Positions 1 to 64,000 of a stretch of DNA of 64,000 nucleotides are shown here, piece after piece (within the stretch, counting starts at the first letter, position 1; the number at the start of each line of letters is the position of its first letter). The stretch lies in assembly GCF_009914755.1 (NCBI RefSeq), contig NC_060933.1. One strand, 5' to 3'. The translations under genes were made by a program, and so were the position numbers. This DNA is from the human T2T-CHM13v2.0 reference genome, Homo sapiens. Under the pieces are notes generated by a model, which was not told the DNA's origin, did not search any database, and was given only the letters and a program-made list of their open reading frames with translations.

Positions 1-645
1 TCCTGGCTTCTGCTTCCATTACAGGTGTCCTTGGGGGCTGGCTAGGACCACACAGGGCTCTACGGCATCCCTAATATCATGCAATCAGGGTGTGACCCTA
101 ACATCTGCCTCAATTTTCAGTCAGCAAATGAAGTGATTTCTACGCAATGGGCCCTGTTCTGTGAATGAAGGAGAAATCGGGTGAATCAGGGCTTGTTCTC
201 TGCCTTCAAGGGACTCACAGGTACTTCAGGAAAATGAGGAAGGTGGTGAGCACAGACCCTGTGCTCTGAGGTGAGAAGTAACAGTGCCAGGAGACAGATA
301 GATGGTAGGTGTGGGCGCAGAGCTGGAAGAACTGGGCCTAGAAAGAGTGGAAGAATACTCATGGAAAAGGCAGTAAACAGAACCCAGGAATGAGGAAGGA
401 GGCAGGAGATATAGATGGGCTTCAGAAGACACTAGGCTGAGTTCTCCTGCCTTTAACCTCAACCTTCAGGCCTATGAGGACAAATGGACCATAAACAAGA
501 CCAATCCCCATATAAAGGTAGCCTGGAAGACAGATGGATGAAAGGGGTGTGACTTCCCTGTAGGAGAAGTGTGGCCCAGGTTTGGCTCAAGTTTAGCAGG
601 CCTTCCTTGGCCCTTGTGGGGGAGAAAGGGAGTAGAAGAAGTACC

Positions 646-732
646 GTGAGGAGTTAATGAAGGTGGGGGCATATGGAGGCATACTGTGAGCACTGTGAGG
701 AGTTAATGAAGGTGGGGGCATATGGAGGCATA
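646..732. repeat. Local tandem duplication, 38-bp exact core, period 49
   Basis: gtgaggagttaatgaaggtgggggcatatggaggcata at 646-683 and 695-732. Confidence 0.95.
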
Positions 733-2094
733 TTCATGGAAGAGAAGCCATCCCATGGGTTCAGATCGTGACAGAGGGGCTTCCTTGTGTACTCAGAAAT
801 GGGCAAAAGGGAGACCTGTGGAGAAACCCTGATGCTGGAGAACTATCAATCTGCAAAATAATACAGGTGGGAGTGAGGATTATGGTGGTGGTTGGGGGAG
901 GGGTCTTGGAGCAGAGAGTGTATAGTGCATTGAAGCTGCAGAAAGACACCAAGACCCCTTCTCCCTACCCACAGGCACAGAGTCAAACCATGCTTCAAGG
1001 CTCTTGTGCACTGAAGAGGGAGCTGTGAGGCCTCAGGCCACTGCAGGAAGGGATGAGATGGGGGCTCGCAGCCAGGCCTCTGCTCTCTTTGTGGTCCCTG
1101 AAGTCAGGTGGCCACAGTAGGTGACCCTGACCTCATTGATGAGTCAGCCAACCCTTTCAGGTCACCACATACCTGTGAATGACCCTTCCTGTCTGTCTGG
1201 GCTGTGATTTGCCTTCACTGAAGAGAGATAGAGAGAAACCGAAGAGGACAGCAAAGGCAGGTCTTTATGCTTCAGAATTTTTGTGTTGCCTACACTGGAA
1301 TAGTTGCTCAAGTACAACAAGAAGAAAAGCCAGCAGCAAAATCCAAAGGCCCTTCAAGAAACAGGGCTTGGGAAGATTCTTGGAATTTTGAGTGTCCTGA
1401 GCCAAAATGCACAGGAAGAACCTATGTGTCCACAGGTAGGAGAAAAAAAGAAAGTAAAAGCTCATATGTTTTTGGCTTCCGTGTGCTATCATTAATCATT
1501 TTCTCAGGAACAGAGGATGGTTTCCTTGCCATAAGAGGAAAAGAGAAACAGATCCCTTTGACCAATGTGCTACCCAGATGTTCTCCAGGCCCCAATATTT
1601 TTCCCCCATTTGATCTGACAAAGTGAAATAGATGACAATTGAGGGGAAGTTATTCCTGAAGACTACATCACCCATCCCTTCTCAGCTACAGCAACAATCA
1701 CCTTCTGCTGGGGGAATCGGATTACCTGTTCTGAGAGATTTCAAGATGACTGCCAAGCTATCTTCTGCTGTAAGCCATGGAAAAATTTGGTGGACTAACT
1801 CTTTCCTGGATCAGCCATGAGTTAAATTACCTGGCTTATACCAGGTAATAAGAAGGAGGGAGATACATGGGTAGCCTGTTGCTACAGGCATGGCCCTGAT
1901 CTGAAATTCCTGGACACATTCCAACCTCACCTGGCTTCCCATTGCACCATATGTTCTTGAGAAGTTAACTGCCACAAGAAAGAGTTAAGGCACATACTCA
2001 GTGGAAATAATTCTTGGAAGCTTCAAATTAGAGGGACAAAGGTGAGTGAGACACCAAGACTGTGAAGTTCCACAAAATCAACCTAATTTTAAAG

Positions 2095-2562
2095 CAGCAG
2101 TCCCCAACCTGGGTCTCCATAAATGTTATTATTTGTCTTTTAATTACCTCACATTTTTACATACATAAATGTTTTACACACAGAAACCTTATATCACCTT
2201 AGTAGAAAATTAATAGCTCTTGCCACATGCAGATATTAACTGTGAAAAATAAACGGAGTAACAGGGCATTATGAAATTCCTCTTATAGAGAGCATAACTT
2301 TTACAAGCTTTTGAGCCTGAATCTTGATTTCACTTTATTTATAAACAAATGGATACATAAAGATGATCAGGCAGAGGAGAGGTGATAAGGGCATGTTGGC
2401 TTCAAATTGCAACCTTCTCTGTGGCTAATCTGAAGGCTGGAGAATTAAAAAGGGAATGGGTTCTCACTATGAGTCTACAGTATTTAGCATTGTATCCAGA
2501 TACCTCACCAACATGACCCTAGAAACCACGAGGGGTAAATCCCTCACTTTGGAGAATGCCCA
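2095..2562. mobile_element. Possible old hAT-Charlie-type DNA transposon remnant
   Basis: TIR-like start cagcagtccccaacc and end cactttggagaatg, AT-rich interior; family not resolved. Confidence 0.35.
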
Positions 2563-3040
2563 ACTAGATGGGCTCTAAAAGCCTTCGAACTCTGATATTC
2601 AGAAATTCTAGATTGTTATAGTGATGTCTTTTAAATTACATAATCAGTAAAATGATCAATGTGAGGTAGGCATGACTATATAAAATGGACTGAGGAAGCA
2701 ATAAACCTGATTTTCCTGCTTGACTTTGGAAAAACAGTCTTATACCTTTATAATGTCTCTTCTCCTTGGTCACGGCGTCATACATAAAGGCCTCTTATGA
2801 TTGACTAAGTCATAACATGGGTTGGGGTGTCCCAAAACTCCAGCTGCTTAGGAAATGAGCCTACAATGCACAGGTGGTTTTTCTGTACTCTAAATCAAGG
2901 TTTCTATGACACTTGATTGATAAATAAGCTGTCACCGTCATATACCTTTTTCTAAATATTTGTCTATCTAGAGATGGTAAAAGTCTTCCTCGGGTTACTG
3001 TCAATAAGGTGAAAAACAGCCCAAGAAAAAGACAAGACAT

Positions 3041-3339
3041 GGCCAGATGTGGTGGCTCAGGCCTATAATCCCAGCACTTTGGGAGGCCAAAGTGCGTAAA
3101 TCACTTGAGGTCAGGAGTTAAAGACCAGCCTGGCCAAAATGTCAAAACCCCGTCTCTACTAAAAATACAAAAATTAGCCAGGTGTAATGGCGTGTGCCTG
3201 TAGTCTCAGCTACTCAGGAGGCTGAGGCAGGAGAATCACTTGAACCCAGGAGGTTGCAGTGAGCCAAGATTGCACTACTGCACTCCAGCCTGGGCAACAG
3301 AGTGAGACTCCACCTCAAAAAAAAAAAAAGAAACAAAAA
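3041..3339 (+). mobile_element. AluS (Sx/Sz-like), full length
   Basis: Two Alu arms, A-rich linker and tail; 17-bp TSD aagaaaaagacaagaca at 3023-3039 and 3340-3356; 6-bp deletion in right arm. Confidence 0.97.
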
Positions 3340-4894
3340 AAGAAAAAGACAAGACAGGCCCAATACTAGCATATAGGCAGGAGAGTCCTGGAAAACAGCT
3401 TGAGCTCAAAAGTATCATCTAAGACTCTACTGTCAAGGCAGAGAATCCACAGTGAGGTGAAGCCATGGTCAAGAGACAAGCTGAATTATTCAGGAAAAAC
3501 TAGCTGTGAGGTGAACGAGTGTTTTGATAGTAGACTGAGCAGCAAGATAAATGAAGAGAGAGGTGAAGAATAAGGAAGAAGGAACCAAACTAGTGGTTCA
3601 ATGAGCTAAATTGAAGAACAAGTCCCATATGCTGGAATGTTCCATCTATGTGCCACCTGCAGCACACTGCCAAGGCAAGCACTGGGCAAAGAAAGAGCCC
3701 CTCCAAACGATGCACACAGTGCCTCTCCTGCAAGCCCGCAGGCATGCACACATCCATCCATCCATGCACACAACCCTTCCCAGTGCCTGGAATGTGTACA
3801 TCATTGTGTGAGGCTGTGCTGAGGGGAATGCAGAGGTGAATGAAATATAGGTAAAGATGCTTAGAAGGAAGAAAGAAAAAAGACAAGGGAAACTATAGCA
3901 CTCAAGGCAGACAGTGTCCAGTGAGCCAAGAGAAGCACAGAAATCGCCACAGAAGGGAGCTCTGAGAAAGGTAGGGTCATACTGGAGTGGGAGAAGTGTG
4001 AGTGGGGAACACCTAGAGTTCTGCAAATATCTCTGCTCCATCATGAATATCATAAAAGGAGAGAATTTCATAGAAAGTGGGTGCCTTCAAGCAATGTCCT
4101 CAAAAACTGGGGAGGTTCAGATGGATGTGACAATGACGGAAGTGGGAAAAGATTTTCAAGCAAAGAAAACAGTTTGAGGAAAGGCAGAGGCAATTATTTA
4201 CAGCTTCCTAGATGTTTTCTAACCACAGAAACCAAAACCTAAAGAATGTGTCAGCACATTCGGGGATTGCTGACTGAACCTTGAAAATTTACAGGCAGCT
4301 GACACAGGAGAATTGGGTATTTCCTTTGATTTTATCATTAGCACCCATGATCTTACATGGAGAGAAAGAAGTAAATGTTTTAATGATTTGAAAAGGCTTT
4401 TTCTTTTATTCCACAACCTGAAAATTGTTTTGTAATAAAATACCTTGACATGCTTATAAATACCATATTACAATAAAGTGAGCCTTTCTGAACCACAGGC
4501 TTTGGGGATTTCTTGGATGGAAAATTGGGAAATTTCTGGAAAAAAAAATTAACTGAGTTTTAATGCACTTAGAATCTGGTCACATGTTCAAACCACAGCA
4601 GTTTGGGTACCTTTTGGCCTCCAGATATTGCAAGGAAGCAGAGCTTACTTCTATTGATGGAGAACTCATCCCCTTAACAGCACTGGCATGTTACAACTAA
4701 TTCTCTTAATATTGCGAGATGGAATAAAAAGAAGAAAATGTTGGTCTTCAGATAAACATCTGAAGAAAATGGTAAAATGAAGACTATCTTCTTGACACTG
4801 AAATAAAGTGCTGCTTTTTAAAAAATCTCTATCTTAAAATAAAGCAAGTGGAACTCAAAGAAATTATATAAATGACCCAAAGTCATGTATCAAA

Positions 4895-5257
4895 TGTCTT
4901 AGTTCATTCAGGCTGCTGTAAAAAAATACCATGGACTGAGTGACTTAGAAACAATGGAAATTTACTTCTCACAGTTCTGGAGGCTGAGAAGTCCAAGATC
5001 AAAGCACTGGCAGGTGCAGTTTCTGACAAGGGTGGCTTCCTGGTTCATAGACAGCTGTCTTTTCACTGTGTTGTCACATGGCAGAATTGGTGAAGAGGTC
5101 TCTGGGGTCTCTTTTATAAGGGCACTAATCCCATTCATGAGGGCTTCACCCTCACGACCTAATCACCTCCCAAAGACCCCATCTCCAAATGCCATCACAT
5201 TGAGGATTAAATTTCAACACATGGATTTGGGGGGACATAAACATTCAGTGTGTCACA
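4895..5257 (-). mobile_element. MaLR solo LTR, MLT1A0-like
   Basis: Reverse-strand MLT1A motifs (tgtcttagt...ctcacagttctggaggctg...gggcactaatcccattcatgagggc...aacattcag); TSD tcaaa/tcaag. Confidence 0.9.
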
Positions 5258-5499
5258 TCAAGTAAGGGGTAGACAATTGGGGTGAGACATCACTACTTCC
5301 CTTGTCAATCCTTTCCTTGAGCTATGCCCTTGGCCCTCACTCCTTATAACTTTAACCCCAGACCTGGATCCACCTCACTTAACCCTCCCTCTGTCCTGGG
5401 CCTGCTCGCTGGACCTGAATTTTACTTCATATGGAATTCCTTCCACCATGCCACTGCCAGAAGACAGAACCAGTAGTGGAGAATCTTACTCTTTCCCCA

Positions 5500-6907
5500 G
5501 TTTCCCCATCTTGGTAAATATTAACAGCATCCATTAAGTAGCTAACATTAAAAAACTTAATAGTTATTCTTTCTTTCCCTCTTCCTCTCTCTATTAGTTT
5601 CTCATGGATGCCATAACTTTACAACAAATTTGGTGGCTTAAAACAATAGAAATTTATTCTCTATTGTGGAGCCAGAAGTCTGAATTAGATGCCACCAGAG
5701 TTGATTCCTTCTGGTGGTTCTGAAGGAGAATCAGTTCCATGCCCCTTCTAGCTTTGGGCGCCTGTGGGCAATTGTGGCATTCCTTGACCTGCAGATGTAT
5801 CATTCCATTCTCTGCCTCTGTCTTCACATGACCTTTCCCTCTGGGTCTCTGTATCTGTCTCTTTTCTGTCTCTTACAGGGACACTCATCATTGGATTTAG
5901 GGCCTACCCTAATCCAGAATGATCTCACCTTAATTATATCTGTAAAGACTCTTCTTTCAAATAAGGTCACATCCTGAAGTTCTAGGTTGACATATCATTC
6001 CAGGGCCACAATTCAACCCATTACACCCTCCTCCCCACATAATATCTGTCCTAAGTCCTGCCAACTGCACTTCCACCATATATTCCATTATCTTTCCTTT
6101 CTCTCCATCTTCATTGCTACCATTCAGCCTGGCACCACCATCATCTCTCCCTGGACCACTCCTGTGGCAGCCTAACTGGATTCTCTGCCCCTACTCAGAC
6201 CTTTCCATCCATTCTCTTTAGAGTATCCTGAATCATTTTTCAAAAAATTATACCTTATCACTACCTTACTTAAAACCCTCCAATGATTTATCACTCACTT
6301 AGAATAAAACCCAAACCCCTCACCATAGCCTCCTGAGAAGCCATGATCTAGCCCCTACCTGTGGCTCAAACCTTCTAACCTACCATCCCCCAGCCCACAC
6401 TGAGTTTTTCTGAGTTTCACTGTTGTTGTTTTGTTTTGTTTTGGGTTTCTTTTTTTCTGCAGTTCCTCAGACACTTCAAGTTGCTTTTCCTCTTAGAGCT
6501 TGCTTCTAGCTTTCCCTCTAATAGGCATGCCCTTTTTGCTGCATTCCCCCATCCCTACAAGGCTGCCTCCTCTTCCATCCTGATTTAAGCTTAAAGGTCA
6601 CCTCTTTGGAAAGGCCTTTCCTGACCACCATGAAGTTGTCACATAGAAACTTTTCATCAAAACACTTAGCCTTAATTCTCTGCATAACACCCAGCATGTC
6701 TGATAACTTTCGCATTTGCTAGTTGCTGTTAGTTTTGTGATTGTCATTTGCTCATTCTTTAATCATCCACCTCACCTCCAGTAGGATATATGTCCTGAAA
6801 CTGGAGACATAATCTATTTGTCACTATTAAATCTTCAATTCTAGAACTCTCTGGAACATAGTACTTTTTCAATAAATATTTACTGACCAAACAAATCAAT
6901 GAATGAA
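5500..6907 (+). mobile_element. L2 3' region, interrupted by MLT1C
   Basis: Pyrimidine-rich L2 motifs (accaccatcatctctccctggacc, aaaaccctccaatg, agaataaaacccaaac) and L2 terminus caataaatatttactg...aatgaatga. Confidence 0.8.
5590..6025 (-). mobile_element. MaLR solo LTR, MLT1B/C-like
   Basis: ggtggcttaaaacaatagaaatttattctc...ggatttagggcctaccctaatccag...aaataaggtcacat...caattcaacccattaca; TSD ctctc/ccctc. Confidence 0.88.
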
Positions 6908-7420
6908 AAAAATGAAAGTTGCTCATGCTTAAAGATACTGACTTGAAGTTGGGTAACAGGACACAGCTTCTGAAATCCTCAGACAGGGAAAGATCTGGTT
7001 GGATGAGTACCCAGGAAAAGTCCACAGACAGTTTCTAAAACTTGGAACATGCAAAGGCAAGTAGGGGCAAGAGATTCCCAACTGTTAGGGAATCAGACCC
7101 AGAAACTTTGTCTTCTTACCTGCACGTAAGTATGCAAAATTTAATGCTGGAATTGATTACAAAATACATGTAATTGAGGAGGCCATGGACATCAGCATTA
7201 GTTATAGATCCTGGAGAACTTAAAATAACAAATGAAAAGGAAAACTTGTTTCGGCCATGAAAAAAAGAATAAATATGACAAGTATAACATAATTTCTCCA
7301 GATTCCCATGCATCATAATGAATACATAACACATTCAACATGTGTTAAATTAAGGTAAGTGTAAATGTTACTACTGACAACAATAAATCATAGACCTCTC
7401 TAGGGGGCAACACAATGTAT

Positions 7421-7458
7421 CACCTAAGTGACCTGAGACCACCTAAGTGACCTGAGAC
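7421..7458. repeat. Exact 19-bp tandem duplication
   Basis: cacctaagtgacctgagac x2. Confidence 0.95.
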
Positions 7459-8849
7459 CCACACCACCATCATCAGGATCAGCCAAAAAGTGAGCCACAC
7501 AGTAGCCAGGAGCCTCTTGAAATAAGGGGTCAAATGAGAACTTGCTTTGGTCTATGGGATGAGAGGGGGCAGAATGCTGTGGAGTGATGAATTCACCTTT
7601 CTTTTCCTGGGGCTTTCCTGGTTTTGGCACTGCAAGTCCTTCCACCCTGGAATACCCTCAGTCCTGGGAAAACTGAGATGATCGTCACTTTAAATGGTGA
7701 GGACTAAGGACTGAAACTTTCTGTTGAATTAGTAACCCCTGACCCAATTTTATTTCTAGCTCAAAGGACCTAGCAAACATTTTCTCCAGCCAACACTATT
7801 GCCTCACGTGCTCTGGCTTTTCTCTCTTACTGACTGTTAAAGACAATTTGTCTAAAATGTTACTCCCACCTTTGCCAACCACCTAAACTTTGGGCCCATG
7901 TCTCCAGCCCAAAGACCCTATATGCTGATTTTGCCTGAGAGCAGATGCCCCTCCCCCACCCAAAAAGTAGGGTCAGCATACCCCACACCAGCTGCTCCCT
8001 CTGTGACCCTACTCCCTGCCTTCTTGGTGCCTCCTGAGCTTCCTGTGGCCCCCAGACCCACCACATTCTTGGTGCTGTTCTCACCTCTGTGGTGCAGTTC
8101 TCTCTCCCACATCCCAGGCTACCCTTTCCTGTTTGATCCAAACCCGTCTGTTTTCTGTCTTTCCAAGATTCCTCATAGTTCCCAGTTCACTATGTCGCTT
8201 CTTGCCCCATATCAGGTAGATACAGATTTATCTTAAGGGTTTGTCTTCTCTATTGTTTCCTGGAGTTAGTGACATGTGAGTAACCGTAGCATACGCTCAA
8301 GCTGCCATTTTAAAACACTATGGCACGCACAATTTAATCCCCATTTAGGGAAACTTGAAAATACTTGTAATGTAAGAGGGAAAAGAAGAGTGAAAGAATA
8401 CATGACATATGCAAATAAATGAAACCACCACCACCTCTAAAGGTGATGACAGCAGGATTAGCTGCACCCAGAAGGGGAGAAGTATCCTGAATCTGCTTCT
8501 CTACCTTTGAGATGTTGCTCATTGATTTTAAGCCTGAGAACCTCTTTTTCCTGTAATTTTTAGGTGCAGCATGGTCACAAGATCTACTTTTGTGGACCTG
8601 GGATTATAGTAGGCAAGTTTTCTGCAATGCTTTTAATAAGAGTATTCAAAGAGTTTGAGTTGGGGGCTTAATTGGTTTTACCAAAAGTTATTATAATGAC
8701 ATCACATCTGATTCTATCCGGTGAATTGTTTACCTCCCTTCTGAACAGCAATTTGTTTATATTTTAAAGAGAACATTATTTTGAAGAATTTAGATAAGCT
8801 TTCCACTTTGTTTTAGATGTATTCTTTGTTAGAAAAATAAGGAGGAAAT

Positions 8850-9030
8850 GACCATTTAGTGTACTGGGTGCTTTGCCTGCATCGTGTCATTTAATCTTTG
8901 CATTCACATGATGAGGTGGTACTAATATCCCCATTTCAAAGATGAGAAAACTGAGGATCTGAGAGGTTACATAAATTGCAATTAATCACACAGTCAGTAA
9001 GTGAAGTAGCTAGAATTTAAACCATATCTG
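8850..9030 (-). mobile_element. MIR
   Basis: MIR core ccccatttcaaagatgagaaaactgagg...gagaggtt. Confidence 0.8.
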
Positions 9031-9186
9031 CCTCTATTAAGGACCTCAAAAGAGCCTTGGATTTTCTACTTAGTGCAGCTTTCCTTGTTGATTCCTAGGT
9101 GATTTTATATATACATACACACACATATATATAATAAAATATATATTATATATGTGATACTACCTATAATGTCTTAACCATTAGAG

Positions 9187-9482
<296 letters not shown>

Positions 9483-9574
9483 TGCCATTAGATTTTTTTT
9501 TAAGTAACTTATACATATCATTGCTCAGGGAATAAAAATGTTTTGTTTTGTTTTCAGAAAATGAGAGTCTGGAT

Positions 9575-10355
9575 TTTATTTTATTTTTACGTGTTTACAT
9601 TTATTTATTGTTGTTTCTTCTAAAAAAAAAAAAACAGGATGTATATGCAGAATGTGCAGGTTTGTTACATAGGTATACATGTGCCATGGTAGTTGGCTGC
9701 ACCTATTGACCTGTCCTCTAAGTTCCCGCCCCTTACCCCCAACCCCTCAAAAGGCCCTGGTGTGTATTGTTCCCCTCCCTGTGTCCATGTGTTCTCATTG
9801 TTCAACTCCCACTGACAAGTGAGAACATGTGGGGCTTGGTTTTCTGTTCCTGTGTTAGTTTGCTGAGAATGATGGTTTCCAGCTTCATCCATGTCCCCCC
9901 AAAGGACATGATCTCATTCCTTTTTATAGCTGCATAGTATTCCATGGTGTATATCTACCACATTTTCTTTATCCAGCCTATCATTGATGGGCATTTGGCT
10001 TGGATCCATGTCTTTGCTATTGTAAATAGTGCTGCAATAAACATACGTGTGTGTATCTTTATAGTAGAATGATTTATATTACTTTAGGTATATATCCAGC
10101 AATGGGATTGCTGGGTCAAATGGTATTTTTGATTCTAGATACTAGAGGAATTGCCATACTGTCTTCCACAATGGTTGAACTAATTTGCATTCCCATCAAC
10201 AGTGTAAAAGCATTCCTATTTCTCTACAGCCTCGCCAACATCTATTGTTTCCTGACTTTTCAATAATCGCCATTCTGACTGGCATAAGGTGGTATCTCTT
10301 TGTGGTTTTGATTTGCATCTCTCTGATGATCAGTGATGTTGAGCATTTTTTCACA
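9575..10355 (-). mobile_element. 5'-truncated L1 3' end, L1PA10-like
   Basis: Antisense L1 3'UTR and ORF2 C-terminus (gtgcaggtttgttacataggtatac...cccctccctgtgtccatgtg...gatgttgagcattttttc). Confidence 0.9.
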
Positions 10356-10589
10356 CGGAAAAAAATGTTTTTAAAGAGAAATTCCTTAGGACCATGGATA
10401 AGTGGACTATTTGGATTTGTGGTGACATAGACGTTTTACTTCATCTTAAGTTTAGTGTTAAATTTGGAGCACTAGATAAGAGTTAGAAAACACCTTTAAT
10501 TGATTAAACGGAATCAAAAGAACTTTCTGTCATCATAGGTAGGTAGAGGAAATCCAGTGGACAGAGCATATATACATCCTAAGAAGTAA

Positions 10590-10800
10590 TTCATTCACTC
10601 ATTGGCAAATGGCTACTGTGTAACTACCACGTGCCAGGCACTATTGGAGGGAGGCACTAGAGATCCATCAGTGAACAAAATAGACAACAATCCCTGTCTT
10701 CAAGAAGCTTATATTTTAGTCACAGAAGACGGATAATAAACAAAGGAAATAAGTTATATGGCATGTTTGAAGAGGGTAGATGCTATGGAGGAATTAAGCA
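10590..10800 (-). mobile_element. L2 3' fragment
   Basis: ttcattcactcatt...gtgccaggcacta...cagtgaacaaaatagac...gcttatatttagt pattern. Confidence 0.75.
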
Positions 10801-10999
10801 GAATAATAAAGAGCAATTCGTGAATGGTGGTGCTTTTGGCCTCCTTGTGAATTCGTGTCAGCACATTCTGTAGGTGACTTGCAGATGGCAAGACTACATT
10901 TCCCAAAGGCAGCTCAAGATCAGAATTAAAAGAAGTGTCTAGGAGCCGGACAAGGGCTGTACTCTATTCTGCGTTGTTTTGAATTACATAAAATTGGAA

Positions 11000-11590
11000 A
11001 GGAAAATAAATATTTTGGATGGCAACCAGAATGAAAAAGAAAATTCCACAGCAAGCTGGAAAAATGATCAGAATCTAACAATACAACATGAAATTTAATA
11101 AGGATCAATGTACATGCCTCCTAATATCAGCTTACGAGCATAAAGAGGGAGAGGGAATTTTGATTTAGTACTGAGAAAAGACAAAGAATTTTCATAGACT
11201 GTGTCAGTTGTTCCCACAGATTATAGCTAACAAGAAAAGCTATTGCAAACTTAGACTGCATTACCAGAAGAATCTTATCTTGGACAATGGTGGTGATAAT
11301 GCTATTCTACACAAACCACCTCTAGAGCATCCCATTTTATTCGCATTTCAAGAGAGACTGAGATGAAAATCGCCAGAAAAGGGTGGTCCAGGTATAGGGA
11401 ACTCAAGCCAGTCCCATGAGGAAGGACTGAAGATACAGGATTTGTGCACCTAGAGAAGACAAGACTCCAGAACTTCATAGCCAATATCTTCACATTTCTG
11501 AAGTTCTGTCATATGAAAAAGCAACTGGACTTATTCTGTGGACTCCCACTGAGTAGGATGCAGAATAAGGGGTAGAAGTTACAGGAGTAC
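11000..11590 (+). mobile_element. L3/CR1 LINE relic (RT C-terminal region)
   Basis: Degenerate CR1 motifs: aagctggaaaaatg...atgaaatttaataaggatcaatgt (KFNKDKC-like), ttagactgcattaccagaag, cctagagaagacaagact, ctgtcatatgaaaaag...gacttattctg. Confidence 0.7.
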
Positions 11591-11789
11591 GATAAAGTGT
11601 GATAAAACTGACTTTCTGAAACATAAGTTGTTATATGTTCTCTTTATGGTTTTATTTTAGGAATGTATGTAAAAAAGTCTCCTATTGTCTAAGATAACTT
11701 CAAGCTTCCTGTTATATTTACAGCAACCCTAACAACCAGCTCAATATGGTAAGATCAAACGGGAAATGCCATGTCTCAATAATTTGAAT

Positions 11790-12100
11790 TCTAGAAACTT
11801 AGATTCTAGTCTTCCATGTGCCCAACAATGGATGTCTAGGCATGTTTGCTGTGGCATTGTTTGTAGTAACAAAAAACTACAAACAACATAAACGCCCATC
11901 CATGGGGAAATAGTTAAATAAATTTTGGCATGTTCATAAAATGAAATTCTAGGCAATTGAATAAGTGACTATGTGTTTTGATGAACTGATATGAAAATAT
12001 GCTCCAGATATAATAATAAGGAAAAACTAAGGTTTCTAACAGAGTGCACACAATGCTTCGATCTCATGAAGTAAAACATAAGCACAGAATAGCTCTGTAA
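11790..12100 (+). mobile_element. Old L1 (L1ME-like) 3' fragment
   Basis: gcattgtttgtagtaacaaaaaactacaaacaac...ggaaatagttaaataaattttggcatgttcata. Confidence 0.7.
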
Positions 12101-12899
12101 GAAGGAAAGACAAATGAATAAGAGAGGCTGTCTGGTACCAAGCAGGAGCTCAGACCATGGCTGTGAACGTGAACTGAAGAGTGGCCATCATTCTTGATTG
12201 CCATAGGTATTAAAATGTCATATAGTTTTATTAACAAAAAGAAACTATAATATCCATTTTCAAATCGTTTTCCAATATGTTTTGTATAAGTACAAATGGG
12301 CACCAAATTCTTTCTTCATCAAAGATTTATAGGAATAAATGGATCATAGGCACTGAGGGGATGCTGATGGGCTATCCAATCCCAGAGAAATTAATCAAAT
12401 CTATGAACAGTTATTTAACAGATCTAGATGATTTTTAAGCTTCCATTTCAGCTGTCAGAAAATATATGTCCAATTCTGAGACAGGAGAATGGCCTTCTAT
12501 CTTCCTTGTACTATTTGGCAACAAAAGTAATCAAGGGGTCTAGGTGGGCCCACGTGGTTCCTGTGCTGGCCTGATGTGTGGTACAAAAAATAGTAATAAT
12601 AAATAGAGCACAATCCCAACAGAGCAATCAAAGTCTGTTTTACTACTTTGACTTGATTTGTGTGATTAATATTTCCTTTTTAAATTTTAATCTAGTGGAA
12701 AAGCTGCTGGTGAGGAAAAAAGAAAATAAACTGCCAGCTTAGCCTTATTTCCCATATGGTCAGCTTCCTAATCAAGAGGCAAAAAGAAGTGCTCTGACTG
12801 TGAATGTATAGAGAGTTCAGGAGCTTTCTAGACATGGGTTAATCGAGCAAAGGCAGTTGACTATTTAAATCTGGCGCAGGTAGGAAGTTGCATTGAAAT

Positions 12900-13650
12900 G
12901 GATGTAAATGGCTATGTGTTAAATGAGCGCCTTCCGTGGCCTGGTGCCTGGGATCTAGGATGAGTGCTCTCTAGGATGGTGGGTGGGCCCAGCACAGGCT
13001 ATGCTTGCATGGAGTTTGCTATCTTGGCAGGAAGATGAACACTGAGATAAGTCAAAAGATGTAAAATAGCATGAAATAAGCACACCCCAATCAGAGGAAG
13101 GACTCACTATTCCTGATTAAGGGAATTAAGTAAAGCTTCACGACAATAAGATGATTTCTAAGCTCAGCCTCGAAGGATGAATACAAGAAAGTGACAGGGG
13201 TATTGCTGGCCAGCATGAGCAATGACAGATGTGTCTGATCTTGAAGAGGCTGGAACACCAGGCCTTCAAACTTGAGCTTTACCCTGTGGGCTGTGGACAC
13301 ATCATCAACTGCTCTGAGAAGGATGTGATCTGAAAACACCTTTGCTTCTGAAAGCTCGTGCTGGTGCCTGTGCATGGAATGAACAGGCCACCAAGAAATG
13401 CAGTTAGGAGTTAGGGAGCTGCTGCCGCAACCCTGTGATGATATGAGGGGCCCTGACCAAGGCTGGGGTAGGAGGAACTGCAAACAGAGACTTTGGGGAG
13501 TAAAGCACAAAGGGTTTGGGAACACCTAGAGGCAGAGAAAGAGGGAGAGGGAGGAGTGAGGATGACTCCAGTATTTGAAACAGAAAATGGGAGGAATTTT
13601 GTATTTGCTGAAATTGGGAGAAAAAAAGATTGGGAAGAAAAAGATCATTT
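12900..13650 (-). mobile_element. Fragmented L2
   Basis: Purine-rich antisense L2 motifs (ttgagctttaccctgtgg, ggagttagggagctgctg, ggagtgaggatgactcc). Confidence 0.6.
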
Positions 13651-13941
13651 TGCCCTGGGTCTCCCTGGCCTGATGCTCATTCTCACTTGGGATACTACCA
13701 GGGCTGACCAGCTCCTGCCATGACTCTCTGAACAGTCATTTTTTTTTTTTTTTCAAAATAGACGATACTTACCATTTCTTTCAGAATAGGTCTATTACCC
13801 ATTCCTTCAATGGACTGGTTTAAATATCAATACTCAAGGGGATTTTCAAGATCATCACCACATTTCTGCCGACTTCCTCCATTCCAACATACTAGTTAAC
13901 CCTTTTCCTTCACCCCTAACGGAAGCTATAAGGGACAGCAC

Positions 13942-13988
<47 letters not shown>
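13942..13988. repeat. Compound (A)17(CA)15 microsatellite
   Basis: Direct reading. Confidence 0.97.
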
Positions 13989-13992
<4 letters not shown>

Positions 13993-14589
13993 TTAGAATC
14001 AGATAGAGCAGGTCTCCAATACTGACTCCTCCATGGCCAAGAAATGCGACCATGGGCAAGTTTCTTAATGGGTCTGTAAGTGCTGACACTCAAAATGGCA
14101 ACAGGCTTTGCATTCTCCGTCATTAAAGAACCAGAGAGCAAGGGCTTCTGTGACCACCCAAGGCTGCCTTCAGGGTGGTTGTTGGCTTCATCCATCATAT
14201 GCTTATTGAGGCAACATCTTTGTTACCAGCTGCACTGAGAACAGCTGGCTCCCAGACCAACTACGGCTCTCAGCAAAGCACAGGCTAAAGAGCAGTTATC
14301 AGCTGATTCCAAGCAGAGAGAAAAGCCAAGACAGGAAGATCAGGCCAACCAGCAAGGAATGAGCTGCTCCCTCAGCAGTCATGCAACATGGGTTCTGTAT
14401 GCATGCCCGGGGAGCGTCTCACTTCAAGTGGGTCATTGTTATCATCATAATTAATATCTTAACATCTGTACAGCAATTTATAATTTTAAAGACACTTTGA
14501 TCTTCATAGCAATTCTCAGAGCTATAGATTTTTATCCTCATTTTATAGTTAATAATTATAATGTATTAATAATATAATAATCACATTGT

Positions 14590-14780
14590 GTTATTAATTA
14601 GCTACTGTGTTCTAGGCACTGTGCTCAAAGCTTAGCTTGCTTTATCTCATTTAATCCTCACAATCCCAAGCCCTTGACAACACTAGTGTCTGTTTTACAG
14701 AGGAAGAAACTGAGACACTGAGATGGCCATATGCAAGGCTGCAGTGACTGACTCCAGAGCCGACCCTGTGGTCCACTGAC
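14590..14780 (-). mobile_element. MIR
   Basis: ggcactgtgct...atctcatttaatcctcacaa...ttttacagaggaagaaactgagac. Confidence 0.8.
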
Positions 14781-15281
14781 CCAGGCTGCTTTACTGGGGA
14801 TGACAAAGGGAGGCACAGAGTGGGCAAGAGCCACTTCAGAAGTTATATGACCAGTAATTGCAGATCTGGAACTCAATCTATGATCCCTTATTTTAGACCC
14901 TAAGCTGTCCCTACTACCCTCTGCTTGCACATGTGCTTGGAAGAGCAAAATGGTAAAGACCAATTCCCATTACTGATACAAAAGATAACACTGAGTATAA
15001 GAAGTGACTTTTGGGATGGAGCCAAGATGGCCGAATAAGAACAGCTCCAGTCTAGAGTTTCCAGCGTGAGCAACGCAGAAGACTGGTGATTTCTGCATTT
15101 CCAACTGAGGTACCAGGCTCACCTCACCGGGGAGTGTCACAAAGTGGGCGCAGGACAGTGGGTGCAGCGCACCCAGCGTGAGCCGAAGCAGGGTGAGGCA
15201 TCGCCTCACCCAGGAAGTGCAACGCATCAGGGAATTCTCTTTCCTAGTCAAAGAAAGGGGTGACAGACGGCACCTGGAAAA

Positions 15282-15464
15282 TCAGGTCACTCCCACCCTA
15301 ATACTGCACTTTTCCAATGGTCTTAGCAAACGGCACACCAGGAGATTATATCCCGTGCCTGGCTCGGAGAGTCCTACGCCCACGAAGCCTCGCTCACTGC
15401 TAGCACAGCAGTCTGAGATCAAACTGCAAGGTGGCAGCAAGGCTGGGGGAGGGGCGCCTGCCAT
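15282..15464 (-). pseudogene. ORF0: L1 ORF0 of host, truncated at 60 aa
   Basis: MAGAPPPALLPPCSLISDCC...IRVGVT then TGA in place of the Arg codon. Confidence 0.85.
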
Positions 15465-15787
15465 TGCTGAGGCTTGAGTAGGTAAACAAAGCAGCCAGGA
15501 AGCTCCAACTGGGGGGAGGCCACTGCACCTCAAGGAGGCTTGCCTGCATCTGTAGACTCCAACTCTGGGGGCAAGGCATAGCCCAACAAAAGGCAGCAGA
15601 ATCCTCTGCAGACTTAAATGTCCCTGTCAGACACCTTTGACGAGAGTAGTGGTTCTCCCAAGCATGCAGCTGGAGATCTGAGAACGGACAGACTGCCTCC
15701 TCAAGTGGGTCCCTGACCCCCGAGTAGCCTAACTGGGAGGCACCCCCCAGTAGGGGCAGACTGGTACCTCACACGGCCAGGTACTCC

Positions 15788-15916
15788 TCTGAGAAAAAAC
15801 TTCCAGAGGAACGATCAGGCAGCAACATTTACTGTTCACCAATATCCACTGTTCTGCAGCCCTCCGCTGCTGATACCCAGGCAAACAGGGTCTGGAGTGG
15901 ACTTCCAGCAAACTCC
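15788..15916 (+). promoter_or_regulatory. 129-bp L1 5'UTR segment containing the ZNF93 binding site
   Basis: Present in host, absent at homologous junction 19105/19106 of nested L1; flanked by actcc microhomology; size matches the known deletion in younger L1PA. Confidence 0.85.
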
Positions 15917-16041
15917 AATAGACCTGCAGCTGAGGGTCCTGACTGTTAGAAGGAAAACTAACAAACAGAAAGCACATCCACACCAAAACCCCATCTGTAC
16001 GTCACCATCATCAAAGACAAAAGGTAGATAAAACCACAAAG

Positions 16042-17059
16042 ATGGGGAAAAAACAGAGCAGAAAAACTGGAAACTCTAAAAATCAGAGCACCTCTCCCCC
16101 TCCAAAGGAATGTAGCTCCTCACCAGCAATGGAACAAAGCTGGACGGAGAATGACTTTGACGAGCTGAGAGAAGAAGGCTTCAGACAATCAAACTACTCT
16201 GAGCTAAAGGAGGAAGGTCAAACCCATGGCAAAGAAGTTAAAAACCTTGAAAAAAAATTACACGAATGGCTAACTACAATAACCAATGCAGAGAAGTCCT
16301 TAAAGGACCTGATGCAGCTGAAAACCAAGGCTCGAGAACTACATGACAAATGCACAAGCCTCAGGAGCCGACTTGATCAAGTGGAAGAAAGGGTGTCAGT
16401 GATGGAAGATCCAATGAATGAAATGAAGCGAGAAGAGAAGTTTAGAGAAAAAAAGAATAAAAAGAAATGAATAAAGCCTCAAAGAAATATGGGACTATGT
16501 GAAAAGACCAAATCTACGTCTCATTGGTGTCCCTGAAAGTGATGGGAAGAATGGAACCAAGTTGGAAAACACTCTGCAAGATATTATCCAGGAGAACTTC
16601 CCCAATCTAGCAAGGCAGACCAATATTCAAATTCAGGAAATACAGAGAATGCCACAGAGATACTCCTTGAGAAGACCAACTCCAAGACACATAACCGTAA
16701 CATTCACCAAAGTTGAAATGAAGGAAAAAATGTTAAGGGCAGCCAGAGAGAAAGGTCAGGTTACCCACAAAGGGAAGCCCAGCAGACTAACAGCGGATCT
16801 CTCAGCAGAAACTCTACAAGCCAGAAGAGAGTGGGGGCCAATATTCAACATTCTTAAAGAAAAGAATTTTCAACCCAGAATTTCACATCCAGCCAAACTA
16901 AGCTTCATAAGTGAAGGAGAAACAAAATACTTTACAGACAAGCAAATGCTGAGAGATTTTGTCACCACCAGGCCTGCCCTAAAAGAGCTCCTGAAGGAAG
17001 CACTAAAGATGGAAAGGAACAACCGGTTCCAGCCACTGCAAAAACATGTCAAATTGTGA
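16042..17059 (+). pseudogene. L1 ORF1p of host, frameshifted
   Basis: MGKKQSRKTGNSK... then +1 frameshift in A-run near 16450; C-terminal half KRPNLRLIGVPE...QPLQKH in another frame. Confidence 0.95.
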
Positions 17060-17122
17060 AGACCATCGAGGCTAGGAAGAAACTGCATCAACTAACGAGC
17101 AAAATAACCAGCTAACATCATA

Positions 17123-18320
<1,198 letters not shown>

Positions 18321-18558
18321 GGGGGGGGAGGAGCCAAGATGGCTGAATAGGAACAGCTCCGGTCTACAGCTCCCAGCGTGAGCGACGCAGAAGACGGGTG
18401 ATTTCTGCATTTCCATCTGAGGTACCGGGTTTATCTCACTAGGGAGTGCCAGACAGTGGGCGCAGGCCAGTGGGTGCACGCACCATGCGTGAGCCGAAGA
18501 AGGGCAAGGCATTGCCTCACTTGGGAAGGGCAAGGGGTCAGGGAGTTCCCTTTCCGAG

Positions 18559-18774
18559 TCAAAGAAAGGGGTGACGGACGCACCTGGAAAATCGGGTCAC
18601 TCCCACCCGAATATTGCACTTTTCAGACCTGCTTAAAAAACGGCGAACCACGAGATTATATCCCACACCTGGCTCGGAGGGTCCTACACCCACAGAATCT
18701 CGCTGACTGCTAGCACAGCAGTCTGAGATCAAACTGCAAGGCGGCAGCGAGGCTGGGGGAGGGGCGCCCGCCAT
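18559..18774 (-). CDS. ORF0: Intact 71-aa L1 antisense ORF0
   Basis: ATG at 18774; MAGAPPPASLPPCSLISDCCASSQRDSVGVGPSEPGVGYNLVVRRFLSRSEKCNIRVGVTRFSRCVRHPFL*; expression not shown. Confidence 0.8.
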   Translation of the reverse strand: MAGAPPPASLPPCSLISDCCASSQRDSVGVGPSEPGVGYNLVVRRFLSRSEKCNIRVGVTRFSRCVRHPFL

Positions 18775-19230
18775 TGCCCAGGCTTGCTTAGGTAAGCAAA
18801 GCAGCCAGGAAGCTCGAACCGGGTGGGAGCCCACCACAGCTCAAGGAGGCCTGCCTGCCTCTGTAGGCTCCACCTCTGGGGGCAGGGCACAGACAAACAA
18901 AAAGACAGCAGTAACCTCTGCAGACTTAAGAGTCCCTGTCTGACAGCTTTGAAGAGAGCAGCGGTTCTCCCAGCACGCAGCTGGAGATCTGAGAACGGGC
19001 AGACTGCCTCCTCAAGTGGGTCCCTGACCCCTGACCCCCGAGCAGCCTAACTGGGAGGCATCCCCCAGCAGGGGCACACTGACACCTCACACGGCAGGGT
19101 ATTCCAACAGACCTGCAGCTGAGGGTCCTGTCTGTTAGAAGGAAAACTAACAACCAGAAAGGACATCCACACCGAAAACCCATCTGTACATCACCATCAT
19201 CAAAGACCAAAAGTAGATAAAACCACAAAG

Positions 19231-20247
19231 ATGGGGAAAAAACAGAACAGAAAAACTGGAAACTCTAAAACGCAGAGCGCCTCTCCTCCTCCAAAGGAAC
19301 GCAGTTCCACACCAGCAACGGAACAAAGCTGGATGGAGAATGACTTTGACGAGCTGAGAGAAGAAGGCTTCAGATGATCAAATTACTCTGAGCTATGGAA
19401 GGACATTCAAACCAAAGGCAAAGAAGTTGAAAACTTTGAAAAAAATTTAGAAGAATGTATAACTAGAATAACCAATACAGAGAAGTGCTTAAAGGAGATG
19501 ATGGAGCTGAAAACCAAGGCTCGAGAACTACGTGAAGAATGCAGAAGCCTCAGGAGCCGATGCGATCAACTGGAAGAAAGGGTATCAGCAATGGAAGATG
19601 AAATGAATGAAATGAAGTGAGAAGGGAAGTTTAGAGAAAAAAGCATAAAAAGAAATGAGCAAAGCCTCCAAGAAATATGGGACTATGTGAAAAGACCAAA
19701 TCTACGTCTGATTGGTGTACCTGAAAGTGATGGGGAGAATGGAACCAAGTTGGAAAACACTCTGCAGGATATTATCCAGGAGAACTTCCCCAATCTAGCA
19801 AGGCAGGCCAACGTTCAGATTCAGGAAATACAGAGAACGCCACAAAGATACTCCTGGAGAAGAGCAACTCCAAGACACATAATTGTCAGATTCACCAAAG
19901 TTGAAATGAAGGAAAAAATGTTAAGGCCAGCCAGAGAGAAAGGTCGGGTTACCCTCAAAGGGAAGCCCATCAGACTAACAGCGGATCTCTCGGCAGAAAC
20001 CCTACAAGCCAGAAGAGAGTGGGGGCCAATATTCAACGTTCTTAAAGAAAAGAATTTTCAACCCAGAATTTCATATCCAGCCAAACTAAGCTTCATAAGT
20101 GAAGGAGAAATAAACTACTTCACAGACAAGCAAATGCTGAGAGATTTTGTCCCCACCAGGCCTGCCCTAAAAGAGCTCCTGAAGGAAGCACTAAACATGG
20201 AAAGGAACAACGGGTACCAGCCGCTGCAAAATCATGCCAAAATGTAA
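19231..20247 (+). pseudogene. L1 ORF1p of nested element, two nonsense codons
   Basis: In-frame TGA at 19375 (codon 49) and 19618 (codon 130), both consistent with CGA>TGA CpG decay. Confidence 0.95.
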
Positions 20248-20283
20248 AGACCATCGAGACTAGGAAGAAACTGCATCAATTAA

Positions 20284-24133
<3,850 letters not shown>

Positions 24134-24353
24134 ATGATGAGATCACATGGACACAGGAAGGGGAATATCACACTCTGGGGACTGTTGTGGGGTGGGGGGA
24201 GGGGGGAGGGATAGCATTGGGAGATATACCTAATGCTAGATGACGAGTTAGTGGGTGCAGTGCACCAGCATGGCCCATGTATACATATGTAACTAACCTG
24301 CACAATGTGCACATGTACCCTAAAACTTAAAGTATAATAAAAAAAAATAGAAA

Positions 24354-27214
<2,861 letters not shown>

Positions 27215-27215
27215 A

Positions 27216-27600
27216 AAGAAAATGTGGCACATATACACCATGGAATACTATGCAGCCATAAAAATTAATGAGTTCATGTCCTTTGTAGGGACATGGATGA
27301 AGCTGGAAACCATCATTCTCAGCAAACTATCACAAGGACAAAAAACCAAACACTGCATGTTCTCACTCATAGGCGGGAATTGAACGATGAGAACACATGG
27401 ACACAGGAAGGGGAACATCACACACCGGGGCCTGTTGTGGGGTTGGCGGAGGGGGGAGTGATAGCATTAGGAGATATACCTAATGTTAAATGACGAGTTA
27501 ATGGGTGCAGCACACCAACATGGCACATGTATACATATGTAACTAACCTGCACGTTGTGCACGTGTACCCTAAAACTTAAAGTATTATTTAAAAAAAAAA
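27216..27600 (+). mobile_element. Additional ~385-bp L1 3' end (L1PA4/PA5-like)
   Basis: aagaaaatgtggcacatatacacc...cacaccggggcctg...aatgttaaatgacgag...cacgttgtgc...polyA. Confidence 0.93.
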
Positions 27601-27932
27601 ACAGAAAACAAATATGTAAAATGCCAAAAAAAAAAAAAAAAAAAAACAAAACAAAAGTGACTATTGGGCCATTGGGCGCCTAAGAAATCCTCTTCGGTGT
27701 CTGTCCTTGTCCCTTATCCCTACTGCAGCTGAGTGCTTCCTGCTTTGGGACAGCTACTTCTTCTATTTGACCCTCTGTTTAATTCCCTCCTTGTTGTATT
27801 GGGCTTCATGGTCAATAATTTCAGCTGAACTCCACAAGCACCCTAACCCCTTGACATCCCCTAGAGCTCACTCCATGAACCTCCACAAGTATAAACCCCA
27901 ATACTGCTCATTCGTCCAAGTACCTTCAGGTC

Positions 27933-28521
27933 TGTAATGGTTCATATTAGGTGTCGACTTGATTGGATTGAGGGATGCCTAAATGGCTGCTAAAGTATTG
28001 TTTCTGGGTGTGTCTGTGAAGATGCTGTCAGAGGATATTGACATTTGAGTCAGTGGACTGGAAGAGGAAGACTCAACCTCAATGTGGGTGGGCACCATCC
28101 AATTGGTTACCAGCATGGCTACAAAAAGTAGGAAGAAGGAGGGTGATAAGTTTGCTTGCTTGCTTGGATAGGTTTGAGTCTTCTGGCTCTTTTTCTTCTT
28201 CCCATGCCAGATGCTTGATTCTGCTCCTCCTACCCTTGGACATCAGACTCCAGGTTCTTCAGCCTTTGGACTCTGGGACTTGCACCAGAGGCTTAGGCTT
28301 CCTAGGCCACAGACTAAAGGCTCCACTGTCGGCTTCCCGGGTTCTGAGGCTTTCAAACTTGGACTGGGCCACTACTGGCTTTCCTTTTTCCCCAGCTTGC
28401 AGACGGCCTACAGAGGGACTTTGCCTTTTAATCATGTGAGCCAATTCTCCCTAATAAACTCCCTTGTACATATACATATACCCTACTCATTCTATCCCTC
28501 TGGAGAACCCTGACTAATAAA
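27933..28521 (+). mobile_element. ERVL solo LTR, MLT2A2-like
   Basis: tgtaatggttcatattaggtgtcgacttgattggattgagggatgcc...ggagaaccctgactaata; perfect 5-bp TSD aggtc (27928-27932, 28522-28526). Confidence 0.92.
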
Positions 28522-28639
28522 AGGTCTGTTAAAATTCCTAATATATGCAAGGTTGACTAGCTTCTGCTTTGTCTTGACTCCTCCAAGGAGGCTATGACCA
28601 TCGAGACATGTCCAAGTGGTGGTAGAATTGGCTACTGCA

Positions 28640-29160
28640 ATAGCTTCCTAGTTAGGCTCCTTTCATTCCTCCTCCTTGTCTGATTCATATACCCGCATGA
28701 CACAAAGGCAATTTTTGTGCAACACACATCCAATTTTGACACATTCCTGCTCAAAAACCTTCATGGACTCCCAGTTGCGTAAGAATAGATTCTAAACTCC
28801 TCATTGCATATTGAGTCACGATGAATCCCTGCCCTTTCTCTCCATGGGCCTTTGCTCAGACTGTCACCCCCCTGCCTACCATGTCCTTTGCCTCATGCTT
28901 AAGTCGAACCATCATTTTTCAAGGCCTAGTTCAAGATATCACCTCTCCATCAATTATTTCCAATGCCCTCTTCTTAGAGTGCTTTCTTCTTCATGGTTTT
29001 CCCCAAACATGCGATTTGCATGATCAGAATATGTATTACCAACTGTGCTGTGTTAGAATTATTTTATGAATGAGAGTTATATATGTATCTATACCCCCCT
29101 ACTTAACTGAAAGTATCTGAAGTTATTTGATATTCATTTTTGTCTTTGTTTTCACACATA
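28640..29160 (+). mobile_element. L2 fragment
   Basis: attcctgctcaaaaaccttcatggactcccagttgc...agaatagattctaaactcc. Confidence 0.6.
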
Positions 29161-29780
29161 AAACAATGTTTTATGCAATACTGAGCCAGATAAGGTGAGA
29201 AGCGTGCTACACTTGGGTGTTAGAAGATGGGTAGGTAAAATCTTACTGACGACTGGTGACCATGAATTAACAGGTCCCAGAAAAGAAGTGGCTTATCCTC
29301 TCTGGACATTTTTCCAGCCTCACACTGAGCCGGGGTCCCAGGCTGTGTTCAGGGAGGAGCCAGAGTGGATAGGGGTGAGCACTGGCCCCAGGTCCCTCCC
29401 TCCTGTTTGCCACATTAGTTCCTGATGCTTCTCACTGACCTCTGGCCACTATTCAGTCAGGTAGGGTGCCTTTGACATTGGCACTCAAGAGGCAGCATTT
29501 CAATCACCATGCCAGCCAGGTGGACACTCACGCCTCCATCCTGCGGATGATCTCTCTGGCTGAACAGAGTGGATACTCCATTAAGAAGGATGGAAGGTGC
29601 TGGGTGGAAGTGTTAGGAGTTCTTTCTCTCTTTCTGAAGTTCAAAATAGGCCAACATGGATGGCATGCCCAAGTATATCTTCTCTTTAATCTGAATTGTA
29701 CCAAGAAGAAAACTGATTACACAACTCAATCATCACATTTTTTACAGTGCAGAAACTGAGGTACAAACAAAGCATGGGAC

Positions 29781-30320
29781 TATAATAGTCAGGATCTAGG
29801 CAGGAAAACGAAGCCTGGGCTAGCTATAGAAGAAATGAGTCACACAGGTTTCAAAAGGGCCTAAAAGCAAAATAAAGAATAGAGAGTCAAAGCAGAGATT
29901 ATCAACAGTGGAAAGTCACTACTGTCCCAAGGGCTAGAGGGATAAAAGGAGGGGTGATGTTATCAGAGCCAAGGATCTGGGATTTCCAACAGAGAGCTGG
30001 AATCATGGCAGTGGCTGCATGGCAAAAAAAAAAATTAGGGGCCACAGAGGGAGGGGCTATCTGATGGCAGCTGGAATTGTGCAGGAGATTCTGCCATTGT
30101 TGGGGACACTTTCCTAAGCAGAGAGAGGAGGAGAGAAATACCCTGGTGTCTCACCCTTCTGCTTTCTTTAATCTCTCACCAGCGCCTCCTAGTAGTTGAA
30201 TCTAGCTGGAAGCCAGTTGATAAGGAAGCCTGGGAAATGTTTGCAGGGGTCAGCCCAAAGTCATGCAGAGCAGAGCATAAAAAGAGCAGGGAGAGGATCT
30301 GATGCAGAGGAGCTGTGAGC
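29781..30320 (-). mobile_element. Old ERVL-class LTR (LTR33-like)
   Basis: gagaaataccctgg...ggaagccagttgataaggaagcctgggaaatg...gcagagcagagc pattern, shared with 52030-52516. Confidence 0.55.
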
Positions 30321-30633
30321 GGCTAAGGGGCTTTTCATTGGCGTTTCTTTTCTATTCCATCACCCAAAGTTTATCGAGCTTGCTGCCTGCACCAGTATTT
30401 CTTGAGTTTCCTTTCTGCACCAAGTGCCATGACAAGCCTTAGCATAGAAAACTAAGACATGGACTCTGCCCATCCTGGAGGGCCTCTAAATCCTTCAGGG
30501 GATATAGAGGGAAATAGTCAGCAGTAAGGGACATGTGCACTGGACCCACATGTTAAACCCATAAAGATTTAAAAGGGATGAAAACCTTCCAAGCACAGGA
30601 AACAGCATAAAGCAAAGGCACAGAAGCCTAAAA

Positions 30634-30858
30634 CAAGTTTGTCCAACCACGGCCCATGGGCCACATGTGGCCCAGGATGGCTTTGAATGCAGCCCAACAC
30701 AAATTCATAAACTTTCTTAAAATACTGTGAGTTTTTTTAATAATTTCTTTTCTTAGCTCAATCAGCTATTGTTAGTGTTAGCATTTTGTATATGTGACTC
30801 AAGACAATTCTTCTTTTTCCAATGTGGCCCAAGGAAGCCAAAAGGCTGGATACCCCTG
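30634..30858. mobile_element. MER30 (hAT-Charlie MITE)
   Basis: caagtttgtccaac...ggcccaggatggctttgaatgcagccc...ggatacccctg; perfect 8-bp TSD gcctaaaa (30626-30633, 30859-30866). Confidence 0.93.
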
Positions 30859-30979
30859 GCCTAAAAGTATGAGGAGAATGCAGGGAAGAAGTAATCTCAA
30901 GTGGATAGTGAGATGTCAGGGAGTGGCAGGAGATGAAATGGAATATTAGGTAAGGCCAACAAGTTAAGGGCCTAAGTAG

Positions 30980-31118
30980 GCCTAGCTACTTGGGAGGCTG
31001 GGGCAGGAGGATTCCTTCAGCCCAGGAGTGTGAGGCTGCATTGAGCTATGATCACGCCCACTGCACACCAGCCTGAGCAACAGAGACCCTGTCTCTTAAA
31101 ATAAAAATAAAAATAAAA
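30980..31118 (+). mobile_element. Alu right monomer (AluJ/FRAM-like)
   Basis: gctacttgggaggctg...gaggctgcattgagctatgatc...accctgtctc plus (taaaaa)n tail. Confidence 0.88.
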
Positions 31119-31249
31119 TGACTTATGTGGCCTCTCTTTTAAAAGACAGCAGAATCACCCCATCCCAAAAAGTTTTTCACTACTAATAGGCAAGTGTTTC
31201 CTATCACATATATGTAGAGAAGGAATCAGTAAATTGGATTGCAGCAGTA

Positions 31250-31470
31250 AGGCAATAACAGGAAGACAGAGAGTTCTGAAATCAGACTTCCCTGATTAAA
31301 ATCCTGATCTGTCACTTGAAAATATATCGCCTTGGATAAGTTAGTTTAACCTTTCTGAGGCTCACTTGCTTCACCAGCAAAATGGCTGTAGCAATATCCA
31401 CTTCATAGGATTATCCCAAAGATTAGAAACAATGAACGCAGGGTCAGGCACATGGTAGGACTCAATCAAT
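31250..31470 (+). mobile_element. MIR
   Basis: ccttggataagttagtttaacctttctgaggctcac...aaaatgg. Confidence 0.7.
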
Positions 31471-31769
31471 GGCTGCTCCTGGTGTGTCTAAGGGGCAGAT
31501 GGGAGTGAGTGAAAGTCTTTACATTTACTGCAAATAATCTATCGCACAAAGAACTCACAAGAGACATCAGCTCGGCAGTGAAAGGGAATATAAAACTACC
31601 TGAAGTATATTAGAAAAAATGTTGCCATTTATTATTCTCTTGCTGTTTCTCTTACAAAGAAATTCAGTTTTGTCTCACCTTCATACCTTTCCTCAAATGA
31701 AAAACAAACTATATGTAACAACATCTATTTATTCCACAGACATCAAATGAAGCCCTCTCTTACAACAAA

Positions 31770-32690
31770 GCCTGTACAAGGCACAGAGAAACCCAGATGA
31801 GAGGTAGAGTCCCCAGCCTTAAATTGCTTTTAGTCTACTGGGGGAGTCAGACGCATAAACAAATAATTACAAGTAAATTGCCCCTTATTTGCAGTGTAAG
31901 GTATTTTCGACGATTCTGATACTATTTCTAAGAAAGGGTGCATAACTTGCCTGATAAAGCAAGAAGTCCTGTCCACTGATGTTGATGTGTCAGCTATTGT
32001 TAGTCAAACAATTGGACGATGGCAGGATAAGCGATATCACAAATGTCTACATAAAGTGTTCGGGAGGTACAACATTAACTAACCTATACACCGAAAGTGG
32101 ATTTCCCTTACGATACCAAACACCAGCAAATCCATGGCTTCTAGATTTACAGATGAGACCTACTTGAGAAGACAACATGCTCCAAAGAGAAAAATCAGAG
32201 AAAATGAGGGAAGTGCAGGAACAAAGATGAGGAGAAAAAGGAGAGGAGAGAAGGTAAGGAGAAGGGAAGAAAAATGGTCTTTGAGACCTATAGAAAGGAA
32301 AAAACTCTGCCTGGATAATTTGGGGCAGACATTACAAACAAAGGGACATTCAAGCAAGGCCTTGAAAGTTGAGTAAGACTTTGAGAGAGGAAAGATATGC
32401 CAGACAGAGTGACTGGGTATATAAAAAATATATGTTCATCAGGTGAAAATGTTTGGTGTAGCTGGAATATGGTGGTATGTTTCTGTTGGGACACGGACAA
32501 GAACTGGAAATAGTATCAGAGAATGAATAAAAATTAGGACCAGACTGTAAAAAGCCTTGGATTTCAAAGTAAGGGTTTGGTCCTTTTCCTGTTTGCAAGG
32601 AAGAGCCACAGAAATATTTTCAGAAGCAGCAGGGGACATTATTAAGTTTATGTTTTAATTTAAAAAAAAAAATTCTGGCTGCAGCATGGA
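31770..32690 (-). mobile_element. Fragmented L2
   Basis: gcttttagtctactggggg, aaagccttggatttcaaagtaagggtttggtcc, ttctggctgcagcatggag. Confidence 0.6.
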
Positions 32691-32701
32691 GGTGCAGTCA
32701 A

Positions 32702-33430
32702 TGTAACATGCTACCTGGATTCACTTCAAAAATGAAGGATTTGAGATGAAGTTACCGGAAATGCTGTCAGTGTCTTTGGAGGATTGCCTCAGGTAAAGGG
32801 ATATCCCCTTTGTATCAGTCTGTTCTCACATTGCTATAAAAAACTACCTGAGACTGGGTAATCTATAAACAAAAGAGGTTTAATTGACTCACAGTTCCAC
32901 ATGGTTGGGGAGGCCTCAGGAAACTTAAAATCATGGCAGAAGGAGAAGGGAAAGAGAGTGGTGGCAGGAGAGAGAGAAAGAGTGAGGAAGTGCCACACAT
33001 CAGCTTTCCTGAAAACTCACTGAGAACTCACTCACTATCATGAGGACAGCATGGGCAAATCCACCCCCATGATCCAATCACCTCCTACCAGGTCCCTCCA
33101 TCGACACATGGGGATGACAATTTGAGATGAGATTTGGGTGGGAACACAGACCCAAACCATATCACCCCTTCCAGAGGTGGCCAGCACCCAGTGTCTGGTT
33201 GACATATGTGGGAATAAAGGCCCCCCCGCCCATCACCCCAACTCAGAGCAGCTCTAAAGGGTAATTCTCTCAACTCCCTGCAGGGTGGGCTAGGACTCCA
33301 TCCCAGCCTGACTTCATCCTCTACTCATTGTTGATTCTCTTCCTTCTCCTCCCTTCCCTTTCTGGGTGTTTATTACAACAGCACTCCTAACAAACCTCTG
33401 TACACTAACCTGAGTCTCAATGTGCTTTTC
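32702..33430 (+). mobile_element. ERVL LTR16-like solo LTR, split by MSTA
   Basis: tgtaac...ggattgcctcagg | ...cactcctaacaaacctctgtacactaacctgagtctc...ttttcaggaaacctaac. Confidence 0.65.
32811..33164 (-). mobile_element. MaLR solo LTR, MSTA-like
   Basis: tgtatcagtctgttctcacattgctataaa...gagatttgggtgggaacacag...aaaccatatca; flanked by cccctt on both sides. Confidence 0.9.
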
Positions 33431-34289
33431 AGGAAACCTAACTGGGGCAGTGGAGTAGATTGAAAAGGAAAGAGGGAAGAGGCAGGAGGCTAGTTGCTGT
33501 GGACCAGGCTGCGCTTGCTGGAACCACACACACTGAACTTCCTGGGACATCCCCTGTCTGGGTGGACACCACGTCCTGCGGCATGTTTTCTGCTAACGTG
33601 ATTTTCCTAACTCCTCGGCTAGTCTCCTGGCTTCTGATTTTATCAACATGTATCAGGAATCAAATTAAATTTTGATCATTTTTGGAAAGGAGAAAGAAGA
33701 GTCTTCCACAGACAATTAAAATACAAAAAGAAAAACACGGAGCTATCACGGGACAGGACAGAATGATAGAGAGGATGGACCCGCCACACTGGAAATGGAA
33801 GGAAGTGAAATAAACCAACGGACCAGCTACTGTGAAACCTGTCATCCTTCCTGAAACAAATCATTCAAGAGACAGCCCCTTTGAAATACATGAGCAAACA
33901 CTGCTCAGGCTTTTTAAATCAATGCATACAAACAGATTTTTAAACAATATATGAATGAAACGACATGCCTAGTTTCATATTTTGATTTTTTCCCACCCTA
34001 TATTATTTCACATTTTCTATACGAGGAAGAGAAATAAACTTTTGATTCAACAGGGGCTCCTGGAGTCAGTTCGTACACTTGGGTTTTTATTCAAAATATA
34101 AATCAGTGGATTTAAGGAAAGCTGGGGTCATGCTACCTCATAAGAAACTGGCAACCCACCAAATGCCCTTCCTTCAAAAGTGTGGCCACAAGGCACTCAC
34201 TCACCCTTGCCCCCTCCCCCCACACACATCCTACCCCTGCTAGGTAAAGGGGTTCAGCTTGTCTTACTAAATATGGTAGATATAAATAA

Positions 34290-34690
34290 TATTCATAAAA
34301 TAATTGTAACATATACAATATTCAAAAAACACACGTAACTTATAAGAATTACCATAAAATGAACAATTTCGTTCACACTGCCTATTTTTAAAAAAGAACA
34401 TTATCATTACCTTGAAATCTCCTATAGTTGTCCCACCTCACTTCAAACCTTCTCTCCCCCTCAAAATTAGTAATCATTATCTCAAATTTTGTGTTTATTT
34501 CCTTGCTTAACTTTATAGTTGTATACACTTTTGCATCTTTAAACTAGACACACACAAACACACATATACAACACACACGGCTATATGTTTTTGAGCTTTA
34601 TGTAAGTGGAATCATACTGTGTGCATTCTTCTGTGGGTTTTTTTCACTCAATGATATAATCCTGAGATTCACCTACATGCATTTAATTGA
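34290..34690 (-). mobile_element. Old L1M 3' fragment
   Basis: ttttgagctttatgtaagtggaatcatactgtgtgcattcttctg...cactcaa...ctgagattcacc. Confidence 0.7.
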
Positions 34691-36555
34691 AGGTAAGTTG
34701 GTTTTGTCAGCTCTGAAACATAAACACCATGGCCTCCAATGTTAATAAAAGCCACAGGTAGTCAGAAGTCAATAACCTCCCTAACCTATCCCAAGAGAAA
34801 AGAGACATTTGCAAATCAGTGTCAGGGTTTCCATAATGTAATGGTCCTGCTGGAAAACATTATTTTTTTTTCCATTCCTTTCACCACCCTACCTCCCACA
34901 GGGACAATGGGCACCGCCACCAATATCACTATGGAAAAATGTGTCCAGTGAAACATCCCTCTCAGTAAGCCAGGCATTCAAAACTCTCTGCATCCGGAGG
35001 GGGACAGGCTCAGCATGCTAGTCCTCTCCTCTCTGCTCTGCTCATCTCCTGCCAAATATCCTGTCCCAGCTCTGCAGCCAGATGAGGGATTCCCAGCAGC
35101 CGCTGCAGCCCACGTCAAACCCCTCCTGTATGTCATTGCCCTGGGCTGCACACTTGACCATGGCTTTCTCAGCTCACACCCACGAAGAAGAATGATCTTG
35201 GAGAAACTACTATCTTCTGATGTTCTGGATCTATCCTTTCACTTGGCATTTTGTTTCTGAGACAAATTTTCCAAGCCCAAAAGGCAACCCCACATAGAAG
35301 AAAGGTCATATCAAGAGCCACTTCCCCCTCATTTCAGCCGGATAAAATGAGAGTCTGTTCTGTTGGCATTCCACATATAGCATTTCCACTGCAGCTGCTG
35401 CTGGGAATTTCCCTTCTGAAGAAGACCGAATTAGACCCTCGGCCAGGCTAGCTGGCCATGAGGCATCTGAATTCCAAATGTCAAAGATTTCCATCCAAGA
35501 GGTTCCGATCTTTTGCTCACATTGCTCTGTTTGCAAAGGCATAATTAACAAGCCATGGACTTCTCCTTTCCAGGAAATCTATTTTCCTGGTCTCATGAAA
35601 GAAATTCCAGTTCTGTACCAGGCATTCTTTCTTCACATGTGACATCCCTGGGACTCAGCATCTTATCTCTGAAGGCTTCCTTAACCATCCCACAACTGCA
35701 GCATCACTGACTCATCCCTCCTCTGCACCCCTCACTCACTCTATATGAAGTGCACCCAAAACATATTCTTGCCTGTATTTACTTAGACCATTTGCTTCCT
35801 TATTTTGTTATGGGTTCCTTTAGGGTAGGAGAGTGTCATATCCATCTCTATATCCTCAGATTAGGCCAAGGCCTGGCACAGAAGAGGAAGCCAAGGAATC
35901 TATGAAGGTTGTCCTGAATCCCTTGCTCCTGGCCTACCCCACAGGTGACCTGGATGGCCAGCCAGAGTGTCAGATGAGCCACTTGGAGCCAGAGGGTATG
36001 CTCTAAGAGGCTGACATGGGTAAGTATCCTTCTCTGGAAAAGAAGCTGCAGAACATGAGTGAAACGCCAGGCCAGATTCCTGAGACAAAAATGAGTCCAA
36101 ACTGAGGATACCCGGCACTAACATTGAGTCTGAAATGTTAGTGTGGGAGAATCCCTGGGAGACAAAGCCAAAATAAGCTGGATACTAAAGTAAACCACAG
36201 CAGAACAAGAAGACTAGGAAGACTTAGAACCGTGAGCCAACCAGGCTTAAAGAGGGTTAAGGCAAATAGGTCATAACTAAATTTTGAATGGCCTTGAATG
36301 CTATGCTATGGTGTTTGGACATTATTCTGTTAGACAATGGCAAAATTATCCCCATGGCACTTGAAGTCAGTTGGCTTCCCCGAAATGGAGCCGAACTGCT
36401 TGAGAGGAGCAATGCCACTTCTTACAACAAAAGGAATTGAATTGGTATTCTGTCTCTGACTACAGTACCAGGGAAGGCACCTACTTGGCTCAAAAAGTCT
36501 TGGCACAATGTTGGATTAACTCCATAAATGAAACCCAAGCTGGCAGACTTCAAGC

Positions 36556-36580
36556 AGAGAGAGAGAGAGAGAGAGAGAGA
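36556..36580. repeat. (AG)n microsatellite
   Basis: Direct reading. Confidence 0.95.
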
Positions 36581-37109
36581 TGGGATAAGGCCCAGTGACT
36601 GCCTCCTTCCCCTTGATGGTTCTCTCACTCACTTATTCTCCGAACCATTATCCTCTGTAAAATGAGGATATTAAGTTTCTTTCCAGTTCATAATCTATGA
36701 AGCTAGAAGGCATTTTTTTTTTTTTAGAAACAACCAGATACAAAGCCTGCAACTGTACTTGTTGACAGTTTGCTAAGGGTTTTGTGGGACAGTGAAGGCA
36801 TCCATATTCCCAACATGTCAAATCACAACACTGAACAGAGCCCAGGCCCACGGCACTTGACATAACATCTACAGGGATCTGGAACCGAGAGGGCTTTGTC
36901 TGGACATATTTCTGAGAAACCTGGACACCATGTAGAGATTATCCCAAAGTGAGATCATCCTGACCAGATATGACTGGTTCCCATATCCTTACATCTAAAA
37001 CAAGATCATCAAATTCTGTTAAAAATTCCTAAGCCAAAAATCCTGGCCATTGACCTTATTTTATGAATAGAGTCTTGATAAAAACAGAAAGAAAAATGCA
37101 AGTTGAGCA

Positions 37110-37270
37110 TTTCAGACCAATAATGACCCTTAAGGTCATCCAGTCCAACATCCTAATATTACAGATGAAAAAACCAAAGCCCTAAGTGGGGACTAGCCTT
37201 GACCAATGTCGCATATCTGCAGAGAGGAGGAACTGGGAAACAAAAATCATGTCTTCAAACTTCAAATACC
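37110..37270 (-). mobile_element. MIR3/MIR fragment
   Basis: aggtcatccagtccaac...atttacagatgaaaaaacc. Confidence 0.6.
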
Positions 37271-39054
37271 AATCTCAAAAACAGATTCAAGCCTGGTATT
37301 ATTTTTAAATGACAGAATAATAGTAAAGTGTTATAAAATGGGAACAACATGGGAGAAAAGTTCAATTCAAACACTAAGAGGAAAAATACAAATAACAGAG
37401 AAAACGAACTTTTCAAATAGCTGATACTAACCAGAGAATACCAGGGCCAAGGTTAATAAATTACTTATCTCTTATGAAAATGTGAAATAAGGGTGATGAC
37501 GCTGGGGAGCAACCCGTGCTTTTAGCTCCTCTGGACCACTAATGTCAAGAGCATGGGAAGTTTAAATGGTTAGGCTTGCTAAACTGAAGGAAAGTGAAAG
37601 AAGGACTGGGTGCATTTTTGGATGGGCCCCCACTGGGGGGCTCCAAATGGGAATGTAGTAGGTGGGGGTAATGGGAGCCACCTCGTGAAACTTGACTTGC
37701 AAAGAATCTGCACAAATGTCCAGAACACTGAATTCCCTTCCCGAGCCTCAGTTTCCACAGCCCTGAAATGGTGATCATAAGACCCACTTCCCAGGGCATA
37801 ACGTTAGCAACATCAAAATCTCTGGTAAACCATGGTCTTATAGTAATAGAAGAGCACTGTTACTCAAGTTTTTATGGGACCAGGGAGGTTTGCTTGAGAG
37901 TCTATGATTTCTGAACCTGCTTTTTGTAACAAATAACAAAAATATTCCACAGAGGAATAGAAGAAATTTATCTTCAACAGGGAATAGAAAGAGGTATTTA
38001 ACAACCTATCAAAACAACCATACGTCTTGCTGCCTGCCAGATCAGTAAACAAACCATAAATTTAAATGGACAACAAAAACAAAAAAAAACAGAAAAAAAA
38101 TGTGCAGTTGTTTTAGAATAATGAGATTCTAATGAGCCACGCATCTTCTGTGCAATTACCTAAGCAGTTTCTTATTTGAGATGATATTTGGAAGACACCA
38201 GTGACAAAATGCTACTGCTAATCTGAACTGCTACATGTCACATTGTTCCCAAAGATGTTACCCTGGGAGGGACATCAACCTGGAGAACAGGACAGCTGGG
38301 TTCTCATCTCAGTTCTGCTCTGTCTTTACTGAGGCCTCAGCCACATTCTGTCCGCTCTGTTGGTCTTGGATTTCTGGTCTGTAAAATGAAGATTTGACCC
38401 AGAGGTGCAACTTCTGGATCCTGCCATGTTTAATTCTCAGTCTCTCTTTCTAGCTATTGAGTTTGGCTTGTTGCCTTCCTAACATACCAGAGTGAGAAAT
38501 CATCATGCAGTGGGGAGCTGGGCTCCCAGTGGACAGCGAATGGCAGGTTCTTTGGGTTTCTCTTCCTCTTTGGACAACTTCAGGAGATGAAAAGAAAAGA
38601 GATTTGACATGGTGTCCCAGTCTGGGACATTTCCCTTTTGGCATCTGCTTTCCTTCTTCATTTCCCTTTCCATACTACCTCAAACCCCACTCACCATTAG
38701 ATCACCAGTGCCCTCTACACCAGTCATTGACTGCCCCTCTCAAAACCAGAATGGAGAGAACTATACATGATTCTCAAAATACAATATTCACTCAAACTAA
38801 AACTCACCAATTACCTGGGCACAAGAGAAAACCCAGGAATCATTTCACATCTCTGACAATCAGAATATATGCAGACATGTTCTGAGTGGCCCTCAAAGAG
38901 CCCTAATTAAAACCAACAGGTTACAGGAGAGAGCTTTAACATAATAACACATCAGCCTATTTTATGTTCTTCCTAAATAGCATCCATTTAATAAAACTAT
39001 TTTGGTTCTGAAATATTTTCTTAAAATAAATATGAACATGATTATCTAACAGTG

Positions 39055-39056
<2 letters not shown>

Positions 39057-39086
<30 letters not shown>
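39057..39086. repeat. (GT)15 microsatellite
   Basis: Direct reading. Confidence 0.97.
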
Positions 39087-39091
<5 letters not shown>

Positions 39092-39329
39092 CACACTCTA
39101 GGTGTTGTTATATGCTTTTAGCCAGCAAGAACTCTCAAGCAGGTGGCATCAAAGGGAACTCTACCCCCATCCTTGAACTGAGTGTGCTCTGCAACATGTG
39201 TCGTTTATCTGTTATGACCTGTGTCTATGTATGCATGTATGTGTGTGTGTTTTAACCCGCAGTGGAATGCAAAACCTGTTTGAGACTAGCGCTGGAGTTT
39301 TCTAGAATTTAAAAAAATCTGTTGGATGT

Positions 39330-39706
39330 TGTATTAGTTTGTTCTCATGCTGCTAACAAAGACATACCCAAGACTGGGTAGGGTAATCTACAAAGGAAAG
39401 AGGTCAAATTGACTCACAGTTTGGCATGGTAGGGGAGGCCCCAGGAAACTTACTATCATGGTGGAAGGGGATGCAAATACATCCTTCTTCTATAGTGGCA
39501 TCAAGGAGAAGTGCAGAGCAAAAGGGAGAAAAGCTCCTTATAAAACCATAAGATCTCCTGAGAACTCACTCACTATCACAAGAACAGTGGCATGGGGGTA
39601 ACCCATGATTCAACTACCTTCCCACCAGGCCCCTCCCATGACATGTGGGGATTACGGGAGCTACAATTCAAGATGAGATTTGGATGGGGACACAGACAAA
39701 TCATCA
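39330..39706 (-). mobile_element. THE1 (THE1C/D-like) solo LTR
   Basis: tgtattagtttgttctcatgctgctaacaaagacataccc...ctacaattcaagatgagatttgg...atca. Confidence 0.9.
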
Positions 39707-40669
39707 GACTTTAAATGGCCATTAAATTGCAAATGTTCCTGCATTTTAAGACTCCAAGTAAGTGGATGAAAAAACTGAGATTGAAGACTAGCAGGTAATC
39801 AGGAGGGACTCTGCCAGATTGTCCCTGTTCTTCGTTTTCTGGACTGTATGCTGATTGGCGAAGTTTCTGCTCAGTGCCCGACTGTATGGGCACTTGTGTT
39901 GCTCCACAGAAGTGATCTGTTTGACCTACCCCTGTAAGCTGGAAGTTGGTCAGAATGAGCTTAGACGCAGAAAATACAGCGCATTATAATGCCTTGACTA
40001 CATTCCTACAAGATGTCCAGAATCTTAACCTATATTACATCCCTGCCGGATAGCCCAACTTCAAGGGCTCCTTACATTTCCTATTGCTCATTCAAGAACG
40101 TGTCCTCTAACTGTTCATGCAAGGCATCTTGTGAACTCTCAGAGAAGCTCTCAGAGACTCTCTTCTGCCTGTCATCTCCTAGGAGTTTTACCTCTCAGAG
40201 GCATCGTGCCCTTTCTTTACATAGTTAAGTTTGTGCTTATAACTCAGGTTTTTTATTGCTTTTCATTTTCACTTAGAAGGACGTAATCACTAATAACCCA
40301 CAATAAAATATTTGATTGGGAAAAAGATGATAAGCAGTCATTTAGAGACTGGTGGAAGACTTTTGATATTATATGATATTGTTGGCATCATAAGTGATCC
40401 TGCAGCCTGGAGAATTGAACAAGAATAATCCAGTGGGGGAAGCCATAACTGGAAGCATGTGGTTGGTGACTTTAAAGAATATGAACAGAACAGAAGAGCC
40501 ATAGGAACATGTTTTGACAGGAACCATGCTACAGAGACCCCCATATCATGCAGCGTCATTTAAGGGTCCCATTTCTCAAGTCGTACCCTAGTGAGAACTG
40601 CCACAGGTTTGGTAATGGCAATGGGCTATTTCCCAACACTGGAAGTTTTTGAACATCAGTTGGATGTGA

Positions 40670-41050
40670 AAAGATGAATGCATAGAGATGTTTATTTAAC
40701 ATTATTTACAGTGGTGAAAAAAACAGAAATAAGCTAAAGCCCAACAATAGATGATTTATTACCAAAATATGGTAAACGCATACCATGGAATACCATAAAC
40801 ATTATGATATAGGTATATATTTATTTATATAGGAAAATAGTGATAATATAGTGAACAAGCAGTAATGTATAGTTTGATCTCATTTATAGAAAAGACTCTA
40901 GGTAGCTATGCACCCAATTGCTAACTACATTTATCCCCGGGTAGTGAAATGACACTTACTGTTGTTGTTTTCATTTTGCTTGTATGTGTTTTCTAATTTT
41001 AAAAAGTGAATATATATTGTTTGTATAATATTTTCAGGTTAAAATAAATA
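40670..41050 (+). mobile_element. Old L1ME-like 3' fragment
   Basis: aacattatttacagtggtgaaaaa...ccaacaatagatg...ataccatggaatacc. Confidence 0.6.
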
Positions 41051-43859
41051 AATAAGGGTTGATTGGTTTTCATAGCACTTAAACCCTCCTCTAACATTGA
41101 GACTCTATGAAACTCATGACCTAAGACCATAAACAACTAATGTCTTCCTCCTCTCTCAGCTGGCCAACCTCTAACCTGGAGGATCTTTTGCATCCTCTGG
41201 ATATATGTCACCAGCAATAAACAGACAGCTGGTCCCTAGGACAAGGGGCTACACCGATAAGTCCCATGATCACGGCAAGAACTGTGATGGGCACAGCAGT
41301 ACCGAAGTGGCACATTCAAAGGGATGATATGGTCAAAATAACACCAGCACTCTGCAAATGATAAACAGGATGGAGCACCGCTTGACTCGGGTGAACTCTG
41401 CAGTTTTTCTTTTTGTTGTATTTCCCCATCTGCAAAACAAGGATTTGCCTTTGGGTCTCACAGGCCCCACGATACTGTTATCTTGAGTTGTTCAGTGCAT
41501 TGCAGAGGACGAGAGGACACCTGTTGGTTCTACATCTAAACACACCACCCACTCCAGGCAGCATAAACACTATCATCTGGAGTTGACGGATGAGATTTAT
41601 AGATATGTATGTAGAAGACAAGTTGAAAATTTGCAAGAAGTAGAGCATTATACTGAAGATAATAAATGTAATCCATTTTGTCAACAAAGTTGGCCAAGAA
41701 TTGTATTTTTAAATTAATTTGTAGAAGGATAAATACATTTAATTAGAGGCTGATATTCTAAATATCAGGTCAAGATTAAGGTCAATGTTAAACTCTAATC
41801 TTCATATCTCACAAGAGTGCTGAAGATTTAGTTCTGGGAAGATGATGGACCCGAAAGTCCTTTATATGCTTTGTGAAGGATTGTTACTGTTGGTATGAGT
41901 AATAGTAAGAAAACAATGTAAGTTGTCCTGTGATATCTTAAGAACACTAACTTTCACCAAAGGCCTGTTATTGCCTGCTGAGTTAAGATACACAGAACCA
42001 TGTTAGAAACATCATTGTTTTCTTTGCTGATAAAACTGAAGTCAACATCTAGAACCCCACAGAAACATGTAAAATATGAGGAAAAACATCTTCATAGGAC
42101 TAGGCATGTCAGCCCTTGCTTTAATGTATTAAAAATATTGTATCTGGAGGGAAATCATAATTCAAAATACTTCATGTACCACACCACTTCTGAAACAAAT
42201 ATTAAGATTTTAAGTGTCTAACAAATGCTTCATACAAAGTAATATTTATGAAGCCTCTATCTTGGCACTTCCATATGGTTTTCACTGTTGGCCTGTGAAA
42301 GGGATATCACAACCACGTTTTATGTACGAAAACTCAGAAGCTAAGAGTAATAAGGTGATCCCCCCAAGGATCCACAAGCAGAAACTTTCAGGGCCAGGAT
42401 TCTAATCCACATCTTTTGATTTCAAGACTCATGCCCTTTCTACTTTAAATGAGCTACCTGTCTTCTGCTCCACTGGGCAGCCCCATGATACACAGTATGG
42501 GTTTACTACTGGAAAATCCCTCATTTCTACAGAGAAGTGGCTTATGAAAAATGGTTTGTGCTAGGCAGGTCATCTTCTGCCCTACTTGTGACCTGCTGGT
42601 TGCCTAACTCATGATTACAGTGAAGTCACAGTTATCCTAATTGCCATCATCACAAGATCAAGCCATGCAGGAAAGGTGTTTCCTCCCAAACCCCAAGCAT
42701 TTGGACCATTGTTTATGACGGAAATAACGTTGGTGGCTGACCCGGGATAAAACAGCTGGTCACGTAATTTAAAATCATGTTCTATTAACAGGAAGATGTG
42801 CAGGTTCCTGATGCATAGGAGTTTATTTGCTGCTGTCATTCTTATTCAGGTTCCATCTGAGTTGAAAATGGAAATAATGAGTGTAGTCTACACTTAGATG
42901 CTTTGTCAGAATTAAGAGAAAAATGTTCTTCCCAAACTGATAGAAAACATTTGAGAAGTATTTTGGGGGCAATGGAGAAAGCCCAGGTTCTATAATCCCA
43001 TAAATCTGGGCTTTAATACTTGCTAGGTTATAAGATCTTGGGCCAGTTATTCAACCTTTTTTAACCTTAATTTCTTGGGGTGCTGACAAGTTTTTATACA
43101 TCTCACAGCTAGGTCCTCACAGAGCCAGGACTGTAATTCAGATTCCATCCAAGGGAGGCCTGCTGCACATTAACACAGATGTACATTTCAGAAGACCCAT
43201 GAAGTTGCACACACCGAGGGTGTGCTGGTGCAGAGTGGGGAGCCTGCCCTCACACTGAAGGATACCAGAGACCAGCTGATGGAGGAAGATGTATGAGAGA
43301 AGTTGTTTTAGGAAAATACACTGTTGATGAAATGAAGAGGCCCACATAAAGAATTCTAAGCTCAGAGGTATTTGATGAGTCCATCTGAGGTTCTGAGGGC
43401 AACCTCTCCATAGAGATTTTGTTCAGTTCCTTGAGAAAAACCAAAATCCTGAAAGCTCTCTAATCGCATGTCAATCAAACAAGTTTTTTGTCTGAAATGC
43501 ACTAAGCATTTGTGCCGGCCGGGCACTGGCATGCTCTCCCCAGAGAATTATCTAGAATCCAGAGGGAGACACAGACACAGAGACATGTACACAATGTCAA
43601 GCTGTAAACTAAGTTGGGTGGGAAGACTTTTGTTCAAAGCATGAACGAGAGCTAAGGAGAAAGCTTGCTAGCCTTAAGTCTCCAACTTTGGTCTCTAGAG
43701 TTAGGGATTATAACCTGTCTATCTCATGTGATAATGTTCTCTTTGATCTTGCTGTTTCCACTTCAGTTCTCCTCCTACTCCCTACTTTCTCCAATAATAA
43801 TAATAATAATAATACCCTCAGCTCCATTAGAAGGCATGCCATCAGACCCATCCCAATGT

Positions 43860-44310
43860 TTTCCTCATTTACTGAAGAGTTTGGAATTTTATGACTTGTC
43901 TTCTTGTCGCTTGTCTTATCATCTCTCTTGGTGATGTCATCATCCATGTAGATTACCCACTCATGGCTCTGGCCTCTCACTTACATCCTTAGTTTCACCT
44001 TGGACCTTACTAACCTGTCCTGCTCACCTCTGAAATTTCTTTTTTGACCATCCCACCCTAGGATGCTCACCTCCTCTCTTACCAGCTTACATCCTCTACC
44101 AGACCCATGCCAATAATTCTTTGGCCCAATTATGAACTCCAATTCACTGGGTCTACACATTTGTTCCTTTTCATCACCTCCATCATATCCTCACTTTCCT
44201 CTTACCAGGTGGGTTTCCATGATTTGTTTCATAATCACTCCCTTGCTCCTTCAAATCCCTTGACTCTCTCCATCAAACTCCCCTGGAAAAACTCCAACCC
44301 TAGTCTGCAG
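43860..44310 (+). mobile_element. L2 internal fragment
   Basis: cttggtgatgtcatcatccatgtagat, caccttggacctt, ataatcactcccttgc. Confidence 0.55.
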
Positions 44311-44636
44311 AATTGAGTAGGGGCCATAAGCACAAATTCTCCATATGTGTGAGACGATGTAGCTCCCCAATTAGAATTAGAATTAAAAGCCTAGACAAAT
44401 TCTGAGTGTGGCAACAATTCTTTCCAGCCAATGAGTTGACTGGCTTTTTGTACATGTGTTCTTATATGCAAGTAAAAAAAAAAATAAAGCATTGTTGACT
44501 TAGACAGATTAGGGAAAGGAGATAGGAAACTTATGAAAAATAAGTTTCTGGCTCTAAAACGAATATAGTAATTGGATCTGCTAAAGCAGCGCCAGGGAGA
44601 GGCCAGACAACTTGCATTCAATACATTGCCTGATGA

Positions 44637-44937
<301 letters not shown>

Positions 44938-45723
44938 GAGGATGCTTAATTTCTTAACAGAATCAATCTCTTATTAAAATATCATTCACTATCACCTTGT
45001 TAACTCTCAATATTTAGTTAACAAATTTCTTTGTAGAAAGAGGAGGAAAAGATAAAACTTATGGCACTTTTATGATCATAAAGCTAATAAATGTTCATCA
45101 TAGAAAATTTGAAAAATATAGGCAAGAAATCCCTGGAACAAAGTGAGCACCCAACAGTTAGTTATCTGTCCACATCATTAAAAGTTGTTTTTAAATATTA
45201 TAATGACTGCATCCTACTGATGCTAAAGAGCTAAGATTGAATTATTCCCCTATTATTGGACATTTAAATTGCTTCTTTTTAAAAATTATAAAAGCACTGC
45301 CAAGAATAACTTTGTAAAAACATCAGCGTGCACAATTCTAACTACTGGTTTTTGTTAAATCGAGCTTAAAGGGATATTTTAGTTTTAAGATTTTTGATCT
45401 GCAAATTGGCTTCTTGGAAGCCAATTTGTCTTCCAGGAAGTTTATACCTACTGGTGTTTTCACTCCCAGAGAGGAAGAGTTCTTCGGAGGGCAGACAAAC
45501 ACATAAAGTAGCTTGAAAAAAGTGAGAAGGTTTAAGTTTAGACCAGGCTAACATGGTCCCCTAGGATAAGACTACAGCTCACTCCCTCTCCACAGAGATT
45601 TGCAAGGATCATATGGCTCTGAAAGCTCACAGTGCCGTCCTTCAGCATGTGACAATTGCAAAATCAGCAAACGTCCTGGCCTGGTGCAGATCTCAGCTTC
45701 CCCATCTATACAATGATCTCTCT

Positions 45724-45940
45724 AGCAATGGTTCCCAGACTCAATGACACATGCCTTAAGAACATGTTAAAGTTCACAAAGCGTGCACACACACACACAA
45801 ACACACACATTCATACACATACATACACACAGCCGCATACATTTCTGCATTACTAGACCCACCCTGTAAAGGTCCAGACTCAGTCTTAGACTGGGGCTAG
45901 GAATTCCCATTTTCAACACTCTCCTTGGTAACTGTGGTAC
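45724..45940. mobile_element. MER5-like hAT remnant with internal (CA)n
   Basis: gcaatggttcccagact...ctggggctaggaattcccattttcaaca. Confidence 0.45.
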
Positions 45941-45970
45941 CGAAGAGCCTCTTAGCAGAGCAGGCTTCTG

Positions 45971-46525
45971 AAAAGATTTCTCACTCACTCACTTATTGAC
46001 GGCACTAGTTCCTCAGCTGTGATATTTTCACTAACTTCAGCTTGTCATAAAAATGATCGAAAACTTGGAAATAGGCAAATGAGGATGCTGTATATTCCAT
46101 CATGCAGTGCTGGGTTTGGCCCTCTATTGACAAGAGCTTTTCTACAGCTCGGTAGGGACACAGGATCACTTGCACATTTTCGTCTAATAGAGAGGCAAAA
46201 AACTCCTGTTTGGTGGAAAAGATGGCTCCAAGGATTGAGGCTGATGATGTGTTGGACATTGACCCATTTTGTATCTAACATAGAAATCTATTAAAGTGGT
46301 GTTATGTGCCTGGCTTCTCAATTACTCTCCAGACTGGTCATAGCATCTTACTAACTCCCTAATTAATTAATTAGTTGAATCGGTTCTTTAACATGTGTTC
46401 ATTTTATATTTGTTAGAGTCTAAAAATTATACCTGAACAGTATATCACGTTTTGTTTATCTTTTAAAGGAAAATATGTTTTCTTTAAAATATGGCTAATA
46501 TTAGGCAGCTAAAGTGCTCTCTTTT
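45971..46525. repeat. Left arm of long degenerate inverted repeat
   Basis: Reverse complement of 46950-47189 plus 48544-48743; ORF track shows matching peptides on opposite strands (SLTSACH..NRQMRM..IP.CSAG). Confidence 0.9.
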
Positions 46526-47189
46526 TAAATTTGATGGGGAAAGTTTTGAGAACATTTTTAAGACGAGTGGTACTTAATTTTTTAATGTTACATGATTATT
46601 TTGTCCTCAAACATATTCCAATATCAGTTTCTTTCAATGGATTCTCAAATGCATCTATCTATGTATTTTCATAATCCTGTGGTTTTGTAATCAAAACTAT
46701 TTGTTCCTTGGTTTTTTTCTTCCCTTAAATGTATGTTGACACACAGTTGAATATACAGGGAATGTATTTAGGCCTCCTTATCTACACTCCCCTGGCACTT
46801 CCTTCCTACCTCTAACCTCTGGCCCAAGATAGTAAGTGGCCCATGAGCTGCCCTGCCTTTCCGCTCATCTTTTCATTTGCAATTATAACAACAACAATAA
46901 CTCTTTGATTCAGCACGTACCAGGATTCGGAGAGTGTATGGAGGACTTTTATAGAGATCACCTTGGCTCTCTAATATTAGCCAATGCTGCCTTGTAATTC
47001 ATTAGATGTGACTGAATTTATTAATTCCACCAATACTAATAAACACAAAACAAAACATAGTTTCCTTTAAAAGATAAACAAAACATCACATACTGTTTAG
47101 GTATAATTTTCAGACTCTAATATAAAATGATCATGTGTCAAAGATCTTATTCAACTAATTAATCAATTATGGAACTAGTAAGATGTTAC

Positions 47190-48543
47190 TGAGAGGTGAC
47201 AGCATGCTGGCCGCCCTTGCAGCCCTCGCTCGCTCTCGGCGCCTCTTCTGCCTGGGCTCCCACTTTGACGGCACTTGAGGAGCCCTTCAGCCCACCGCTG
47301 CACTGTGGGAGCTCCTTTCTGGGCTGGCCAAGGCAGGAGCTGGCTCCCTCAGCTTGCAGGGAGGTGTGGAGAGAGAGGCGCCAGCAGGAATCGGGGCTGC
47401 GCACTGCACTTGCGGGTCACCTGGAGTTCTGGGTGGCCGTGGGCTTGGCGGACTCCGCGCTCAGAGCAGCCGGCTAGCGCTGCCGGCCCGGGCAATGAGG
47501 GACTTAGCACCCAGGCCAGCAGCTGTGGAGGGTGTACTGGGTCCCCCAGCAGTGCCGGCCCACCGATGCTGCGCTTGATTTCTCATCAGGCCCTAGCTGC
47601 CTCCCGGCGGGACAGGGCTCGGGACCTGCAGCCCACCATGCCTGAGCCTCCCCCGCTCCATGGGCTCCTGTGCCGCCCGAGCCTCCCCGACGAGCGCTGC
47701 CCCCTACTCCACGGCGCCCAGTCCCATCGACCACCCAAGGGCTGAGGCCTGCAGACACACCGCACAGGACTGGTAGGCAGATCCACTGGGTGAAGCCAGT
47801 GGGGCTCCTGAGTCTGGTGGGGACTTGCAGAACCTTTATGTCTAGCTCAGGGATTGTAAATGCACCAATCAGCACTCTGTATCTAGCTCAAGGTTTGTAA
47901 ACACACCAATCAGCACCCTGTGTCTAGCTCAGGGTTTGTGAATGCACCAATCGACACTCTGTATCTAGCTACTCTGGTGGGGCCTTGGAGAACCTTCATG
48001 TCTAGCTCAGGGATTGTAAACACACCAATCAGCACCCTGTCAAAACAGACCAGTCCACTCTACCAATCAGCAGGATCTGGGTGGGGCCAGATAAGAGAAC
48101 AAAAGCAGGCTGCCCAAACCAGCAGTGGCAACCCGCTCGGGCCCCCTTCCACAGTGTGGAAGCTTTGTTCTTTCGCTCTTTACAATACATCTTGCTACTG
48201 CTCACTCTTTGGGTCCACACTGCTTTTATGAGCTGTAACACTCACTGCGAAGGTCTGCAGCTTCACTCCAGAAGCCGGCGAGACCACAAGCCCACGGGGA
48301 GGAACAAACAACTCCAGACGTGCCGCCTTAAGAGCTGTAACACTCAGCGTAAAGGTCTGCAGCTTCACTCCTGAACCAGCGAGACCACGAACCCACCAGA
48401 AGGAACAAACTCCGAACACATTCGAACATCAGAAGGAACAAACTCTGGACACGTAGCCTTTAAAAGCTGTAACACTCACCGCGAGGGTCCGCGGCTTCAT
48501 TCTTGAAGTCAGTGAGACCAAGAACCCACCAATTCCGGACACA
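47190..48543 (+). mobile_element. ERV9 solo LTR (LTR12C/E-like), 1354 bp
   Basis: tgagaggtgacagc...GC/CpG-rich U3, tandem tctagctcagg..caccaatcagcac repeats, U5 gctgtaacactcac repeats, ...aattccggacaca; 4-bp TSD ttac/ttat. Confidence 0.96.
47830..48110 (+). promoter_or_regulatory. LTR12 U3 enhancer/promoter repeats (CCAAT/NF-Y, GATA)
   Basis: Five ccaat boxes in tandem repeats, gggtgggg box, gataag at ~48090. Confidence 0.75.
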
Positions 48544-48780
48544 TTATGACCAGTCCCTACTGAGCTGTAGAAAGCTCCGTCAGTAGAAGGCCAAGCCCAG
48601 CACTGCATGGTGGAATATGCACCATCCTCATTTGCCTATTTACAAGTTTTGCATCATTTTCATGACAAGCTGAAGTTAATGACAATATCACAGCTAAGAA
48701 ACCAGTGCCATCAATGAGTGAGTGAATGAGTGAGAAATCTTTTATCAAAAATGCGGTGCAGCCTTCTGGGATCAAACACC

Positions 48781-48890
48781 AAAAAAAAAAAAGAGAGAGA
48801 AAAGAAAGAAAAAAGGAAGAAAGACATCAAAAAAGAAAAGAGAGGAAGGAAAGAAGGAAGTGAGAGAAGGAGGGAGGGAATAAAGAAAAA
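48781..48890. repeat. A/G-rich low-complexity tract
   Basis: polyA then (aaag/gaag)-like purine run. Confidence 0.85.
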
Positions 48891-50029
48891 ACCGGGTTGC
48901 CAGTTTTATTCCTCATTCTTCATGCCTAGAATTTGGATTCACCCAACGTATGTTATTTGCTTAGATATTTTATCCAACAGTGTTTATAGTTCTGTCAAAA
49001 TCAAGGCAATTAGGGTTGCATACTAACAGTATCTGAATAAATACAGCATTATGTTGAAAGACTAGAGGAAAGCTAACGTTACTTATGGCTTGTTCATCTA
49101 ACAGTTTTGATGTACATTGATGGCAAACATTCTGTGGTTAAATCAGATATGGTACATGTTCATTGTTAAGATGCTTATTTAAATTACTGCATTTTGGTTT
49201 TGATATATACTTCGCTATTTGGATTTTTACTCCTTTAGAGAAAAGGGCATGACCATTTTTTTGGAAAAATATTGTCATAAGTGTTTCAGGCACAAATGTC
49301 TAAATCCTTCTGACATGAAAGCGATATGTTTAGATTGAAGCTGAGCAGGAAAAGAAATAACCTTATTTTTTCCCTGCTATTTGAAGCAAAAATATTCAGA
49401 CATTTTTAGATGTTTCTAGAATTTATTTTTTTTCTTTTCAATGCAGTTTAAGTTTTCAATTTATATTGATAGAAACAAATTCCAGAAAAAAAAATATATT
49501 TTTTAGGAATGACCAAAGCCATGATAGGTTGGAACAACTGAAAAGAACCAAACAGACATTTGGATGGATGTCACTTATATAAATCTACCTTACAATCCCA
49601 TGAGGGAAAAAAAATTCCTTGGGATATTTCCTGTACTCTTTGGTTTGGCTAACCAGAAGTATCTTCGAAGGAGTCTTTACACTAATACTATAAAATCTCT
49701 AATTTTGGAAGTTAGTGGAAATCAGAATCACAATGCCAACAATAAATGGAAACAAAATAAAATTATTTTTTAAAAGTTTCCCAGTTCCAGCCAACATTTT
49801 AATTATCTAAATGTCAGTGTAAGGAATCTTAACTAAAACATGTCAGCCTTTGAAGAGACAAAACATAGCACCCCATTTAGACTGACAGAGTAGATATTGG
49901 TGTTGACATAGATGAGCTCTCCTGTCCCTTTCATGAATGGCTTCATGTGTGTGGGAGTTGCAAGGAAGAGAAGAATTACTAAAACAGTTTCTTCCACCCC
50001 AAACACTGGAGAAGGATGGCAAAAGGACC

Positions 50030-50190
50030 TGATCATTAATGACAGCCATTATGGCCAGACACTTTACAAACACTATCTCCTTTAATCCTGCCACTCCCTG
50101 TAGGATAAATGTTATCCTCTTCCTTTTAATAAATGAAGAGACCAAGTCTCAGAGAACTTGAACAACTTGCCCAGGATCACATAGGACCAC
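50030..50190 (-). mobile_element. MIR
   Basis: tttaatcctgcc...aatgaagagaccaagtctcagaga...aacttgcccaggatcac. Confidence 0.75.
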
Positions 50191-51239
50191 ACACCAGAAA
50201 CATCAGCATGGTAAAATTCACTTCCATTGAAAACCATTTCTTCCTGTAGACATCCACAGCCTGCTAGACCCTTAGTCAAAGGCTATTGGCCAGCAGAAAA
50301 GCAAAAAAACAACAACAACAACAAAAAATACCTCTTCCATGATCAATCTTTGAACAAGCACAAACCAGGAAAGAGATATGGACTCTGGTGTTCTGACACC
50401 AAGACTTGGATGTTCTAGCATCGCTGCTTCTATGTTCAGTCTGAGGTTCAGAGAAGGCCTGGTTCTCTGAACACATTCACATTCTGGATGTGCCTATATA
50501 TATATACAGGTATGTCTAGGTCCACTATATCTATAGGGAGTACTTAAATCACACATAGTCCTCTCAACTTGAAACACCTCTACCAGTTGTGGAGAGAGCC
50601 ACATTGGACAGGTGTCCATTGTTTTTCTAAGAGCTGCCCCATCTTGGATGTGATGCTAATGGGATGTAATGAGAAAAAAAATCACAAAACAATCACTGAT
50701 CCCCATGAACTGAAAGCTCATATTTTAAATATTCATAATTAAGCATCCCACAGGTACATTACCAATGAGACCTTCCAAATCATAAACAATGACCTGTCAA
50801 AATCAAAAGCTACGACAGAAAAGAAAAACCACAATTTATACAGCTATCCAAAAGCAACAAAAAAGATACAACTAATTCTTGGAAAAACTGACAGGCTAGA
50901 TTTTACTCAAATTTATTTAGACCAAATGGTCTTGAGATGTGGTTAGCTGTGTTGAACTGCTGTTGCCAGGAGCATGAAACTTTGTATGAATTCGTCTGAA
51001 AAAAAAAAAAAAAGCTGCTGTATTTAGTAGGTTTTCATCAGAATCTTAAACACCTTGATCAATAGCTTAATATGGCTCAACTATCTGGAATACAATTTGC
51101 AGGTAAATCAACATGACATGCCTCACAGGGTCCAATTTCTCCAATTAGACATGGCACAGTGCTATATTTGAGTAAGCGGAATGGAAAGATGGTCATTCTT
51201 TACTTCAGCTTTTTCCCAGGCTAACCTCTCAACCATGCT

Positions 51240-51600
51240 TTGATCACTCTCCATTCTTAGAACTTATTTGGCATCAGGCTCCATGAATGGCATAGAGAAT
51301 GAGGTAATAACAAAGATACAGTTCCTCTAAGAAGCACAAAGCCTACTGGGGAATATAGGCAAGTAAACCATCAACTGCAAGATAATCTTATAGCCTAAGT
51401 CCAGAGAACCTTGAAACATCAATCTGAACCATCTTCAGCCAAACTCAGGGAAGATTTCCAAGAAAATGTGAAGCTTGATCTAAGTCTTGAAGAACAAGGG
51501 AAGCATACTGGGTAGAGAAGGAAGAAGAGGACCCCAGGTGAAACGAACAGCATGTGGGAAGGTATGCGAGTATGAAAGAGTCTTATATGTTTGAATGTCT
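51240..51600 (-). mobile_element. L2 fragment
   Basis: tcagggaagatttccaagaaaatgtgaagcttgatctaagtcttgaag, aacagcatgtgggaagg. Confidence 0.6.
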
Positions 51601-52029
51601 GGTTCTTCTCTTCTAATGGGAGGCTGGATGGGTCCTGAGAGGTCCAAGTGGTGGAAGCATCACCTTAAATCATAGATCTAAAGTCTCAGAGCTGTGGGTT
51701 TACTAAAATCAATAAAGCATGCAAACTGAGGTTCCAGAAGGCAGACTGAGAGATCCAAACTATCCACCAAATTAAGTAGAATCTGAGAATGGTATCAGAA
51801 GGCAAAATGTGGGGCCAGGGGAATCTAAGAGCCAGGAGGTTATAAGTGGTAATATTATGTTGGAGAGGCAGGGGGTGGGGGAGTCACTGTTCAGGAGGGT
51901 CTTTTACATGCTTTTTGCAGCAATATATGAGTCCGTTCTAGTTAAAATACCAGAGCAAGAATGTTCAAACTAATGGTAGTTTAATCTGTGTCCTTGTAGA
52001 TAAACCTACCAAATGTATAATAAAAACTG

Positions 52030-52516
52030 ATTAGAGTCCAGGACTGTTTAATTAGAGTCAGAAAACAGAAACCACTCTAGGTATTCAAACAGAGGGAATT
52101 TAATACAGGAAATCATTTATACACATAGCTGAGAAACCACACAACGGTGGTGAGTTACTCATAGATTAGTAACAGCAGGAAACTTCTAACACACCCAATG
52201 CTGAAGGGAGCACAGGGGCCAGGATCAGAAGAAAGACACTGGAACCATGATAGCCCTGTCCAACAGGGGCTGGAGTCTTGGAGGGACAAAGCTAATGCTG
52301 GAGCTGCTACCCAAAGCAGAGATGAGGGAAGAAATACCCTGGACTATCACCTCGTCCTGCCCTCCAGTCTTCTGCCAGTTTCTTGTCCTCCTATCGACCA
52401 AACCAACTGAGAAGCCAGAGAGCAAAGAAGCCTGGAAAATGTAGTTCCTTATAATAGAGAGCAGGGCAAAAAAGGGCAAAGAGAGCATCTGACAGTAAAC
52501 AAGCGAATAACCAGCA
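52030..52516 (-). mobile_element. Old ERVL-class LTR (LTR33-like)
   Basis: gaaaacagaaaccactctaggtattcaaacagagggaatttaat...aaataccctgg...gaagccagagagcaaagaagcctgg...gaataaccagca. Confidence 0.65.
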
Positions 52517-52929
52517 AAGTCAAAGTTAAGACAGAAGACAGAAGACACAGGGAGAACAAGATCATGAAGCATCCTTTTTGTATTTTATTCTTCGGAAAAC
52601 AGAAAATGGTTAAACAGTTTTAACTATAGCCATCTTGGTGTTTTATAAAGATCACTCTGGCTACATATGGAGGCTGAGTTTTAGGAGGGTGACTGTAAGA
52701 AGCCAGAATACTGTTGTGATTGATTTAGCTAAAAGGCAGAACAGCAATGTTCATGGTCCTAGGCATAGGGATGCCAAGAGTCAATGTAGGGCTTGGGGTC
52801 TCCATCAAACATCACCATGAGAACAACCAAAAGCCCTCCTTGAAGATAAACATCCTGATTTTGAGTGAACACTGAAGCTTTTATCTAGCTGGACAAAATT
52901 ACACATTGGATTTTATACTTAAATTCACT

Positions 52930-53281
52930 TGGTAGCATTTCATTTCCTGGCCCCCTTGTGGCTGGGTAGGGTCATGGGACTAGTTCTGACCAAAGAGGTA
53001 CAAGCAGGCGTGGTCTGTATCACTTCCAGGCAAGGGCATTAAATTGCCAGTGTGAGACCCTCCAGAGTTCACACTCTCACTCAGCTGCGATGACCAGCAA
53101 CATTTGATATGGTAGCTGCTTCGTCAACCTGGGTCCCCAAGTAAGCAGGCATGGTGCAGAGTCCCCTAGCAAACTGACAGTGGACAAATCCCATGGGCAA
53201 GAAGGAATCCATCTTTGTTGTACACAGAGATTTTGGAGTTCTTGTTAATACAGCATAACCTAGCCAATCCTGGCTAATACC
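52930..53281 (+). mobile_element. MaLR LTR, MLT1J-like
   Basis: gggtcatgggactagttctgacc...tcacttccaggc...gagattttggag...cagcataacctagcc..tcctggctaatac. Confidence 0.8.
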
Positions 53282-53679
53282 ATAGCCATAATATCCTTCA
53301 GAGTACCAGTCTCAATTTCCTCTTCTGTATAAAAAGGGAATAATACCATTCTCGTATGTAATTTTAACAATAAAATAACCTGCTATATGTGGATGTGCTT
53401 TGTAAATGACAGCTGTTTTTCTTTATTCAGTAAACTGGAGGTATGACCAATATCTTTTTAAAGAGGACAAATATGACGAGAGGAAATAATTACTCTTCAG
53501 TTATTTTTTTCTACCTCTTAAAAGAAAACTTTATGTTCCATTTCAATAGGCTTCCACACTGATGGCAACGTCTTTAGATAAAATTTTGTAGCTTTGAGTG
53601 ACAGGTTTGGGAAGATCTTTCTTACTGCTTGCTGATATAGTATATACAGACCTCTAGCAGGTCTCGGCCACCTTTGACT

Positions 53680-53740
53680 AGCCCTTTTGAAATGTGTACT
53701 CCTGTACCTCAGCCCTTTTGAAATGTGTACACCTGTACCT
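53680..53740. repeat. 31-bp tandem duplication (1 mismatch)
   Basis: agcccttttgaaatgtgtac(t/a)cctgtacct x2. Confidence 0.93.
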
Positions 53741-54019
53741 GAGGAGACACCACTGTCAGCTTTGGCTGGAAAAAAAAATTCCTCTAATGTGTGTTACTCA
53801 ACCCAGCATCACCCTTCTACCAAGCTTTGGATTCATTTATTTAATTAGCAGTCACAGAAATATATTAAGCATCTTTTATGTGCTAGGGTCAGGGTAGCTA
53901 TACTTTCTGAAATTCAAATTAGGACAGAAGGCCTAACAACCAAAATTGTACAGGCAGAAACAGAATGTTGAAGCTGAGCCTATCATGGATAATATGGCCA
54001 TCTATGATAGCAAATGGGT

Positions 54020-55030
54020 ATTCATTCATTTATTCACTCATTCATTCATTCACCACTTACTGACTTCCCACTACATGCTGTGACTGCCAGTAATAAACAA
54101 AAATAGTTACCATCTCTGCCCTCAACTTACTTACCATCTGGATAGGGAGAGACATGTTAGTGAAATAACCACAGAAACATGTCAACTGGCCACTGAGATA
54201 AGTGATATAACAGCCATAATGTCATAAAAATGTCAAGGCATTCAACTTAGCCAAGGAGGTCAAATGAGCTCTCCTGCAGGAATTTATGCTTAAGCTGAGA
54301 TTTGAAGGTGACTGACTGGAGAGAAGAGGCTATTTCACACAGAAGGAAGACATGGGCAAAGGCATTGTGAGTAGAAGAGACCAAAAGACAGCTGGAATAG
54401 AGAATGCAAGGAGGAAATGATGTGAGGTGAGTTTGGATTCATGGCAGATGAGTAGGAAACGCTCAGCACTGATGTACCAAGAGCAATAAGAAGCCACGGA
54501 AGACATACAGAGAAGTGTCAGACATGACAACAATCTGACCCTGGGTGGCATAATGTCTGACAAGAGGACAAGACATGTCCAGCAGTAGCAATAAATTAAG
54601 GGAGATACCAGAATGCAAACTCTCCAAAGTCAGGGATCTTTGTTTGTTCACTGAGTCACCCTAAATACCTAGAATAGTACCTGGTTCATGGGAGGAACTC
54701 AATAAGTATGTGTTGAATGGATAATGAGACAGGACTTAGAGGGGCCCAATGAAGAAGCATCACTCTCAGAGATCAGGGAGGGTGTCAGGAGGCAACATCT
54801 GAGCTGCATCTTGAAGGCCAAGCTAGGATCATGCTACACGGAGATGAAGAGTTCAGTTATTCAGGGAGGTATTCCAGGGAGAGAGGCCTGCTTGAGCACC
54901 TGAGCAGGGAAGCCTCAGAGTCACAGATGGGATGGGCAGTTCACTTTGGCTGGAACACAGGGTGCATGAAGGGGAGTCGTGAAAAGTGAGACTGCAAAGG
55001 CAGGTTAAGGTTAGCTACTAGGGGGCCACT
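54020..55030. mobile_element. L2 fragments (minus-strand pieces plus a plus-strand 3' end at ~54620-54722)
   Basis: (ttca)n terminus at 54020; cctagaatagtacctgg...ctcaataagtatgtgttgaatg. Confidence 0.65.
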
Positions 55031-55764
55031 TTGAATGTCAAAATCATTTCCCAAGCTTATCCATATACCTTCTCTTGGCATTTGCATTTCTCACTTGTGG
55101 GAATGCTGTGTACTATAGCAGGAGGAAACAGGCGCCAGGAAATCCAGCTCTGGAGAAGTACCAACTCTGCACCAACGTGATGATAGAATTTTTGTTTGTT
55201 TTTATTTGGGAATTCCAGCAGGCGAGCCAGCCCTCCTCAGCACATCCTCCAGGGAGCCACTGACCGTCTTCCCTCTATCTGACACGTGGATCTCACAACC
55301 CTAGCCTGCACTTGTTCTACCCTTTGGGAGGCAGAGACAGGGATGTGGAACTGAGTGAATGTAATTCGTAATTCCGACACCATCCAGGAAGAACGTGGGC
55401 TGCCGTTCAGTCAGGCAGAACTTCTAAAGAAGTGTTTCTCCCATGGAGACTCCAGACACTGTCTGCTTGCCACTGTTAATATATGTTGAACTGCTCTTGG
55501 ACAAATCAGAGCTGTTGGAACGAATTACTGATCACAAGAGTTCTGAGTGTTAGTGGGTGGTAGGAATGAAATTCAAGTTACACTCTTTTGCTCTGTGTTT
55601 GGGTGTATTCCATTCCTTTCTTAACTTTTTGATGTTGGGTTCACTAAAAGAATAACAGATTGAGAGTCAGGAGTCCTACACAGTAATTCTAGTTTGCCAC
55701 AAACTAGTTTAAGTCTTAGTTACTTGACCTTTCTGGGTTTCCTCATCAATTAAAAATTGATACC

Positions 55765-56063
55765 AGACCAGGCGTGGTGGCTCACATCTGTAATCCCAGC
55801 ATTTTGGGAGGCTGAAGCAGGAGGACCACTTGAGCTCAGGAGTTTGAGACCAGCCTGGGCAACACAGGAAAATCCCATCACTACAAAAAATTTAAAGATT
55901 AGTTGGTGGGCCTGTGGTTCCAGCAACTTGGGAGGCTGAGGTGGGAAGATCACTTGAGCCCAGGAGCTCAAGGCTGCAATTAGTTATGATCACACCACTG
56001 CACTGCAGCCTGGACGATAGAGTGAAACCCTGTCTCAGAAAAAATAAATAATAATAATAATAA
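55765..56063 (+). mobile_element. AluJ (Jo/Jr-like)
   Basis: gaggaccacttgagctcaggagtttgag, aaggctgcaattagttatgatc; (taa)n tail. Confidence 0.93.
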
Positions 56064-56438
56064 AGCAGAGGGTAGAGAGTAAGGGAGTGTGGACAACTGG
56101 GGCCCTCTGTGGCTGGGATGTGCCAAGGTCTTTGATCAGGAAGGTAGCATTTGGGTGAAGGATGGTCCAAGGCAGCAGAGATTGAGAGGCATACAGAGCA
56201 GCAGTGGCTTTGGTGCCAGTCCCTTCCACACGAGGCTTCATTGAGCACTCACTCTGTGTTTATTCCAAATGCTTTACAAGTATTAACCCAGCTAATTCCT
56301 GAAATTGTTTCAATGAAAAGAAATGACCAACAAACCTGGACTGAGAATCTGTTTTGGACCCACAACTGTGCTAAGCACTGGGAACATGGCAGTGAACTCC
56401 CAAGATATCCACCCCTTGATGTCCCAAACATAGCCATC

Positions 56439-56823
56439 TGATATGGTTTGGCTATGTCCCCCACCAAATCTCATCTTCAACTGTAACTCTCAAAATTCCC
56501 GTATGCTGTGGGAGGAACCCAGTGGGAGGTAATTGAATTATGGGGGTGGGTCTTTCCCACGCTGTTCTCGTGATAGTGAGTAAGTCTCACAAGACCTGAT
56601 GGTTTGTTTGTTTTTTTTTTTAAAAAAGGAGTTTCCCTGCACAAGCTTTTTCTCTTTGCCTACTGCTATCCATGTAAGATGTGACATGCTGCTCCTTGCC
56701 TTCTGCCATGATTGTGAGGCCTCCCCAGGCATATGGATCTGTAAGTCCATTAAACCTCTTTCTTCTGTAAATTGCCTAGTCTTCGGTATGTCTTTATTAG
56801 CAGAGTGAAAATGAACTAATTCA
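56439..56823 (+). mobile_element. THE1B-like solo LTR
   Basis: tgatatggtttggct...gagtttccctgcacaagct...attaaacctctt...aactaattca; perfect TSD ccatc (56434-56438, 56824-56828). Confidence 0.94.
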
Positions 56824-57894
56824 CCATCCTACTTCCTCCTGTCATCTGTAGCTATGTTATTTGAAAACAGGAGTCATGCTCCCAGGCCCAAGTCTTCTTT
56901 GCTGCAGACTGAACATCCTGTGTCCTCTGCTCTGATCATTTTCCTTTGTCCAGATCCTCCTGAAATTGCATCCAGGAGGGAACACGCATGGTGGCCTAGG
57001 ATGGAAGTGGTGTTACTATATTTTATAATGCAGCCCTACAGCCAGACAGTGACCTAGCCTAGCATAGGTAAAAATGCAGATCACATTGCTGATTACAAAT
57101 GGAACCGAGTTTGGGGTACCTATGAAAAATACCAGAAAGAAACCTCTATCACCTCCCACCAGTCTGATACTTTGTCATTCTCCTTGTCTCTAAAAAGACA
57201 TTTTATAACTGAATTAATAGGAAAGTCAGTGAGCATCTCTAGGGGACTTTTTGCCCATGTACTGAGTTCCTACTGGGATCCGCTCCATAGACCAAGATCA
57301 CTTTGTTATAAATGTCTTAGATTTAGGCCTCAATTTCCCCAATCCACAATGTTTTCCCATTTGCTTTGCCCCAGGTCTGATCTGTCTTCCTCAAATCACC
57401 TCCTAGGTGCATGCTTGGAGAAGTGGAGCAGTTAAGAGCTTTTGCTCCAGCCCTGTCTCCATGTAGTGCAATACCTGAACACCTGGAGACTCCTGCCCTT
57501 TCTGGTTGCAGGTGCATTGGGGACTCTATGGACTGATGGCTCTGCTCTGTGGCCTTCTGCCTCTGGAGAGGGAGAGGATTCCTTATGATCCTTCTTTCCT
57601 CCTCAGGTGGTCTGACAGGGGATGGGAGGGTGCTGGGGGTAGGGTGGTGGTGGCAGCAAAGGTTCATGTCTGATTTTTCTTGAGCATTTAAGACAATACA
57701 CAGCACACAGAAGGCGCTCAGTCAACCTTTGTTGAATGAATGAATGAATGAACAAAGGAACACGTGAAAAGCAACTGATGTTGAGCCTGGAGAAGCTAGT
57801 ATTTTCTCTCAGAATTCTCTGGGCACCCTCTATTCTTCTGGCCAATGCCTAGTGTTAGAGGAGAGCCCTTCTTCCTCAGGAGGGAAGGGGAAAT

Positions 57895-58100
57895 AAGGAA
57901 CATGTATTGGGCACCAGTTGTGTGCCAGGAACTTTATTTACATTGGCTCAGACAATCCTCACAGCAACCCTGTGAAGGTGGTATTACTAGCCCCCATTTT
58001 ACAGTTGAGGAAACTGAGATTCTCACTGCTAAGCCACTTGCCCAAGGACATAGAGCTGGTAAGTGGCATGGTGGGAATTAGAACACCTTGATCCAGCTGG
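57895..58100 (-). mobile_element. MIR
   Basis: cccccattttacagttgaggaaactgag...cttgcccaagg. Confidence 0.82.
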
Positions 58101-61100
58101 CTGTGAACACTTGATGCTTGCTACAGTGCACCAAGCTGGCCTGATAGCAAAGTTATTGCAAGAACTGACTCAGGCCCACAGCCTCATAGGCTAAGTTCTC
58201 CCTAGTGAACTTCCAGAGAGTCAGGCTGCCCTGTGATGGGGTGGGTGGGAATAAAGGGAGCTAGCACAACACCCCATCTGTAGAGGTGTGCAAGCCTGGT
58301 GCCATGTGGTGGCTGGTCTGGCTAGTCACCAAAGCTTCTCTCAACCCTTAGGTCCCTCGCCTTGGTTCCAAGAGATAAAGGATTCTCTCCCAGGTTGCTT
58401 TGGGCCTCAGGGCTATTCTCCTGCTCCTTCCACTGCAAACCAATCCAAGAAATCACACGGTTTGGGATCAAAGCTGCTGGGAGGCGTCCTGAAGCACTCT
58501 GTGCTGACCCGCTGCTGATCCCTTGAGCTGCTGGGGAGGTCTGGGGAGTATCTTCGTGGTGGGGCTGGGGCCATCCACCCACAGGAGGCTGCCTGAGGGG
58601 AGAGAAACCCAAGAAGGCTTCTGTCTCCTCTCCTTAAAGCGGAGCCAGTCTTAAGAGCAGAAACAAGCTCAACTTGAATCACTCTTTTCAGCTCTTTCTG
58701 AGCAGCTGCCGGGACTGTGGCGTGAAGAGGAAATGGGAGGACTCAAAGCAACTTCCATGGATTTTCTTAGAAAGTGCTCACCCTTGTTTCACCCAGAAAA
58801 TAGCATCAGAGGACATCTCTAAAGCTTCTCATTAGGACCCTTAGGATCAAGGCAAATGCTGGTCCTTGAGGAGCATGAAAATGGAAAACCGTTTGCTAAC
58901 TGCTGCTTGTAGATCTGTCACCCCAAAACCATTGTAGAAATTGGCAAAGAGCTCAGAGACAGAGTTTCATTTCTTGAATCCAAGGTAAAAAAAAAAAAAA
59001 AAATTCATGCTGGGTGGTCAGATTGGTTTCATCACGTGATCAGGACCTTCAGCGGCATTAATGTTCGGTAACAAGCACGAACATGAAATGATGAATCTGA
59101 CGAATACTAAAAAGTCCCAGAATTATATGTTATAGCTGTTTGCCTTCTGCCATGTTTACTCAAGTGTTTGATCTTTTCCTGCTCCCAACTGCATGAATTT
59201 CAAGAGGGAAATACTTGTGAATTTTGTTTTTATACTGTATCCCCCCTTCAGGCTGAGATTCCAAGGCTGTCAGTAGTACTACCTAAGTGGGGAAGACTTT
59301 GGGAGAAAGGCATAACATACCCAGTTAGGAATCCAGTGTTACTGAGGAACTGAAAGACAGCCTGACCATGTCACCACCATTTTTATGATAATCATTTCCT
59401 GTTTAGTTTCAAGGATGGCCATACTTTTTCTGTTGGTGTATTTCTATAAAGCAGCTTCTTTGCCCGTTAAAACATATTAACCACCAAGACAGAAAATTAG
59501 GAATTAGTCACATTATTAGATTGATAAATATGCACTAACAACTCTTGACTTGGGTGAGGCAGCAAATGGAAACAGAAATCCCACTGAACCAGGCTGTATC
59601 CCAGCTCTCCAGTGAGCGGCAGCCTCCCTAAGCCTCAGGTGTCTTGTCTTCAAGCTGGGAATGACTGCTTCTTCCCGGCCTAAGGATTCTGTGAGCACCA
59701 ACTTGGAACCCTGTATATGAGATGCCTTTGTCAACCATGCTACACCTTCTTCAATGTGGAACATGACAGATATTGATCAGCATGGTGGCCCCTGGCTTAT
59801 TATCTGTAATGAAGGAATGGTCTTTCCAACATGACTGCTAGTCCCAGACACAAATAAAATAAAATTGTAGTCCCGCTGAATATTAAGGAAAAGTGGGGAG
59901 CAGCAATGATGTCATTAAACACAGGAAATCAGGCCTGGATGCTATTGAAATGTTTTAAATAAATGCACTCCATCATTGATCAGGCACCTCTTCTAGGTGG
60001 CAGTGGGGAAACTGAGGCACAGGCCCTCAGTTGAAGGGAAACCACCATCTTGTGAAGAGACCAGAAAACAGGGCAGATGTTAAAACCATGTGTCCTGAGG
60101 TGTGAGGTAAGCTCAGAGAACACCTGAGCCAAAATCAGGTGATCTGGGACAAGTACCTCAAAAAAGCTTTAATGATTGGAATCCAAGGGCGCACCGCCCA
60201 GAAGCAGAATGAACCCCCTCCAATTTGCTGCAAAGTGCCCAAGTTCACCTTTCATTCTTGCCCCAGGGATCGGCAGCCCAGGGAAACAGTTAGCTATGCT
60301 CTTGTCTTTGCCCTTGTCTCTCGGGTGTACTTGTCATTCCCACCTGCTGCTGTGTTTATATTCTTCTGCGAGGCCATCAGCTTCTCGGCACAGGGGCTGA
60401 AGGTGATGGAAGTGGTGGCTGCTGCTGCTAACATCAAGTGTGAGCTCTCAGAGCTAATTCCACTAGGAGATACTCACACCCACCTCCCAGGGGTGGCACC
60501 TGGGAGTGTCCAGGAGGAAGAGTCAAGCCCGAAGAATGCCTAGACCATTGTTAAGGAGCTGCTCCTCCCCGCTGCTCTTTGTGTCATTTAGGCCAGGAGG
60601 ATTAGGGCGTGTTTTGAGGTTGGCCTGGGGGGATGCCCCATTTCCCCAAACACAGAATGCAATTACAACAGAGGGAGGTCACAGGGCCTGATCTTGTAAG
60701 CAAATAATGCTGTCACTAGAGACGGAGAAACTAATGATTTATGTCATTTCCCTCTAACTCCTCACTTTCACGAAGCCCCATTACTCAGACCTGGGACAAA
60801 GGTCTGAGTAAGCTGGGGCCCCTCCCACACACAAGCCATGACATGATGAGCTGTTTCAGGCCATGTGCCTTCTGCATGGAGTTCCCTACCTCCACTTCTG
60901 TGCCTCAGGGAAGCTCCTACACATCCCATAAGGCCCCATTCAACTGTCACCTCCTGCCTGTAATCTGGACTAATCAGTAGAACTAACTGAATTACAGCAC
61001 CAAGCCCTGAACTGCCATAGGTCAGCTGCAAACGGGCTGGGCATATTCGATGCCATGAAGAAGTAAGGGTTCTTATAGCAAAGAAGAAAATGCAAAGGAG

Positions 61101-61213
61101 TATTAGGTAGGAAATAAATAGCGCCTGCCATCAAAATAGTGCATTTTGTACTCCCCACCCATCATTTTCTCCTTTTGGTGACCATAAGATATATTAACAT
61201 ATTAAAGTTTTGA

Positions 61214-61606
<393 letters not shown>

Positions 61607-61619
61607 TAAAATTCTTTAG

Positions 61620-61800
61620 AAAACACGTTTGAGAAATGCTATCATCTATTTGAGACACGTAACATTTCTAGGAGATAAACATAATTATTCCCATTTTATA
61701 GATGATGAGATTGAGGCATCAGGTGATCAAGTAAGTTGTAAAAGTTTACCCAGCTAGGAAGCAGCAGAATCTGGGATTGGAAGCCAAGGCTTCCAACTCC
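61620..61800 (-). mobile_element. MIR
   Basis: attcccattttatagatgatgagattgaggc. Confidence 0.72.
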
Positions 61801-62893
61801 AAGCTAGGTCTTTTTCCATTAAAACCAGATAGGTAGAGAAACAAAGAAACTAAGAGAAGAAAGACAGGTGGATTGTGCTGAATATAAGCAGAAAGAACTG
61901 CAAAAAGGAGAGGAAGTGAAGGAAAAAGGGCCTCTTCTGTTAAAGATAGGTCTAAGACAGCAGACAAAGGGCAAAGAGTGGCACTAGTGGCCTCAACTCC
62001 ATTGGGACCTAGCAGGGGACTGAGTAAAGTGAGGCATTCAGGAAAGGGCCTAGGTCTTTACAGGCTTCTGTCTTTCCTTCCTTTGTTCAACAACCTAGCA
62101 TTCATGTAACAAATTCTGATTGAGCATCTGCTCTGTTTCAGTCCTTGCTGGATACCAGAGAGAGGACACAGCTTTTAGCCTCTAAAAGATTCCACTCTCC
62201 CCAGATAACACGGACTTGTGACCACAGAACCCTTTTAACAATTTCCCTGAACACCCAGGACTCTTGCAGGCTGCCATGCTTTGCACATTCCATTCCTTTC
62301 CTGGAGAAAGTCTTTCCCATCTTCGCTTTCTAGAAAAATCTTGCTCAATTTTCCAAGCCCAGCTACACATGGCCCATCTCTGATGCAGCCTGTCCCAGAT
62401 CCCCCATGGACAATGTGGCTATGGAGCCCCTGAGTCCCTTCTTAGGCTGCCCTGGCTTCTGCCACAGCTCTGTGCACTGTGGTCCGTGTAGAGGAGTTCT
62501 CATTCAGAGAGAGTTGGCCCTGAAGGAGTGGACTAAACGAGGGAAGCTCCCACAGCATGAAGAGCACCATCTTCCCAAGTCATCTTCACTTATGTTCCAA
62601 CTCAAAGCAAGGGAGCAGAGCACAGCTGTGCAATGATGGGAAAGGTGTATACTGATCAGTAATCCTTATGGAAGAGAAAATAGTGAAGAGGAGGGAGGGG
62701 CTCTGTATGCCTTTGTAAATCAAAAGCACCCCAGACAGTATTTACTGCCTCAATTCTGTCAATAATGTATCATCGTCACAGCTCCATATGTCAGAGTTGG
62801 AAGTTAACATTCCAACATTCTGTTCCCTTTAGTAATGCTTGGATCTGGAGGATATGTGCTGGTCTGGAAAAAATTTTAAAAAGACTCAAAAAG

Positions 62894-63189
62894 GGCTGGA
62901 CACGGTGGCTCATGCCTGTAATCCCAGCATTTTGGGAGGCCAAGGCGGGAAGATCACCTGAGGTCAGGAGTTCAAGACCAGCCTGGCCAACACGGTGAAA
63001 CCCCGTCACTACTAAAAATACAAAGATTAGCCGGGTGTGGTGGCGGGCACATGTAATACCAGCTGCTTGAAAGGCTGGGGTAGTAGAATCACTCGAACCC
63101 CAGAGGCGGAGATTGGAATGAGCCAAGATCACGCCACTGCACTCCAGCCTGGGTGACAAGAATGAAACTCTGTCTCAAAGATAAAAAAA
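62894..63189 (+). mobile_element. AluSq/Sx-like
   Basis: Dimeric Alu with tcacctgaggtcagg and gacaagaatgaaactc. Confidence 0.95.
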
Positions 63190-63419
63190 TTTTTTTTTTA
63201 AAAGTCCTAAAAGAATTTGTCAGAGCCTGTATATCCCTGCCCCAGTAGCCAACACTGATCCTACGTGACAACAGCCTTCTGGTTACTAGAGAGAAGATTC
63301 CACTGTGGAGCAGGATTCACTATCTCTCCAAACCCTTTAATGCCATCTGCTTTGCTTTCATGTTCACCAACATACTACTGAAGATTAATTTCCTTGCCTT
63401 GCTAGCCTGCCAGTATAAC

Positions 63420-63660
63420 ATAATTACTAGGAGCATGGGCTATGGTATCAAACTTGGCAGTATTCAAAACCCAGCACCACCATTTTCTTAGGAACCTTAG
63501 ACAACTAACAATCTCTTGGAGGCCTACTTTCCTTATCTCTGAAATTGTAACAGAGAGAAATACCAACGTTTTAAGTCAGTTGTGGGATTAGATAACGTAA
63601 GGCACAGCAAGTACACAGTGCTTGGCAGACAGTAACCCCTCAGTAAAGGGCAGTTATTAT
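63420..63660 (+). mobile_element. MIR
   Basis: gagcatgggctatgg...aaccttagacaactaac...cacagtgcttggc...ctcagtaaag. Confidence 0.72.
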
Positions 63661-64000
63661 TAGTAGTATATTTTTACTGTTACTTCCTTGATACAGTGTC
63701 TAGAACATATCTAGATTTTCTATCTTATAAATTCAGGCACTGACATTCAGCTTCTACCAGCTAGAGTGAGAGGTAAGAATTCACTCAGCATGACAGTGAG
63801 CTTGATAAGGTTTAGGAATAATGACTAGCTAGTGTTCTTGGACCTCAAAACCTTGGGTCAGTCCCCTGTGACATTACTGTCCTGGCATCAACTTCTGCTC
63901 CACTCTGTGGCCCCTCATTCCCACCCCATTGGCCGATCACCCTTGCTTTTGAAAAGCTCTAGGTTGCTTTCTCTGTTTCAATGAACTTCAAACGCTCTTT

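What the first reader, a model, noticed from the sequence alone, without database searches (positions are those of the whole stretch)
45971..48743. Cryptic long inverted repeat (foldback structure) hidden by an LTR12 insertion
Seen: 45971-46158 is the reverse complement of 48554-48743 (~88% by eye). Homology continues 46332-46482 vs 47052-47189 once the LTR12 is removed, and again 46492-46525 vs 46950-46983 (tggctaatattag/ctaatattagcca). Each arm has a block the other lacks (~174 bp left, ~65 bp right). Before the LTR12 inserted, this was a ~1.4-kb palindrome with a ~425-bp spacer. Homology ends at the same outer point on both sides. Inference: either (a) a non-autonomous DNA element with very long TIRs (MULE/Foldback-like), (b) a local fold-back inverted duplication, or (c) two head-to-head copies of an old LTR; part of the arm loosely recalls LTR37, but I cannot confirm this. 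If transcribed it could form a long non-Alu dsRNA hairpin.
Basis: partly seen in the sequence, partly recalled or inferred. Interest (0 to 1): 0.72.

Follow-up and report, generated by a model that had tools for sequence, protein, structure and literature searches.

The report
Inverted duplicate of an ancient LTR
A half-kilobase stretch of human chromosome 9 that holds a very old retroviral LTR was copied once, back to front, next to itself, and one copy was later split by a younger ERV9 (LTR12C) LTR; this is an ordinary kind of old rearrangement with no sign of function.

Summary
The inverted repeat is real. The arms are 45971-46522 and 46953-48743, around a 430-bp single-copy spacer. They are 87.9% alike over 355 aligned nt.

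Each arm holds one copy of an ancient LTR-like repeat of about 425 bp with TG...CA ends. At least 37 other copies lie elsewhere in the genome.

The arms also share the non-repeat DNA on both sides of that LTR:
- The 40 nt upstream are 88% alike between the arms, against 26-28% in all other pairs.
- The flank segments hit 0 of 23 other copies.

So the arms descend from one insertion that was duplicated in place. They are neither two insertions nor a long-TIR transposon.

The right arm later lost 175 bp and received a complete 1354-bp solo LTR of ERV9. This LTR carries the roughly 600-bp 5' extension of the LTR12C/D/E group and sits among copies that print calls LTR12C. It has a 4-bp target duplication.

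Rough ages:
- old LTR: 80 My or more
- duplication: 30-67 My
- LTR12C: hominoid, about 20 My

A 16-bp direct repeat bracketing the whole unit is unexplained. No gene, Rfam match or annotated element lies here.

The parts
45955..45970 (.). Left copy of a 16-bp direct repeat that brackets the whole unit (unexplained)
   Evidence: 13 of 16 bases match 48753-48768, with a core of 10 of 11. Such a match arose in 3 of 2000 shuffles and in 15 of 1411 same-spacing controls.
45971..46522 (+). Left arm of the inverted repeat (552 bp), the uninterrupted copy
45971..46042 (+). Shared non-repeat flank on the 5' side of the old LTR (72 nt)
   Evidence: 89.7% alike between the arms. It hits 0 of 23 family loci. 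The 40 nt next to the LTR are 88% alike between arms, against 26-28% in other pairs.
46043..46467 (+). Ancient solo LTR-like repeat, complete copy with TG...CA-type ends; family not named
   Evidence: The 5' end was fixed by pairwise homologies among other copies that all start there. The 3' end comes from alignment A1. At least 37 other genomic hits.
46160..46334 (+). Block X: the part of the old LTR that the right arm has lost (175 bp)
   Evidence: It aligns with other family copies (5 of 23 loci, 62-73%; L006, L017, L019 and L021 span it). The same two bases stand at both edges.
46468..46522 (+). Shared non-repeat flank on the 3' side of the old LTR (46468-46485 and 46492-46522)
   Evidence: 16 of 18 and 26 of 31 bases match between the arms. 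Hits 0 of 23 family loci. None of 1000 shuffles reach the score.
46523..46952 (.). Single-copy spacer (430 bp) with no residual palindromy
   Evidence: Unique in the genome. In the half-against-half inverted comparison, 338 of 500 shuffles reach the score.
46953..47189 (-). Right arm, inner piece. It holds the inner block 46953-46983, the right-only 64 bp 46984-47047, the flank 47048-47065, and the 3' piece of the old LTR 47066-47189.
47186..47189 (.). Target-site duplication of the LTR12, left copy
   Evidence: TTAC here against TTAT at 48544-48547. The unfilled site in the left arm is at 46340-46343.
47190..48543 (+). Solo LTR of ERV9 of the LTR12C/D/E group, closest to copies that print calls LTR12C. 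Complete, 1354 bp. Layout: 5' extension 47190-47812, 41-nt repeats 47813-48040, 74-nt repeats 48222-48529.
   Evidence: 4494 first-look candidates, of which 40 were scored, with full-length matches at 80-88%. Matches named LTR12C copies from base 1. Repeats and motifs. TG...CA ends.
48544..48547 (.). Target-site duplication of the LTR12, right copy
48548..48667 (-). Right arm: 5' piece of the old LTR. The junction of the 175-bp deletion lies between 48552 and 48553.
48668..48743 (-). Right-arm copy of the shared 5' flank (76 nt, with one 4-nt indel against the left arm)
48753..48768 (.). Right copy of the bracketing direct repeat, 9 A-rich nt beyond the arm

Best explanation
An ancient solo LTR (about 425 bp, TG...CA ends) sat here with its host flanks. 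Some tens of millions of years ago a segment of about 0.55 kb was copied once, in inverted orientation, about 430 bp away. The segment held 72 nt of upstream flank, the LTR, and about 55 nt of downstream flank. The result was a 1.4-kb palindrome-like structure with a single-copy spacer.

The most likely route, which is inferred and not shown, is a repair or replication error. In it a 3' end folds back or switches template onto the complementary strand, copies the segment backwards, and rejoins.

The right arm later lost 175 bp of the LTR through a deletion with 2 bp of microhomology. An indel of about 58 bp arose near the inner end. An ERV9 provirus then integrated 9 bp from the deletion junction and collapsed to a solo LTR12C-type LTR. 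That LTR now pushes the outer halves of the arms 2.4 kb apart.

Nothing indicates a present function. The arms could pair if they were transcribed together, but no transcript is known here.
For: Shown:
- The arms are 87.9% alike over 355 aligned nt, K2P 0.134, with equal identity in the LTR part and the flank part.
- The family's 5' end lies at 46043. Homologies among L017, L018, L006, L010, L005 and L020 all begin there, and the upstream DNA differs among them.
- The 40 nt upstream of that end are 88% alike between the arms. They are 26% alike in 28 other-other pairs and 28% alike in 16 arm-other pairs.
- The flank segments of both arms hit 0 of 23 family loci, on both the 5' and the 3' side.
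- The outer arm has only 2 genomic matches, which are the two arms. Block X and the spacer have only themselves.
- None of the 37 other hits is paired, and each of the 16 loci tested has a single site.
- Block X aligns with other family copies, so the left arm is the intact form and the right arm carries a deletion.
- The LTR12 has TG...CA ends and a 4-bp duplication, and the left arm shows the unfilled site. It therefore inserted after the duplication.
- Arm-to-family K2P is 0.40-0.45, three times the arm-to-arm distance.

Known kind: inverted duplications with a non-duplicated spacer formed by fold-back (PMC3907307, passages read).
Against: - A 16-bp direct repeat (13 of 16 bases) brackets the whole unit, abutting it on the left and 9 A-rich nt away on the right. 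It is rare by chance: 3 of 2000 shuffles, 15 of 1411 real-sequence controls. An in-place duplication does not predict it.
- Microhomology at the original junctions cannot be read at 12% divergence.
- No outgroup genome was available. That the structure is derived, which arm is the original, and the ancestral orientation of the spacer are all untested.
- Matches in closed regions of the reference are not shown, so 'no third copy' is not absolute.
Confidence: 0.75

Rival explanations
1. The duplication arose in place, but as a by-product of a micro-inversion. Staggered breaks on either side of the 0.55-kb segment, followed by inversion of segment plus spacer, leave the segment duplicated in inverted orientation at both ends of the inverted piece.
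For: The end product is identical to what is seen: inverted arms around a single-copy spacer. Template switching and micro-inversions between human and chimpanzee are in print (PMC8755829, search listing and abstract only).
Against: Nothing in the human sequence alone separates this from fold-back copying.
Confidence: 0.12
2. The whole unit (both arms, the spacer and a short A-rich tail) was inserted at once into an empty site and made a target-site duplication of 11-16 bp. It could have entered as a retroposed or captured fold-back DNA.
For: Direct repeat 45955-45970 / 48753-48768, 13 of 16 bases. The left copy abuts the arm, and 9 A-rich nt lie between the right arm and the right copy. Seen in 3 of 2000 shuffles.
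Against: - No donor exists: the outer arm, block X and the spacer have no other copy in the genome.
- The repeat does not start with the A-rich target typical of LINE-mediated insertion (recalled).
- A 552-nt overlap of two cDNAs would be far beyond what twin priming is known to give (recalled, not read here).
- 15 of 1411 real-sequence controls show such a repeat by chance.
- The outer flanks match only simple repeats elsewhere, so the test for continuity across an empty site came back blank.
Confidence: 0.07
3. A non-autonomous DNA transposon with very long terminal inverted repeats (MULE or Foldback-like).
For: Long inverted arms. The core of the bracketing direct repeat is 11 bp, within the 9-11 bp range recalled for Mutator-like elements.
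Against: - The termini have no other copy in 3.1 Gb.
- The arms consist of an older LTR with TG...CA ends embedded at the same place with the same flanks.
- No direct repeat abuts both ends, and the right copy is offset by 9-14 nt.
- No ORF longer than 156 aa, and that one lies in the LTR12.
Confidence: 0.03
4. Two independent head-to-head insertions of the same old LTR family, or the two LTRs of one provirus brought head to head by an inversion.
For: Each arm does contain a copy of a dispersed LTR-like family.
Against: - The arms share 72 nt of upstream and about 50 nt of downstream non-family sequence at 84-90% identity.
- Independent insertions would have unrelated flanks.
- The two LTRs of one provirus have host DNA on one side and internal sequence on the other, so they could not share both flanks.
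- Arm-to-arm K2P is 0.134, against 0.40-0.45 to the closest other copies.
Confidence: 0.02

Closest known systems
Fold-back inverted duplications with a non-duplicated spacer (PMC3907307; passages read)
   Same: Two copies in inverted orientation separated by a single-copy spacer. In that study the spacers were 766-70,466 bp; here the spacer is 430 bp.
   Different: Those duplications span kilobases to megabases, lie next to terminal deletions and arose de novo. This one has 0.55-kb arms, is interstitial and is tens of millions of years old. The 2-8 bp inverted microhomology at the spacer edge cannot be read here at 12% divergence.
Template switching at replication forks that gives inverted copies (PMC10766183, PMC10766186) and short templated inverted insertions at breaks (PMC11724301). 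All three seen as search listing and abstract only.
   Same: A nascent strand copies the complementary strand nearby and gives an inverted copy close to its source.
   Different: The yeast break-repair inserts are mostly 5-34 bp and the inverted copy-number variants are large. An intermediate size fixed in a primate lineage is simply a less-described size class.
Solo LTR12C of ERV9 (PMC11853044, PMC8767690; passages read)
   Same: TG...CA ends, about 600-bp GC-rich 5' extension, 41-nt U3 repeats with CCAAT and GATA motifs, longer U5 repeats, full-length likeness to the named LTR12C copies at GBP5, IRGM, RAE1, TNFRSF10B, ZNF80 and GBP2.
   Different: It has few U3 repeats: TRF finds 3.2 units, and five CCAAT boxes lie in or just after the repeats, against the 5-17 repeats in print. 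Its private branch is longer than in 21 of the 22 copies compared. No LTR12E reference copy could be secured, so C against E is not settled.
Long-TIR DNA transposons (MULE, Foldback); features recalled, not from a call
   Same: Long inverted arms around a short middle, and a short direct repeat near both ends.
   Different: Single locus, arms made of an older retroviral LTR plus host flanks, direct repeat not abutting on the right.

Membership tests
ERV9 LTR12, C/D/E group (solo LTR) | LTR ends TG...CA and a short target-site duplication | tested here: met
   Starts TGAGAG and ends GACACA. The flanking 4-mers are TTAC and TTAT, and the unfilled site is seen in the left arm. The 4-bp size for class I ERVs is recalled.
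ERV9 LTR12, C/D/E group (solo LTR) | U3 tandem repeats of about 41 nt with CCAAT, GATA (TCTGTATCTAGCT) and G-rich motifs; longer repeats in U5 (PMC11853044) | tested here: met
   Period 41, 3.2 copies at 47841-47970. A fourth related unit lies at 47973-48040. Six CCAAT, two GATA motifs and one GTGGGGA. Three copies of a 74-nt unit at 48222-48529.
ERV9 LTR12, C/D/E group (solo LTR) | About 600-bp 5' extension, present in LTR12C/D/E and absent from plain LTR12 (PMC8767690) | tested here: met
   All 6 named LTR12C copies align from base 1 at 82-85%. The LTR12 at ADH1C aligns only from about base 600 on. The first 620 nt are 68% G+C.
ERV9 LTR12, C/D/E group (solo LTR) | Subfamily C as against D or E (diagnostic indels, per print) | tested here: inconclusive
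   In a star-like NJ tree of 23 copies, the 6 named LTR12C copies are mixed with this copy's nearest kin. The ZNF80 LTR12C ties for nearest, K2P 0.107. The DHRS2 LTR12D aligns in pieces only. No secure LTR12E reference was found.
ERV9 LTR12, C/D/E group (solo LTR) | Solo state: host DNA on both sides, no internal sequence | tested here: met
   Both sides continue the right arm of the inverted repeat directly after the 4-bp duplication.
   37 other hits. The 5' end is shared by 8 other loci, with 26% identity upstream. The 3' end ...TTTAACA or close variants appears in 8 of 12 other rows of A1.
   No repeat library (Dfam or Repbase) is at hand. Print gives only the name and its grouping with MER4 (PMC5753468).
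   No two of the 37 hits lie within 10 kb of each other.
In-place inverted (fold-back or template-switch) duplication | Both copies include the same non-repeat sequence, and there is no third copy | tested here: met
In-place inverted (fold-back or template-switch) duplication | Single-copy, non-palindromic spacer | tested here: met
In-place inverted (fold-back or template-switch) duplication | Short inverted microhomology at the spacer-arm junction | tested here: inconclusive
   The junction cannot be placed to the base at 12-16% divergence.
In-place inverted (fold-back or template-switch) duplication | Absent (single copy) in an outgroup | not testable with these tools
Long-TIR DNA transposon (MULE or Foldback-like) | Several copies that share the termini | tested here: not met
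   Only the two arms match.
Long-TIR DNA transposon (MULE or Foldback-like) | Target-site duplication abutting both termini | tested here: not met
   The best abutting match is 2 of 5 to 4 of 10 bases. A 16-bp repeat exists but is offset by 9 nt on the right.
Two independent insertions of one LTR family | Unrelated flanks; arms no more alike than random copies | tested here: not met
   Flanks are 88-90% alike. K2P is 0.134 against 0.40-0.45.

The most novel reading that the evidence does not exclude
The 16-bp direct repeat is a true target-site duplication, and the whole 1.4-kb fold-back unit entered this site as one piece. That would make it a single-copy mobile or captured hairpin DNA built from host sequence, with no donor left in the genome. 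Alternatively, the arms have been kept alike because a hairpin RNA made from them is in use.
Probability: 0.06. Interest if true: 0.6.

Novelty: new member of a known kind. Interest (0 to 1): 0.22.

Why it matters
The locus matters little on its own.

It is a clean, dated example of how a small palindrome can arise in a primate genome from ordinary DNA, here an ancient solo LTR with its flanks. It also shows how such a structure is then taken apart by a deletion, an indel and a retroviral insertion.

It carries a practical lesson for annotation. Two inverted copies of one repeat family can be one insertion duplicated, and shared flanks tell the two cases apart.

The LTR12C is of a type often used as a germ-line or drug-induced promoter (PMC11853044). 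It points rightwards through only one half-arm, so it would not by itself make a hairpin RNA.

Tried and rejected
- A local aligner with cheap gaps aligned everything to everything (about 70% identity over about 800 columns in all 24 loci). I discarded it as uninformative and used BLAST with stricter gaps instead.
- The masked-repeat track of the annotation file does not cover the old LTR and carries no names, so it did not help with naming.
- **Clock dating of the LTR12.**
  - The private branch is 0.068-0.070 over all sites and 0.048-0.050 without CpG sites.
  - At 1.0-1.2e-9 per site per year that gives 40-70 My, older than the family itself in print (about 30 My; the 5'-extension group about 20 My).
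  - I therefore reject the absolute clock for this CpG-rich, possibly edited LTR. Private changes run G>A 26.6 against C>T 17.7.
  - I keep only the ranking: its branch is longer than in 21 of the 22 other copies compared.
- **LTR12E reference.**
  - Print places an LTR12E at SORD (PMC6908575).
  - The LTR12 copy I found inside SORD (L046) is in sense orientation, while print speaks of an antisense transcript. I did not take it as the reference.
  - The motif that PMC12587700 ties to LTR12E is present, but that paper's locus counts do not fit the 104 LTR12E copies of PMC8767690. I give it no weight.
- **Test for an interrupted older repeat.** Both outer flanks match only simple repeats elsewhere, so the test is blank.
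- **Residual palindromy of the spacer.** None was found.
- **Other checks.** Rfam at gathering scores gave 0 matches in 45000-49500. ORFs were listed without translation: 8 of 80 aa or more, the longest 156 aa inside the GC-rich LTR12. I did not follow them up.
- **Literature.** I made no literature search for this particular locus and claim nothing about whether it is in print. Tables of LTR12 loci in the supplements of PMC8767690 or PMC6908575 might have settled C against E.
Full report
**1. The observation**

Reading 45700-49000, a repeat search and a minus-strand self-BLAST of 44000-51000 all confirm the inverted repeat.
- The outer block is 45971-46159 against 48743-48553, 87.0% over 193 columns, E 1e-52.
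- The middle block is 46341-46485 against 47188-47048, 84.1% over 145 columns, E 1.6e-35. Read by eye it begins at 46335.
- The inner block is 46492-46522 against 46983-46953, 26 of 31 bases. None of 1000 dinucleotide shuffles reached its score.
- The left arm holds 175 bp (46160-46334) that the right arm lacks. The right arm holds 64 bp (46984-47047) where the left has 6.
- In a self-comparison of the whole window the structure stands alone.
- The spacer 46523-46952 shows no residual palindromy: 338 of 500 shuffles reach its score.

**2. What the arms are made of**

Genome-wide searches of the T2T reference gave these results.
- The outer arm has only two matches, which are the two arms.
- Block X and the spacer have only themselves.
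- The first ~100 bases of the middle block have 37 further matches at 74-84%.

I fetched 24 of these loci. Pairwise BLAST and one alignment show an old dispersed repeat of about 425 bp.
- Its 3' end is the conserved ~100 bases, closing with ...TTTAACA or close variants.
- Its 5' end starts with TGTCAG or close variants.
- Homologies between independent pairs all begin at that point: L017-L018, L006-L018, L017-L020, L010-L017 and L005-L010.
- Three loci begin to match the left arm at 46043, 46045 and 46049.

The family therefore looks like a retroviral LTR with TG...CA ends. All 37 other hits are solitary, with no two within 10 kb of each other. Block X aligns with other copies. So the left arm carries the complete LTR, 46043-46467, and the right arm has lost 175 bp of it. 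The same two bases stand at both edges of the lost block.

**3. The decisive point: shared flanks**

The inverted homology runs 72 nt beyond the LTR's 5' end, 45971-46042. It also runs beyond the LTR's 3' end, through 46468-46485 and 46492-46522.
- These flank segments hit 0 of 23 family loci, while the LTR segments hit 2-23 of 23.
- The 40 nt upstream of the LTR are 26% alike in 28 pairs of other copies and 28% alike in 16 arm-other pairs. They are 88% alike between the two arms.
- Identity between the arms is the same in flank (89.7%) and LTR (89.6% and 86.2%).

The two arms therefore descend from one LTR insertion together with its surroundings. This excludes two independent insertions. It also excludes the two LTRs of one provirus, which could not share both flanks. 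It argues against a transposon whose arms are its own terminal repeats.

**4. Distances and ages**

- *Arm to arm.* 355 aligned nt, 29 transitions, 14 transversions, K2P 0.134. At 2.2e-9, 1.5e-9 and 1.0e-9 per site per year this gives 30, 45 and 67 My.
- *Left-arm LTR to its closest relatives.* K2P 0.40-0.45. Four of 8 compared copies aligned over 200 nt or more; the other four were left out.
- *Other copies among themselves.* K2P 0.30-0.48, from 13 of 28 pairs; 15 pairs were left out for short alignments. That puts the family at roughly 80-100 My or more at 2.2e-9.

The rates are recalled figures. These ages are rough, and only orthologous loci would fix them.

**5. The younger LTR**

*Structure.* 47190-48543 is a complete LTR of 1354 bp.
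- It starts with TG and ends with CA.
- It is flanked by TTAC and TTAT, and the left arm shows the matching unfilled site.
- A genome search gave 4494 first-look candidates. Forty were scored, and many match end to end at 80-88%.

*Features that print gives for ERV9 LTR12* (PMC11853044, passages).
- 41-nt repeats with CCAAT and the GATA motif.
- Longer repeats towards the 3' end.
- A G+C-rich 5' part of about 620 nt.

*Subfamily.* That 5' part is the '~600-bp 5' extension' of LTR12C, D and E (PMC8767690, passages).
- Six copies that the review's Table 1 names LTR12C (GBP5, IRGM, RAE1, TNFRSF10B, ZNF80, GBP2) align from base 1.
- The plain LTR12 at ADH1C aligns only from about base 600.
- In a star-like distance tree of 23 copies the named LTR12C copies are mixed with this copy's nearest kin.
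- I call it LTR12C-type. C against E is not settled, because I found no secure LTR12E reference.

*Age.*
- Print places the extension-bearing group almost only in hominoids, about 20 My (PMC8767690). It places LTR12C/E as absent from macaque (PMC6908575, passages).
- The copy's private branch is 0.068 over all sites and 0.048 without CpG. It is longer than in 21 of the 22 other copies, so it is an old member of the group.
- The absolute clock overshoots the family's age, and I do not use it.
- The LTR sits in one arm only, opposite an unfilled site, so it came after the duplication.

**6. Mechanism**

*Shown.* One ancestral segment now exists as two inverted copies around a single-copy spacer, and there is no donor elsewhere.

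*Inferred.* It arose in place through a fold-back or template switch during repair or replication. Such events are known to leave a non-duplicated spacer (PMC3907307, passages; PMC10766183, PMC10766186 and PMC11724301, listing and abstracts only). A micro-inversion with staggered breaks would give the same product. Only the spacer's orientation in an outgroup can tell the two apart.

Two sequence features lie nearby.
- A polypurine simple repeat lies 28 nt from the right arm (48771-48893).
- A CA repeat lies 140 nt from the left arm (45786-45831).
That such tracts stall forks is recalled knowledge, and any link to this event is speculation.

**7. What does not fit**

A direct repeat brackets the whole unit: 45955-45970, abutting the left arm, and 48753-48768, 9 A-rich nt past the right arm. 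Thirteen of 16 bases match, with a core of 10 of 11. A match that good occurred in 3 of 2000 shuffles of the flanks and in 15 of 1411 same-spacing controls in the window.

It looks like a target-site duplication of the entire unit. That would mean insertion as one piece, yet no donor copy exists. The repeat also does not abut the right end. The outer flanks match only simple repeats elsewhere, so I could not test continuity across an empty site. I leave it unexplained and give unit insertion 0.07.

**8. Function**

- No gene lies in the window. The nearest annotated gene is a lncRNA 38 kb away, and the nearest protein-coding gene is 307 kb away.
- No annotated functional element lies in 43-52 kb.
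- Rfam gives no match at gathering scores.
- No ORF exceeds 156 aa.
- On paper the arm halves pair strongly: 173 and 122 intermolecular pairs, far below shuffled partners in energy.
- The LTR12 faces right and would transcribe only the outer half of the right arm, so it cannot make the hairpin alone.

I see no evidence of a present role.

**9. Verdict**

The thing itself is an ordinary, old, small inverted duplication of an ancient solo LTR, later hit by a hominoid LTR12C-type solo LTR. 

Noticed in passing
window 45955-45970 and 48753-48768: A 16-bp direct repeat (13 of 16 bases) brackets the whole inverted repeat. It abuts the arm on the left and lies 9 A-rich nt away on the right. It is rare by chance (3 of 2000 shuffles, 15 of 1411 real controls) and unexplained.
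   Followed up: partly
window 48771-48893 and 45786-45831: A polypurine (AAAG/AGGA-type) simple repeat lies 28 nt right of the right arm. A degenerate CA repeat lies 140 nt left of the left arm.
   Followed up: no
window 46541-46578: A weak match inside the spacer to the reverse complement of the arm around the old LTR's 5' end (46032-46066, and 48644-48680 directly). The score was reached by 12 of 200 and 4 of 200 shuffles. It may be chance.
   Followed up: partly
window 48552/48553 and 48543: The junction of the 175-bp deletion in the right arm lies only 9 bp from the end of the LTR12. There is no evidence that the two events are linked.
   Followed up: no
window 47190-48543: Private changes of this LTR12 copy are dominated by G>A (26.6) over C>T (17.7). 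These are mean counts over pairs of other copies. The plus-strand G>A excess fits the APOBEC3-type editing that the review PMC11853044 reports for LTR12C.
   Followed up: partly
L001 (chr2:112.04 Mb) and L002 (chr2:87.25 Mb): The two 3-kb loci are 98.8% identical in inverted orientation over their full length. They are part of a recent segmental duplication on chromosome 2.
   Followed up: no
one search hits on chr13, 14, 15, 20, 21, 22 (short arms and pericentromeres): Fourteen of the 37 other hits of the old LTR have the same extent and 77-78% identity. This looks like one copy spread by acrocentric and pericentromeric segmental duplications.
   Followed up: no
L005 1-421 (chr10:115.94 Mb): An LTR12 U5-like piece (83% to window 48140-48549) lies about 1.1 kb from another copy of the old LTR. 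This is probably a coincidence.
   Followed up: no
L046 (chr15:42842673-42844286, inside SORD): An LTR12 copy 87% like the window's lies in sense orientation in SORD. Print describes an antisense LTR12E-initiated transcript at this gene (PMC6908575). Whether it is the same LTR is unresolved.
   Followed up: partly
window 44656-44930: A ~275-bp repeat has four or five further copies in the window at 74-80% identity. It is probably an Alu, but that name is recalled and not tested.
   Followed up: no
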